Shown: positions 1 through 64,000 of the stretch, piece after piece
Layout of the letters: each line of letters begins with the position of its first letter
Position numbering within the stretch: position 1 is the stretch's first letter
NCBI GenBank assembly: GCA_963699545.1
Contig: CAVOUE010000003.1
Coordinates: forward strand, 384,001-448,000
Direction: 5' to 3'
Length of the DNA stretch: 64,000 bases
Source of the DNA: Nitrospirota bacterium
GTDB lineage: Bacteria > Nitrospirota > Thermodesulfovibrionia > Thermodesulfovibrionales > UBA9159
Position numbers and translations under genes: made by a program
Notes under the pieces: generated by a model
Database searches by the model: none
Seen by the model: the letters and a program-made list of their open reading frames with translations, nothing else
What the model was told of the DNA's origin: nothing

Positions 1-1
1 T

Positions 2-223
2 GCCGGAGGTTATGAGGTAACATGGATAGATTCCATAGTGATAGCTGAGAAACCAAGACTTGCGCCATACATAGAGTCAATGAAAGCGGCAATCGGAGAG
101 GCGTCCATCCCTCCGGGAATCGTCAGCATCAAGGCAAAGACGGAGGAAGGCATGGGGTTTGTGGGCCGTGAAGAAGGGATGGCGGCGCATGCGGTCTGCC
201 TGTTGAGGAAGAAAAGGCTCTGA
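2..223 (+). CDS. ispF: 2-C-methyl-D-erythritol 2,4-cyclodiphosphate synthase, C-terminal part (truncated by window edge)
   Basis: IDSIVIAEKPRLAPY...VSIKAKTEEGMGFVGREEGMAAHAVCLL matches the IspF C-terminus. Confidence 0.9.
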   Translation, partial: AGGYEVTWIDSIVIAEKPRLAPYIESMKAAIGEASIPPGIVSIKAKTEEGMGFVGREEGMAAHAVCLLRKKRL

Positions 224-448
224 TCCCACAGTACTATGTTTGTAATTGAGCCGATAACCCTTTCGGAGAAATTCAAAACAGGCGCTCTCTCCTCTTGTTA
301 CGTGACTGCAACGAACTTCCTCCAGGCTGCACTCAGGGCTGCTTAACCGAACTCCAGTGAAATTTTTCCTCAGTGGTCGCCGGTTGCATATGACCCGGAC
401 GGTGTAAAATCTGCTAACGTGTACGGTAATATATATAAGGATCATTGT

Positions 449-2326
449 ATGATTACTGATTCTCACTACGACGTGATTGTGATTGGGGCAGGCCACGCAG
501 GGTGTGAAGCTGCCCTTGCAGCCGCACGAATGGGTATGGCGACCTGCATGTTCACCATGAACCTCGATACCATTGCCCAGATGTCCTGCAATCCTGCCAT
601 CGGAGGTCTCGCAAAAGGCCATCTGGTAAGGGAGATAGATGCCCTCGGTGGAGAGATGGCAAAAAATACCGACAGGGCAGGGATTCAGTTCAGAATGCTC
701 AACAGGTCAAAGGGACCTGCGGTGTGGTCCCTGAGGGCACAGGCAGACCGGGTACTTTACAGGCTTTCCATGAGAAGGGTGCTGGAATCCCGGAAGGACC
801 TTTCCATAAAGCAGGCACTCATCGAGAAGGTCATAGTCGAAGATCGAGAGGTTAAAGGTGTTTCCACGTCCCTGGGCATCTTTTATGGGGCAAAGGCGGT
901 CATCGTGACGACCGGGACCTTCCTCAAAGGATTAATCCACATAGGCCTTGACAGTTATCCCTCCGGGAGGGCAGGAGAGTTCCCGTCGGTGGGGCTTTCC
1001 GATTCCCTGAGAGAGCTGGGGCTCAGGATAGGCCGGCTCAAGACAGGAACGCCTCCAAGGCTCGATGCAAACACCATCGATTTTTCAAGAACGACACCCC
1101 AGTTCGGTGATGATCCGCCGCTTCCTTTTTCGTACAGCACCGCACGGATCACCAATCCGCAACTGCCCTGCTATATCACCTACACGAACAATGAAACCCA
1201 CAGGATAATCCGTGAAAACCTCGACCGTTCCCCCCTTTACAGCGGCAGGATAAAATCCATTGGTCCCCGATACTGTCCCTCGGTAGAGGACAAAGTGGTG
1301 AGATTCTCTGAACGGGAAAGGCATCAGGTATTCCTGGAGCCTGAAGGCCTGGAAACGAAGGAGTACTATGCAAACGGCATATCCACGAGTCTTCCCTATG
1401 ACGTGCAGGTGAGGCTTGTGAGGTCTATCCCGGGGCTTGAGGAGGCCGAGATAATGCGACCTGCCTATGCGATCGAGTATGACTTTGTCTATCCAACGCA
1501 GCTGAAGCACAGCCTCGACACAAAAGCGGTGAAAGGGTTATTTCTTGCCGGGCAGATCAACGGTACATCAGGCTATGAGGAGGCTGCAGCGCAGGGTTTG
1601 ATGGCGGGCATAAACGCAACCCTGCACATAAAAGGGGAGGAACCGTTGGTCCTCGGAAGGCACGAAGCATATACCGGTGTTCTGATCGATGACCTGGTCA
1701 CCAAGGGCACGAACGAACCATACCGGATGTTTACCTCTCGGGCTGAGTATAGGCTTCTCCTGCGTCACGACAATGCTGATTCGCGATTAATGGAGGAGGG
1801 ATACCGCATCGGCCTGCTCGATGAATCATCATACAGGAGATTCTGCGAAAAAAAGGAACTCATGGAAAGGGAGGCATTGAGGCTGAAGGGCACGAGGCTG
1901 AAGCCTTCCATGATAAACGAGGCGCTGGTTGTTCTCAATACGGCCCCTGTAAAAGAAGATGCCGCGCTGGAACAACTTCTGAAGCGGCCTGAGATCGGCT
2001 ATGATTTCATAAACAGATTTTCTCCTCCGGAAGAACCGTTATCAGAGGATGTCTGCAGGGAGATCGAGATCCGGATCAAGTACGATGGCTATATCCGCAG
2101 GCAGATGGAGACGGCGCAGAAGCTCAAGAGGATGGATGAAAAAATGATACCCGAGGGCATTAACTATTCCTCTATCAGCGGGCTTTCAAAGGAGATCGTC
2201 TTGAAGCTGGAGGAGGTGAGACCGGCGAATATCGGTCAGGCAGGCAGGATCCCGGGGGTTACGCCGGCGGCTATTTCCCTGCTCCTGATAGCGATAGAGA
2301 AGGGCAGAAGGGCAAGAAAACCCTGA
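449..2326 (+). CDS. mnmG: tRNA uridine-5-carboxymethylaminomethyl(34) synthesis enzyme MnmG (GidA)
   Basis: GAGHAGCEAA, MSCNPAIGG, RLKTGTPPR, GPRYCPS and AGQINGTSGYEEAAAQG motifs; ATG at 449 follows AAGGA. Confidence 0.98.
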   Translation: MITDSHYDVIVIGAGHAGCEAALAAARMGMATCMFTMNLDTIAQMSCNPAIGGLAKGHLVREIDALGGEMAKNTDRAGIQFRMLNRSKGPAVWSLRAQADRVLYRLSMRRVLESRKDLSIKQALIEKVIVEDREVKGVSTSLGIFYGAKAVIVTTGTFLKGLIHIGLDSYPSGRAGEFPSVGLSDSLRELGLRIGRLKTGTPPRLDANTIDFSRTTPQFGDDPPLPFSYSTARITNPQLPCYITYTNNETHRIIRENLDRSPLYSGRIKSIGPRYCPSVEDKVVRFSERERHQVFLEPEGLETKEYYANGISTSLPYDVQVRLVRSIPGLEEAEIMRPAYAIEYDFVYPTQLKHSLDTKAVKGLFLAGQINGTSGYEEAAAQGLMAGINATLHIKGEEPLVLGRHEAYTGVLIDDLVTKGTNEPYRMFTSRAEYRLLLRHDNADSRLMEEGYRIGLLDESSYRRFCEKKELMEREALRLKGTRLKPSMINEALVVLNTAPVKEDAALEQLLKRPEIGYDFINRFSPPEEPLSEDVCREIEIRIKYDGYIRRQMETAQKLKRMDEKMIPEGINYSSISGLSKEIVLKLEEVRPANIGQAGRIPGVTPAAISLLLIAIEKGRRARKP

Positions 2327-2560
2327 GAAGCAGACAGCAGACAATGTGATCAAATAGTATAATAAATGCGCAGGCCAGAAAGTCTCAGAATTTTTCTAAT
2401 CGACATGATGGTAATATGGCATACCTTTATCTATTTAATATCGAGGTCTTTCCAGGATCTTCCCTCAGGCTTTTCTCACAAGGTGTCGTACAAAAATTCT
2501 TCTCCTTCCTGGCTTGCGCATATTCTGATGCTGTCTGCCCCCACCTAGGCGAGTAAGCGA

Positions 2561-3348
2561 ATGCGCTCTGCAACATCGTCTCCTGAATCGCTTCTCAAAC
2601 TGGGACTGAAAGAGCTATCCCTGCCCTACGGTCAGGAGCAGGTCAGGGCGTTCATGACCTACCTCTCCGAGCTGAAGAAGTGGAACAAGGCATACAATCT
2701 CACCTCATTAAAGACGGATGAAGATATTGTCATAAAGCATTTCCTGGACTCGTTGCTCTATCTCAAAGCGATACCCCCCGGTGAAGTGAGCCTGGCGGAT
2801 GTGGGAAGCGGTGCCGGTTTCCCGGGGATTCCCATAAAGATCATCAGACCGAGATCTCGGTGTATCTTGTGGAACCGTCGAGGAAAAAGGCGGGCTTTCT
2901 GCGCCATATTATCGGCATCCTCGGACTTCAAGGGATCGAGGTCGTGGAGAGAAGGATAGAGGAGATCAAATCCCTGAAGGTCGACATTGCGGTGACGAGG
3001 GCCCTCTTTGACATCAGGGATTTTTGCAGGAAGGCCATCCCCCTCGTAAAGGAAGGAGGATGGCTTATGGTGAGCAAAGGGCCAAAGGTGAATGAAGAGC
3101 TGAAGGTCATGAAAGACATGGATTATGAGGTTATGGCCTTACCCCTGCCCCTTTCAACGATAACGCGTTTTATCGTTGTTGTCGCCAGGGGCGGTCTGGG
3201 GGAAGGGACGGCGGAGAAACTTCATTCAGCGACGTGCAACGATGCACGATCAAAGGACACCGGTATCTGCATGAACGCAGAATGCCGGTTGAGAAAAGCT
3301 GGGTGTAAAGGGTTTGAAGGGTGTCCCGGGTTCAAGGCAAGGGCTTGA
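2561..3348 (+). CDS. rsmG: 16S rRNA m7G527 methyltransferase RsmG (GidB); frameshift near 2860; Cys-rich C-terminal tail
   Basis: WNKAYNLT, HFLDSL and DVGSGAGFPG in ORF 2561-2959; LVEPSRKKAGFL...VTRA in ORF 2860-3348; follows mnmG. Confidence 0.92.
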
Positions 3349-3361
3349 AGATCACCCGTTA

Positions 3362-3377
3362 TGTTCCACGTGGAACA
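3362..3377. promoter_or_regulatory. parS centromere-like site
   Basis: Perfect palindrome TGTTCCACGTGGAACA upstream of parAB. Confidence 0.93.
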
Positions 3378-3531
3378 TCTCTTGTTCTAAGATTTTCATA
3401 GCATTTCATATATTTATTGCTCATCTGCTGACGTAACGAGAGTTCTGCCGCACAAGCCACGGACGATCGACGATCCTTGACTTTACAGGAGTACTCGATA
3501 GAATGAGATATCATCAAGAATTCAGGAGGTA

Positions 3532-3936
3532 TTGGACATGACAAGGGGCAAGAAAGTGAAACAGCTGAGTTTCACCCTGCCGACAAGGGCCGGACTGCTT
3601 TCGGATGTGACCGGTGCCCTTGCGAAGGCAAAGGTGAACATCACGGCCATATGCGCCTATGAGATGGCAGGCAACGCTTATTTCATGCTCACCACGGACA
3701 GCGTGGCTAAAGCCGGGAAGTGCCTTGCTTTCTTAAGGATCGGGCTCGAAGAGGAGGGCGTGGTCGTGGTGGAAATGCCGAACAAGGCAGGGGAGTTGCA
3801 GAAGGTGGCGAAAAGGATCGCGGATGCAGGGATCAATATCGACTATATGTATGGAACTGCGGCGACGGGAAGATCCTCAACATGTGTCTTCAAGACATCA
3901 GACGATACGAAGGCGATCAGGGTCATTAACAAATAA
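3532..3936 (+). CDS. Tandem ACT-domain protein
   Basis: Two ACT-like repeats (RAGLLSDVTGALAKAKVNI; NKAGELQKVAKRIADAGINIDYMY). Confidence 0.85.
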   Translation: MDMTRGKKVKQLSFTLPTRAGLLSDVTGALAKAKVNITAICAYEMAGNAYFMLTTDSVAKAGKCLAFLRIGLEEEGVVVVEMPNKAGELQKVAKRIADAGINIDYMYGTAATGRSSTCVFKTSDDTKAIRVINK

Positions 3937-4314
3937 GACAGAAGAATTTCCCGGGAACAGGCCACCAAGAAGATTCACGGCTCACCGCACCTGCCGGCTG
4001 TGGAGCCTCCGACGCTGCGGTCCGCGGTGCGAGCAGATCGGCTACCTGTTCCATGCCCTTGCCCCGAAGCCTTCGGCTCAGTTACACTATCATACTACGA
4101 TGAGCATCAGATCCAACGCAGGAAACGCAGTCTGTTTTCATCTCGAAAAGAGGGTGATCGAGAGGATAAGCAAAGGGATTCCCATGGATAGAAGGCCTGA
4201 CCTCGTTATCTGGGTTTGCCATTTTCCTCTTGCCTCGCTGTCCGGTATTCAGTGCCCTGTGCTGAGCGCTGACTCCTCCTGCCCCCACAACGGTCCTTTC
4301 TGCATTAATTGAAT

Positions 4315-4330
4315 TGTTCCACGTGGAACA
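4315..4330. promoter_or_regulatory. parS centromere-like site (second copy)
   Basis: TGTTCCACGTGGAACA, identical to 3362-3377. Confidence 0.93.
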
Positions 4331-4636
4331 ATAAAGACATGCAAAGTGCTTAGACATTTTGTTCACGAGGCTCCTTACTTACAGGAGAGGTATCCGTCTC
4401 TCGGCAAGACAATAGCCCTTCTCGACTGTGCTGGAGTCTGTCATCTAAGAACAGTATATTTCTCATGTATTGTTAAGGTCCGCTCTTGCGGACCGACACA
4501 TAACCCGGGGTCTTGCCATTCAAGCCGGATACATCTCCCGAGTTCATGAATTATCAGCTATATGCACTATGCTCTTTGCTCTTAGCCCTGGAGGTCGCCT
4601 TGCCCTGGCACTGTGAACTCTGTTAGAATTACCGCA

Positions 4637-5416
4637 ATGGCCACTGTCATAGCCATCGTAAACCAGAAAGGCGGGGTGGGAAAGACCACCACCGCTATTA
4701 ATCTTGGGGCTTGCCTTGCGCTTGCTGAGAAGGATATCCTCCTTATAGATACGGACCCGCAGGGCAATTCGACCAGCGGGCTCGGCATAAGACGCGATGA
4801 TATAAGGAAAAGCCTGTATGATGCCTATGCAGGCAGGTGCGCCCCTGACGAAGCGGTCATGCCCAGTGAGATGCAGCATCTGGATATTATCCCTTCCACT
4901 GTGGATCTTCTCGGTGTTGAGGTAGAACTGGTGGGAAAAGAGGGGAGGGAAGGTGTGCTCTCCCAGATTATAACTGACTTAAAAAAAGAGTATAAATACA
5001 TACTTATCGATTGTCCTCCCTCTTTGGGCCTGCTCTCCCTGAACGCTCTTGTCGCTGCCGGTTCGGTGATTGTGCCGGTCCAATGCGAGTACTACGCTCT
5101 GGAGGGGCTCAGCCTTCTCACAAGGACCCTCCACCTCGTGAGGAATTCCTATAATCCTTCCCTTGAGATAAAGGGCATTCTTCTTACGATGTTTGACGCG
5201 AGGAACAGCTTGTCCGGACAGGTTGCCGAGGAGGTGAGAAAGCACTTTGGGGAGAAGGTATTCGACACCGTGATACCACGCAATGTGACCCTTGCAGAGG
5301 CACCAAGCTACGGCAAACCCATAATCTTTTATGACGTCCGCTCCACTGGAGCGCAGAGCTATCTTTCCCTGGCAAAGGAGATCCTGAATGAAAACGGCAT
5401 TGGGCAAGGGGCTTGA
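4637..5416 (+). CDS. parA: Chromosome partitioning ATPase ParA/Soj
   Basis: NQKGGVGKTT, DTDPQGN, IDCPPSLG, PVQCEYYALEG. Confidence 0.97.
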   Translation: MATVIAIVNQKGGVGKTTTAINLGACLALAEKDILLIDTDPQGNSTSGLGIRRDDIRKSLYDAYAGRCAPDEAVMPSEMQHLDIIPSTVDLLGVEVELVGKEGREGVLSQIITDLKKEYKYILIDCPPSLGLLSLNALVAAGSVIVPVQCEYYALEGLSLLTRTLHLVRNSYNPSLEIKGILLTMFDARNSLSGQVAEEVRKHFGEKVFDTVIPRNVTLAEAPSYGKPIIFYDVRSTGAQSYLSLAKEILNENGIGQGA

Positions 5417-6224
5417 ATCCCTCCTCCCTGATAAGACCCAGGAAATAATCAACATAGACATCACCCGCATAATCCCGGGGAACCAGCAGCCAAGGAAGGT
5501 CTTTAAGGACACTGCCCTGCAGGACCTGGCTGCCTCCATAAAGGAAAGGGGAGTCCTGCAGCCCATCATCGTTTCGCGCACGGGGGACGGCACGTTCAGG
5601 CTTATCGCGGGGGAGAGGAGATGGAGGGCCTCATCGCTGGCGGGGCTCAAGAAGATACCTGCCATGGTGAAAGATGTTGCCTCTGCTGATTCCCTCGAGA
5701 TAGCGCTGATCGAGAACATTCAGCGGGAGGACCTTAATCCTGTGGAGACGGCGGAGGCCTTTCACCGCCTGATGAAGGACTTCAGTCTCACGCAGGAGGA
5801 GCTTTCCGCAAAGGTCGGGAAGGACCGGGCGACCGTAGCAAATTACCTTCGCCTCCTGAAGCTCCCCGACGAGATAAAGAGATTTGTCAATGACGGTTCA
5901 CTAAGCATGGGTCATGCCCGTGCCCTTCTCTCCGTTGAAGGGAGGACCAACCAGCTGGAGGCAGCGAGAAGGATAATCCATAAAGGTATGAGCGTCAGGG
6001 GGACCGAGACCCTGGCGAAGAAATGGAGCACCGGGGCAAAGAAGAAGATAGTTCACCACAAGAAGGACCCGCAGATAGAATCCCTTCAGGAGAAGCTTAT
6101 TCGCAGCCTCGGCACCAAGGTCCGCATTCACCATAAAGGGAAGAAGGGGAAGATAGAGATCGAATACTATTCCCTGGATGAACTGGAAAGGCTTCTGGAT
6201 ATATTGATGGGTGAGGGAAGTTAG
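5388..6224 (+). CDS. parB: Chromosome partitioning protein ParB/Spo0J
   Basis: ALGKGLESLL, QPRK, IAGERRWRA, ENIQREDLNPVE. Confidence 0.97.
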   Translation: MKTALGKGLESLLPDKTQEIINIDITRIIPGNQQPRKVFKDTALQDLAASIKERGVLQPIIVSRTGDGTFRLIAGERRWRASSLAGLKKIPAMVKDVASADSLEIALIENIQREDLNPVETAEAFHRLMKDFSLTQEELSAKVGKDRATVANYLRLLKLPDEIKRFVNDGSLSMGHARALLSVEGRTNQLEAARRIIHKGMSVRGTETLAKKWSTGAKKKIVHHKKDPQIESLQEKLIRSLGTKVRIHHKGKKGKIEIEYYSLDELERLLDILMGEGS

Positions 6225-6270
6225 GAGCAAGAAGCGGACTTCCGCACCGCGTCTGTCACTCGAGAATACA

Positions 6271-6495
6271 ATGAGGAAGCGATCCGGACTTTCAACCGTC
6301 GACAAGATAAACATCGTCTGTGTGGTTATCGGAGTCCTGATTGGGCTCTTGTGGGGGATCCCTTTTAGCCAATGGCTCTTCCCCGGCTCTCTGTGGGCTG
6401 CGGTCGTTGTGGTGTTGTGGTGCGGAGGGTTCGGCTACCTTATGGGGTACTTCGTAAATCTCATTTTTGTGTCCCGCAAGTTTCGCGACAGGTGA
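6271..6495 (+). CDS. Small two-TM membrane protein, unknown function
   Basis: Two hydrophobic stretches; lies directly after parB. Confidence 0.55.
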   Translation: MRKRSGLSTVDKINIVCVVIGVLIGLLWGIPFSQWLFPGSLWAAVVVVLWCGGFGYLMGYFVNLIFVSRKFRDR

Positions 6496-6513
6496 GAAAG
6501 GAGATTCTCAGGA

Positions 6514-7920
6514 CTACTTCCCGATACAGAACTCGCTGAATATCCTGTTCAGGATGTCTTCAGTTGTGACCGAACCGACGATCTCACCCAGTCTATCCAG
6601 CGCATCACGCATTTCCACTGCCACGATCTCGAGGGGCATTTTGGTGCTCAAGGCACCGGCTCCCCTATTCAACGCATCAACGGCGCTGTCAATAGCCATC
6701 TTGTGTCTGATGTTGGTGACGATAACTCCCGGACTTTCATCGAAAGGACTTCCCGGTTGTGGTTTCCCGGTTCTTGTCATGGCCAGGCGCAAGACCTTAT
6801 CTTTGAGGGAATCCAGTCCTGATCCGGTCTTCGCGGATATGTTCGCCGCATCTCCGGCATAGGCCCTCAGGGCGGTTTCGAGGTAGGGTTGAGCAGCCGG
6901 CAGATCCGATTTGTTTATCGCAACAATGGCTTTCTTGTCCGTGACCTTTTCAAGCACCGCCTTGTCTTCAGCATTCATGGGAACGCTCCCATCGAGCACC
7001 GCTATCACCACATCAGCATCATCCATTGCCCGGAGGCTTCGCACTACACCTTCCTTTTCAGCCATCTCATGGGCCTCTCGAATCCCCGCCGTATCCATGA
7101 TCCTCACCGGCAACCCCTGAATGTTGAGATACTCCTCGATCACATCTCTCGTAGTGCCGGCGGTCTCGGTCACAATGGCCCTGTCCCTGTTCAGGAGAGC
7201 GTTGAGAAGGGAAGACTTTCCGACATTCGGCCTTCCGACAATCGCTACTTTGAGCCCCTCCCTGAAGAAGCGGCCCTCCTCAAAGCTCTTCGAAAGTTCA
7301 ACAAGACCGTCCCTGATGTCCTGGATCTCGCCCAAGATACGGTCCAGCGAGGCGGGCGCAATCTCTTCTTCCGGAAAATCTATGTATGCTTCCACGTGCG
7401 CGCACACGGATGTCATCCTGTCCCTTAATCCAGTGATCTTTTCGGAAAGACCTCCTGAGAGCTGCTCCAGTGCGATCTTCGCTGCTTCTCCCGTTTTTGC
7501 GGTGATAAGGTCCATGACCGCCTCTGCCTGTGACAGGTCAATCCTGCCGTTCAGGAAGGCCCTTTTCGTGAACTCTCCCGGTTCAGCCAGCCTTGCTCCA
7601 TGCTGCAGCACGAGTTCAAGTACCTTTCGCACGGCAAGGGTGCCGCCATGGCAGTTTATCTCCACGACATCTTCCTTCGTGTAACTGTTCGGGGCCTTCA
7701 TAACGGACACGAGCACTTCGTCGATGGTTGTTCCGGCTGAAGGGTTCTTTATGAAGCCGTAGGTAAGGGTATGGGATTCCGATTCCTGGAGTCTTTTCCC
7801 TTTTGGAGATGAGAAGAGTTTCTCTGCGATCGGCAGGGTGTCTTTCCCGCTCAGCCGCACAATGCCGATTCCTCCCTCGCCGAGGGGAGTGGATATGGCT
7901 GCTATGGTGTCATCGAGCAT
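6514..7920 (-). CDS. mnmE: tRNA modification GTPase MnmE (TrmE)
   Basis: DTIAAISTP, GRPNVGKSS, GTTRD, DTAG, NKSD, C-terminal FCIGK. Confidence 0.98.
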   Translation of the reverse strand: MLDDTIAAISTPLGEGGIGIVRLSGKDTLPIAEKLFSSPKGKRLQESESHTLTYGFIKNPSAGTTIDEVLVSVMKAPNSYTKEDVVEINCHGGTLAVRKVLELVLQHGARLAEPGEFTKRAFLNGRIDLSQAEAVMDLITAKTGEAAKIALEQLSGGLSEKITGLRDRMTSVCAHVEAYIDFPEEEIAPASLDRILGEIQDIRDGLVELSKSFEEGRFFREGLKVAIVGRPNVGKSSLLNALLNRDRAIVTETAGTTRDVIEEYLNIQGLPVRIMDTAGIREAHEMAEKEGVVRSLRAMDDADVVIAVLDGSVPMNAEDKAVLEKVTDKKAIVAINKSDLPAAQPYLETALRAYAGDAANISAKTGSGLDSLKDKVLRLAMTRTGKPQPGSPFDESPGVIVTNIRHKMAIDSAVDALNRGAGALSTKMPLEIVAVEMRDALDRLGEIVGSVTTEDILNRIFSEFCIGK

Positions 7921-8026
7921 GCTGTATTATACCCAACAACGACAATCCCTTGACATAGGCCAGGAACATTGCTATCTTAAAGACATCTTATAGATAGCGA
8001 GGCTGGTTTGATAGGAGAAGAGGAAA

Positions 8027-8284
8027 ATGAAGACAATACCAAAATTCAAATCAGAAAAGGATGAGGCTGACTTCTGGGCGTCCCATGACAGCACAGACTT
8101 CCTCGGTAAAACTAAAGAGGTGAAGGTTAAGTTTGTACGGCCCAAAAAGAAACTGGTCTCGCTCAGACTTGATGAAAAGACCATTAAGGAACTGAAGAAG
8201 TTCGCGCAGAAGAAAGGCATTGGCTATCTCGAACTGGTGAGAATGTGGGTCCTCGAAAATCTCGAGAAGACAAAGGCCGCGTGA
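8027..8284 (+). CDS. CopG/BrnA-like antitoxin with no adjacent cognate toxin
   Basis: IPKFKSEKDEADFWASHD...VSLRL...GIGYLELVRMWV. Confidence 0.8.
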   Translation: MKTIPKFKSEKDEADFWASHDSTDFLGKTKEVKVKFVRPKKKLVSLRLDEKTIKELKKFAQKKGIGYLELVRMWVLENLEKTKAA

Positions 8285-8416
8285 TCCACATAGGCGTGAT
8301 TTTAGATGCTTTTTTGCCGGATCTCTTTTTGAATATGATATGTTGATAACGAAAACGGGGAAATCCGGAGGGCCGTATATTAATTGTTTGGCAGCTAAAG
8401 TAAGAAAGGAGATGCC

Positions 8417-8747
8417 ATGGCTATCCCAAATGATGAGATAATAAAAAAGGAGCTTCTTGATCTTCTTGCTCATACGCCTGGTGGCAGACTTCCTGTCCAT
8501 AAGATTTATGATGAACTTGCGAAATTACATCCAGAGTTGACCCGTCAAGAGTTAAACGATCCTTATCGTCATTCAAAAAGCATGTGGGCCAATAGGGTCC
8601 AGTTTGCAAGGCTTCACGGAAGAGACACGAGTAGACCCAGAGAATGACATGACTGTCCTTTGTTCAAATTGCCACAGAATGATTCACCGGAGGAAAAACA
8701 AACCTCTATCCCTCAACGAGTTGCGCATTCTGGTTAATATGCGCTGA
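8417..8747 (+). pseudogene. Internally deleted Mrr-N winged-helix / McrA-like HNH restriction endonuclease
   Basis: ORF 8417-8647 resembles Mrr N-terminal wHTH (MAIP...WANRVQFAR). A different frame at 8613-8747 reads FTEETRVDPENDMTVLCSNCHRMIHRRKNKPLSLNELR*, an HNH C-terminus. Confidence 0.7.
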
Positions 8748-8790
8748 AATATGCCAATAAGGATCCAATCAGGGACAACACATCTTCTTA

Positions 8791-9192
8791 TTACACAAAC
8801 AAGGCTTCAAAATCCCTTGGAGTTACGATCTTAATGCCCTTATAGCTCTTTATCTCCAGCAGATCAGAGTCTCCTGTCACAAGATAATCCGCCTTTGCCG
8901 CCACGGCGCAGGCAATAATATTGTCATCATCAGCATCCCGGCAAATGTCCGTGATTTTGAGGTTATGCTCAATGACTTGACTAATCGCTTCACTTATGGG
9001 TTCCATCGCCAAAGCTAATTCTTCATGCGAGAGCCGGAATTTCTTCGAGAGGATGCGCCTAAGTTCCTTCATGATAAACGGGCATGAAACGAGTGAGAAT
9101 TCGCCCATGCGCGCCCTGTGCAATAGTTTCGAGCAAATCCCTTCAGTGATAATTGCCGCAATCAGCACATTCGTATCAAATACGGCAATCAT
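8791..9192 (-). CDS. PIN-domain toxin (VapC-like)
   Basis: VFDTNVLI, CRDADDDNII, YLVTGDSDLL. Confidence 0.9.
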   Translation of the reverse strand: MIAVFDTNVLIAAIITEGICSKLLHRARMGEFSLVSCPFIMKELRRILSKKFRLSHEELALAMEPISEAISQVIEHNLKITDICRDADDDNIIACAVAAKADYLVTGDSDLLEIKSYKGIKIVTPRDFEALFV

Positions 9193-9407
9193 GATATCGC
9201 TTTGAACACATCTTCCTCACTGACTATGCCAAGCTTCTTTGCCTTTGGGCCGAGTTTTTTCTGCACTGCCTTGAGTTTCATTTCCCACAGGAACAGACTC
9301 AGGGATTCCTTTACGATATCACTCTTGTTGCGCCCGGTACTCCTGGCAAACCTGTCAAGTTCCTCGGACATGTTTTCCGGCAGGCTGACGGATAAAACTG
9401 TTCTCAT
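9189..9407 (-). CDS. Ribbon-helix-helix (CopG) antitoxin
   Basis: VLSVSLPE...GRNKSDIVKESL; 4-nt overlap with PIN gene. Confidence 0.88.
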   Translation of the reverse strand: MRTVLSVSLPENMSEELDRFARSTGRNKSDIVKESLSLFLWEMKLKAVQKKLGPKAKKLGIVSEEDVFKAIS

Positions 9408-9527
9408 AATGCACCTCCTGTATTACAATACACTACAATAATAAAAAGTGCAATTTTGCCCTTGTTCCTCTACATTTGTCGGAAGTTGGCCCAGGTCACA
9501 AAGGGCGTGACACTTATTCCACTGACT

Positions 9528-10880
9528 CTACGGAAATATTTTCCCCGGGTTCAGGATATTCTTCGGGTCAAAGAGTTTCTTTATTCCTTTCATCAGATTG
9601 AGTTCGCTCTGTTTTATCTCCATCCCGATATACGGAGCCTTGGTGATCCCCACTCCGTGTTCGCCGGACATGGTGCCGCCGAGACCAAGGGTTAATTTGA
9701 ATATCTCCCTCACCACTGCATCCGCTTTTTTGTATTCCTCCTCATTGGATCTGTCGACCATCAGGTTTACATGGATATTGCCGTCCCCGGCATGGCCGTA
9801 ATTCACCAGGTTGATCCCCTTATCCTCTGAGAGTTTTCTCAGCCCGATGAGCAACTGCGGGATCCTGTCCCGTGGCACTACAACATCTTCACTCATCTTT
9901 CCCGGGCAGATATGAAAAAGGGCGGGGGACACCCTTCGCCTGCATTCCCACAATCTGTTCTTTGCGGCCTCGTCCTCAGCCATCCTGACATCAGCTCCCA
10001 GTTTCATACAGATGTCTGCAATCTTCCCGGCTTCCTTCTTAATGGTCTCCGTATGGCCGTCCACTTCTATGAGAAGGAGAGCCTCCACGTCGTCCGGGAG
10101 ACCCAGGGGCTGGAACTTCTCTACGGCCCTTATAGCCGCCTTGTCCATGATTTCCAGAGTTCTCGGAATGATCCTGGAGGAAACTATGTGGGATACTGCC
10201 CTGCCGGAAGCCTCCAGGTCCGTAAAAAGACAGAGAAGGGTAAGGACGTCCTCGGGGAGAGGAAGGAGCTTCAACCGTATCTTCGTCGCTACCGCGAGAG
10301 TGCCTTCAGACCCTACGAGGAGCCTTGCAAGATCATACCCCACTACCCCTTTGTATGTCCTGACCCCGACATTGACAATATCTCCGCCGGGAAGGACAGC
10401 CTCGATCGCCATGACATAATCTCGTGTAACGCCGTATTTCAAAGCTCTCGGACCCCCTGCATTTTCCGCCACGTTCCCGCCGATGGTACAGAAATTCATG
10501 CTGGCAGGGTCAGGAGGATAAAAAAACCCGTTGCTTTCCACTTCCCTCTGAAGTCTGCCGTTAATGATGCCAGGCTCCACGAGCACCGTGAGGTTGCCCT
10601 TTTCCAGCTCCAGCAGCTTGTTCATTCTTTCCATGCTCAAAACAACAGCGCCTTTGAGCGGGACCGCACCGCCGGACATGCCCGTGCCGGCGCCTCGGGG
10701 GACCACCGGTATTCCGTATTCAGAAGCATACTTCATGATCTGAGCCACGTGTTCCGTGTTCTCCGGCCACACCACTGCGCAAGGGGCTCCTTCAATCCCG
10801 CATGCATCAAAGCCATAGCATACGAGGTCTTCAGGGTTCGAGGAGCTTTTTATGTGAGGGAGTGCGTCGAGGATGTTCAT
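9528..10880 (-). CDS. glcD: FAD-linked oxidase, GlcD / D-lactate dehydrogenase family
   Basis: PRGAGTGMSGG, YPPDPAS, GSEGTL, GHAGDGNIH, SGEHGVG, LNPGKIF. Confidence 0.85.
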   Translation of the reverse strand: MNILDALPHIKSSSNPEDLVCYGFDACGIEGAPCAVVWPENTEHVAQIMKYASEYGIPVVPRGAGTGMSGGAVPLKGAVVLSMERMNKLLELEKGNLTVLVEPGIINGRLQREVESNGFFYPPDPASMNFCTIGGNVAENAGGPRALKYGVTRDYVMAIEAVLPGGDIVNVGVRTYKGVVGYDLARLLVGSEGTLAVATKIRLKLLPLPEDVLTLLCLFTDLEASGRAVSHIVSSRIIPRTLEIMDKAAIRAVEKFQPLGLPDDVEALLLIEVDGHTETIKKEAGKIADICMKLGADVRMAEDEAAKNRLWECRRRVSPALFHICPGKMSEDVVVPRDRIPQLLIGLRKLSEDKGINLVNYGHAGDGNIHVNLMVDRSNEEEYKKADAVVREIFKLTLGLGGTMSGEHGVGITKAPYIGMEIKQSELNLMKGIKKLFDPKNILNPGKIFP

Positions 10881-10907
10881 CGTATGAACCCCATCAAATG
10901 AAGAATC

Positions 10908-13900
10908 TTAAGACTCCACAAGCTGCATCGAAATAACCTTCGAGACACCAGGCTCTTCCATGGTTATCCCGTAAAGATAGTCAGCTGCTTCCATCGTTGC
11001 CCTGCTGTGGGTCACCACGATGAACTGTATGTTCCCGGCGAGTTCCCGGAGCATCCTCGCAAATCGGTCGATGTTGGACTCATCAAGTGCAGCATCCACC
11101 TCATCGAGGATACAGAGGGGGGAAGGTTTAATGAGAAAACTCGCAAACAGAAGAGACAGGGCGGTAAGGGCCTTCTCGCCACCTGAGAGGAGGGATATGT
11201 TCTGCAGTTTCTTCCCGGGCGGCTGTACGATAATATCTATGCCGGAATCGAGGATGTTGTTTTCATCCGTGAGGACGAGGCCGGCTTTTCCTCCGCCGAA
11301 GAGAAGGACGAATACCTCTGAGAACTTGGCATTGAGCTGATCAAAAGCGTCCCTGAGTTTCTTCCGGGTCGTACTGTTTATCTTGGTGATCGCCTCTTCC
11401 AGTTCCGCAATGGACTTGTTGAGATCATCCTGCTGCTGCGTGAGGAACTCGTAACGCGTCTTCAGTTCTTCATACTCATCGAGGGAGCCGAGGTTCACCG
11501 GGCCCAGTTCCTGGATCTTTGTCCTTATCTCGAGAAGCCGCTCTTCGTCCTGCGGGGACACAGGCTCTGCCTCAAAGGTCGCGATTTCGACGCCGTAATT
11601 CTGACCGATGACCCCTGAGACGGTTTCGATCTTCAGGCGATGTTCAGCTATGGAAATGTCTGCTTCATTGATCGCGGAGGTCAGGGAATCCAGCCTGCTG
11701 CGGTGTGCTTTGGACTCCTGCTCCGCCTTGATCAGCTCCTCGGACTCGTTGCGTATGACCTCCCTGCTCTCCGTTATCACGGTTTTGAGGCCGTCCGCTC
11801 TCAGAACAAGTCCTCTGAGCCTGCTGTCGTTCTTTGCGATCTCTTCGCTGCACTGTAGTATCCTTACCCCTGTGCCGGATTGCTCCTGTGCCAGCGTTTC
11901 CCGGGTTCTTGCCAGGTCGGCAAGTGTTTCCACGGAAGATTCCATCTCTTTCCTGATGGATTCTATCCGCTCTCGGGAGGTGTTCAGCGCCAATCTCAGA
12001 TCTGTAATGGATGCCCGTTCCGCTTCATAGCGCTCTTTGTTCCTCGCTATTTCATCCTGTATGGCGGTTACAAAGAGCTCAACCTCACTCTTTTTTGCCA
12101 TCATCCGTTCCGCTTCTGATTCCTTTTCCGATACGATGGCTTTCAGCGATTCCGTTTCCCTCAGGGTCTCGCCCCTTTCGATACTGAGGAAGGAGAGTTT
12201 ACGATTCATCCTCTCTTTATCCTCATTCCGGTTTTCGGCGGTCAATCTGAGGAGGGATATCTCTTTTTCCGCATCGATTATCGCCGACTCGATATCTTTC
12301 AGGGAACCCTGCTTTTCCAGGAGAGAGGTCTCGCCCGTCTCTAATGTCTCCCCGAGGCGCCCCATCTCACTCTTCTTATCCTCAATAAGGACGTCCAGCT
12401 CCCGTATCTCCCTCTTCCTTTTCAGTATCCCTTTCCCCTCGCCTATGAAGACCGCTCCCGACGGTTCAACGACCTCGCCGTCCAGGGTCACAAAAGTGGA
12501 TCGGGCATGCCCGCGACCGTCCGGTTCCCGGAGAAGGGAAAAAGCCGTATGGAGATCCCTGACCACCGTGATATCGTTCAGGAAACTTTTCAGAACCACC
12601 GGGATGTCGTCACCCTCGGAGTGGATGCGCACAAGGTCGCTCGCTTTTCCCACTATCGCGCCGCTACTGATGTCCCCCGCACGTTCAGAGGGGTCATTCA
12701 TCGCAGCGGACGGCATAGTGAGGGGGACAAAGGCCGTTCTTCTCATCCCCTTTCCCTTAAGAGAGGGGACGGCAGCCGAGATATCGTCAAGGGACTGAAC
12801 AATAAAGCCGTTTATCTTATCAAACAACGCGTTCTCAATGGCCTTTTCGTATGCCTCGTCAACATCGATAACCTCTGCGACAGACGCTATGATCCGAAGA
12901 TCCTCCGCAAGGGATTCCCTGGGGAGGTCTTCATGCATTATCTCCCGAAGGGAGTCCAGCCGTGAGGATGCCGAAGCGAGCTCCTCACGGACCCGTACTA
13001 TCGCATTCCGTGAATCTTCTGCCTTTGTCCTGTATTCCTCTATATCAGCGCTGAGGACCCTTGCCTGTTCGTTCAGGAGGAGGAGTTCATTGTTCTCACT
13101 GATGAGCGTTCCATCGGTCTCCCGGATGCTCGTCTCTATCCGTGAGAGCTGTTCCCTCGCTGCCTCGGACTCCTTTAGTGTTGCAGCGTGTTTTCTTTCG
13201 AGGTTCTCAATGGAGGTCAGTACCCTGCCCATCTCGTTCCTGCGATGGCTTATGTCTTCCGCTATCCTGAAGATCTCTCTCCTCTTCGCCTCTGTGGTCT
13301 CTTCCTGCTCGGAAAGCGAGTTCTCCATGACCTTGACGGCCTCGTTCTTCTCCGCCAGTTCCTGCCTGAGGTTTTCGACTTCAGAACCCAGATCCCCTCC
13401 CGCAGTTTCCAGTTCCTTTTTCCGGCTTTCTGTCGCAGCGGTCCTCTGGATAACATCCGACTCCTGCAGGGCGAGCTTCGTAACGTACTCCGTAAGGTTG
13501 GCCCTTTCCGTGGTCGACACCGCGATGACCCGCTCGGTCTCCGCGATTTCTCTTTCTAGCCCCCGGAGGTCAAGGGTGAGCGCGTCAAGGGATTTTTCTT
13601 TATCAAGAAGCTCTATCCGCTTCGTCTCGATAGCGTTCTCGATCGTGCTCAGTTCCGCTCTGACCACGGATTCTGTTTCCCGGAGAGAGGAGGCATCGGC
13701 CAGGGATCTTGTCCAGGGAGTTCCTGAGGTCCGAGTAATCCCTCTTCGCTATCTTCAGCTCGATGGACGTCATCTCAGCGGTGAGCTTCTTATATCGTTC
13801 TGCCTTCTTGACCTGCCTGTCCAGGGAATTGATCTGCCGCTTCACCTCTGTAATAATGTCGTTCACCCTCTGCAGGTTCATTCGGGAAGATTCAAGCTTG

Positions 13901-14443
13901 GAGAGCGCTTCTGCCTTTCTGACCTTGTATTTCATGACGCCCGCCACCTCTTCGATCAGGAACCTTCTCTCCTGGGGCTTAGCGTTGAGTATCTCTCCTA
14001 TCCTTCCCTGCTCCAGGATGGAATAACTTTTTATTTCAAGACCCGTGTCAAGAAAGAGGTCTTTGATATCCTTGAGCCGACACTGGCTCCGGTTGATCAG
14101 ATATTCGCTTTCGCCCGAACGGTACAGTTCTCCTTGCCACCGACGTGAGGCTCTGGGAGTCTCCGTTGCCCTGCTCAGGGGAATCAAAGGAAAGGAGGAG
14201 ATTCACCTCGGACATTCCCCTCGGGTTTTTTGTGGAGGAACCGTTAAAAATGATCTCCTCCATCTTTTCTCCTCTCAGGCTTTTGGCGCTCTGCTCGCCC
14301 AGGACCCAGCGGAAGGAATCCACGATGTTGCTCTTCCCGGCGCCATTGGGTCCAACGATACACGTGATCCCGGGGTGAAGCTGGAACGTGGTCTTTTCAG
14401 CAAAGGATTTGAAGCCGATCAGCTCAATCTTTTCTATGCGCAT
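10908..14443 (-). CDS. smc: Chromosome segregation protein SMC (frameshifts near 14150 and 13700)
   Basis: GFKSFA, GPNGAGKSN, long coiled coils, hinge (TLDGEVV), LSGGEKAL, ILDEVDAALD across three overlapping ORFs. Confidence 0.95.
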
Positions 14444-14600
14444 AGCAATCCTGTCATTGAATTATTTCCGGAATTTTTTAGTATAACCTCTGCCGGAGGG
14501 TTATGACAAGCGTATATTTTTAAGTAACCGAACGCTCTCATGCCTCGCTTACCGGCATGGGTAACAGATAAATAAGCAAATATGATTTATAGATTAAATT

Positions 14601-14637
14601 TTTTAATTTGACCGTACACTTATGCATGTATTACCCT
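14601..14637 (+). promoter_or_regulatory. Putative dsrA promoter with TACA-N8-TGTA palindrome
   Basis: TTTTAATTTGACCGTACA-cttatgca-TGTATTA; near-identical architecture upstream of dsrC. Confidence 0.55.
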
Positions 14638-14708
14638 TTATCAATTTCATCCCCAGTCCTATTCTGTGCGTATAAGGGTCGGAAGGATCAAAATAAAAGG
14701 AGGATTTT

Positions 14709-15893
14709 ATGTCAAAGAAGTATCAGACTCCACTGTTGGACGAGCTTGAAAAAGGCCCGTTCCCCAGCTTCGTGACGGAGATCAAGAAAGCGGCCGTAAA
14801 GAGTGAAATGGCTGCTGACGAGCTCGGACAGCTCGAAAAGTCTTACAGGGACAGACGCGGTTACTGGAAACACGGCGGTATTGTCGGCGTGAGAGGGTAT
14901 GGATCAGGTATCATCGGGAGATATTCTTCGTTGCCCGAGGAGTTCCCGAACGTCGCCCACTTTCACACTGTGAGAATCAACTCGATATCCGGGTTCTTCT
15001 ACACCTCGAAATTTCTGAAAGAGATGTGCGATATCTGGGACAAGTACGGGAGCGGACTTACCAACATCCACGGTTCTACCGGCGATATGGTCCTTCTCGG
15101 TACGACAACTGAAAACCTGGAACCGATATTCGCCGAGTTCTCCTCCAGAGGCTGGGACCTTGGTGGTTCAGGCTCTGCATTGAGGACGCCGAGCTGCTGC
15201 GTCGGACCGGCACGGTGTGAGTGGTCGAACATAAACACCCTCGATATCAACTACGCGATAACGCAGGAATGGCAGGACGAGATGCACAGGCCGGCGTTCC
15301 CGTATAAATTCAAGTTCAAGACGGCGGGATGCGCGGTCGACTGCATCGCGTCCATAGCACGTGCAGATTGCTCGATCATCGGGACATGGAAGGGCAAAAT
15401 AGCCGTAGATCAGGGCGAAGTCGCCAACTACGCAAAGAAGGGCATGAACATTTCGGAAGAGATCGTGAACAAGTGCCCGAGCAAATGTATGAGCTACGAT
15501 GGCAAGGAGCTGAAGATCGCTGATGAAGACTGCGTGCGCTGCATGCACTGTATCGCAAAGATGACGAAGGCGTTGAAACCAACCGGCGAAAAAGGCGCAA
15601 CCATCCTTATCGGCAGCAAGGCGCCCTTTGTTATCGGAGCAACCCTTTCCTGGGTCATCGTGCCTTTCATAAAGATGGAGCCCCCCTATACCGAATTTAA
15701 AGATCTGATAAGGAAAATGTGGGAATTCTGGGATGAATACGGCAAGAACAGGGAGAGGATCGGCGAGCTGATCATCAGAAAGGGAATGAGAGAGTTCCTT
15801 GAGTTTATCGGAGTGGCTCCCGTTCCTCAGCAGGTGAAGGAGCCGAGGAGGGACCCGTTCTTCTTCTGGACCGAAGAAGATCTGAAGCACTAA
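14709..15893 (+). CDS. dsrA: Dissimilatory sulfite reductase alpha subunit
   Basis: [41 protein letters not shown], siroheme and ferredoxin Cys motifs. Confidence 0.98.
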
Positions 15894-15927
15894 ACGTATA
15901 AAGTTTAATAATACAAGGAGGAAGATT

Positions 15928-16998
15928 ATGTCAGCACCACAGAGAAAAACAGATATAGGGCCCCCTCACTATAAGGATTTCCTGCCGCCCGTTATTCAGA
16001 AGAATTATGGTGACTGGAAATACCACGAGGTCATAAATCCCGGTGTCATGGTCCATGTTGCCAACGGCGGGGACAAGATCTGGTCGGTGAGGGTCGCTTC
16101 ACCAAGACTCCTCAGCACTGTCACCATCAGGGATCTCGCCGATATGGCGGAAAAGTACTGCGGCGGGCACATCAGATTTACGACGAGGAATAATGTGGAG
16201 CTTCTCGTTTCGGACGAGAAGAACCTCGAGCCGCTCCAGAAGGAGCTGAAGAGCAAGAAATATATGGTCGGCGGGATCGGGCCACGGATAAGCAATATCG
16301 TCCATACGCAGGGATGGATACATTGCCATTCGGCATGCACCGACGCGTCGGGTATTGTGAAAGTGCTCATGGACGAATTTGCCGATTATTTCACAACGAA
16401 AGAGACCCCGAACAAGGTGAGGCTTGCTGTCGCCTGCTGCGTGAATATGTGCGGCGCGGTGCACTGCTCGGACATCGCTGTGGTAGCGATCCACAGGAAA
16501 CCGCCGACGATCGACCACACAAGGGTTCCCAATGTCTGTGAGGTGCCGTCGACGATCGCGTCATGCCCCACCGGCGCAATCAGCCCGGATCCGGCGAAAA
16601 AGAGCGTCAAGATAAACGCGGACAAGTGCATGTACTGCGGGAACTGCTTCACCGTATGTCCGCCCATCGAGATTCACGACCCTGCATATGACGGCGTTGC
16701 GATCGTGGTCGGCGGCAAGGTGGGGAACCTCAGGTCCAATCCGAAATTCTCGAAGCTCGCTGTTCCCTTTATCAAGAACAATCCTCCGCGCTGGCCGGAA
16801 GTTACCGCGGCGGTAAGGAAGATTTTTGACGCCTACATGGCAGGGGCCCACAAGCATGAGAGGGTCGGAGAATGGGTTGAGAGAATCGGCTGGGAAAAGT
16901 TCTTTAAGATCACTGCCTTGCCCTTCACCTTCCAGCACATCGATGACTTTACGATCGCGCGAGAGACCTTCCGGACAACAGCAACGTTTAAGTGGTAA
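15928..16998 (+). CDS. dsrB: Dissimilatory sulfite reductase beta subunit
   Basis: [44 protein letters not shown]. Confidence 0.98.
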
Positions 16999-17070
16999 CA
17001 TAGCAGAGTAAGGAAGGGGGGGGACATTTCCCCCCCTCTATTATTAACTACGTTTAAACGGGGTGGCAGG

Positions 17071-17286
17071 ATGGAAAAAGAGGAAGTAAAACAGAAAATA
17101 TATGCGCTGATTGAAAAATCGGTAGGGAAGAAGAAACTGAAATCTTCTGATATTCAGAAGACCATATCTGCAGAAGCCGGCATTTCGAGGGATGAAGTAA
17201 AGGACGCATTAAAGGATCTCGTTGATGAGGGGAAACTCATCTACACGTATTTCGGCGGCAGTTTCGTAGAGATTCCTCCACAATAG
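17071..17286 (+). CDS. dsrD: DsrD, DsrAB activator
   Basis: 71-aa wHTH directly after dsrB, with LKDLVDEGKLIYTYFGGS. Confidence 0.85.
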   Translation: MEKEEVKQKIYALIEKSVGKKKLKSSDIQKTISAEAGISRDEVKDALKDLVDEGKLIYTYFGGSFVEIPPQ

Positions 17287-17302
17287 CAAGCAGGCGATTT
17301 AT

Positions 17303-17344
17303 CAAAAAAAGGCAGTCCATTCATTGAGTGAACTGCCTTTTTTG
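17303..17344 (+). terminator. Intrinsic terminator after dsrD
   Basis: AAAAAAAGGCAGT...ACTGCCTTTTTT hairpin. Confidence 0.8.
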
Positions 17345-17514
17345 TATTCCTTCGACCCGCAGCCCTTGGGCATTCCATGAACGGCTATCACCTGTCTTTT
17401 GGAGTGCGTAGCTCCCACGACAGCCAGCGGTCCTGGAGTTGGACAGGGCGAGGGGAGCGGGTTCTCCCTATCATGACCGTACCCGGTTTTTGGCACGATT
17501 GGTTATAATAAAAA

Positions 17515-18954
17515 ATGTCCCATAATTATCCGAGGTTGGTCATTGCCGGGCTGAAAGGCGGCTCGGGTAAGACGACACTGTCCCTTGGGTTGGTCAGGGC
17601 TTTGAAAAGAAAGGGCCTGAAGGTTGTGCCCTTCAAGAAGGGCCCTGATTATATTGATGCAGGCTGGCTTGCCGCCGCGGCAGAACATCCCTGCTACAAT
17701 CTCGACCCTTTCCTTGTCGGGAGTGACCGCCTGTTGTCCTCCTTTATGGCCCACGCAGAGAATTCGGATATCACCATCATTGAGGGGAACAGAGGACTGT
17801 ATGACGGCATGGATGCAGAAGGAACGTACAGTACCGCTGAAGTCGCAAAGCTCCTTCGCTCGCCAGTCATTCTCGTTGTCGATTGCACGAAAGTCACCCG
17901 CACGGTTGCGGCGCTGATTCTCGGAGCACAGAGATTTGACCCCCAGGTTGTCATACGCGGTGTTGTTCTGAACCAGATCGCGGGGAGCAGGCATGAATCG
18001 GTGATACGGACCTCCATAGAGAACTACTGCGGGCTTCCCGTGCTTGGAGCAATTCCGAGAAGCGATGTGGGCGAGTTCCCTGAACGGCATATGGGGTTGT
18101 TGCCCCATCAGGAGCATCCCGATACCGCGAAGGCTATTTCCTTTGTTGAGGAGATCGCCAGGAGGTATCTTGATCTCGACGGTATCCTGAAGATCGCAAG
18201 GAGCGTTGAGCCTGTAAGCTCAGGACAATGGACAAAGGGCAGGGGGCAGGGGGAAGACCGGCAAACCCCTCCGGACCACAGCCTATCGACCCGGATAAGG
18301 ATCGGCGCGATAAGGGATTCTGCTTTCCAGTTCTATTACCCGGAAAACTTCGAAGAGCTGAAGAAATGCGGGGCCGATATTGTCGAAATAAGCGCACTTT
18401 CAGAGAGGGAGCTACCCGATATCGATGCCCTCTATATAGGGGGTGGGTTCCCGGAAACCCATGCCATTTCACTTGCAGACAATATCCGGTTCCGTGACTC
18501 TCTCCGGAAGGCAGTCGGGGAAGGTCTCCCGGTATATGCCGAATGCGGCGGCCTTATGTACCTTGGTGAAGGACTTTTGCTCAACGAAAGGACATACCCC
18601 ATGGCGGGTATCTTTCCCTTGGTTTTTTCCCTTGAGAAAAAAACGCAGGCCCACGGATATTCTATTGCGGAAGTGGTGAAGAAAAACCCTTTTTATCCTG
18701 AAGGAACGATTTTAAAGGGTCATGAGTTCCATTATTCGAAACCTCACAATGTCGTCGAGGAAACGAACGGGTTTTCCTATGCCTTCAGGATGAAACGGGG
18801 GCAGGGGATACAGGGAAAGAGGGATGGTATCTGCTATAAGAATGTCCTTGCCACATATACACACCTCCACGCCTTTGGCGCACCGGAGTGGGCCGAAGGT
18901 CTGGTAAGGCAGGCAGCAGAATTTAAGGGAAAGAAGGCATTAGGAAAGGCCTGA
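17515..18954 (+). CDS. dsrN: Siroheme amidase DsrN (cobyrinate a,c-diamide synthase family)
   Basis: GGSGKT, FKKGPDYID, GGGFPE, YAECGGLMY, GHEFHYS; lies in dsr locus. Confidence 0.92.
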   Translation: MSHNYPRLVIAGLKGGSGKTTLSLGLVRALKRKGLKVVPFKKGPDYIDAGWLAAAAEHPCYNLDPFLVGSDRLLSSFMAHAENSDITIIEGNRGLYDGMDAEGTYSTAEVAKLLRSPVILVVDCTKVTRTVAALILGAQRFDPQVVIRGVVLNQIAGSRHESVIRTSIENYCGLPVLGAIPRSDVGEFPERHMGLLPHQEHPDTAKAISFVEEIARRYLDLDGILKIARSVEPVSSGQWTKGRGQGEDRQTPPDHSLSTRIRIGAIRDSAFQFYYPENFEELKKCGADIVEISALSERELPDIDALYIGGGFPETHAISLADNIRFRDSLRKAVGEGLPVYAECGGLMYLGEGLLLNERTYPMAGIFPLVFSLEKKTQAHGYSIAEVVKKNPFYPEGTILKGHEFHYSKPHNVVEETNGFSYAFRMKRGQGIQGKRDGICYKNVLATYTHLHAFGAPEWAEGLVRQAAEFKGKKALGKA

Positions 18955-19010
18955 ATCATGACGTGATCTTGTTCTCCACGCCTGGTTCCCTGGTGTGGGC
19001 GAGGAGGAAT

Positions 19011-19663
19011 TTGTCGGCTTCTCTGAAAGAAGAGATCAAGAAGGCTCTGCTCGAAAGGGATTTTGAGAAGGTAGCGCAACGTGCCCTTGCTGACAAGAAG
19101 GTGTTCCGCATGCTGATTTCTTTGGCCTATGACAAGGAGGAGCTGCTCTGCTGGAGGACGATCGAGGCTGTGGGAAGGGCTGCGGGAGCCGTTGCGGGGA
19201 AAGATCCTGCAATGGTGAGGGATATCGTTCAGCGACTCATATGGTCGGTGAGAGAGGAGTCCGGGGGATCGGTTGGAGCGCGCTTGAGATGCTGGGGGAG
19301 ATAGCCATAAATAGCCCGCACACCTGTGGGGACATTCCCCCGATCATTCTTTCATTCCATGAGGAAGAAAGCTTACTGAAAGGAGTACTGTGGGCTATGG
19401 GAAGGATCGTCCATTCAGGCCTCAACGGGACCGAGGGGACGTATGAGGTCGCAAGAAAAGCGCTTGACCACAAAGACCCTGCAGCGAGGGGCCTTGCACT
19501 CCGCGCGATTCCAGCAGCCAGGATCGCGGAGACTGCGGCCACGATCAGGGGCATGATGTATGACGAAGGGCGATTTGCTCTGTACGAGGACCATGAACTG
19601 GTCGAGACACGTGTGGGTGATATCGCAAAAAAGGTATTGGACGATCGAAGGAAAGAGGGGTAG
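19011..19663 (+). CDS. HEAT/PBS-lyase repeat protein (DVU0298-like); frameshift near 19265
   Basis: RLIWSVREES + GIGWSALEMLGEI join across two ORFs; GAGGAGG precedes TTG. Confidence 0.7.
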
Positions 19664-19664
19664 A

Positions 19665-20027
19665 TTGAGGCATAAAATAAGGGAAGACAAGGATGAAACG
19701 GCGAAATGCCCTTTTTGCGCCGCTATGATCGTGGCTCCCGAGGAGATAAAGACAGAGTCAGGGGGATTTATCGGCGGCAGGTGTGAGTGCGGGGCTGTCT
19801 ACGTGTGCGACCCCACGGGGCATAATGTGGGAGAGGCGTATCTTGATGCACTTACGTACGCCTGCGGTGAAGATGTTATGACGTTTGACTCTCTGAACAG
19901 CGGGGAAAACTACCGCGAGGCTGTGTTCAACTATGACATGAGAGCTCATAAATTGCGCGAGATCAGGGACATCCGAAGGGATTATTCCTGCAAGATCATC
20001 TTCATAAGAGTGGGGCCAAAATTATAA
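19665..20027 (+). CDS. Conserved hypothetical zinc-ribbon-like protein
   Basis: CPFC...GRCECGAVYVCDPTGHNVGEA; abuts upstream gene. Confidence 0.7.
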   Translation: MRHKIREDKDETAKCPFCAAMIVAPEEIKTESGGFIGGRCECGAVYVCDPTGHNVGEAYLDALTYACGEDVMTFDSLNSGENYREAVFNYDMRAHKLREIRDIRRDYSCKIIFIRVGPKL

Positions 20028-20060
20028 AATAATAAACGACACAAATTAGCCGATAAGTTA

Positions 20061-20097
20061 TTTTTATTTGACCATACAGGTGCTATTGTATTATTGT
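20061..20097 (+). promoter_or_regulatory. Putative dsrC promoter with TACA-N8-TGTA palindrome
   Basis: TTTTTATTTGACCATACA-ggtgctat-TGTATTA. Confidence 0.55.
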
Positions 20098-20211
20098 GTA
20101 TAACTTGCTCGGAGTTCGATTTGTCAGGCAGGTGATATAGAGCGGAGCACTCGGGCACCCGTCGAGTGAGAAAGATCTAAATACAAAGTTCAGCGAAAGG
20201 AGGAGTTTGAT

Positions 20212-20547
20212 ATGCCAACAATGGATTTTCAGGGAAAGCAGTACGAGATTGACGAGGACGGATATCTTGTCAACCTTGATGACTGGAACAAGGAGCTCGC
20301 AGACCACATCGCAAAGTTAGAGGAAATTCAGATGACCGATGCTCATTGGGAGGTAGTAAACTTCCTGAGAGATTATTACCAGAAGTATCAGATTGCACCG
20401 ATGATAAAGATCCTGGTAAAGGAGATTGGCAAGGTCATGGGGCCTGAGAAAGGGAACACAAAATACCTTTATGAGCTCTATCCGGGAGGACCTGCAAAGC
20501 AGGCATGTAAGATCGCCGGGCTCCCGAAGCCGACAGGTTGCGTATAG
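20212..20547 (+). CDS. dsrC: Sulfur carrier DsrC (both C-terminal cysteines present)
   Basis: DEDGYL...HWEVVNFLRDYY...ACKIAGLPKPTGCV (C-X10-C). Confidence 0.97.
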   Translation: MPTMDFQGKQYEIDEDGYLVNLDDWNKELADHIAKLEEIQMTDAHWEVVNFLRDYYQKYQIAPMIKILVKEIGKVMGPEKGNTKYLYELYPGGPAKQACKIAGLPKPTGCV

Positions 20548-20656
20548 GCAGCGAACACATAGGAAGTAGGAACTCCTGGCATCTGCCCTTCTCTCCTTCT
20601 GTTAAGCCGTGCCTCTTTTCCTACTTCTTTCCTTTCACTCTAAGGGGGAAGACGGG

Positions 20657-21178
20657 GTGAGCAGAGACGTACGGGATCTCCTATCGGAGAAGAAATCCGT
20701 CCTACTGGAACGATGGTTTGATATAGTCCTGGAGACGTATCCATCCGATTCATCTGGTTTCCTCAAGAATAAGAAAAAGCAGTTCGCAAACCCGGTCGGA
20801 CACACGATTTCCAAGGGTCTTGAAGATCTTCTGGATGAGCTTCTCCAGGAGCGGGCAATGGATGTTGAAAAGGTATCTTCCGCCCTCGAAAACATCATAA
20901 AGATCAGGGCAGTTCAGGACGTGCCTCCCTCGCGTGCACTTGCATTCGTGTTTCGCCTCAAGACCCTGTTGAGAGAGGAAATGGGGAGTGGGGGGCGTTC
21001 ACCTTCGGAAGAGATCGGGGCCCTTGAATCCAGGATAGAATCGATGGCCCTCATCTCCTTCGATCTCTTTATGAAATGCAGGGAGAAGATTTACGACCTG
21101 AAAGCGAACGAACTGAGAAACATGACGTTCAGGCTGTTGCAAAAGGCGAAGCTGGTATGTGAGATTCCCGGTGAGTAG
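20657..21178 (+). CDS. dsrT: DsrT (RsbRD N-terminal domain protein)
   Basis: QFANPVG, IIKIRAVQD, AFVFRLK, FMKCREKIY; sits before dsrM. Confidence 0.9.
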   Translation: MSRDVRDLLSEKKSVLLERWFDIVLETYPSDSSGFLKNKKKQFANPVGHTISKGLEDLLDELLQERAMDVEKVSSALENIIKIRAVQDVPPSRALAFVFRLKTLLREEMGSGGRSPSEEIGALESRIESMALISFDLFMKCREKIYDLKANELRNMTFRLLQKAKLVCEIPGE

Positions 21179-21230
21179 CCGGATCGATAGATGGAAGTGA
21201 TCTAACTTAGAACGTAAAAGAGGTAAGACA

Positions 21231-22232
21231 ATGGGATCCATAGTTGCTTTCTTTGCAGTGATTGCACTTGTCCTGGCCGCATTCGTAGGTGTGAGCGCCG
21301 GGAACATGCACTTTCTCTTTGGCGTTGTTATCCCCTATGCGGCAATAATCATTTTCATAACCGGCTTTGTGTTCCGGGTTCTGAAATGGGGGAGTTCGCC
21401 GGTGCCCTTCTGTATACCCACGACCTGCGGACAGCAGAAATCCCTGCCGTGGATTAAGCAGAGCACCATCGATAATCCCTCCACCGCACCGGGCGTCATC
21501 GTGAGGATGGCGTTGGAGGTGCTTCTCTTCCGCTCACTGTTCAGGAACCTCAAAACGCAGCTGAGTGAGGGCCAGAGACTTGCCTATGGTGAAGCAAAGT
21601 GGCTCTGGCTGGCAGGGCTGGCTTTTCACTGGTCATTCCTGATCATTTTAGTGAGGCATCTGAGATTCTTTATCGCGCAGGTGCCTGTTCCCATCAAGAT
21701 GATCGAAGGCCTCGACAGTTTTTTGCAGGTCGGCGCGCCGCTTTTTTACATCAGTGACGCGGTGATCCTGCTGGCGGTGACCTATCTTTTTCTGCGGAGG
21801 GTCTTTCTTCCGCAGATGCGTTATATTTCCCTCCCGGCTGACTATTTCCCTCTTTTCCTGATCCTGGGCATCGCAGTCTCCGGCGTGCTCATGAGGTATT
21901 TCCTCAAGACAAATATTACGGGGGTCAAGGAGTTGGCGCTCGGGCTGGCCAGCTTTGTTAACCCTGATGCGAAACTCCTTGGGAGCATAGGTGTCATCTT
22001 TTACATCCATCTCTTCCTTATCAGCATTCTCTTCGCCTATTTTCCCTTCAGCAAACTGATGCACATGGGCGGGGTCTTCATGAGCCCGACGAGGAACATG
22101 GTGAACAACAGTCGTATGAAAAGACGTATCAATCCCTGGAATTACCCTGTGAAGGTGCATACGTATGACGAGTATGAGGATGACTTCAGGGAAAAGATGA
22201 AAGGGGCTGGGATACCAGTGGAAAAGGAGTAA
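21231..22232 (+). CDS. dsrM: DsrM, cytochrome b membrane subunit
   Basis: IPTTCGQQKSL, FHWSF, YFPFSKLMH. Confidence 0.96.
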   Translation: MGSIVAFFAVIALVLAAFVGVSAGNMHFLFGVVIPYAAIIIFITGFVFRVLKWGSSPVPFCIPTTCGQQKSLPWIKQSTIDNPSTAPGVIVRMALEVLLFRSLFRNLKTQLSEGQRLAYGEAKWLWLAGLAFHWSFLIILVRHLRFFIAQVPVPIKMIEGLDSFLQVGAPLFYISDAVILLAVTYLFLRRVFLPQMRYISLPADYFPLFLILGIAVSGVLMRYFLKTNITGVKELALGLASFVNPDAKLLGSIGVIFYIHLFLISILFAYFPFSKLMHMGGVFMSPTRNMVNNSRMKRRINPWNYPVKVHTYDEYEDDFREKMKGAGIPVEKE

Positions 22233-22234
22233 CT

Positions 22235-23848
22235 ATGGCAAAATTTACCGCAAAACCGGATGAACTGGCAAAGATAGATTTCAGGCCTCCAGAGAAACAC
22301 TGGATGGATACTCCTGTCGAGATCAGGGAACATATGTTCTGTCACGCCGCCAAACCGAAGGAACTGGAAACCGTCAGTTTTCCCAATGCGCACGAGTGGA
22401 GACCCAATGACGAGGACTGGAAACTGCCGGAAAACTGGGAACGGACGATCCTGGAGGGAATGAAAGACCTCCTGGGGAAATACCGCTCTTTCAGGCTCTT
22501 CATGGATATTTGCGTACGATGCGGAGCCTGTGCCGACAAGTGCCATTTCTTCATCGGCACCGGAGACCCAAAGAATATGCCTGTTCTCAGGGCCGAACTG
22601 ATGCGTTCGGTGTACAGGGGGAACTTCACCCTGGCAGGGAAGATCCTGAGGAAGCTCGCCGGGGCAAGGGATCTAACGGTGAATGTGCTGAAGGAGTGGT
22701 GGTATTACTTCTACCAGTGCACTGAATGCCGCCGCTGTTCCGTATTCTGTCCCTACGGCATTGACCAGGCCGAGATCACGATGATGGGCAGGGAACTCAC
22801 CAATTTGATCGGTCTCAACATAGGATGGATAGCCGGCCCTGTGGCAGCCTGCTACATGAAGGGAAACCATCTCGGGCTGGAACCCCACACCATCACTTCG
22901 AGTATGGAATTTTTTGTGGATGATATAGAGACCATTACCGGAATCAGGGTGAACCCCACATTCAACCGGAAAGGTGCCGAGATACTCTTTGTCACCCCTT
23001 CCGGCGATCTCTTTGCAAACCCCGGTACCTACACTGCGATGGGATATCTGATGCTCTTTCACGAGCTGGGACTTGACTACACCTGGAGCACCTATGCTTC
23101 CGAGGGAGGCAACTTCGGTTTCTTTACGACCAACGAGATGGCAAAGAGGCTGAATTCTAAGATATATGCCGAGGCAAAGCGGCTTGGCGTAAAGTGGATC
23201 CTGGGCGGCGAGTGCGGCCACATGTGGCGGGTGATCCACCAGTACATGGACACATGGAACGGCCCGGCCGATTTCCTTGAAGCGCCGGTATCTCCCATCA
23301 CCGGCACACGGTTCGAAAATGCGAGATCCGCCAAGATGGTCCACATTGCGGAATTTACCGCTGACCTTATCAAACACGGAAAACTGAAGCTGGATCCGGG
23401 CCGTAACGATCATCTGAAGGTGACGTTCCATGACTCCTGCAACACGTCCAGGGGCATGGGGCTGCTGGAGGAACCGCGGTATATCGTCAAGAATATCTGT
23501 AACCATTTTTACGAGATGCCGGAAGACACCATCAGGGAAAAGACCTTCTGTTGCGGAAGCGGCACCGGGTTGAATGCATCAGAGAATATGGAGTTGAGGC
23601 TGAGGGGAGGCTTCCCCAGGGCAAATGCTGTGAAGTACGTCAGCGAACACTACGGGGTGAATATGCTCGCCAATGTCTGTGCCATTGACAGGGCTACCCT
23701 CTCCACCTCCATGGAGTATTGGGTCCCCGGGGTGGGCGTCGCCGGTGTTCACGAACTCGTCGGCAATGCCCTTGTGATGAAGGGGGAGAAGGAGAGGACC
23801 CAGGATCTGCGCCTTGAACCTCTCCCGGGGAAGGAAGGTGACGAGTGA
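22235..23848 (+). CDS. dsrK: DsrK, Fe-S/CCG subunit
   Basis: CVRCGACADKC, CTECRRCSVFCP, GECGH, HDSC, CCGSG. Confidence 0.97.
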   Translation: MAKFTAKPDELAKIDFRPPEKHWMDTPVEIREHMFCHAAKPKELETVSFPNAHEWRPNDEDWKLPENWERTILEGMKDLLGKYRSFRLFMDICVRCGACADKCHFFIGTGDPKNMPVLRAELMRSVYRGNFTLAGKILRKLAGARDLTVNVLKEWWYYFYQCTECRRCSVFCPYGIDQAEITMMGRELTNLIGLNIGWIAGPVAACYMKGNHLGLEPHTITSSMEFFVDDIETITGIRVNPTFNRKGAEILFVTPSGDLFANPGTYTAMGYLMLFHELGLDYTWSTYASEGGNFGFFTTNEMAKRLNSKIYAEAKRLGVKWILGGECGHMWRVIHQYMDTWNGPADFLEAPVSPITGTRFENARSAKMVHIAEFTADLIKHGKLKLDPGRNDHLKVTFHDSCNTSRGMGLLEEPRYIVKNICNHFYEMPEDTIREKTFCCGSGTGLNASENMELRLRGGFPRANAVKYVSEHYGVNMLANVCAIDRATLSTSMEYWVPGVGVAGVHELVGNALVMKGEKERTQDLRLEPLPGKEGDE

Positions 23849-24252
23849 TGAAACTCTATGGTGGCGGAAAGATCATTGCCGGGCTTATCATCTTTTTCTT
23901 TCTGGTGACGTTCCCCTTTTTCCTTAATATCGGAAAGGTGAATGCCAAGCCGGATCTCAAAATCGATACCCCTGAGATACAGAAACTGGCGGAAAAGAAG
24001 TGCATAGAGCCGAAGGCGTTCATGAGGGCCGAGCATATGAAATTGCTGAATGACTGGAGGGATTTTGCGGTGCGGAACGGCGAGAGGCTTTACGTGAATT
24101 CTGAAGGAAAGAAATTCACCATCAGTCTTCAGAATACTTGCATGCACTGCCATTCGAACAAGAAAAAGTTCTGCGATGAATGCCACAACTATATGGCGGT
24201 GAATCCATACTGCTGGACATGCCATATAGCACCGAAGGAGAAGGAGTCATGA
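23845..24252 (+). CDS. dsrJ: DsrJ, trihaem cytochrome c
   Basis: CMHCH, CDECH, CWTCH plus HMKLLNDWRD. Confidence 0.95.
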   Translation: MMKLYGGGKIIAGLIIFFFLVTFPFFLNIGKVNAKPDLKIDTPEIQKLAEKKCIEPKAFMRAEHMKLLNDWRDFAVRNGERLYVNSEGKKFTISLQNTCMHCHSNKKKFCDECHNYMAVNPYCWTCHIAPKEKES

Positions 24253-25073
24253 GCATGGACAGAAGGCAGTTCCTAAAGATAGCAGGCATTTCGACCGTTT
24301 TGGGACTGGGGGGCACGTCGGTTGTCAATGAGCTCACGAAGGGAGGGGTTGAGGCTTCTCACGTTCTGACCGACGAGAAGGCTTTGACCGCAAAGAGATG
24401 GGCCATGGTCATCAATGTGGACAAGTTCAAGACCGAAGAGGAATACAAGAGAGTCGTAAAGGCCTGTCACAGCATCCACAACGTGCCTGATATCGGAAAT
24501 CCTAAAGACGAGATCAAATGGATATGGACCGACACGTATGAACACACCTTCCCTACCCAGCCGAATGAGTACATCACGGAGAGCATCAAGCATAAGCCCT
24601 TTGTCCTTCTTTGTAACCACTGCGCGAATCCTCCGTGCGTGAGGGTTTGCCCCACCAAGGCTACGTTCAAGAGACCGGACGGGATTGTGATGATGGATCA
24701 GCATCGCTGTATCGGTTGCAGATTCTGCATGGCTGGATGCCCGTTCGGGGCGAGAAGCTTTAACTACAGAGATCCGAGGCCCTTTATCAAGGAGGAGAAC
24801 AAGGAATATCCCACGAGAGCGATAGGTGTCGTCGAAAAATGCACTTTCTGTTTTGAGCGTCTTGCCAAAGGCCTTATCCCGGCGTGTGTGGAGGCGTCCC
24901 AGCATGCTGCTAAAGAAAACGGCAGGGAACCAGGGATGTATTTCGGTGACCTCGATGATCCAGCCTCTGAAGTCAGAAAGGTCCTCAGCACCCATTACAC
25001 GATTAGGCGTAAGCCCGAGCTTGGAACAGAGCCCGGCGTTTTTTACGTTATAGGAGGTGACAGGAATGCTTGA
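24249..25073 (+). CDS. dsrO: DsrO, periplasmic Fe-S protein
   Basis: Tat signal [38 protein letters not shown]. Confidence 0.95.
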
Positions 25074-26238
25074 AAAAGCGTTAACAGGAAGTCGAAGATA
25101 CTGGACTTGGGTATTCTTTTTGCTTGCCCTTGTCGGGATAGGTTTCATTAACTATCTCTATCAGTTCAAGAACGGTCTTGGAATAACCGGCATGAGCAGG
25201 GACGTTTCGTGGGGTCTGTATATTGGACAGTTTACCTTCCTCGTCGGTGTTGCGGCTTCTGCGGTGATGCTGGTCATTCCCCATTATCTGCACGACTTCA
25301 AGAAATTCGGAAAGATCGTCATCCTCGGAGAGTTCCTTGCCGTCGCTGCGGTGACCATGTGCGTATTGTTCATCTTTGTGGATCTGGGTCAGCCGATGAG
25401 AGTACTCAATGTGGTGCTGTACCCTACTCCCAATTCCATTCTGTTCTGGGATGCGATCGTTCTGAACGTCTATCTCATACTGAACATTACGATCGGCTGG
25501 GTGACCCTCGGCTCGGACCGGAAAGGGGTGAAACCGCCTCAATGGATTAAGCCACTGATCTATCTGTCGATCCCCTGGGCGTTCAGCATCCATACCGTTA
25601 CGGCCTTTCTCTATGCCGGTCTTCCGGGAAGGCATTTCTGGCTGAGCGCCATAATGGCAGCCCGCTTCCTGGCATCTGCTTTTGCCGGAGGCCCTGCGCT
25701 TCTTATCATTCTTGCACTGATTGTGAGAAAACTGACCAAGTTTGATCCCGGGAAAGAGCCGATTCAGGCGGTGGGAAAGATCGTGACCTATGCCATGATC
25801 GCCAACGTGTTCTTCCTTGGACTGGAATTCTTTACCGCCTTCTACAGCCAGATACCGGGGCACATGCATTCGTTCGTCTACCTGTACACCGGGCTTGAAG
25901 GACACGGAAAGCTTGTTCCCCTGATGTGGGCTTCCACCATCCTTGCGGTGGTCTCTCTTGTCCTCCTGATCTTCCCCTCGTTGCGCAGGAAAGAGGGTGT
26001 GCTGGCAGCGGCCTGTGTGGCGTTATTTGTTTCCTTATGGATAGACAAGGGATTCGGTCTTGTAATCGGAGGGTTTATTCCGAACCCCTTCGAAGGAATT
26101 ACGGAATACTGGCCGAGTCTTCGCGAAACACTAATTGCCACTGGAATTTGGGCGTTGGGGTTCCTGGTGCTCACCCTGCTTTACAAGATAGCGGTGACAG
26201 TGAGGGAAGAGACCGCAGGGATAGAGATGGAACACTAG
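25066..26238 (+). CDS. dsrP: DsrP, NrfD-family membrane subunit
   Basis: [19 protein letters not shown], multiple TM helices. Confidence 0.95.
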
Positions 26239-26472
26239 AAGCACATCAGATATCTCATTCATCAAGAGGGCTATCCTGGGAAGGGTAGGGCCCTCTTGTG
26301 GTTTTGGGAAGCCGTGAAATCTGTGGCTGGAAGCGTGTACGCATCATGAGGAGGATGTCTAACGGAGATCAGGGGAAAAGCAAAGGTTCCGCCGCCGGTA
26401 TTGCCCCTGGAATTGATTTAGAGGCCGGATTTTATTTATAATAAGTGATAAAAATTAGGAGGTGATCATAAC

Positions 26473-26658
26473 GTGTACATGGTTACAGTAGACGCGGCAA
26501 AATGCGAGGGTTGTGAGGAGTGCGTAAATGTCTGCCCCCAAGGCGTATTCCAGATGGCCGCAACCAAGTCGGATCCGTATCAGACCGCGGAATGTGTTTT
26601 CTGTGAAAGCTGTCTTGGAGTGTGTCCTACAACTGCCATAGCCATAAATGAGATGTAG
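26473..26658 (+). CDS. 2[4Fe-4S] ferredoxin
   Basis: CEGCEECVNVCP and CVFCESCLGVCP; SD AGGAGGT. Confidence 0.93.
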   Translation: MYMVTVDAAKCEGCEECVNVCPQGVFQMAATKSDPYQTAECVFCESCLGVCPTTAIAINEM

Positions 26659-26672
26659 GATCAGCGCGAGGA

Positions 26673-26718
26673 GCAATAAAAAAGGGGATGCTTTTCACCG
26701 CATCCCCTTTTTTATTGC
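26673..26718. terminator. Bidirectional intrinsic terminator
   Basis: GCAATAAAAAAGGGGATGC...GCATCCCCTTTTTTATTGC between convergent genes. Confidence 0.9.
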
Positions 26719-26764
26719 CTAAACAGAAGGGCGAAGTCTCAAAGGATGAAGAGTGCCTCTTCTC

Positions 26765-27016
26765 CTATGACTTCTGTATATAGAGTTCCCAGTACCCCTT
26801 GTCCTCGAGCTTAACCGACTCAAACTTGAACCCCTGCTTCTCACAATAGCGGGGGAGGGAGTCCTCTGCCGAGGCGGGCGCATCACAGAGGACCTTCAGC
26901 AACCCGCCGCTCGGTAGTTTCTCTAATGCCTTCTTGCTCAATACCAGGGGATAGGGGCATACCCTTCCCAGGACGTCAAGCGTCTCCGTTGGTGTCATAC
27001 TGCTCAGTTCTCCCAT
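26765..27016 (-). CDS. tusA: Sulfurtransferase TusA family
   Basis: LDVLGRVCPYP (CPxP) motif. Confidence 0.9.
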   Translation of the reverse strand: MGELSSMTPTETLDVLGRVCPYPLVLSKKALEKLPSGGLLKVLCDAPASAEDSLPRYCEKQGFKFESVKLEDKGYWELYIQKS

Positions 27017-27027
27017 ACATTTCCTCC

Positions 27028-27441
27028 TTAAAAGAACAAGAGATGGTTCGCTGAGTCCATCTCCTTCATGATCTCGCTGAATGCCACAACACTTGCCCTG
27101 GTCTCACCACCGATGTCCTCCGCGTCCATGATCAGGGCATCTTCAGAGATTCCGAACTTATCTACGTCCTCCTTACAGATCAGGACCCTTAGGTCAAGGA
27201 GGAGAGAGTTTTTTATATGCTGCTCGAGGCTTGTCACCCCGTACGTGTTCATGGCCTTCTGATCCTTGAGGCAGTTTAACACACCGTCTCCGATAAATGC
27301 CAGAACCGGCTCAACATTCTCGCCGTCCTCAAGATAAATCTCCACTGTCTGGCTCGCAATGGCGTGGGTTAATGCCAGTCTCGAAGCCTCCGTTTTATAG
27401 GGAAGGCTTTTCACTACGAATGCGAATTTCTTGATAGCCAT
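27028..27441 (-). CDS. DsrF/TusC-like protein
   Basis: FVVKSLPY, AFIGDGVLNCLKDQ, ICKEDV; lies in dsrH/E-like operon. Confidence 0.75.
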   Translation of the reverse strand: MAIKKFAFVVKSLPYKTEASRLALTHAIASQTVEIYLEDGENVEPVLAFIGDGVLNCLKDQKAMNTYGVTSLEQHIKNSLLLDLRVLICKEDVDKFGISEDALIMDAEDIGGETRASVVAFSEIMKEMDSANHLLFF

Positions 27442-27442
27442 A

Positions 27443-27805
27443 TTAATCACCTCCGATATGAAGGACCTTGTCTGCGCCGAAACAGCTCGCAAGATACCAG
27501 TCCATGCTGTGGCGCTTAAACCCTTCCATGGTATCTTCTTTATGGTATCCCCTCGCCTCAGCACACGCCTCACAGGCTGTTGCTTGGAAATTTCCTGTTG
27601 CAAATAGTTCCTGGAGCTTCTTCTCTAAAGCCGAATAATCCTTAAAAGCCCTCTGTCCCTTTTTCGAGAGCATTGTCGCATTGCCTGACACCCATAAATC
27701 GACTTTATGCCCCTTTTTTATCGCAGCCTCCGACAGCTTTACCGCAAAGTCCAGAGATAAAGAACCTACAAGTGATGAAAAAACACCGATCGTCAATTTA
27801 CCCAT
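27443..27805 (-). CDS. DsrE/TusD-like sulfurtransferase
   Basis: AAIKKGHKVDLWVSGNA, ACEACAEARG. Confidence 0.8.
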   Translation of the reverse strand: MGKLTIGVFSSLVGSLSLDFAVKLSEAAIKKGHKVDLWVSGNATMLSKKGQRAFKDYSALEKKLQELFATGNFQATACEACAEARGYHKEDTMEGFKRHSMDWYLASCFGADKVLHIGGD

Positions 27806-27814
27806 GATACCCCC

Positions 27815-28111
27815 CTATATCCATATGAGCTTCTCGTATTCGTTGAAGATCAGATCTACGAGATCATTGTATGTTATAGCCTTGACCCTGCTGTCAATAT
27901 CGGTTTCTGCGAACCCCCTTATCTGCAAATCTTCCGCGAGCGCATAGAGGTGAGGAGACTTCCCCAGTATCGGAGACTGTTTGCCGCCCTCTTTCACTTT
28001 CGCATGATAGACTCCGTTGCTGACGAGGATAATGCCAAGGGTGTCAGCCTTTAATCTTAATAAGGTGTCGTCCATATTCCTGAAGTCGCTGACAAGCACA
28101 CCTAATTTCAT
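27815..28111 (-). CDS. DsrH/TusB-like protein
   Basis: ILVSNGVY, YALAEDLQIRG, ITYNDLVDLI. Confidence 0.82.
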   Translation of the reverse strand: MKLGVLVSDFRNMDDTLLRLKADTLGIILVSNGVYHAKVKEGGKQSPILGKSPHLYALAEDLQIRGFAETDIDSRVKAITYNDLVDLIFNEYEKLIWI

Positions 28112-28226
28112 GAAACACCTCCTGGGAACATAAATTTTGGGAGTGCAATTTTATATCACTTGGAGTGATAAATTGTAAATAAAAAATCCTTTATAAATTC
28201 ATTAGTATTTGTTATAACTTACAGGC

Positions 28227-29237
28227 ATGAAGCACGATGTAACGATGATACAGGGCGATCGGGACAGGCCGACGGCGGTTTTCATACACGGATTAGGTAT
28301 GGATAAGAGGATATGGGAATCTCCCGATGAGGCGAGAGTGTTAGGGGGAAGGTTTCCTGTCAACCTGTTCATGGGCAGGGAACCAAAGCCTGAGATGAAA
28401 GAGGGAGGTGAGCAGGGGGAGATATCGAGAGGACTTTTCCTGGGTGAGCCATTGACGGGCCTCTCCACACTCTTCCATAGCCTCAGAGAACAGGGGTACA
28501 CGGTTATTACATGGAGCCAGCAGAGGCCTTCGGCGGAGATTGACAGCGCGGTCTCAGAGCTCAAAGATATCGTGACAATGTTCGAAGATTACGGGAGAGC
28601 AGGGATGGTTCTCATAGGCCACAGCAGGGGCGGGCTGGTGGCCAGGAAATATCTTGCCAGCGGTGACAAAAGAATTCGATGCCTGGTCACCCTGGCCACG
28701 CCTCATAAAGGCAGCAGGATGGCCCGATGGGTGGAGTATATCACTCCCCTGACATCGCTCATCCATCACTTTCTTCCGGATTCAGAGAAGGGCACAGTCA
28801 TATATGCGGCAAAAAGGACCTTCGATTTCCTGCGGAGCAAGGCAGTGAAAGAATTGCTGCCGGATTCCCGGGTCTTCAGGTCTCTCGATGATGATACAGC
28901 TCGCAAGGGGGTATATTATCTCTCAGTGGGGGGAAATAATCCGACCCTCTTTTCCGTGTACCGAAGGGTGATTGAGCCGATCCGGGACGGTGGGGAAGAG
29001 CGCTTCATGGTGAACCCCCTGAGGGTCTTTTCCGTTCCCGATATCCTTGAGAAGGTGATCCCTGCAAGGCTTTTCCCTGATGAGATGAAACAGGGAAAGG
29101 GGGACGGGTTTGTATCTGTGGAGAGTTCCATGCTTCCGTGGTCTGATGAACATCATGATGTTGCCGTGAACCATGCCGGAATACTTTTTGATGAGCGAGT
29201 AAAACGGGTGGTTGTCGATGCGCTCAATCATCTGTGA
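28227..29237 (+). CDS. Alpha/beta hydrolase (lipase/esterase-like)
   Basis: FIHGLG, GHSRGG, TLATPHKGS, GDGFV, VNHAGIL. Confidence 0.85.
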   Translation: MKHDVTMIQGDRDRPTAVFIHGLGMDKRIWESPDEARVLGGRFPVNLFMGREPKPEMKEGGEQGEISRGLFLGEPLTGLSTLFHSLREQGYTVITWSQQRPSAEIDSAVSELKDIVTMFEDYGRAGMVLIGHSRGGLVARKYLASGDKRIRCLVTLATPHKGSRMARWVEYITPLTSLIHHFLPDSEKGTVIYAAKRTFDFLRSKAVKELLPDSRVFRSLDDDTARKGVYYLSVGGNNPTLFSVYRRVIEPIRDGGEERFMVNPLRVFSVPDILEKVIPARLFPDEMKQGKGDGFVSVESSMLPWSDEHHDVAVNHAGILFDERVKRVVVDALNHL

Positions 29238-29500
29238 GCTTTTGAGCTCTTCATGAGCCCCGGGAAGTCCTACCCGCACACGGGAGGGGACATCGTATAT
29301 AATGAATGATAGCAGGCCGGTTTTGAGGAGGTGGGGAGGGAAGCCTGTTGAAACGACGGTCTGCGTATTCCCGGGGATTGCTTGACAAAGAGGGAGTAAT
29401 GCTGTAAATGTAATAAGAGATTTGCTCGTAACCTTCACGGTGTTACGGGGCTGTTCATTTCAGAGGCTGGTTTCCGGCCTGCATGAGGCAATAATGGAGG

Positions 29501-29926
29501 ATGGTCATGGCGAGTAAGAAACTGCAGGATATGCTCAACGACGCAATTGCAAGAGAGATTCAGGTAACTGTCCAGTATATGTGGCAGCATGTGATGGTGA
29601 AAGGTATCAATGCCGAGTCAGTGGGCGGTGTTTTCAAAGGCATTGCGATCACGGAGATGAAGCATGCTGAGGCGATCGCTGAGAGGCTTGATTACCTTGG
29701 GGGCGTGCCCACAACAAAACCGACGCCCATAGCGATCGGGAAAACAGCGAAAGAGATGCTTCAGATTAATAAGAAAGCCGAGGAAGATGCGATCAAACTG
29801 TATAACGAGATCATTTCCGTTGCTTCCAGAGAAGGTGATGTTGTGACCAGAAAACTCTTTGAGTCTATCCTTTCGGAGGAAGAAGGTCATCACAATACGT
29901 TCAGCACCTTGCTGGAAAAGGATTGA
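29501..29926 (+). CDS. Ferritin-like / bacterioferritin-family protein
   Basis: ARE..QY, EMKHAE, EEDAI, EEEGH di-iron ligands. Confidence 0.88.
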   Translation: MVMASKKLQDMLNDAIAREIQVTVQYMWQHVMVKGINAESVGGVFKGIAITEMKHAEAIAERLDYLGGVPTTKPTPIAIGKTAKEMLQINKKAEEDAIKLYNEIISVASREGDVVTRKLFESILSEEEGHHNTFSTLLEKD

Positions 29927-30187
29927 TCTCAGCGTTGCGGTTACCGCGGTGAGCAGTCAGTCCGCTGATGATGGATGTGCTGACTGCCCGTTGCAGGAAA
30001 GAGAGATGAAGGAGCAGGGGATAAAGAGCAATACTTCTCGAATCGCATCCTAACGAGCCGGTATCCTTAGGAGAGCATTCACCCTGTGCTGGCTTTCCCT
30101 TTTTGATTTTCACTTGCCCCCGGAAAGTTAAGTGTTCATGGTAACGAGGTGTTTCCTATCCCATAGAATGAAGAAAAGGAGGAAAGA

Positions 30188-31402
30188 ATGAAAGCCGTTG
30201 AGATCAAGAACGGTATCTACTGGGTAGGCGCGATCGATTGGGCGGTGCGGGATTTCCATGGTTATGCGACGCCCCGGGGTACAACCTACAATAACTATCT
30301 TGTCATGGACGATGAGATAACCCTGCTCGATACCGTCAAATACGACTTTTCGGATATTACGATCAAGAACATCAGCAGTGTGGTGAATCCTTCGAGGATA
30401 AAGAACGTGGTGATCAACCACATCGAAAACGACCATGCCACGAGTCTCGACAGGATCATGGAGCTGGCCAAAGATGCCACTATTTATATCACTGAGAAGG
30501 GCAGGAAGGGGCTCGGGAGATTCTTTGATACATCAAAATGGAGCATAAAGGTGGTGAAGACAGGGGATACGTTGCGTATAGGGAAAAGGACGCTCCTCTT
30601 TATCGAGACACCGATGGTTCATTGGCCTGATTCCATGATGACGTACATAGAGGGGGAGAAGATCCTCATAAGCCAGGACGGTTTTGGCCAGCATATTGCA
30701 TCCGCGGTGAGGTTCGACGATGAGTTCGTCGGCTGCGAATCCCTGTCGGAGCTGGAAGACGCGGTTGTCGATTACTATGCCAATATCCTCATGCCGTTTG
30801 GTCCGGTGATCAAGAACAAGATTGCGGAGATTCAGAAGCTGGGACTGGAGATAGAGATCATCGCTCCCGATCACGGGATCATCTGGCGGGCAGGGGCGAA
30901 GCAGGTCATGCAGAGGTATCTTGACATGGCAGAGGGCAAGGCAAATCTGAGCGTGCCGATAGTATATGACACCATGTGGCAGAGCACTGAAAAGATGTGT
31001 TTGCCCATTATGCAGGGGATAAAAGATGAAGGAGTGGAGTGTAAGGTCATCAAACTAAGGGCCACGCCCATGAGTGTTGCCATCAAGGAGTTCTGGAAAG
31101 CCCGGGGATGTCTTGTCGGGACCCCTACGCTTAATAATATCATGTATCCGACAGTGGCGGAATTCCTCACTCACTTAAGGGGACTCAGACCGAAAAACCG
31201 GATTATGGGTGCCTTCGGGAGCTTCGGCTGGGGTGGTGGCGCCGTGAAGGAGGCCTATGAAGAGTTCAAGAGGATGGGCCTCGAAACCTTTGAGCCGGGA
31301 TTGCAGATTCTCTACCGGCCGTCGCTGGAAGATGAGCAGAAGTGCTACGACTTCGGAAGGGAATTTGCACAGAAGGTGAAGGAATATCATTCCCGGTTCT
31401 GA
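30188..31402 (+). CDS. Flavodiiron protein (FprA/ROO; O2/NO reductase)
   Basis: GTTYNNYL, NHIENDH, HWPDSM, APDHG, flavodoxin domain AFGSFGWGG. Confidence 0.93.
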   Translation: MKAVEIKNGIYWVGAIDWAVRDFHGYATPRGTTYNNYLVMDDEITLLDTVKYDFSDITIKNISSVVNPSRIKNVVINHIENDHATSLDRIMELAKDATIYITEKGRKGLGRFFDTSKWSIKVVKTGDTLRIGKRTLLFIETPMVHWPDSMMTYIEGEKILISQDGFGQHIASAVRFDDEFVGCESLSELEDAVVDYYANILMPFGPVIKNKIAEIQKLGLEIEIIAPDHGIIWRAGAKQVMQRYLDMAEGKANLSVPIVYDTMWQSTEKMCLPIMQGIKDEGVECKVIKLRATPMSVAIKEFWKARGCLVGTPTLNNIMYPTVAEFLTHLRGLRPKNRIMGAFGSFGWGGGAVKEAYEEFKRMGLETFEPGLQILYRPSLEDEQKCYDFGREFAQKVKEYHSRF

Positions 31403-31442
31403 GAGGGGTCAACCTACAGAGCTCACTCAATAAGGAGGGATC

Positions 31443-31937
31443 ATGACAAAGTCGGAAAAGGATCTTCAGGAGGCATTTGCCGGGGAGTCGCAGGCGAACA
31501 GGAAGTACCTTGCCTTTGCAAAGAAAGCGGAGGCGGAGGGGTTCAAACAGGTGGCACGGCTCTTCAGGGCTGCTGCGGAAGCCGAGACAGTTCACGCACA
31601 CAATCACCTGAAAGAGCTGGGCGGTATAAGGAGCACGAGGGAAAACATTGAAGAGGCGATTCACGGCGAATCCTACGAATTCCAGAAAATGTATCCGCAG
31701 ATGATCGAAGACGCGCAGGCCGAGGGGAACAAGGGAGCGCTGAGGACATTTGGCTATGCGAATGAGGTCGAGAAGGTCCATGCAGGGCTCTATCAAAAGG
31801 CATTGGACAATCTCGGCAAGAATGTGGAGGCCGACTATTCTGTCTGTCAGGTCTGCGGCTATACCGCCGAAGGCGAGCCCCCTGATGAATGCCCCGTATG
31901 CAAGGCGAAGAAACAGGCCTTCAGGAAGGTCGATTGA
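31443..31937 (+). CDS. rbr: Rubrerythrin
   Basis: AFAGESQANRKY, EAETVHA, CQVCGY...CPVC. Confidence 0.95.
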   Translation: MTKSEKDLQEAFAGESQANRKYLAFAKKAEAEGFKQVARLFRAAAEAETVHAHNHLKELGGIRSTRENIEEAIHGESYEFQKMYPQMIEDAQAEGNKGALRTFGYANEVEKVHAGLYQKALDNLGKNVEADYSVCQVCGYTAEGEPPDECPVCKAKKQAFRKVD

Positions 31938-32512
31938 TGAGGGTGATTGCATTCCATGGCAGTCCGAGGGTTGAAGGGAATACCGAGATCCTGCTCAAGG
32001 AGACGTTGAAGGCGGTAAGCGAACTCTCCTGCGAAACACAACTCTTTATGCTGAACTGCATGAATATCAAACCGTGTCAGGATTGCGGCGGTTGCGAAAA
32101 AACAGGGGCCTGCATCATCAGTGATGATATGAATGACATCTCCCGGGCCATACGGGAGGCGGACAGGATTGTCCTCGCCTCCCCTATTTTCTTCTTCGGT
32201 CTGAGTGCCCAGGCAAAGATCATGATCGATCGGTGCCAGGCCTTCTGGTGCGAGAAATATCTCTTAAAAAGACCTGTCCCGTCAGGTCCTCACGGGAGAA
32301 AGGGACTTCTCCTCCTGGTCGGAGGGATGAAAAAAGAGATTGGCATTCAGTGTGCAGAGGCGACCGCAGCGGCATTTTTCAGAACCATAAGCGTTCCGGA
32401 ACACAGGACGCTGAGCTTTCTTGGTGTTGATGCCAAGGGGGCGATTCTTGAGCATCCCGAGGCGCTGAAGAGTGCATTTGAAGCGGGCAAGGACCTTGTA
32501 AAGGTCGCATGA
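31937..32512 (+). CDS. Iron-sulfur flavoprotein (flavodoxin / NADPH-FMN reductase family)
   Basis: GSPRVEGNT, PCQDCGGC...C, ASPIFF, IDRCQ. Confidence 0.88.
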   Translation: MRVIAFHGSPRVEGNTEILLKETLKAVSELSCETQLFMLNCMNIKPCQDCGGCEKTGACIISDDMNDISRAIREADRIVLASPIFFFGLSAQAKIMIDRCQAFWCEKYLLKRPVPSGPHGRKGLLLLVGGMKKEIGIQCAEATAAAFFRTISVPEHRTLSFLGVDAKGAILEHPEALKSAFEAGKDLVKVA

Positions 32513-32679
32513 GGGCATTGAATTCGCTCAATGCGTGACGGTCGTTATCCTCCTTTTCCAGAATGAATACAACACGATCACAGCCCCCTTCGTGAGTTTA
32601 CAAAAATCATAGGTATGGTATAAACTAACGTCGTTCTGATGAGAGGGGCGGATGCCCCGAATGCTCATCGGTTGCTTTT

Positions 32680-32750
32680 TGGGGAGTCGTCCAATGGCAG
32701 GACGGCAGACTCTGGATCTGCTTATAGGGGTTCGAATCCTCTCTCCCCAG
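32680..32750 (+). tRNA. tRNA-Gln(CTG)
   Basis: TGGGGAG/CTCCCCA acceptor stem; GCAGA-CTCTGGA-TCTGC anticodon arm; GGTTCGAATCC. Confidence 0.95.
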
Positions 32751-32797
32751 TCATCCGGGGTCCCTGAAAGATCGAAGATTTTTTGGGGTGCCCATTT

Positions 32798-32873
32798 GGT
32801 CCCATCGTCTAGAGGCCTAGGACGTGGCCCTCTCAAGGCTAAAACACGGGTTCGAATCCCGTTGGGACCGCCA
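32798..32873 (+). tRNA. tRNA-Glu(CTC)
   Basis: GGTCCCA/TGGGACC acceptor stem; anticodon loop CTCTCAA; GGTTCGAATCC; encoded CCA. Confidence 0.95.
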
Positions 32874-33077
32874 GCACGCCTGTCAGATCCCCGTTCACTC
32901 TCTGTTTCTTCTCTGTCTCACCATCGAACGCGTGGGTGCGCACACCGGGAAAGATCATCATCTGAAGAGAAATGCCTTTCGCGGAACGAACGGGAGCACG
33001 AGCGAAAAGAACAAAGCATACGTGGCTCCGCTCAGGTGCTCTTTCCCGAAGGCCAACGGGACCGCGGGGTTCTTCAA

Positions 33078-33191
33078 CGTAGTTCACTTAATAAAACGAT
33101 TGTTCTTTATTTAGCATCGTTCACAAAGAAGCACTATCTGTTGTTTCATACGGATCGTTCACAATAATGCATTATCTGTTCTTTATTGCAA
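33078..33191. repeat. About three imperfect 38-bp tandem repeats upstream of a sigma70-type promoter
   Basis: ATCGTTCACAAAGAAGCACTATCTGTTGTTTCATACGG (33116) and ATCGTTCACAATAATGCATTATCTGTTCTTTATTGCAA (33154); degenerate copy at 33078; TTGACA at 33200. Confidence 0.75.
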
Positions 33192-33238
33192 TTTTTTTGT
33201 TGACAAATTAACTTTTTTAGTATATAACTATACCAGGA

Positions 33239-33790
33239 ATGAAAATGTTAAAGAGTTTATTCTCCTCATCCATCAGGGCAGATGTCCTTTCACTGCTCCT
33301 CAACAGTCCCGACGAGAAATTCTATGTCCGTGAGATCGCAAAGCTGCTCAGAAAAAATCCCTCAGGCGTAAAGCGCGAACTCGACAACCTTGAACAGATG
33401 GGGATCGTGCTCAGTGAAAAGGTTGCTAATCTTAAGTACTTCCAGGCGAACAACGAGTCACCTCTCTTCTCGGAGCTGAAGAATCTTATTACCAAATCCC
33501 TCGGATTGCCGGGTGCCATTAAGGCGGTTATCAGGGCATCCGGCGCCAAGGCTGCCTTTATCTATGGTCCATACGCAGAAGGTGAAGATGTGGACACCGT
33601 TGATCTGTTTATCATCGGGGCCTCACCCGTGGTATTAAAGGGACTGAAGGATCTGCAAAGGAAGTTTAACCAGAAGATAAATTGCACATTGATGGACGAG
33701 GACGAGTATAAGACCAAGCGGAAGAAAAAGGATGCAGCACTGAGAAGGCTCCTTTCAGGAAAGCGGATCGCGCTTATCGGAAGGACTTAG
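33239..33790 (+). CDS. Winged-HTH protein fused to a degenerate minimal nucleotidyltransferase domain
   Basis: LFSSSIRADVL...FYVREIAK...VKRELDNLE (wHTH); AFIYGPYAEG..DTVDLFIIG in place of GS..G...DxD. Confidence 0.8.
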   Translation: MKMLKSLFSSSIRADVLSLLLNSPDEKFYVREIAKLLRKNPSGVKRELDNLEQMGIVLSEKVANLKYFQANNESPLFSELKNLITKSLGLPGAIKAVIRASGAKAAFIYGPYAEGEDVDTVDLFIIGASPVVLKGLKDLQRKFNQKINCTLMDEDEYKTKRKKKDAALRRLLSGKRIALIGRT

Positions 33791-33836
33791 TTCAGGCTTC
33801 CCCGATTTTTCGGGGATAGAAAGGGGGTGAAGAATA

Positions 33837-33911
33837 ATGGCGACAAAGAAGGCAGCAGCAAAGAAACCGGCGGCGAAGAAGACCGCAAAGAAGACCGCAA
33901 AGAAGAAATAA
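33837..33911 (+). CDS. 24-aa histone H1-like Lys/Ala peptide MATKKAAAKKPAAKKTAKKTAKKK (below ORF-track cutoff)
   Basis: Strong SD AAGGGGGTGA 6 nt upstream of ATG; clean ORF; terminator follows. Confidence 0.75.
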   Translation: MATKKAAAKKPAAKKTAKKTAKKK

Positions 33912-33930
33912 GGAAAGTCTTGTGGAGACT

Positions 33931-33968
33931 CAGGGCTGGAGAAGAGATTCTCCAGCCCTCTTTTTTTG
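33931..33968 (+). terminator. Intrinsic terminator
   Basis: AGGGCTGGAGAA-gaga-TTCTCCAGCCCT followed by a T-run. Confidence 0.88.
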
Positions 33969-34058
33969 CGGTCTTCAATTTGCGGTCTTCGTAGATATGA
34001 AACCCGATTTCGAGAAAAAATTCAAGAGAAATTTGTAACGTATTGAAACTAAAGGGTT

Positions 34059-34937
34059 TTAGAGATGAAGCTGGGCCTGTGGCTGTTCAAGCTTCTGATA
34101 CAATCTCCCAGCACTCCGGACAGGAGATGACTTCTTCATGAACTTCAGATTCGTTGAGTGTCCTGCTTTGTTGGAGAGTATGTGGCCGTATATGGGAAAG
34201 CCGATCAGCGAAAAATCACCGATGGAATCCAGTATCTTATGCCGCACGAACTCATCCTTGAATCTGAGTCCAGAAGAGTTCAGCACGCCGTCATCACCAA
34301 GAATTATGGCGTTGTTAAGAGAGCCTCCCTTTGCGAGCCCGTTTGCCATCATATACTGGACGTCCTTGAGGAAACCAAAGGTCCGGGCGGGCGCGACCTC
34401 CTTTATAAAGGTCTCTTCATTCAGTTCCACGCTCAGGTTCTGCTCCCCGAGGAGGTGATGGGTGAAATGTATCCTAAAAGTGATTTTTCTCCCTTCATAG
34501 GGGAAGACGGCTATTTCGGCGTGACCGTCCTCCATAAGGAGCGGTTTTATTATCCTCATGTACGGCATCTTCTTGCCCTGTTTAGCGATACCTCCCTGCA
34601 AAATGATGCTCACCAATTCAGTGGAACTTCCGTCGAGTATTGGTATTTCAGGACCGTCCACCTCAATGATCAGGTTGTCAATGCCCAAACCGGCCAGGGC
34701 GGCAAGAATATGCTCAACGGTCTTGATCTTGACGTTGCCGCTGCCCAGAGTTGTCGCAAATGCAGTATCAGTAACAGCGCCGATATGGGACCTGATCACC
34801 GTCATTCTGTCCACCCGGTTGAAGATAATCCCCGAGTCCCGGGGAGCAGGTTTCAGCGTGACGGTAGCATGCCTTCCCGTATGGAGGCCAATACCGCTAA
34901 AGCTCACTTCTTGTCTGAGGGTCCTTTGTAAACGCAT
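34059..34937 (-). CDS. lpxC: UDP-3-O-acyl-GlcNAc deacetylase LpxC (C-terminus possibly frameshifted)
   Basis: QRTL, GIGLHTG, TVEHILAAL, PILDGSS, ARTFGF, HKILD, KAGH. Confidence 0.96.
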   Translation of the reverse strand: MRLQRTLRQEVSFSGIGLHTGRHATVTLKPAPRDSGIIFNRVDRMTVIRSHIGAVTDTAFATTLGSGNVKIKTVEHILAALAGLGIDNLIIEVDGPEIPILDGSSTELVSIILQGGIAKQGKKMPYMRIIKPLLMEDGHAEIAVFPYEGRKITFRIHFTHHLLGEQNLSVELNEETFIKEVAPARTFGFLKDVQYMMANGLAKGGSLNNAIILGDDGVLNSSGLRFKDEFVRHKILDSIGDFSLIGFPIYGHILSNKAGHSTNLKFMKKSSPVRSAGRLYQKLEQPQAQLHL

Positions 34938-34955
34938 AAAACTACTCATTTAAGT

Positions 34956-34972
34956 TGCAAAGAAGATGCCAG
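34956..34972 (-). promoter_or_regulatory. Sigma54 (-24/-12) promoter motif for lpxC
   Basis: Minus strand CTGGCATCTTCTTTGCA fits YTGGCACGnnnnTTGCW with exact spacing. Confidence 0.65.
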
Positions 34973-35074
34973 AAAAAAACCTTTTAGTTAAAGGGGTTTC
35001 AGTTGAAAAGTGTTGTTTATATTCTTCAAGTGTCTAATAAATGCAACACTCTTCAGCCGGAAGATATCTAGGCG

Positions 35075-36457
35075 GCTTAGAACTTCACCACCAACTACCA
35101 TCTCGCGAATCCTCAAGGTTGGCATTGCGTCTGATACCGGCACCCCCTGGGCGTCCTTTCCGCACGTACCGATGGAGAAACCCAGGTCCGAGGCTATCAG
35201 GTCAATGCATTAAGAACACAGGGTCCGTTGCCGGCGAGGTGGCTTCCCTACTGGTTCGCCGATGACGCCGTTATCTATCATGTACCCTTCCTGGACCTCA
35301 AAGACGAAATCTCCGGTGACGGTATTCACCTGTCCTCCCCCCATTCTTTTTACGAAGAGACCCTCCGGAGTGGATTTTACCACTTCATCGGAGGTGGTAT
35401 CTCCCGGTGCGATGAACGTGTTGGACATCCTTGGCAGAGGCCTATGCCGATAGGATTCGCGTCTCCCGTTCCCGGTGGATGCTACCCCATCCCTGGCAGC
35501 CGTAAACTTGTCATACATATAGCTGCTCAGTATGCCCCTGTCCACAAGAACGGTCCTCTGGGAGGGAGTACCTTCGTCGTCGAAACGGTAGGAGCCCCTC
35601 TTATGGGGGAGTGTTGCATCGTCTATGACCGTGACGAGTCTGGATGCCACCTCACGGCCTAATTGATGAGAGTACACCGACAGTCCGTACTGTGCAAGGT
35701 CTGCTTCAAGTCCGTGGCCGATTGCCTCATGGATCATGGTACCGCCGGCATCCGAAGATATGACCACAGGCATTCTGCCCCCCGGTGCCCTTCTGGCCCG
35801 AAGCATCATGAGCGCCCTGCGGGATGCCTTGAGGGAAAGTTCCTCCACCGATACACTGTCGAACAGCTCAAACCCGATGTGACCGCCGGCAGTTTCGTGC
35901 CCCGTCTGAATTACCCCGTTCTCCGATGCGATGACATGGACCATGGAAAGGGTATGGACGCGCTCATCCTCTGCAATAATTCCTTCTGAGGTAACGATGT
36001 AAACCCGCTGAATGAAGTCACGATAATGTGCCGATACCTGTTTGATGCGGCTGTCAGATGAACGGGCTGCACGGTCCGCCCTATGCACAAGATCGACCTT
36101 CGCCGCCATAGGTATGGTGTCCGGGAATTTTTCAATGACCAAGTCCGTCCCGGGCCTTGCCTTCCTGAGGTCAAACAGAGGGTTGGAAGGCCCCTTGACC
36201 GCTTTCCCGAGGGTCTCAGCAAGTTCCGTGAGGGATTCTTCAGATGCGTCATTGCAGAAGGCATAGGAACTCTTCCCTTCCCATATCAGTCTTATCCCGA
36301 CCCCGCTGTCCACCCCGGTCGAGACCTTCTCCACTTTTTTATCTTCCAGGTGAATGGACGTTGTCCTCTTCTGTTCAAGGAAGATATCGGCATATTCACC
36401 GCCACGGGACAACACCTTTTTCAATACGTTTCGGTACAGATCAGGATCGAGCACCAT
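35075..36457 (-). CDS. tldD: TldD/PmbA-family metalloprotease (frameshifts near 35210-35255; end approximate)
   Basis: HEAIGHGLEAD, DDEG, TGNGRRESY, PRMSNT; CGKDAQGVPVSD follows in another frame. Confidence 0.9.
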
Positions 36458-36610
36458 AAACCCTCTCTTCTTGGCTACTGGACTTCCGGGAGGTTTCTAT
36501 TATAGCATTATACCGATGCGGGAAGGAGCCGGTGAGGGAAGGGATTCAGACAATCAGGAGAAGGCATCTTTGTATCCCGGAATTCCTGAGCTTCAAGAAA
36601 GGGTGAGTCT

Positions 36611-37396
36611 ATGCCGAAAGTCGGAATGATTGCGGGAAGCGGTTTTCATGAGATTGAAGGGGTCGAAATCAAGGAGCTGAAAAAAGTGACGACTCCGTAT
36701 GGAGAACCCTCCGATTTGTACCGGCTTTGCGAGCTATCAGGGAGAGAAGTCGTTTTCTTGTCGCGCCACGGAACCCCTCACCATATCCCTCCGCACATGA
36801 TTAATTATCGGGCGAACATGTGGGGCTTCAGAGAACTTGGCGTAGAGCGTATCTTGTCGGTGAATGCGGTGGGAGGGATAAACCGGGAACTGGGACCGGG
36901 AGATATGGTGATACCGGACCAGATCATTGATGTGACTCACGGAAGGGCCTCGACATTTTTTGATCGCGATGAGGTGATTCACATAGATTTTACTCATCCT
37001 TTTTGCAGTGAGATCAGGGACTCTCTTATCACTGCCGGCAGGAAGTTGAAAATATCACGGGAAGAAGATGGTACCTACGTGTGCGTGAATGGACCTCGTC
37101 TCGAAAGCAAGGCAGAGATAGAACATTTCTCGTCCATGGGCGCCGATATCGTAGGCATGACCGTAATGCCTGAAGCCCCTCTGGCCAGGGAACTGGAGAT
37201 CTGCTTTGCCGGTATCGCTGTGGTCACGAACTATGCAGCGGGCATACATGATAAACGACTGACCACCGCTGAAGTTGTGGAAACCATGAAGACCTCTAAA
37301 GAACGACTCAAAGACCTCCTGACAGAGACACTCAAGCTTATTCCGGAAGTCAGGAAATGCAGCTGTCAACATGCGCTGAAAGACGCTCGGATGTAA
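36611..37396 (+). CDS. mtnP: 5'-methylthioadenosine/inosine phosphorylase
   Basis: TPYGEPS, RHG, NYRAN, GPRLES.AE, VGMT, VTNYAAG. Confidence 0.9.
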   Translation: MPKVGMIAGSGFHEIEGVEIKELKKVTTPYGEPSDLYRLCELSGREVVFLSRHGTPHHIPPHMINYRANMWGFRELGVERILSVNAVGGINRELGPGDMVIPDQIIDVTHGRASTFFDRDEVIHIDFTHPFCSEIRDSLITAGRKLKISREEDGTYVCVNGPRLESKAEIEHFSSMGADIVGMTVMPEAPLARELEICFAGIAVVTNYAAGIHDKRLTTAEVVETMKTSKERLKDLLTETLKLIPEVRKCSCQHALKDARM

Positions 37397-37543
37397 ATTG
37401 GCTGCTCCACTTTGTTCATAGATCATTTTTTTTATTCTCCCATCGATTCCCGCACTATGAAGCACATGTTCCCTCCTGAAAATCTTGCTTTTCTGAAACT
37501 TGTCATTTGCCATGGCTTACGAGCGGATATCAGCGGTTTCTTC

Positions 37544-37573
37544 TTGACATCGGTCCGACAAGCAAGGTATAAA
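37544..37573 (+). promoter_or_regulatory. Putative cassette-array promoter (Pc-like)
   Basis: TTGACA-N18-TATAAA pointing into the attI-like site. Confidence 0.5.
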
Positions 37574-37738
37574 AAGGGTGATTCTTCGAGGGGGGTCGTT
37601 TGTTAGACAGAAAACTCGATAACACCACAAAAGTAATATTAGCCGATCACGATAGCACGATAGAACAATCAGTTACGCCGGAAGTAATGTCTATGGTAGA
37701 TTGGGGAGACCGGAAAATTCCGGAGTTATCGAGAAACT

Positions 37739-37757
37739 ATCTAATAACTGGTTAGAC
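37739..37757 (+). other. Integron attI-like recombination site
   Basis: ATCTAAT-AACTG-GTTAGAC: L box, 5-bp spacer and GTTRRRY R box, the attI1 layout; 36 nt before first cassette ATG. Confidence 0.65.
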
Positions 37758-37793
37758 TACACTGAAGAATGATACTTACTAGAGGAACGTCCT

Positions 37794-38375
37794 ATGATAT
37801 ACCGACAAGATAACGAATTTGAAGACAAATCAATAGAGTTGAAAGATCCTATACGAACGCTCCTTCTGCGATGGAGGAGAAATTGCTTGCGCAGTCAAAT
37901 TGCTAATTATGATGCCGCAAACTGGTTTTCGAAAGCTAATTATTGGATTGGCATTCCAGCAACATTTCTTGCTGCGGGGGTTGCCACAAGCATGTTCGCA
38001 ACACTTCAGACTCAGCTTTCAACGTGGGCGAAGATAAGTTTTGGACTCCTAAGTGCTCTGGCGGCCCTACTTGCTGCGTTACAAACCTTTCTCCGATTAG
38101 AAGATCGTTCCAATAAACACCGAGCGTCCGCGGGCAAATATGGCAGTGTGAAACGTGAAATTGATTTATTGCTTGCTAAGACTCAATCAGATCAATCCAT
38201 TTCGGAAGTAGACGTAGAGTCAATTCGAAAGCGTATGGATTCCTTGGCGAAGGACGCTCCTGAAATGCCTGAACGTTTCTGGCAAGGCGTTCATCAAAAG
38301 GTACCACCCAGAGCAGAAGAAGACCATAGCCTTGCATCTCTAGCTGAGGATAATAAGTTAAAGGAACAGCCATGA
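37794..38375 (+). CDS. SLATT-family two-TM effector protein (cassette gene 1)
   Basis: ANYDAANWF..ANYWIGIP, two TM helices, LQTFL....RSNKHRASAGKYGSVKREI. Confidence 0.8.
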   Translation: MIYRQDNEFEDKSIELKDPIRTLLLRWRRNCLRSQIANYDAANWFSKANYWIGIPATFLAAGVATSMFATLQTQLSTWAKISFGLLSALAALLAALQTFLRLEDRSNKHRASAGKYGSVKREIDLLLAKTQSDQSISEVDVESIRKRMDSLAKDAPEMPERFWQGVHQKVPPRAEEDHSLASLAEDNKLKEQP

Positions 38376-39370
38376 TGACAAACGAGTATATTCCTGGACT
38401 CGGTCTAATTCCTAACGACGCTGGAATGTATGGAATTGAAAAGACATCCGATGGGCGCTTTAGAGCTGGTGAACATGGGGTCAGATTTATAATATCGACT
38501 GGTGATAGGAAGGTAGAGTTTGTGTCATTCAATACTCATACCCTTGCCTATGTAAAATCAGCAATGGGGTATCCGGCCTATTATCCCGTTCATGATGTCA
38601 AACTTGAGAAGCCAATCAGAGGTCTGCTGCTCGATCTCGATGGGACCATCATACGAAGCGAGAACTTTTGGATCTGGATTATCGAGAAGACCATCGCAAG
38701 TCTTCTTGAGGATCCAGACTTCAGACTCAAAAAAGACGACATAATCCATGTTTCAGGGCAAAGTGTATCAGAGCACCTTCAATACTGTATCACGGAATAT
38801 TGTCCAGAAAAGACTTTAGAAGACGCACGGAAATGGTATTTCAAACATACTCAATACGAAACGAGCGAAATCATAAAAGGACGTGGGGTAAAGGAGGCTT
38901 TTAAGCCTTCGCCGGGTATTAAAGATTTTCTACTTGCCCTAAGAGAGATGGGAGTAAAGATCGGCCTCGTTACTTCAGGGCTATATGAAAAGGCATGGCC
39001 TGAAATTATTTTTGCAGCACATAGTCTTAAGATAGAAAAGCCTCAGGATTTCTTTCATGTAATTATCACCGCAGGATTTCCACTCCGCAATGGGGCACCC
39101 GGAACCCTTGCCGAACTTCCGGCCAAGCCACATCCTTGGCTCTATGCGGAGGCAGCACGGATAGGTTTCGGCTTTCCGTTTGAAGAAAGACATCACGTCG
39201 TAGGCATTGAAGATAGCGGTGTAGGCATCTGTTCAATACGGCTTGCGGGCTTTTCCGCGATCGGTATTAGTGGCGGCAATATTGTTGACAGCGGCACTAA
39301 AGCGCTTTGTACAAATTATTGCGAGAGCTTTGAAGACATTCTTTTTGTTATAAGAAGGTATGTGATTTGA
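38372..39370 (+). CDS. HAD-family phosphatase with N-terminal extension (cassette gene 2)
   Basis: DLDGT, LVTSG, AKPHP, IEDS motifs; ATGA overlap with SLATT gene. Confidence 0.88.
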   Translation: MMTNEYIPGLGLIPNDAGMYGIEKTSDGRFRAGEHGVRFIISTGDRKVEFVSFNTHTLAYVKSAMGYPAYYPVHDVKLEKPIRGLLLDLDGTIIRSENFWIWIIEKTIASLLEDPDFRLKKDDIIHVSGQSVSEHLQYCITEYCPEKTLEDARKWYFKHTQYETSEIIKGRGVKEAFKPSPGIKDFLLALREMGVKIGLVTSGLYEKAWPEIIFAAHSLKIEKPQDFFHVIITAGFPLRNGAPGTLAELPAKPHPWLYAEAARIGFGFPFEERHHVVGIEDSGVGICSIRLAGFSAIGISGGNIVDSGTKALCTNYCESFEDILFVIRRYVI

Positions 39371-39495
39371 CAAATGAAAAGCTGTCGCACGGTAAGGGGT
39401 CTTGCATAGCATATTTCTGTCCTAATCTAGTACACGGAGTATGGGACGATGCCAATTTAAATAACTTATTAAACGATGGCGAATCGGCAAGAGAG

Positions 39496-39674
39496 CTCTA
39501 ACCAGGCGCACAAGCCGTCAAGCGGCTTAGCTTGTTGTTCCCATCCGGCGCTTCGCGCCGAACGGGAATGCGGCGGTAAGCGTCGACTGCCTGTCCTCGG
39601 CGCAAAGCGCCTGCGGGAACCAGGCAGTCAAGACGGACAAGCCCTTCGGGCGGCCGCTTACCGCCGCATTGGGC
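39496..39674 (+). repeat. attC-like composite palindrome
   Basis: Begins CTCTAAC and ends ATTGGGC; internal 16-bp perfect IR AATGCGGCGGTAAGCG/CGCTTACCGCCGCATT plus nested hairpins. Confidence 0.7.
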
Positions 39675-39709
39675 ACTAATATTAGTAAATAGAGATGGAG
39701 GGTAATAAA

Positions 39710-40852
39710 ATGGGAGCAAAAAAGAAAGACACGACTGAATCGGAAAGGACGAGTAACCAGAAACGTAGCTATTTGTCACAGACTGACGTGCCTGGCTTAT
39801 CCTTGGAACAAGCATTACGCGTGCCACGGGCTATCGCCGAAAACTATGCTGGAGGCCCCGTTACACCACTACAACTAGCCTCTGCGCTAAATATGACTCC
39901 GTCTTCTGGCCCCTTCAAAACTCTATGTGGTGCATCTATAGCCTACGGTTTAACTGAAGGCGGATACAATGCACAGTCAATAGCACTCACAACGCTTGGC
40001 AAGAGAATTGTAAAGCCTCTTGAGGAGAATGATGATACTGTGGCCAAACGTGAGGCAATACTAAAACCTCGTGTGCTGGGCGACTTTCTAAATAAGTACA
40101 ATGGATCTCCTCTTCCTAGACATGACATAGCAATGAATGTTCTCGAAGAAATGAAAGTGCCATCAGATAAAACGGAATCTGTTTATACCTTAATTTTAGA
40201 TAGCGCAAACTCGGTCGGACTTCTTCGTGAGATAAAAAACAAGCAGTATGTGGACCTGACAGGTGTCGATCAATCAACTGTTGTTGAGCAAGCAAGTAGC
40301 GAAACCGAAGAAGAAACAGTCAAAGGGGGAGATCGCGAACCGTCAATCGCACCAGCCTCAGCCGTTACCCAGGTAGCTTCAACACCGGGTAGTGCCTCCC
40401 GCAAGGTATTCATTACGCATGGAAAGAACAAGGAGTTCATCGAGCCAATAAAGAAGCTTCTTGGCTTCGGAGAATTAACACATATTGTATCTGTTGAGAA
40501 ACAGTCAGTTTCAAAGCCGGTTCCGGAAAAGGTTATGGATGATATGCGCAGTTGTGGAGCAGCCATCATACACGTTGAAGACGAAATGAAACTCATCGAT
40601 AAAGAAGCTAATGAGCATGTAATTATCAATCCTAACGTCCTTATTGAAATTGGCGCTGCCATGGCGCTCTATGGTCGGCGATTTATCTTGCTAGTTAAAG
40701 AAGGAGTCGAGCTTCCATCAAATCTGCAAGGATTGTACGAGGTCCGCTATAAAGGCGATATGCTAGACGGTGAAGCAACAATTAAGTTATTGGAAGCTAT
40801 TAATGACATCAAGAATAATCCGATCCCAGAACGGTACAAGAGTAATACCTGA
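39710..40852 (+). CDS. N-terminal wHTH-like domain fused to CAP12/Pycsar-type TIR domain (cassette)
   Basis: KVFITHGKN...CGAAIIHV...NPNVLIEIGAAMALYG...LPSNLQGL; bounded by TTGGGC and GCCCAAC. Confidence 0.82.
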   Translation: MGAKKKDTTESERTSNQKRSYLSQTDVPGLSLEQALRVPRAIAENYAGGPVTPLQLASALNMTPSSGPFKTLCGASIAYGLTEGGYNAQSIALTTLGKRIVKPLEENDDTVAKREAILKPRVLGDFLNKYNGSPLPRHDIAMNVLEEMKVPSDKTESVYTLILDSANSVGLLREIKNKQYVDLTGVDQSTVVEQASSETEEETVKGGDREPSIAPASAVTQVASTPGSASRKVFITHGKNKEFIEPIKKLLGFGELTHIVSVEKQSVSKPVPEKVMDDMRSCGAAIIHVEDEMKLIDKEANEHVIINPNVLIEIGAAMALYGRRFILLVKEGVELPSNLQGLYEVRYKGDMLDGEATIKLLEAINDIKNNPIPERYKSNT

Positions 40853-40887
40853 GACAGGCAAGACGGATTGAAAATATCTGCCCAACA

Positions 40888-41417
40888 CTTATAAGGCCCC
40901 CCGCTGTCAAGAGAAAAAGCGTTCCTAATCGGAAATCAGAATAAAGACATTTCCTTAATGTTCTTCAGATTGCCGGTGAGTTCCGACTTGGTTTCCGAAA
41001 GCGGCGTCAGATCAATATCTGCACCAAACACTTATCGAGGCTCGATAGCCGGTCAGCACGGAACAATGTATCAATTCCGTACTGCCGACGACAGTGGAGA
41101 GACCAATCGGTCTTGTTCTCCACGGCCTGGAAACAATTCAGAACCCTTATACCGTCCTCATCAAAGGTCTGGTTCATCCCGACTAATCGGGATCCTCCAG
41201 TTAGTATCAGGCTCGGGTAAGGGGCAGAACCTGTAACAATCTTTTATGTCTTATAGAGACCGGGCGTCCTAATCAAAAAAGATAGGCGCCGGGTATCGCA
41301 TTCCATGATGCCCTATCCATGATCGAAGCCATATACAAAGGCATGTTCTAAAGAGCATCCGTCGGACTTAACCCTAATGGCGCCAGTTAGACGCAACAGG
41401 CTCACCCGGTCCCAGCC
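40888..41417 (-). ncRNA. Candidate bridge/seek RNA region (about 530-nt non-coding end downstream of the transposase)
   Basis: Position typical of the IS1111 group; several stem-loops (41050-41088, 41094-41123, 41176-41193, 41260-41293); exact RNA bounds unknown. Confidence 0.6.
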
Positions 41418-42461
41418 TTATTTCGCAAAGAAGACTTCTGGATGAAACACCTCTTTTCTTTTCAGGATATGATAGGCAGCCCTCGCAAGCTTATGTGCCA
41501 AAATGGTCAGGGACTTCGCCTTGCCGTGCTTCCTTGCCAGTTTGTCCCGATACTTTACCGCTTCGGGGTTTCTCCTGAGGAAAAGAACGGCTGCTTCTGA
41601 GAAGGCCCATTTAAGATGTGCATTGCCGATCTTCTTGCCCGAGGTGCCGAGTTTCTTGCCTGCCGACTCCTTGGCGGATTTAACAAGTCTGCAGTATGAG
41701 ACGAAATCCTGCACTCTGGGGAAGCGGTCGATATCGTGAATCTCATAGAGAATGACCAGGCCGAGGATTCTTCCTATACCGGGTATGGAGCGAAGACGGA
41801 AATAGGAATCGGCATCATCGACCTTTGCGATAAGGGATATCTCATGTTCAACACGGTGAAGCAGTTGATCATAGTGGTCTATGAGGCCAAGATCCAGTTC
41901 GATGCTCTTTTGGACACTCATGTCGGTGAACCGTTCGGCCAAGCCTTCGCGGTTGCCTTTCTTTCCGATATTCTTCCCTATCTCCGGAAGGTTGTATTGA
42001 TGATTGGTGTTTTGCACATGGGCAAGGAGTTCGGCCCGCTTGCGGACAAGGTGCAACCTTCTTCTCAAGAGATCCCTCGTGGACCGCATTTCGGAAGGGT
42101 AGACATACGCCATAGGCATCATGCCGCCCCTTAGCAGCACCGCTATCTTATGAGCGTCTACCTTGTCGTTTTTGGCTTTGCCTCCGTGGATGGCTTTCAT
42201 GTACAGGGCATGGCCCAGGACAAACGGGATATTCTCCTTATTGCAGAGATCGGCGATCCAGTACCAGGTGAAGATGCATTCTACGGCCACGACAATGTCC
42301 TCACGATACGGCGCGATAGTCTTAAGGAAGATGTCGGGATTTGTTTTGATGTCCCGGTGCAGAACGATTCTTCCCTCCTGATTGAGGATGCAAAGGTACA
42401 TGGTCTTGGCATGCAGATCGATTCCGCAAGAAAATTTGTGCTGCTTGGTGTAAAATCTCAT
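41418..42461 (-). CDS. IS110-family DEDD recombinase/transposase
   Basis: GIDLH, AVEC, KNDKVDA (D-E-D-D); SIPGIG, ESAGK, GNAHLKWAF. Confidence 0.95.
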   Translation of the reverse strand: MRFYTKQHKFSCGIDLHAKTMYLCILNQEGRIVLHRDIKTNPDIFLKTIAPYREDIVVAVECIFTWYWIADLCNKENIPFVLGHALYMKAIHGGKAKNDKVDAHKIAVLLRGGMMPMAYVYPSEMRSTRDLLRRRLHLVRKRAELLAHVQNTNHQYNLPEIGKNIGKKGNREGLAERFTDMSVQKSIELDLGLIDHYDQLLHRVEHEISLIAKVDDADSYFRLRSIPGIGRILGLVILYEIHDIDRFPRVQDFVSYCRLVKSAKESAGKKLGTSGKKIGNAHLKWAFSEAAVLFLRRNPEAVKYRDKLARKHGKAKSLTILAHKLARAAYHILKRKEVFHPEVFFAK

Positions 42462-42687
42462 TTGAGGCCTCCTATGGGAAAAGGTTTTGGGTCCCTGAAT
42501 CATACCTGCTTCGGGTATGGTTCAGGGGGGCCTTAATGAGTATCAAATCTTTCCAGCCGACCGGTGATAAACCTAGTTGGTTTTAATAGGAAAACTAGGG
42601 ACACATCCCAGTTTTTCTTGACCACCGAGAAAAGCAAGCTTGCGATTCAATGTTTCTACTTGCCCGGCTTTCCTCTATTGCTAACGC

Positions 42688-42717
42688 TTGACAATAGTAA
42701 TGCCGCGAGTTACTATT
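42688..42717 (+). promoter_or_regulatory. higBA promoter with palindromic operator
   Basis: TTGACA-N17-TACTAT overlapped by AATAGTAA-N9-TTACTATT. Confidence 0.75.
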
Positions 42718-42721
42718 AATC

Positions 42722-43000
42722 ATGATTGTATCCTTCAAATGCCGGGATACGGAAGCCATGTTTACCGGCAAACGCATTGGGCGGTTCATCGGCATTGAGG
42801 CTGTCGCAATGCGGAAGCTCGCGTTGCTGAATGTTGCTGATAGGATAGAGGATCTGAGAGTGCCGCCTGGCAACAGACTCGAAGCTCTGAAGGGCAAACG
42901 TCAAGGGCAATGGAGCATTCGCATTAACGATCAGTGGCGGATTTGTTTTAGATTCAAGGGCGGAAGCGCCGTTGATGTGGAGATTGTTGATTACCATTGA
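42722..43000 (+). CDS. higB: HigB (RelE-family) toxin
   Basis: DLRVPPGNRLEALKG...QWSIRINDQWRICF...VEIVDYH. Confidence 0.93.
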   Translation: MIVSFKCRDTEAMFTGKRIGRFIGIEAVAMRKLALLNVADRIEDLRVPPGNRLEALKGKRQGQWSIRINDQWRICFRFKGGSAVDVEIVDYH

Positions 43001-43009
43001 GGAGGTTGC

Positions 43010-43312
43010 ATGAGAAAAAGACAGGTGCCTTATCCCACGCCGGGAGAGATACTGCTTGAAGAGTTCTTGGTACCGATGGGACTTACCCAGTATAGGCTTG
43101 CAAAAGAAATAGGCGTACCACAAAGGCGCATCGGGGAGATTATCAGCGGCAAAAGGGCAATCACCACGGACACAGGGCTTAGGCTGTCTCGGTTTTTCGG
43201 TCTGAGTGACGGATTTTGGGAGCGGTTGCAAATTGACCGCGATCTATCAGTTGCCAGGGACGAAATGGCCGATACACTTCTCAAAATTAAGCCATATAGT
43301 CACGCGCAATAG
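43010..43312 (+). CDS. higA: HigA antitoxin
   Basis: PGEILLEEFL...LTQYRLAK...RAITTDTGLRLSRFFG...FW. Confidence 0.93.
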   Translation: MRKRQVPYPTPGEILLEEFLVPMGLTQYRLAKEIGVPQRRIGEIISGKRAITTDTGLRLSRFFGLSDGFWERLQIDRDLSVARDEMADTLLKIKPYSHAQ

Positions 43313-43323
43313 AGCAGACGGGG

Positions 43324-44076
43324 TCAGGCGATCCTTGTCATGCCGATGGGATTCGGTGAGCGGCGCTTGTAGCCCCGGTCCTGCGCAAGGATGTCAAGGG
43401 GAAGGCTCATGATGTCCAGAAGATCGGCGGTGTACTCACTGAGAAGGCCCTCGTCCGCAGTCTTCAGATAGCTCTTACATTCATTGCAGAGGTCTATCCT
43501 GAACCCTTTTTCCTGTTCCACTTCGATGATCTCCAGTTTCCTCGCGTCCCTGTTCTGACAGTGAGGACATCCGACCCTGTGCCACGCGCCGCGGCTTGAA
43601 CAATAAGAACAGGAGAGAGCCTTTCCCTCTTCCCGCCTGAGGAACGAGAGGGAGGGGGCGGCATGACACACAGGACATCTTCCTTCTTCCCAGAACACGT
43701 CATGACCATTAAGGGAGCCTCTGAGCCGGAGGAAATACGGTCTGCTGATAAGGAAAAGAAGGCCCGTGAGTTCGTCCTCGTGATAGGGGAGGGAGAATGC
43801 AGGGGTTTCGTTAAGGGGCAGTCTGGAAAGATCCACCTGGCCCAACTTCATCGCTTCCTTAAGTGGAGCCAATATGTCCAGGGGTACTTCAAAGACGGAC
43901 GAAAAGGATTCAATAAGAAGATCGATGGACGACGGAGGATAGCATATATCTCCGGGAGAGGGAGCGACTGCATTCATCTTTCCCATTAACCGGTCAAACT
44001 CCGTGACCTTTTCATAAAGCCTGAGAGCATCCTTTAAATGAGGTCTTCGTTCAGCAATCTCTTTGATGGCAAACAT
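43324..44076 (-). CDS. fdhE: Formate dehydrogenase accessory protein FdhE
   Basis: CPVC, CSYC, CPHC, CNECKSYLK; LDILAQDRGY. Confidence 0.88.
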   Translation of the reverse strand: MFAIKEIAERRPHLKDALRLYEKVTEFDRLMGKMNAVAPSPGDICYPPSSIDLLIESFSSVFEVPLDILAPLKEAMKLGQVDLSRLPLNETPAFSLPYHEDELTGLLFLISRPYFLRLRGSLNGHDVFWEEGRCPVCHAAPSLSFLRREEGKALSCSYCSSRGAWHRVGCPHCQNRDARKLEIIEVEQEKGFRIDLCNECKSYLKTADEGLLSEYTADLLDIMSLPLDILAQDRGYKRRSPNPIGMTRIA

Positions 44077-44081
44077 AATGT

Positions 44082-45158
44082 TCAGGGTATTTCAGGGTAT
44101 TTCAACGACATTTCCTGACCGGCGAGTGCTTCGGTGAGAAATACCTTCAGAGAGTTCTTCTCCTCAGCAATGAGTCCCAAGGGTTTCAGCGCCTTGTTCC
44201 CCTTGCCGCCTCCTTCATTGAAGAATTCTATCACCTCATCCAGCGTCTTAAAGACGCCGTTATGCATATAGGGTGCGGTCTTTGGGATTTCCCTCAGCGT
44301 GGGCGTCCTGAATGCCTTCCAGTCTTTTCGGTCCTTGGTGATCAAATACCGGCCGGGATCTTCTGTCAGGTTCTTATAATCCTTATAATGGTAGACCTTT
44401 GCCACAAATCTCATCGTGGCCGTGACCCTTGGGTCATCCAGCAAAAGGGGGTTTTCAGGGACTTCCAGGGCATAAAACCTGTCATCAGAAAGATTAACAC
44501 CGTGATGACAGTCAGCGCATTTCCCTTTTCCCCTGAATATCTCGAGTCCCCTCTTCGCATCTTCGGACAATGCGCTCTTATCCCCTTTAAGGTACTTATC
44601 GAGAGGTGAGTTGAGGGAAATAAGGGTCCTCTCAAAGGCCGCAATCGCCATTGCGATCCTTTCCCGTGTAACAGCGCCGCCAAAGACCTTTTTGAACGCT
44701 TCGGCGTATTCCGGTACCACCCTGATCTGTTCCTCGAGATAATCGAGATTCTTGTTCATTTCGAATGCCGACATCATCGGGAAGAGCGCTTGATCTTCCA
44801 AGGTACTGACCCGGCCGTCATGAAACAGGAAGCGATAAAATGCGACGTTGATGAGCGTTGGGGAGTTTCTCCAGTTCTTTGTGGTGGGATAACTGAGGGA
44901 AATATCCTGGCCATCAGTGAACGCTATCTCAGGTATGTGGCAGGAGGCGCAGCTCATTGTGCCGTCACCTGAAAGGCGCCTGTCAAAAAAGAGCTTCTTG
45001 CCCAGTTCGATTTTCTCAGGTGTCTGAGGATTTTTCCCGGGAACGGGAACGGACTTGAAAGGTTCAAGATGTCCCGCGTATACGCCGGCCACGAAAACGA
45101 TTGTGAAAACCCATACAACAAGGGGGATGACAAAGAAAGCATATCTATTTTTTTGCAT
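44082..45158 (-). CDS. Di-haem cytochrome c peroxidase (bCcP/MauG family)
   Basis: LGKKLFFD.RLS, CASCH, RNSPT, CADCH, FRTPTLR, TAPYMHNG; N-terminal signal/TM segment. Confidence 0.92.
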   Translation of the reverse strand: MQKNRYAFFVIPLVVWVFTIVFVAGVYAGHLEPFKSVPVPGKNPQTPEKIELGKKLFFDRRLSGDGTMSCASCHIPEIAFTDGQDISLSYPTTKNWRNSPTLINVAFYRFLFHDGRVSTLEDQALFPMMSAFEMNKNLDYLEEQIRVVPEYAEAFKKVFGGAVTRERIAMAIAAFERTLISLNSPLDKYLKGDKSALSEDAKRGLEIFRGKGKCADCHHGVNLSDDRFYALEVPENPLLLDDPRVTATMRFVAKVYHYKDYKNLTEDPGRYLITKDRKDWKAFRTPTLREIPKTAPYMHNGVFKTLDEVIEFFNEGGGKGNKALKPLGLIAEEKNSLKVFLTEALAGQEMSLKYPEIP

Positions 45159-45735
45159 CTCTCAGCTCCTCGTCAATAACTTTCTTAAAAAAATCATAGG
45201 GCCTGTTCCCCGTAACCTTCCTCCCGTTTATGAAGAATGCGGGTGTCTCATAGAGGTCCATGGAAACCGCAAGTTGCTTGTCCCGCTCTATGATCCGCGC
45301 ATTTTTTTTCGTATCGAGTGATTCCGTGAATTTCTTCACGTCCAGCCCGAGCTCCTGTGCGTACTTGACAAGCTTGTCCTTGTCAAGTTGGGGAGATCTT
45401 TTCAATAAGAGCTGATGCATTTCCCAGAATTTTCCTTGGTCGCGGGCAGCGAGTGCCGCCTCGGCCGCTCCATGAGAGAAATCCCGGTACTTGTACGGGT
45501 TCATTTTCACCACAAGCCTAAGGTTTCCTTTGTAATCCTTGAGCAGTTTATCGACAGTCGGACCGACTCCCACGCAGTGGGGTCACTGGTAGTCGACAAA
45601 CTCAATCATCGTTACCCGAGCCGTGGCCTGACCGTACCCGGGCGAGTCTTCCAGAGGCACTTCGTACCTTTTATCCTGGGCAGAAGAAACGGATACCGCA
45701 AAGAACAGGGCAAGGAAAAGCAGCAGTCTTTTCAT
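45145..45735 (-). CDS. Exported DsbA/thioredoxin-fold selenoprotein (UxxC; TGA at 45583-45585 read as Sec)
   Basis: Signal peptide, then EFVDYQ-TGA-PHC in frame with downstream AAEAALAARDQGKFWEMH...ETPAFFING. Confidence 0.85.
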
Positions 45736-45847
45736 CGTCTTCCTTTCTCCAGTTAAATGATCCCCCCACATCACGTTCTCCGTCACGTGACATGGGGGGA
45801 TTAGTTCTATCCGAGATCGTTCTCTTTCCGGCTAAGAAGGGGCCGGC

Positions 45848-46466
45848 TCAGGATTTATGCGCGTGACCCTCCACTTCGGCTATCCATTTTGGATGCCTCT
45901 TTCTGGCCCAATTGTATGGAACGGTTCCGTATATCATTATCCTCAAGGTCCCGGGGTTTGCAAGCGACCCCAGGTAGATGTGGGCAGGTACCGCCATCAT
46001 CAGAACGACAAAACTGACATTGTGAATCAGGTGGGCGTACATCACCAGCTGTTTGTCTCCCGACATGAGCCAGAAGACGAAACCCGATGCCGAAATGCCG
46101 ATTCCGAAGACGAGAACGGCGAGATAAAAGAACTTCTGGCCCGTATTCAGCTTTCCCATAGGGGGCGTTTTTACCTTATGGGAGAGATAGCCGCCGGCCA
46201 CCGTTATCCATCTGATATCGTCAGCATCAAAGGTGAGAGACTCTTTAAGGTAAAAGAAAATGGTAAGGAAGAGGGAGACCGAGAAGGCGACACCGATATA
46301 GTTGTGCCACGTCCTCATCGAGTTGAAACCACCGAAAAATGATCCGATTCCCTCTATATGGAACAGGAACCCGTATCCCTGGACCGAGAGGACGATGCAG
46401 CTTATAGCCAGCACCCAATGGTTCACGATTTCGAACGCGTCTGGACTTTCTGATCATCTTATCCAT
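45848..46466 (-). CDS. fdnI: Formate dehydrogenase cytochrome b (gamma) subunit (5' frameshift)
   Basis: NHW, WHNYIG, GKLNTGQK, HNVS, HIYLG, WARKRHPKW. Confidence 0.88.
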
Positions 46467-47232
46467 TTTTCTTTTCCTCCTCTTCGGATTCTTTGTGAGG
46501 ACCGATGGCAACGTAATGGATATGGATGCAGCCGCTACGCCTCCGAGTCCTATGTAGGCGAGGGGCTTAAGGACCTTGTGCCAGAAGACAATCGACTTCG
46601 GGTATGGCCGGTTTTTCGTTCATCCCGTAGAGTTTCGGAGCATCCTTGAATGCATAGAGCGCACCGAGTCCACCGAGGTCCGACTGTCCGTAAAGCTTTG
46701 CATAGCCCACTTTCTGGGCCGAAGCTGATAAGATCCCGTCCCTGTCGCCGTATTTCAGAGCGCCCGTGGGACAGGTCTTTGTGCATGCGGGCTGAAGCCC
46801 ATTTGCGATCCTGTCAAAGCAGAGATGGCATTTCGATATCTTGTCTTTCTCATCGTAGCGCGGAACATTAAAGGGACATCCCGCAGACACAGAGCTTGCA
46901 TCCGATGCATTTGTCCTTATTGATCCCGACCGCACCTTCCTTTGTTCTGTACAGGGCCCCGGAGGACGGACAGATCTTCATGCAGCCCGCATCGTCGCAG
47001 TGCATGCAGCGCTGGTTCACGAAAGAGCCACCGCTCGACGTCTTTTGTCAGAGGGCACCTCAAGATAGTGGATCTTGTTGTAAAGATGCGGGGTGAGCTC
47101 GGGCGGATTTTCAAAGCCTCCCCTGTTGACTGTCTTGTCGCCAGGAAGCTGGTTCCATGACTTGCAGGCAACCTGACAGGCCCTGCATCCTATACACAAT
47201 TCCGGTGAAACGAGTATTCCCATTCTTGCCAT
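46459..47232 (-). CDS. fdnH: Formate dehydrogenase Fe-S (beta) subunit (frameshifted)
   Basis: CIGCRACQVACKSWN; CPFNVPRY; KCHLCFDRI..GLQPACTKTCPTGA. Confidence 0.9.
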
Positions 47233-47243
47233 AATATCACCCC

Positions 47244-50200
47244 CTATGCCTTTTCCACATTGACCATGAAGGCCTTTGATTCAGGTATGCTTGTGTTCGG
47301 ATCTCCGATGAACGGAGTCAAGAGATTGGCGCTGTCCCCGCCGCTTCCGTCCACCGGGAACTGCCAGCCGAAATGCCACGGCATACCGACCTGATGGATC
47401 GTCTGGTTCATGACCTTGAACGGTTTGAATCGGTCTGTGACCACTGCAACGGCCCAAAGGCTTCCACGGCCTGATGAGACCTTAACCTTGTCACCGTTCT
47501 TGATCCCCTTTTCAGCCGCGAGCTCCTTGCTCATCTCCACAAACATCTGTGGCTGCATCTCAAGAAGCCATGGAGTATGCCTCGTCATTACACCCGTCTG
47601 CCAGTGCTCCGTGACCCTATAGGTGGTGGCAACATACGGATAGCGCACATCACAACTAAAGTGGGAGGCCATTTGCGCCAGCGGAGTTGCCGTGGGATTT
47701 ATCCTTCGCTTTTTGGACATCGGGTTTTCCTGAATCGGGCATTCCAGCGGTTCGTAGTGCTCAGGAAATGGCCCGTCAGCAAGGCCCGGTCCGAAGATCG
47801 AAGCGATTCCATCCGGCTTCATGATGAAAGGCAGCTTTCCGCCCTTGTCGTCTGATAGTGGTGGAGCAGGACCATCCGGTATGTCACCTTCCCAGACACC
47901 TGGTTTATTTGTGGCAGGGTTCACCTTGGTGGGGTTCCATTTCAGGACAGCCCGCTTGGGATCCCAGGGATTTCCATTCGGGTCGACCGAGGCCCTGTTA
48001 TAGATGATCCTTCTGTTCAACGGCCAGGCCCATGCCCAGTTCGGGATAGAGCCCAAGGCCGGTAGGATCTTCCTTACCTCTTCTGGCCATCATGTTTATG
48101 ACCTTATCGTCTTTCTGGGTGTAGCTTCCGGAGTATAACCAGTTACCGCAAGAGGTCGTACCATCTGCCTGGAGGGTCACGAAATTTGTGACGAGTTGCC
48201 CTTTCTTTCCGATGAGCTTGGGCGGGTCAACCTTCTTGTCGTAGATATCTTCAAGATAGTATCCGTTGATCTCTTTTGCCACACGGTGGATATCGAAATG
48301 CTCTATCTTGCCGTCCTTGTTCTTTTCACCGTAATCCCAGGTCAGGTTAAGGATCGGCGCAGGGAACTTCCCTTTCTCTTTCTGGTAGAGCTTCTTCACC
48401 CTGTAGTACAGCTCGTTCATGATCTCCGAGTCTGGCATGGATTGTCCGATAGGCTTAATGGCCGCTGTCCTCCACTGGGCAAGGCGGCTGGAATTGCTGA
48501 TACTGCCCTCTTTTTCCACAGAGGAGCAGCAAGGGAGCATGAACACCTCTGTCTGGATATCCTCCGGTTTCATGTCAGGCCCTTTCCAGAAGGAGGCGGT
48601 CTCGTTGTCGTAAAGATTCACGTTAACGAGCCACTTCAGCTTTGAGAAAACCTGTCTGACCTTGCCCGCGGCAGCAGATGAACAGGCGGGGTTCTGCCCC
48701 CAGGCAAAGAAACCTTCAAACTTCCCCATGCCCATCTCAAGAAAGAGTCTGAGCCATGAGGCATTCATCCCCTCGTCAAGTTTGGGCAGCCAGGCATAAC
48801 CAAAATCATTGTCCTTGGTCGCCTTATCTCCATAAATCGCCTTGAGGTAGCTCGTGATGTATTTGGGTCTGTTCCCCCACCAGTTCACGCTCTTCGGCTC
48901 TTTTGTCTTGGGCGTGTACTTTTCGACGTAGGCCTTGAGGTCCACAAGCGAAGCAGTGGGCGTGGGGTTATACCCTGTAAGGATATGGAAGAGGAGGCCA
49001 TAGTCAGTCGAGCCCTGGACGTTTGATTCGCCCCTCATTGCATTTACTCCACCCCCTGCAATACCCATGTTGCCGAGCAGGAGCTGGACTATGCAGAAAG
49101 GCCCTGATATTCTGGACACCCACGGTATGCTGGGTCCATCCCATGGCATAGCACTCGGTTCCGGCCCTGTCACGCTTTCCTGTTGAAGCATAGGTCTTGT
49201 ATACCTCAATGAGCTTCTCCTTTGGTGTTCCGGTAATGCTGGAAACCATATCGGGCGTATAACGGGAAACGTGCTTCCTCAGGATCTGGTACACGCAGCG
49301 GGGGTCTTTCAGGGTCAGGTCTCTCTTAGGGAGACCCTTCTCGTCCATCTGGAATGTCCAGGTCTTCTTGTCGTACTTATTCGTCTTCTCATTAAATCCG
49401 GAAAAGACGCCGTCAAGCTCTCCCGGCATCTTGAAATCCGGATTCACCAGAAAGGAGGCGTTGGTATAGTTGACCACATAGTCTCTGAAGATGAGGTTAT
49501 TGTCGATAATGTATTTGATCATCCCGCTGATAAAGGCGATGTCTGTGCCCGAACGGAGAGGGGCATAGATATCAGCCTTTGCAGCGGTCTGTGTAAAGCG
49601 GGGATCTACGACGATGAGCTTTGCACCCTTCTCCTTCGCCTCGCATGATCCACTTCATGGATATGGGATGATTCGAGGCAGGGTTTGAACCCATGACGAG
49701 GATGACATCAGCGTTCCTGAGATCAACCCAGTGGTTTGTCATTGCACCGCGACCGAACGACTCTCCCAGAGCCGCTACAGTGGGCGAGTGTCATATTCGG
49801 GCCTGATGCTCTATATAGACCAGGCCCCAGGAGCGGAGCATCTTTTGCAGGACATAGCACTCTTCGTTATCCAGGGCAGCGCTTCCCACATGGGCAATGC
49901 CGTCGGTCCTGTTCACCACGAATTCCTTCTCGACATCGACCTCCACCTCAACGGGCAAGCCGCCTTCCTTCGTGCCCGGTTCAGTCTTCTTTTCCTTCAC
50001 TTTTGATTTGGCTTTTTCCTTGAACGTCCTGTCTCTCGTGTCCTTGATCTTTCGTGCAATCTGATCAAGGGCCCAGTCCCATTCGACCTCTTTCCACGCT
50101 GTTGCACCAGCGGCCCGATACAGTGGCCTTGTCACTCTCAGAGGATTGTTCACCATCTGGTAAAGTGATGCCCCTTTCGGACAAAGCGTCCCTTCACTGA

Positions 50201-50426
50201 TGGGGTGCTCAGGATCGCCTTCCGTATTGATGACCTTCCCGTCCTTTACATGGACCATGATGCCGCAGCCCACGGAACAGTAAGGACATATGGAGAAAGA
50301 CTCCTTTGCATCTTTGATGCGCAGTGTCTGCGCATATGCCTTTGCAGGGTCCAGGTCTACCGCTAAAGACCCCAGCGCCAATGCTCCTCCCGAAAGCTTC
50401 AGGAAATTGCGGCGTGATACATTCAT
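47244..50426 (-). CDS. fdnG: Selenocysteine formate dehydrogenase alpha subunit (Sec TGA at 49791-49793; several frameshifts)
   Basis: Tat signal SRRNFLK; CPYCSVGC; EHQARI-TGA-HSPTVAALGESFGRGAMTNHW; RGESNVQG; WPLNRRIIYNRAS. Confidence 0.95.
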
Positions 50427-50642
50427 AAGCCCCTCCTCATTATAGAGATCAGCACTGCAACTAAGAAATGCACCAGATGCGTCCTGATATATTACAACAC
50501 TCTTTTCGTTTCCGTGTCGCGGGTTTTTCTTGTCTTATAGATATAAGGATAGCGTGGTTTGCGAATTCGCCAACATAACGATTGCCATTAAGGGACCACA
50601 TGGAATTACTAATAAAAAGTATATTCTGATTCTATGAGCCTG

Positions 50643-52736
50643 TCAAGCGTTTTCTTCTGTCTTCTTTGCCTCTTTCTCTGCAACAATCTTTTGTGCCAAG
50701 TGCCCCGGCACCTCCTCATAGTGGGAGAATTCCATAGAGTACAGTCCTCTTCCGGAGGTGATACTCTGGAGCTGGTTCGCATACGTCAGCATCTCGGACA
50801 TGGGCACCAGCGCGCCAATCTTCTGGTTCCCTCCTGCCTGAGGTTCCACCCCCTGAACCTTTCCTCTCTTGGAATTCAGGTCTCCGATGACTCCGCCCAA
50901 TGTATCGTCAGGAGTGGTGACTTCTACTTTCATGATAGGCTCAAGGAGAACCGGTCTCGCCTCAAGGAAAGCCTTTTTCAGCGCCATCGACCCTGCTATC
51001 TTGAAAGCCATTTCTGAAGAATCCACCGAATGGTAGGAGCCGTCATACAACGTAACGCGCATATCAATGACAGGATACCCTGCAATGATGCCTTCTTTCA
51101 TTGTCTCTACAATTCCCTTTTCAACTGCCGGCCTGTACTGCTGCGGAATCACCCCCCCCACTATCTTATCGGAAACTCATATCCGCTGCTTCTGGGCAGG
51201 GGTTCTATTGCAATCCAGCAGTCTCCGTACTGTCCCCTTCCGCCTGACTGTTTTTTGTACCTGCCCTGAGCCTTCGCGGACGCTTTTATGGTTTCACGGT
51301 ACGGTATTTTTGGGGTTTTCATTATGACCTCAACTCCGAATTTCCTCTTCAGTCTTTCGAGGGTCACTTCGAGGTGAACCTGGCCCATACCGGAGAGGAG
51401 CATCTCCTTTGTCTCCTCGTCCCTGTGAAATTTCAGGGTGGGGTCTTCTTCCAGCATTCTCTGGAGACCGGAGCTGACCTTCTCCTCGTCCCCCTTGCTT
51501 TTCGGAGCAATAGCATAGGAAATGATCGGTTCGGCAAACTTTACCTTTTCAAACACGATGGGATGGGACTCATCGGAAAGGGTATCCCCGGTATCGGTAT
51601 CCTTCAGCTTTGCCACTACTCCGATCTCGCCAGGCCCAACGACTGCGCCGGGACCTGTTTTTTCCCGAGGAGGTAGAACACCTGGCCGATCCGTTCCTTT
51701 GTCCCTGAAGAGGCGTTCAGTGCAGAGGAGTCAGCCTTGAGGGTTCCTGAATATACCCTGAATAGGGAGAGCTTTCCTGCAAAGGGGTCTGCGATGGTCT
51801 TAAAGACGTACGCGGAAAAAGGCTCTTTTTCATCGAGTTTTCTCTCTACTTCCTTTCCATCCTTCGGATTCTTCCCTTGATGGGTGATATCCTTGCCATT
51901 TCCGCGGTGAGGGCAGACAGAGCACTAGGTGTTGAGAAGCTCTGTAATCCCGATATTCCTTGTCGCGGAACCGCAGGTAACAGGGATAAACTTGCGGGTT
52001 ATGGAACCTTCTTTGATTCCCTTAATGATCTCTTCGGGTGTTAGTTCACCCCCCTCCAGGTATCTCTCAAGCAGCGCTATCGTCCGATTCTGCGATCTTT
52101 TCGACAAGCTTTTTTCGGTACCCCTGTGCCTCTGCGAGAAGTTCGGGGGGAATTTCCATCTCGATTTGCTACCGGCTGAAACTTATTGCCTTCATCGAGA
52201 TGAGGTCGATAATCCCTGAAAATGTTTCTCCCAGTGCCTACGGGCATTTGCAGCGGTAATCGCCTCCGCGTCGAACGATTTCTCTATTTCGGAATAGCGC
52301 CATGGAGAAATTTGCGTTTTCCTTGTCCATCTTGTTTATAAACACTATGCGCGGGATCTCGTATTCGCATGCAAATTTCCATATCTTTTCTGTTTCTGCC
52401 TTGACGCCTGAAATCGCACTTACGATCACCACTGCCCCGTCAACCGCCCTCAGACAGCCCCTGGTGTCTTCAATGAAGTTGATAAACCCCGGGGTGTCGA
52501 CAAGATTGATTCGGTGGTTGTTCCAGCTACAAAAGGACAGTGATGAAGTGATGGTTATTTTCCGTCGCAATCTCCTCCGGCTCGAAGTCGGTGGTGGATG
52601 TCCCGCTGTCGACAGAGCCCAAACTGTCGACAGAGCCGGAAACGAATAACAGAGCCTCGGTCAGAGAGGTCTTTCCCGCGCCTCCATGGGCGATCACCGC
52701 CACATTGCGAATTTTGTTCACATCAAAATTAGCCAT
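50643..52736 (-). CDS. fusA: Elongation factor G paralogue (EF-G2 type; multiple frameshifts)
   Basis: [56 protein letters not shown]. Confidence 0.9.
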
Positions 52737-52792
52737 TTGATCCCCCTCCAGTTATAGTAGTCTTCTGATATGATGAGCGGTTCGCTGCTTTC

Positions 52793-53217
52793 TTATTCTT
52801 CCAGTACCTCTTCAACAACCGGCATATATGAGGTGTTCCTTTCCATCCTTGTACTCCATATCTTGACTGTAACAAAGGCCAGGATGAATGCACCGAACCC
52901 AAAGAGCGCAGAAACGATATCAGGGTCCAGGGAGTGAAAAAAGCGACTGAAAATTTCCTTTCCCGCAACTGCACCTATGATTAATGAAAGCGCGGGAAGG
53001 CCATATACAATGAGTGATCCTCTCAGATAGGAATAGGGCTTCAAGGCAACCCGCACTTTTTGACCCGTCATAGCCTTTGCCCGGTTGATGGCTTCGAGTT
53101 CCGCCCCTGCATCAGTGATTTTGCATCCTGCAGTGCATTGCTCACAGGCGGATTTTCTTTCCACTGACACTATTGCCAAAATACCTTGGTGCTTTTCACC
53201 ACGCCTATTTCATCCAT
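52793..53217 (-). CDS. RseC/MucC-family membrane protein (5' frameshift)
   Basis: RKSACEQC..GC, GQKVRV, SLIVYGLP, two TM segments. Confidence 0.8.
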
Positions 53218-53295
53218 TCTTAAAACCTTGAAAGTGAAATCAGTGATGCGGAAGGGGGAGCAGAGCAGACGGCTTCATCTCCCTCAATTTCTGTG

Positions 53296-53649
53296 TTACG
53301 GCATCACTATCGTGTTATTCGCAGAAAGACGTACGATTCTTGGCCTGAAATCCCTTACCTCATTCTCTTCAAAATACCCATAAGAGAAAATAATAACCCT
53401 ATCGCCCACAACTCCCTTTCTCGCGGTGGGTCCATTGAGGCACACCTTGCCACTTCCGCTTTCTCCTGGAATCGCATAGGTTTCAAATCGTTCGCCATTG
53501 TTCAGGTTACTCACCATCACCAGCTCATAGGGAAGTATGCCGGCCTCTCTCAATAACTGCTCATCTATAGTGATGCTTCCCTCGTATTCCAGGTTTGACT
53601 CGGTAACCGTGGCCATGTGTATTTTTGCTTTCAGCATGCATCTGAACAT
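53296..53649 (-). CDS. panD: Aspartate 1-decarboxylase
   Basis: MLKAKIHMATVT...YEGSITID...NGERFETY...CLNG. Confidence 0.95.
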   Translation of the reverse strand: MFRCMLKAKIHMATVTESNLEYEGSITIDEQLLREAGILPYELVMVSNLNNGERFETYAIPGESGSGKVCLNGPTARKGVVGDRVIIFSYGYFEENEVRDFRPRIVRLSANNTIVMP

Positions 53650-53653
53650 ATCG

Positions 53654-53935
53654 TTATTCAATAATCTTCGGTACCCGGTAGAAGTCGCCAGCCCTGTCAG
53701 GGGCATTCAGGAGGGCCTCGTCCGTGCAGCAGGGAGGGGCTCACTTGTCTTCCCTCACCACATTACGAATGGTGACTACATGGGATGTGGGCTCAATCCC
53801 GGAGGTGTCAAGTTCATTAAGCTTTTCGACATAGGTGAGAATACTGCTAAGCTGAGCGCCGAACTTCTCCTCTCTTCCGAGTCGGTAAGGCGGAGCCTCG
53901 CAAGCTGTGCAATATGTTCAACGTCAAGCTTTTAC
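53654..53935 (-). CDS. gatC: Asp/Glu-tRNA amidotransferase subunit C (frameshifted, not in ORF track; start approximate)
   Basis: Manual translation: DVEHIAQLARL / QLSSILTYVEKLNELDTSGIEPTSHV / ALLNAPDRAGDFYRVPKIIE*. Confidence 0.85.
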
Positions 53936-53968
53936 GTCTCCTTCAAGGACTGGATTCTTTGTGGCTTC

Positions 53969-56081
53969 TCACAGTTTTTGGAGATTGGCGAACCTCAAGA
54001 CGAGCTTCTTAATCCCAATGCTCGGGAAGTTAACCATTACCTTTTGCTCATCACCGTCACCGTAACAATCCCGGACCACGCCCATTCCCCACTTGGGATG
54101 TTTCACCCTGCACCCTGCCATATACGGGAAGAGAGGCTTTTTCGAAGTCTGCGCCGGGGGGTGCGAGACCGGGTGGCAGGAGTCCCCTGGTTTTCTCTAT
54201 CCACTCGCAGCATTTCTTCGGGATATCGGCAAGGAAACGGGATGCCTCCTGGTCTTGAAACTTTGCGTACAACCTCCTCTTGCTCGCCCCGGTAAGCCAG
54301 AGGATATCCTTTGCCCGTGGTCATCCCGACATAAAAGAGCCGGCGCTCTTCGTGGATTTCATCCTCATTGTCGAGGGCCTTAAAAAACGGGAGCACGCCC
54401 TCCTCCAGACCGATAATAAACACCACGGGAAACTCGAGACCCTTTGCACTGTGGAGCGTCATGAGAGTCACTGTATTGTCTCTGGCCGAATCGTCCAGAT
54501 TGGTGAAGAGTGATACCTTGTCAACGAAGTCCTTTATCTCGGTTTCTGCAGCGGAAGCGATGAGTTCATTAGATGTTGCATTCTGTCATTATTGAGCAAA
54601 CTCCTCATAGGCTGATTTTTCCATGATATCCTGTATCATGTCCGAGGCGGTTTTGTATTTCTTGGCTGCCATCCGCTCGATGAGTTTGATAAAACCTCCG
54701 AGCCTTTCCTTTACTGCCGAAGTAACCCCGTTTGCCTTTACCGTCGACTTCATCACTTCGTATAGGCTTCACGACTTCTTCTTTGCCTCATTCTCGATCT
54801 TCGAGAGCGTGGCAGCGCCGATTCCCCGGGGGGGGCAATTTATGATCCGTCTGCAGGCTCACATTGTCAGTTTGATTCAGGACGAGACGCAGGTAGGCGA
54901 TAATATCCTTGATCTCCTTTCTCTGGTAAAAACTGATTCCACCCACGATATGATAGGGGATCCCTTCGTCCCTTCAATGCGTCTTCGACCGCCCTTGACT
55001 GGATGTTGACCCGGTAGAGCACCGCAAAGTCGCTGAACTCGATACGCCTCCTTTCAGATAGAGTTCCTTTATCGTCTTTGCGATGTGTCTGGCCTCTTCG
55101 TCCTCGTTGTTGAGCCAGCAATGGTAGACCCGGTCTCCGCCTTCTCTCCCCGTCCACAGCTTTTTCGGTTTTCTCACCGGATTCTTAGAGATGACGGCAC
55201 TGGCAACATCCAGTATGTTCTGGGTGGAACGGTAGTTCTGTTCCAGACGGATGACCTTGGTGCCGGGGAAATCTTTCTCAAACCTGAATACATTACCGAC
55301 ATCGGCGCCCCTGAACCGGTAAATGCTCTGGTCATCGTCGCCAACGACCGAAATATTCCTGTGGCCCGAACCGAGCAGCTTTAATAGTTGGTACTGGGCG
55401 TAATTCGTATCCTGGAACTCATCAACCAGGATGTAGGAGAAGAAATTCCGATATTTCTTCAGGATCTCCGGGTGTCGCTCAAAAAGCGTAACGGCAAGCC
55501 CGATGAGGTCGTCAAAATCCAGGGCATTACACCGCTTCAATTCATCCTGATACCGGATATATACCTTTGCCAGTTTTTCATCAAATCCGAAGCCGTCACC
55601 CGTTGAAAGGAACTCCTCCGGCCCTATGAGGCGGGACTTCAGGGAGCTTATCTTCGCAGCCACGCCTTTGTAGAGGGCCTCATGAAATCTGAACTCCCTC
55701 AGGATATGCCGTATCAGCGTGCAGTGGTCGTCGTCGTCGTAGATCGAAAAATCGGGCTTGTACCCGAGCGCGCGTATTTCCTTTCGGAGCAGCCTGTTGC
55801 ACTGTGAATGGAACGTCCCGATCCAGGAGCCGTCCATGTCCTTTCCCGACAGGGAGGTAATCCTCTCCTTCATCTCATCTGCAGCCTTATTTGTGAAGGT
55901 GAGGGTAAGGATGGACGTCAGGCGAGAACTTCCTTGATTTCACGAGGTGCGCGAATTTGTGAGCGATGACCTTTGTCTTGCCGCTTCCTGCGCAGGCGAG
56001 AACAAGCAGAGGACCTTCCGTATAGAGAAGGGCTTCGCGCTGCTGGGGATTAAGGCCTTCCAATAAGCTTTCCTTTGACAT
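53969..56081 (-). CDS. pcrA: UvrD/PcrA DNA helicase (multiple frameshifts)
   Basis: [60 protein letters not shown]. Confidence 0.92.
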
Positions 56082-56186
56082 CTCGACTCCTTAGTATAGT
56101 AACAAAACCGGGCCGTATGCGTCAAAGAGAGGACACAGAGCAGGGAACGAAGAGCAGCTTCCGCTCCGTATGGTGTGGCCCGATTT

Positions 56187-58016
<1,830 letters not shown>

Positions 58017-58039
58017 AATCAGTAATCAGCAGTCAGCGT

Positions 58040-59512
58040 TCAGCAATCAGGGAAGAAGAATCCTCTTCCCTGCCTCTTGCAAACGGTTATTGCTTTTTTC
58101 CTTCTTCCTCCTTTTGTCTTTGCTGAGGACCGAGAGCTGTGACCCAGGTGCTTTCTCTTAAGTGCCCATCCTTCAATGGTCTTCTGACTTGTCCTGCTGA
58201 TGGCGAGGGACAGGGGAGGGACATCCTGGGTTATCGTGGAGCCTGCCCCAACGTAGGCGCCCCTTCCGATACGTACAGGGGCTACCAGTTGGGTATCGCT
58301 GCCGATAAAGACCCTATCTGCAATTTCCGTTACGTGTTTTCTCGCTCCGTCATAGTTGCAGGTGATGGTTCCCGCTCCGATGTTCACATCCTTTCCTATT
58401 ATCGCGTCCCCCAGATAACTCAGATGGGATGCTTTACTTGCCTTACCGATGACCGACTTCTTCAGCTCCACGAAATTGCCGACCCTGGCTTCGCACCCTA
58501 TGTCGGAACCGGGCCGAAGGCGGGCAAAGGGGCCCACGGATGCCCTGTCTCTAACCCGGGAGTCTTCTATGACGGTGGAATCCATGATCACGACGTCGTT
58601 CCCGATCTCGCTGTTCCGGATCCGCACGTTCGGATAGATTGTGGACCTTCTTCCTATCTTCGTATGTCCCTCAAGGTAGACGTTGGGATAGAGCGTGGTC
58701 TCCTCCCCGATGGATACGTCGGGATGGATAAAGACAGAACCGGTATCGAGAAAAAAGACTCCCCTGTCAACCCATTTGTCGACAATCTGCTTTTTCATCA
58801 GGCGGGATGCCTCGTACAGTTCTCTCCTCGTGTTTACGCCCATGAATTCATCTTCTGCGCCGATGCTATAGGCAGCGGTTCGCAGTCTTTTTCTCAGGGC
58901 CGCGGCAACAATATCAGTGAGGTAATATTCGCCTTTTGACCTGTTCATCCTTATCCCGTCCAGGACACGAAGGGCATCAGGCTGCAAGGCATAGACGCCG
59001 CTGTTCACCTCGCGAATCTCTTTCTGTGATGCGGCCGCGTCGTTCTGCTCCACTATCCCCACGACCCGACCTGAAGCATCCCTGACGATTCTGCCATAGC
59101 TGTCCGGATTGGCCGCTTCAAACGAGAGTACGGAAACGGCATTCGTATCTCTCCTGTGGAGACGCAGAAATTTTCTTATCGTGTCGGACCGTACCAGGGG
59201 AGAATCACCGTTCAACACCACTATGGTCCCCTTTGCGCCCTTCAGCGCAGGTCTTGCGCATTGAAGCGCGTGGCCGGTACCCCGGGCTTTCTTCTGTACC
59301 GTAAACACCAGATCTTCGTCTTTCATCGCTTCCTTTATGCGTTCCTGATGTTTTCCGGCCACAATGACAATTCTATCCGGTTTCAGCTTTTTCGCCGTGC
59401 TGACAACAGCCCGGAGCATAGAAATTCCGCATACTGTATGCAGTACCTTCGGCAGCGCTGACTTCATCCTTGTGCCGTGACCTGCTGCAAGGATAACGCA
59501 GGAAAGATTCAT
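58040..59512 (-). CDS. glmU: Bifunctional GlmU
   Basis: ILAAGHGTRMKS, GEYYLTD, VGPFARLRP, HLSYLGDA, GAGTITCNYDG. Confidence 0.96.
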   Translation of the reverse strand: MNLSCVILAAGHGTRMKSALPKVLHTVCGISMLRAVVSTAKKLKPDRIVIVAGKHQERIKEAMKDEDLVFTVQKKARGTGHALQCARPALKGAKGTIVVLNGDSPLVRSDTIRKFLRLHRRDTNAVSVLSFEAANPDSYGRIVRDASGRVVGIVEQNDAAASQKEIREVNSGVYALQPDALRVLDGIRMNRSKGEYYLTDIVAAALRKRLRTAAYSIGAEDEFMGVNTRRELYEASRLMKKQIVDKWVDRGVFFLDTGSVFIHPDVSIGEETTLYPNVYLEGHTKIGRRSTIYPNVRIRNSEIGNDVVIMDSTVIEDSRVRDRASVGPFARLRPGSDIGCEARVGNFVELKKSVIGKASKASHLSYLGDAIIGKDVNIGAGTITCNYDGARKHVTEIADRVFIGSDTQLVAPVRIGRGAYVGAGSTITQDVPPLSLAISRTSQKTIEGWALKRKHLGHSSRSSAKTKGGRRKKAITVCKRQGRGFFFPDC

Positions 59513-60123
59513 TCCTTCGCCCCGACAATCTTCTGCGGTGTGGCGATCCCCCCTGAAAGTATGATCTTGATACCTTCCTCTATGGGGATATCGGTATAGA
59601 AGACATCTTCTCCCTGAAAAAGGATCACCTCGCCGAGGTAGAGGTTGTTTGTCGGAATATACACCGCCCTGAAAGACGTTTCCTCCCCCTTGTCTTCGGA
59701 TCGTACGGAGCATTCCTTGGTGAGGAAGCCGAAGGCAAAGGCCCCCTGCCGGGGGTATTCGACGATCACGAATTTCTTGAAAGATCCGGTATTCTCGGGA
59801 GAAAAAGCATTCGCAAGTTGCTTCAGGCCCGTATAAATGCCCTTAAAGAGGGGATCTTGTGGAGAAACATATCCACTATCCCTATCATCCTCTTCCCTAT
59901 GACGTTTGTGGAGAACAAAGCCTACAAGGAACACAGCGGCGATGGCAGAGATAAATCCGAGGCCCGATACGTGGTATCCAAGCACCTTATCAAACAGAAA
60001 ACCCAGTTGATCATCCACAAAATTGAAAAACCATGCAATTACCTTAAGGGTGAGTATTACGGGGATGAGGACGACCAGCCCGGCGAGAAATTTTCTTTTC
60101 AGGATGGTACGGAAAGGGGCCAT
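59509..60123 (-). CDS. DUF502-family membrane protein
   Basis: FLAGLVVLIP, VEYPRQG, VYIPT, EEGIKIILSGG. Confidence 0.82.
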   Translation of the reverse strand: MAPFRTILKRKFLAGLVVLIPVILTLKVIAWFFNFVDDQLGFLFDKVLGYHVSGLGFISAIAAVFLVGFVLHKRHREEDDRDSGYVSPQDPLFKGIYTGLKQLANAFSPENTGSFKKFVIVEYPRQGAFAFGFLTKECSVRSEDKGEETSFRAVYIPTNNLYLGEVILFQGEDVFYTDIPIEEGIKIILSGGIATPQKIVGAKE

Positions 60124-60124
60124 A

Positions 60125-60879
60125 TTACTTGCTGGCCTTTGTCATAACCTCGTCGGGAATGTCAAAATTAGCATAGACATTCTGGACATCCTCATTTTCC
60201 TCAAGAACTTCCATGAGTCTCATCATCTGCTCCGCCGCCTTCTCATCGAGAGGGACGTAGCTCTTGGGAAGCATTGTTGTTTCTGCAAGGGAAACAGGAA
60301 TGCTTGCGCTTTCGACCGCACCCTTTATGCTGCTGAGGTCTTCGGGAGCGGTAATGATCTCGAAGTTGTCTTCCCTTGGGTCATTCCTCATATCCTCGGC
60401 ACCGGCGTCAAGAGCGACGGTCATGAGGGTCTCCTCGCTGACCTTGGACTTATCTACGAGGATATATCCTTTCTTCTGGAACATCCATGCAACACAGCCC
60501 GCTTCCCCCATATTCCCGCCGTGTTTTGACATGAGATGCCGGATCTCGGAAACCGTTCTGTTCTTGTTATCCGTAAGGACCTCGATAAGCACCGCCACCC
60601 CGCCCGGTCCGTACCCCTCGTAGATGAATTCCTCATAGGAGATCCCGGGGAGTTCTCCGGTGCCTTTCATAACGCCCTTTTGACGTTATCCTGGGGCATA
60701 TTCACTTCTTTCGCCTTTTCAATGGCAAGCCGCAGCCTCGGGTTACCAGTGGGGTCACCCCCTCCGAGCCTTGCGGCAACGGATATTTCTTTGACGATCT
60801 GGGTAAAGACTCTTCCTTTCTTTGCGTCGGTATGGGCTTTCTTATGCTTTATCTGTGCCCACTTGGAATGTCCTGACAT
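60125..60879 (-). CDS. yebC: YebC/PmpR-family protein (frameshift near 60675)
   Basis: [37 protein letters not shown]. Confidence 0.93.
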
Positions 60880-60981
60880 TCAATGCCCTCCATCTATCTC
60901 TTGTGCAGTAATTCAATAGTACGGGTTCTGCCGGGGAAATGGGTGAATATAACATTTTACCATACAAGCAAGGCCTTTGTC

Positions 60982-62352
60982 TTATTCGATACCGTACTCC
61001 TTGATCTTGGTCAGGAGGGTCTTATAGCTTACGTCAAGCGACTTCCGCTGCCCTGCTCTTGTTGCCCTTTCGTTTCCTGTAGGGCCTTTCTTATTCTCTC
61101 GGTCTCTGCCAGGCGCAGCGCCTCTCTTGCAGTATCCTCGAGGGTACCGTTCATGGGGAGCATATCCATGGTTGTTTTCATGTTCACGGGGCTCAAGGAG
61201 ATATGCTCACGGGTTATGTATCCCGCCGTCACAGAGGATTATCGCTCGTTCTATAGTATTCTCCAGTTCCCTGATATTTCCCTTCCACGGATGGCTCATC
61301 AGCATATCCAATACTTCCTCTGAGACTTCTTTTTACCGGGGTCTTCATCTCGGCGCAGTATTTCTTGATGAAGAAATCCACAAGCGGCGGGATATCCTCG
61401 GTCCTTTCCCTTAGGGAAGGAATCTTTATGGGGAAGACGTTCAGTCTGTAGAAAAGGTCTTCCCTGAATGTCCCCTCGGCGACTGCGATGTCGATCTCCT
61501 TATTGGTAGCGGCAATGATCCGCACATCCACCAGGATCGGCTTTACCCCGCCGACGCGTTCTATTTCACTTTCCTGTATGACCCTCAGGATCTTAGACTG
61601 TAAGGAAAGTGCCATCTCGCCGATCTCGTCGAGGAATATGGTTCCCTTGTCAGCGAGCTCGAACTTGCCGAGTTTCTTCGCTTCCGCCCCAGTGAAAGCC
61701 CCTTTCTCATGTCCGAAAAGTTCGGATTCCAAGAGTTCCTTTGGTATGGCAGCACAGTTTATCGGGACAAAGGGGTAGTCTTTTCTTGGACTCAGACAGT
61801 GTATGGCCCTTGCGAACAATTCCTTTCCCGTTCCGCTTTCACCAAGGAAGAAGGACCGTTGTCTTTGCCGGCGCAACCTTTTGAATCTTCTTCGCGACCT
61901 CAAGGATTTTTTCGGACTTTCCGACGATCGTGTGGCATTCCCATCACGGAAGAAAACTCTTCCTTCAGAAGGATATTCTCGGCCATTAACCGTTGATTAT
62001 CTACGGCTTTCTTAATGAGATGAAGAAGGTGATCGGTATCGAAAGGTTTTGTGATGAAATCGAAGGCCCCTTCCTTGATGGCCTTCACTGCAACGTCTAC
62101 GGTGCCGAAGGCGGTCATCACGATAACCGGCAACAGAGGGTTCTCTTCCTTTGCCGTTCTGAGCACCTCCATGCCGTCTTTCTTCGGGAGCTTCAGGTCA
62201 GTGAGGACAACATCCACCTTGCTCTCTCTGATCCTCCGGATCCCCTCCATCCCATCCCTTGCGATGAGGGGATGATACCCTTCAGCTTCCATGGTCTCTC
62301 TCAGCATCTGGGCCATGGATTCCTTGTCTTCAACGATAAGGATGGTTTCCAT
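60982..62352 (-). CDS. NtrC-family sigma54-dependent response regulator (frameshifted)
   Basis: REC domain (TDLKLP, MTAFG, ITKPF); [30 protein letters not shown]; Fis-type HTH. Confidence 0.92.
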
Positions 62353-63518
62353 GGAGCGCTTTCTTAATCCCTCTGGTCGCCTGCCGTATTCTGTGCTCGT
62401 TCTCCACGAGGGCGAACCTCACAAAATTGTCCCCTCCGTCTCCAAAGCCGATGCCCGGAGATACCGCCACTCCCGCCTCATTGATAAGGAACTTACTGAA
62501 CTCCAGGGAGCCTGCCTGCTTAAACGGTTCAGGCATCTCCGCCCATACAAACATTGTGGCCCTGGGGGACTCCACATTCCACCCGGCCTGGTGAAGCCCC
62601 TTGATAAGGGCATCCCTTCTGGACTCGTAGACGCCCCGTATTTCGCTGACGCATTCCTGTGGGCCCCTCAGGGCGATGATGCTGGCGATCTGGATCGGCT
62701 GGAACATGCCGTAATCGAGATAGCTTTTGATCTTGGTCAGCGCGCCCACAAGCTCTTTGTTGCCGCAGCAGAATCCGACCCTCCATCCCGCCATGGAATA
62801 GCTTTTCGTAAGGGAGAAGAATTCAACGCCCACATCCTTGGCGCCCGGCGCCTGGAGAAAGCTGGGAGCCCTGTAATTGTCAAAGCAAAGGTCCGCGTAG
62901 GCAAAGTCGTGGACGACCATGATGTTGTTTTCCTTAGCAAAATCCACTACCCGCCTGAAGAAGTCCAGTTCGATACATTCGGTAGTCGGGTTATGGGGAA
63001 AGTTTATGATAAGCATCTTTGGTTTCGGCCAGAGAGATTTGAACGCCTTTTCCATCTCTTCAAAGAAGTCATACCCTTTACCCGTAGGAATGTATCTCAC
63101 TTCAGCCCCTGCAAGGATGGCGCTGTATGGATGGATGGGGTAAGCGGGTGAAGGCGTCATCACTACGTCTCCAGGCCCGAGTGTGGCATATGCAAGATGG
63201 CTCAGACCTTCTTTCGCTCCTATGGTGCAGACCACTTCGGTTTCCGGGTCGAGTTCCACATCAAAACGTCTCTTGTACCATTCGGTGATCGCCACCCTCA
63301 GTTGGGTAATGCCCCGGGAAGCGGAATAGCGGTGGTTCTTCGGATTGCCTGGCGGCCTCGCAGAGTTTCTCAACAATATGACTTGGTGTGGGGAGGTCAG
63401 GGTTCCCCATGCCGAGGTCTATGATATCGAAGCCCTTTCTCCTGGCTTCCATTTTGAGAGAATTGACGATGGCGAATACGTAAGGGGGAAGGCGTTTTAT
63501 CCTGCTGAACTCAAACAT
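62330..63518 (-). CDS. alaC: Class I PLP aminotransferase (AlaC-like; frameshift near 63350)
   Basis: [53 protein letters not shown]. Confidence 0.82.
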
Positions 63519-63562
63519 CCCGACTCCTTTTCTCTCTAAATCAATCTAATACTATACCAAAT

Positions 63563-64000
63563 TCACCGGGAAAACATCTCCTCAGCGTCCATGGAACTCC
63601 TCACGAGAGGCGCCGAGGCAACGCCCTTGAAACCCAGCGAGAGAGCGGCTTTTCTGTATTCTTCGAAGATCGCCGGCGTTATATACTCCGCGACCGGAAG
63701 CTTCCCTTTTGAAGGTCTCAGGTACTGACCTATGGTAAGATAGTCGCATCCCGCTGAGGGAAGATCCCGCATTAGGGAGAAGACCTCTTCACCTGTTTCG
63801 CCAAGACCTACCATAAGGCCGGATTTCGAACGTATCCGAGGGGCTATCCTCTTTGGCGGTATCCAGCACGCCTAGGGAGCGCTTATAATCTGCCTGAGGC
63901 CTCACCACGGGGTAGAGCCTTGGTACCGTCTCGACATTATGGTTGAACACGTCAGGCCCTGATTCCAGAACCGTTTTCAGCGCCGCCGTAGTCTCCCCTG
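63563..64000 (-). CDS. lipA: Lipoyl synthase, C-terminal part (truncated by window edge)
   Basis: [32 protein letters not shown]. Confidence 0.9.

Follow-up and report, generated by a model that had tools for sequence, protein, structure and literature searches.

To our knowledge, only one clade of insertion sequences is known to hunt for integron attC sites, and its members come mainly from Pseudomonas and from clinical class 1 integrons; this IS1111-attC group (ISPst6, ISPa21 and ISKpn4) was reportedly described by Tetu and Holmes in 2008 and by Post and Hall in 2009. The locus described here, in a 64,000-nt stretch of Nitrospirota DNA (the window), raises the question of what kind of element has split an attC-like arm in such a bacterium, and by what means it would find its site. 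We consider it highly probable that this is an intact element of the IS110 family, with IS1111-type architecture and a transposase of the ISGsu4/ISMahy12 clade, whose insertion into the attC R'' box is guided by RNA.

The element comprises 1,656 bp between two CA dinucleotides, at 40886-7 and 42544-5. Its left junction (40880-40902) reads GCCCAA-CA-CTTATAAGGCCCCCC, its right junction (42525-42562) reads GGGGGGCCTTAATGAGTAT-CA-AATCTTTCCAGCCGAC, and taking out 40888-42545 restores the target GCCCAACAAATCTTTCCAGCCGAC. A second copy, 100% identical over 1,663 nt, lies on another contig (G000:C6:403267-404929); the boundaries are set independently by this copy, because the identity of the two stops at AACA... 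and ...CAA. Both copies are oriented alike relative to RYYYAAC, at different sites, and the bases common to both junctions of both copies are CA only, giving a short core and no long target duplication. The genome assembly consists of 13 contigs and is 87% complete with 5% contamination; in an assembly of this metagenome type, the identity of the two copies could be owed in part to a repeat having been assembled as a consensus. The architecture is of the IS1111 type, with a subterminal inverted repeat of 11/12 bp that is also found in 45 relatives, terminal extensions of 7 and 3 nt, and a 530-nt non-coding region 3' of the transposase gene (tnp); an asymmetry of 7 bp on the left and 3 bp on the right is a trait of IS1111-type elements (PMC11187229). 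The preliminary description had proposed these junctions, the recovery of an attC left arm on removal of the element and an IS1111-type build; the junctions were re-read from the same letters, and all three stand. Its CA core stands at both junctions of both copies, but across the relatives only the C is invariant. This base is the second of the core on the tnp strand, where it reads G, and it is the same in 43/43 left and 42/43 right junctions. The other position is variable, and at 9 of 43 sites the two junctions do not carry the same base there. The features are collected in the table below.

Table. Features of the element and its target, in window coordinates (tnp, transposase gene)
Feature	Position	Strand	Basis
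R'' box of target attC (GCCCAAC), last C being the first core base	40880..40886	+	Right flank (tnp orientation) starts TT in 40/43 sites, i.e. ..AAC here
Core dinucleotide CA, tnp-distal end	40886..40887	.	Common to both junctions, both copies
3-nt terminal extension, right end (AAG on tnp strand)	40888..40890	-	Junction reading and relatives
3' non-coding region, 530 nt, presumed bridge/seek RNA	40888..41417	-	Folding, conserved blocks, compensatory pairs
Subterminal inverted repeat, right end (GGGGGGCCTTAT on tnp strand)	40891..40902	.	11/12 complementary to 42525-42536
-35 hexamer TTGACA, promoter complete only when ends join	40905..40910	-	TTGAC[A/T/G] in 46/46 elements
Segment CCUCGAUAAGUG, matching right-end terminus and core (donor-guide candidate)	41029..41040	-	Covaries with right end
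Loop module 2, homologous to module 1 (GAGCC-N-CUAAC-UGG ... UUUGAUGAGGAC)	41144..41224	-	Conserved blocks, fold
Loop module 1 (target-binding-loop-like)	41256..41413	-	10 outer-stem pairs, compensatory changes
Putative guide GCGUCUAAC, complementary to tnp-strand target G-TTRRRYNN (R'' box)	41386..41394	-	Pairing and covariation
Transposase/recombinase gene, 347 aa	41418..42461	-	Uninterrupted ORF, profile matches
Subterminal inverted repeat, left end	42525..42536	.	Pairs with 40891-40902; present in relatives
7-nt terminal extension, left end (ATACTCA on tnp strand)	42537..42543	-	Gives 5/6 bases of junction -10
Core dinucleotide CA, tnp-proximal end	42544..42545	.	Common to both junctions, both copies
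Remainder of attC left arm: spacer AATC and L''-like TTTCCAGCCGAC	42546..42561	+	Flank rank 1/20,715; without matching right arm

The target can be read from the relatives as well as from the window. Forty-five complete relatives share the end structure, and their insertion point is RYYYAA^C, antisense to the cassettes. In the orientation of the transposase, the right flank has T at +1 in all 43 sites (TT in 40) and the left flank has T at -1 in 38/43; further from the core, attC-type positions recur, with A at -7 in 35/43, T at -10 in 34/43 and T at -15 in 29/43. An attC covariance model was trained on 16 sites. Of 74 testable loci, 35 have a match directly against the left end, as do 20 of the 59 that did not serve for training, and all 61 of the model's matches lie antisense to tnp. 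A further 26 matches fall in 22 loci; 23 or 24 of these matches clearly lie apart from the element, and those of L066 and L040, near the left end, may adjoin it. In L034, L042, L071, L075, L084 and L090, among others, the surrounding sequence is not attC-like. Copy 2 and the 45 relatives thus agree in their ends and in the RYYYAA^C position at which other copies had been expected, with the boxes mostly in recognisable attC. Relatives of 90-99% identity occur in four metagenome runs, where contigs stop at the same ends with the flanks ..GTCT/AACA, ..ACCT/AACA and CAA/TCACCAGCACCCGAC (the stroke marking the end). The sequencing-run matches number 20, all assembled contigs, each with at most 0.21 of the words and no RNA run among them; these contigs contain no RE-LE junction or empty site, either of which assembled contigs could hardly show. 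The lineage has at least 608 loci in species-representative genomes, spread over many phyla, and is abundant in environmental MAGs of Nitrospirota, Desulfobacterota, Planctomycetota and marine Gammaproteobacteria.

Within the genome, the two copies occupy sites of different completeness. A weight matrix built from the flanks of 44 other elements ranks the window's left flank first among 20,715 genomic TGTT sites, and six of these sites score at or above the flank of copy 2. At the window site the R''-L'' left arm is very good; no right arm is detectable there, and the attC covariance model finds nothing significant within the window (best 11 bits, E 0.29). The target of copy 2 is a canonical 59-nt attC behind a BrnT/BrnA cassette, with two bulges and a folding energy of -15.2 kcal/mol between the R boxes (-16.5 kcal/mol for a 60-nt segment), and another attC (36.7 bits) lies 1 kb upstream. 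An integron attC had been named as the target in the preliminary description: the attC part is supported by the left arm in the window and the full attC at copy 2, but not the integron, as no IntI scores above the cut-off in this 87%-complete genome (TIGR02249, best 70.8 bits against 265). A candidate IntI on contig C5 proved to be a split XerC-like gene beside hslV. The pattern RYYYAACAAWT has 19 scattered matches in the genome and forms no array. A hairpin-based attC finder overlooked even sites visible by eye and was abandoned.

We propose that the 3' non-coding region, 384-1,089 nt long across 46 elements, encodes the RNA that would read these sites. Its minimum free energy is -170.4 kcal/mol, compared with -134.7 +/- 6.4 kcal/mol for shuffled sequences (z -5.6, 446 nt folded); RNAalifold gives 29 pairs, 20 of them with compensatory changes, and the predicted fold contains two homologous internal loops. 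An Rfam search of 36000-48000, with E up to 1, returned no match. In loop module 1, an outer stem (41403-41413/41256-41265) encloses a 5' strand (41383-41402) and a 3' strand (41266-41285), and each of its ten pairs is changed on both sides in 5-15 of 37 sequences. The candidate guide on the 5' strand pairs with the window target at 7 of 9 positions and, by hand count, with that of copy 2 at 8 of 9. Over the set of elements, guides pair with their own targets at a mean of 7.03/9 positions, against 6.59 +/- 0.13 for permuted targets (p=0.001), and guide and target switch together in L016 (GCACAAC with GCACAAC), L051/L053 (CGAAAC with CCGGAAC) and L063 (UAUAAC with CTATAAC). The lineages that contribute to this covariation are few. 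A guide-like segment that is complementary to the target and covaries with it is consistent with the RNA-guided type proposed earlier for this element.

For the donor, the candidate segment CCUCGAUAAGUG is followed by UU(UGG), resembling the right target flank; in 29 of 37 elements the fourth base from its end is the same as the penultimate base of the right end, and this pair gives the strongest non-trivial signal, a mutual information of 1.05 bits. The 3' region yielded no guide for the donor's left end. Two candidates within loop 2 were set aside: the 3' strand resembles the left-end complement, a resemblance not common to relatives, and TGATACT matches core plus left end in this lineage without being conserved in relatives. 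Exact k-mer matching of the non-coding region with target and donor gave many short, ambiguous matches.

An alternative is that attC is read as a folded single-stranded hairpin, or through protein contacts with the inverted repeats and L'', the RNA complementarity being a by-product of conserved sequence. The left flank does keep attC-type positions (-7, -10, -15) far from the core, where no RNA column tracks them by mutual information and, beyond T-TG, no left-flank covariation is seen, and recognition of the ends in IS1111-type elements may differ from that in IS110 (PMC11187229). However, a conserved L'' is expected anyway if most guide-matching RYYYAAC boxes lie in attC, and the guide and R'' box change together in the four loci named above. 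A hairpin is not needed, because the site of the window copy has no pairable right arm. Considering also that RNA dependence was shown experimentally for the attC-targeting ISKpn4 and ISPst6 (seekRNA; PMC11187229), we regard the hairpin or protein reading as very improbable.

RNA-guided insertion, as we propose it, would begin with excision and the joining of the two ends as a circle. Joining the ends would give TTGACA-N18-GATACT on the tnp (minus) strand, with a -10 composed of the second core base and the five outermost nucleotides of the opposite end; the spacer to this G+ATACT-type -10 is 17-19 in the 46 elements, ATACT stands at the left end in 39/46, and the -10 is GATACT in 38 and TATACT in 1. 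The integrated element has no sigma-70-like site on the tnp strand. This is the promoter that had been predicted across the circularised ends, and its parts are kept in 46/46 elements. Taking its -35 from the right end and its -10 from the core G and left-end ATACT, this sigma-70 promoter would drive tnp and the 3' region, and the RNA would fold into two homologous internal loops and a multiloop. The 5' strand of loop 1 (GCGUCUAAC) would pair with G-TTRRRYNN on the tnp strand, that is, the second core base and the R'' box, and its 3' strand (..UUUG-AU) would match T-TG of the other target strand. The donor may be held by AUAAG-UG-UU, matching the right end, the core and the first target bases; the DEDD/Ser recombinase would then swap strands at the 2-nt core. 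Insertion would always be antisense to the cassettes and would split R'' from the remaining attC. One guide could accept many attC variants, because U or G faces the degenerate R/Y positions.

It could be argued that the locus no longer moves, being a dead repeat or no more than a product of assembly, considering that nothing dynamic was observed and that the genome is incomplete, in 13 contigs and with some contamination. However, the copies sit within contigs of 903 kb and 470 kb with flanks that differ on both sides; not one of 1,663 nt differs between them, and the ORF, the ends, the RNA stems and both halves of the promoter are undamaged. We regard a dead repeat as very improbable, and the element, judged from its letters, is intact and probably active; the circle, the transcript and its processing, pairing in vivo and current activity are what we infer from them.

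The transposase ORF (41418-42461) encodes 347 aa from an ATG behind GGAGG, or 361 aa from the first ATG, and has no interruption. The protein matches PF01548 (54.2 bits, cut-off 29), PF02371 (70.7 bits, cut-off 21.3) and NF033542 (203.6 bits, cut-off 140). With an assumed chain-numbering offset of two residues, D99/D102 align with D102/D105 of IS621, in an N-terminal part of the alignment that is unreliable, and S266 aligns with S241. The claim of intact DEDD residues and Ser motif without a frameshift agrees with these results. The motifs GHALYMK and HLKWAFSEAA were looked up in the ISfinder proteins that PMC11187229 gives as a supplement, and ISGsu4 and ISMahy12 are the only two to carry them; 68 of 100 N-terminal residues, counted by eye, are identical to ISGsu4. 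In the identity matrix of the same paper, ISShfr7 is 70% identical to ISMahy12 and 16.8-17.5% identical to ISPst6, ISKpn4 and ISPa21. This clade stands at the far end of the matrix, and full-length kinship to the transposase of IS1111 itself is therefore unlikely. In tblastn against 72,556 plasmids, matches above 50% identity are environmental or marine records only, and those in Klebsiella and Enterobacter plasmids reach 27.5% over 44% of the query; a reference copy of ISKpn4/ISPa21 sought in plasmid matches H16, H79 and H80 gave none in an integron. By motif look-up and published identities, we place the transposase in the ISGsu4/ISMahy12 clade and, with the plasmid search, outside the ISPst6/ISPa21 clade. 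The label IS1111-type thus holds for the architecture, but the transposase is outside the named IS1111-attC clade. That the element is a simple member of the ISPst6/ISPa21/ISKpn4 group is hardly credible: it has a like target near the attC 5' end, antisense to the cassettes (PMC3001079), with IS1111-type ends and a 3' non-coding region, but none of its protein's motifs are in the ISKpn4 and ISPa25 proteins of the PMC11187229 supplement, and the matrix identities and plasmid matches above also speak against membership.

ISGsu4, ISGsu5, ISMahy12, ISShfr7 and ISShwo5, filed under IS110 in ISfinder, belong to the same transposase clade; the window element is a distinct IS, at about two-thirds identity. 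A full-text literature search found no stated target for these five. With the IS1111-attC group it shares the attC target, the placement near the attC 5' end and antisense to cassettes that PMC3001079 reports for that group, subterminal inverted repeats, and a 3' non-coding RNA, here predicted, with the top-strand complement first, which is the guide order of IS1111-type seekRNAs (PMC11187229); the transposases of that group differ, at ~17% identity to the ISGsu4-type clade in the matrix. Published seekRNAs peak at 82-86 nt within long forms of 148-151 nt (PMC11187229), whereas the region here is 384-1,089 nt with two homologous loops. IS621 and ISCro4 (PDB 8WT6, 9T56) share the DEDD RuvC-like domain and the Tnp domain with catalytic Ser, a 2-nt core with one invariant base, a promoter rebuilt at the circle junction and a two-loop guide RNA, both here predicted from sequence. 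Only the C-terminal domain aligns with theirs (E 1.7e-8), and the window element differs in having its predicted RNA 3' of the gene, a reversed guide order, long inverted repeats and the donor-matching segment in a multiloop. Group IIC-attC introns are likewise mobile elements that home to attC, in its 5' part and in antisense to the transcription of the cassettes (PMC3001079); they are retrohoming ribozymes with a reverse transcriptase, rather than recombinases, and have no sequence relation.

More tentatively, we suggest that bridge-RNA insertion sequences may have specialised on integron attC a second time, in the very widespread and phylogenetically independent ISGsu4-like lineage, whose guide, with U or G at the discriminating positions, would read the degenerate R'' GTTRRRY by wobble, and whose unusually long 3' RNA would carry two homologous loops and a multiloop donor guide. 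This reading is plausible, with the balance slightly against it. If true, it would mean that nature has a programmable recombinase that is promiscuous by design, and it raises the question of how a bridge or seek RNA is tuned to a degenerate consensus rather than to a single sequence, and whether G·U wobble serves to widen the target range. For genome engineering, the lineage supplies a natural recombinase whose donor is defined, together with a predicted 9-nt target guide and many covarying relatives.

The attC-hunting life-style is thus seen in an unrelated branch of the IS110 family that is abundant in environmental MAGs, and the extent to which cassettes are immobilised in sedentary integrons and integrase-less attC clusters becomes a question of its own. 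If the wider reading is true, ISGsu4-like elements would, in environmental integrons and attC clusters, be a major and overlooked cause of disabled attC sites and frozen cassettes.

The element is bounded by CA dinucleotides and, with the CA copies left out, measures 1,656 bp; both junction strings of the preliminary description are exactly those in the sequence. Its sole long open reading frame lies on the minus strand, and the start codon preceded by GGAGG gives a product of 347 aa. This transposase matched two Pfam domains of IS110-family transposases in a profile search and scored 203.6 bits against NCBIfam NF033542, "IS110 family RNA-guided transposase" (cut-off 140). Alignment with the solved structures of IS621 and ISCro4 was confined to the C-terminal domain; in the structure comparison, KESAGK is aligned with the catalytic Ser motif, and KNDKVDA with the D102/D105 motif in an N-terminal alignment that is unreliable. 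The hallmarks of IS1111-type elements are subterminal inverted repeats, 7-nt and 3-nt extensions and a 3' non-coding region (Siddiquee et al., PMC11187229). The architecture had been claimed to be of this type, and indeed all parts are present: an inverted repeat matching at 11 of 12 positions, both extensions, and 530 nt of non-coding sequence 3' of the transposase gene.

Only one further copy occurs in the genome; over 1,663 nt it shows 100% identity to the window element, the match ending at AACA... and ...CAA. Its flanks read GCGCTTAA-CA-[IS]-CA-ATTAAATCCGCGGGACGGGCAATGGCCCGCCCGTGATTTAACGCGTTGGAC; compared with those of the window element, they leave CA as the sole sequence common to the four junctions. 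The two copies have identical orientation relative to the RYYYAAC box, the R'' box of the attC left arm. No RE-LE circle or empty site was seen in the assembled contigs. Identical copies at different sites, the open frame and the intact ends argue for recent movement, and we infer, with good support from the sequence, that the element is active and RNA-guided.

The target of the second copy is an attC. Once restored, the site spans 59 nt (GCTTAAC...GTTGGAC) and folds at -15.2 kcal/mol between the R boxes (-16.5 kcal/mol for a 60-nt window), with two single-base bulges typical of attC; a BrnT/BrnA pair precedes it, and the same strand carries a further, independent attC 1 kb upstream (36.7 bits with the attC model). 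At the window site, the left arm GCCCAAC-AAATC-TTTCCAGCCGAC matches very well, and the left flank ranks first among the 20,715 TGTT sites of the genome with a matrix from the flanks of 44 other elements. No pairable right arm was found after the element, and the attC model detected nothing significant over the window (best match 39620-39676, 11 bits, E 0.29). The proposal that the element targets attC stands for the second copy, and for the window copy in part.

The proposed integron itself is not upheld, as a profile search of this 87%-complete genome found no integron integrase above the TIGR02249 cut-off. The best IntI candidate, a XerC-like tyrosine recombinase gene adjoining hslV (locus L004), is split into two overlapping ORFs of 186 and 119 aa, which points to either a frameshift or a fault in the assembly. 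About 4 kb from this gene is an unoccupied attC. The window element has cassette-like neighbours. Upstream of it comes a TIR-domain protein and, farther away, SLATT-like and HAD genes, these upstream genes being defence-like; HigB/HigA is found downstream. Between the HAD-type and TIR-domain genes there are two attC-like relics. The toxin-antitoxin pair is immediately downstream of the interrupted attC, no attC was found after the pair, and an FdhE-like gene is convergent with it. The most fitting description of this setting is a small attC cluster, partly decayed and with no nearby integrase.

Coordinates of the element, its parts and its surroundings (window positions unless a contig is named)
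Feature	Position	Detail
SLATT_4-like 2TM protein	within 37794-40852	26 bits, just below cut-off 27
HAD hydrolase	within 37794-40852	
385-aa protein	within 37794-40852	C-terminal CAP12/Pycsar-type TIR domain, 64.5 bits; N-terminal half without assignment
attC-like relic	within 39487-39676	CTCTAAC..GTTGTTC, ~55 nt
attC-like relic	within 39487-39676	~125-nt imperfect palindrome GCCGAAC...ATTGGGC; model scores part only (39620-39676)
CA copies	40886-7 and 42544-5	
Left end, transposase orientation		ATACTCA + TTAAGGCCCCCC; 7-nt extension
Right end, transposase orientation		GGGGGGCCTTAT + AAG; 3-nt extension
Donor-matching segment (predicted)	41029-41040 and beyond	CCUCGAUAAG-UG-UUUGG
Module 1 guide (predicted)	41386-41394	GCGUCUAAC, 9 nt
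Transposase ORF	41418-42503	minus strand; start ATG at 42461
HigB-like toxin and HTH antitoxin	42722-43312	
FdhE-like gene	43324-44076	
Second copy	G000:C6:403267-404929	
Split XerC-like gene (L004)	G000:C5:303641-306838	
Unoccupied attC	C5:300989-301075	41.8 bits

Relatives are widespread. A tblastn search of 72,556 plasmids gave 380 records, headed by a Candidatus Manganitrophus plasmid (68%) and followed at 51-55% by Pseudoalteromonas, Alteromonas, Catenovulum and Vibrio campbellii; none of the remaining records listed exceeds about 40% when the whole match is counted, and a few short partial matches are at 42-51%. At least 608 relatives were confirmed in species-representative genomes, the best 80 of which show 59-88% identity and belong to MAGs from many phyla. 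Both ends were located by script, and 45 of the 84 loci fetched for comparison (L numbers) are complete elements of 1,559-2,218 bp that share one common plan. For relatives of 90-99% identity on contigs of four metagenome runs, matching stops at 40884/5 and 42546/7, with ..GTCT/AACA, ..ACCT/AACA and CAA/TCACCAGCACCCGAC across the ends.

Flanks were tallied in transposase orientation at the 43 sites with sufficient flank. The base after the core is T at all 43, the second base after it at 40, and the base before it at 38; the core is TG at 39 left and 34 right junctions. Strict TTRRRY occurs at 18 of the 43 sites, and most others carry common variants, e.g. TTATGC. The two core copies are unlike at nine sites, in the first base every time (L022, L025, L026, L028, L029, L046, L059, L071 and L088; for example TG/GG, TG/AG and GG/TG), a pattern that would follow from donor and target cores of different sequence, with replication resolving the heteroduplex. 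The core pair of L090 is TG/GT, its right end being probably mis-set by the script; one of the nine named loci then falls outside the 43 sites.

Textbook attC sites are numerous among the restored targets: a strict test for a single hairpin plus GTT was passed by 23 of 47 (four of the 47 have too little flank). A covariance model built from 16 restored sites, omitting the six bases that span the element, was run on the 84 loci and gave 61 matches at E<=0.01, every one antisense to the transposase gene. Of the 74 loci that have at least 60 nt of flank and a left end that can be recognised, 35 carry a match whose end is no more than 8 nt from the element; 20 of these 35 are among the 59 non-training loci. 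The second copy and these relatives largely bear out the expectation that other copies would occupy RYYYAA^CA positions of attC. A further 26 matches in 22 loci fall outside the 8-nt rule, those of L066 and L040 perhaps abutting the element; many copies thus lie within arrays. At about six complete relatives (L034, L042, L071, L075, L084 and L090), the surrounding sequence does not resemble attC. In L066 (1135-1216), the attC arm by the left end is in tandem duplicate (GTCCGCTGCAGCGCTTTG twice), and therefore the model match ends 22 nt from the element. L041 and L042 are related copies about 3.8 kb apart at different target sites of one Acidimicrobiia MAG contig (17046-24458). L012, on the conjugative Vibrio campbellii plasmid NC_022271.1, directly adjoins a different IS110-family transposase gene; its target presumably resembles a Vibrio VCR-type attC.

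Folding predicts strong structure for the 3' region (z -5.6 relative to 100 shuffles), which has conserved blocks across 40 relatives. RNAalifold predicted 29 pairs from 37 sequences, 20 with compensatory changes, including a 10-bp stem in which both sides changed in 5-15 sequences per pair. Two homologous modules are predicted as internal loops closed by covarying stems, with GAGCC-N-CUAAC-UGG as the 5' strand and a UUUGAUUAGGAC-like 3' strand; a predicted long-range stem surrounds module 2 and a multiloop downstream. The putative guide in module 1 is complementary to the transposase-strand target G-TTRRRYNN and pairs at 7 of 9 positions with the window site and 8 of 9 with that of the second copy (hand count). 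Over 35 elements, guides match their own targets at a mean of 7.03 of 9 positions, against 6.59+/-0.13 for permuted targets (p=0.001); L058 pairs at 9 of 9, and guide and target switch together in L016 (GCACAAC/GCACAAC), L051 and L053 (CGAAAC/CCGGAAC) and L063 (UAUAAC/CTATAAC). Opposite the degenerate R/Y positions the guide has U in 32 of 35 elements at one place, U in 20 and C in 15 at another, and G in 29 and U in 5 at a third (together 34 of 35); wobble pairs would let it absorb attC variation.

To the other target strand, module 1 presents just U-UG in its 3' strand, and the AU that follows equals the first two left-end bases. The donor-matching segment copies the right end, the core and the first target bases; its variable base is the second-last right-end base in 29 of 37 elements (MI 1.05 bits, which ranked above every other non-trivial signal when all columns were compared with one another). 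No guide for the donor left end was found in the 3' region. The complement of the top strand comes first, as in IS1111-type seekRNAs (PMC11187229), and the donor-matching segment lies within the multiloop, as Durrant et al. saw in many IS1111 orthologues (PMC11208160). The extra bases beyond each core look like mirrored versions of the handshake guides of IS621 (PMC11208158).

Joining of the ends had been predicted to create TTGACA-N18-GATACT, and these putative promoter parts are present, their layout being kept in all 46 complete elements. Each has TTGAC[A/T/G] positioned to act with a hexamer across the joined ends, at a spacing of 17-19 nt (18 nt in 34); the -10 hexamer consists of the second core base and the first five left-end bases and is GATACT in 38 of 46. 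No sigma-70-like site was found on the transposase strand of the integrated copy. This arrangement fits the pattern of the junction promoters known for ISEc11 and IS621 (PMC11187229, PMC11208158).

Insertion sequences that target attC are known as the IS1111-attC group, comprising ISPst6, ISPa21 and ISKpn4 (PMC3001079); the element works in the same way in outline but belongs to a different clade. Among the ISfinder proteins in the supplement of PMC11187229, only ISGsu4 and ISMahy12 have the exact motifs of the window protein, which equals ISGsu4 at 68 of the first 100 residues by eye. In the identity matrix of that source, ISMahy12 shares 54% with ISGsu4, 63% with ISGsu5 and 70% with ISShfr7 and ISShwo5, and ISShfr7 shares about 17% with ISPst6, ISKpn4 and ISPa21. 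A full-text literature search found no link between the ISGsu4-type clade and attC; an earlier mention is possible, the founding IS1111-attC papers lying outside its scope. The original observation is confirmed and its interpretation holds in the main lines. The element is of a known kind; its novelty appears to lie in the lineage and how abundant that lineage is, in the long RNA with two loops that is predicted, and in an apparently wobble-tolerant reading of the consensus box.
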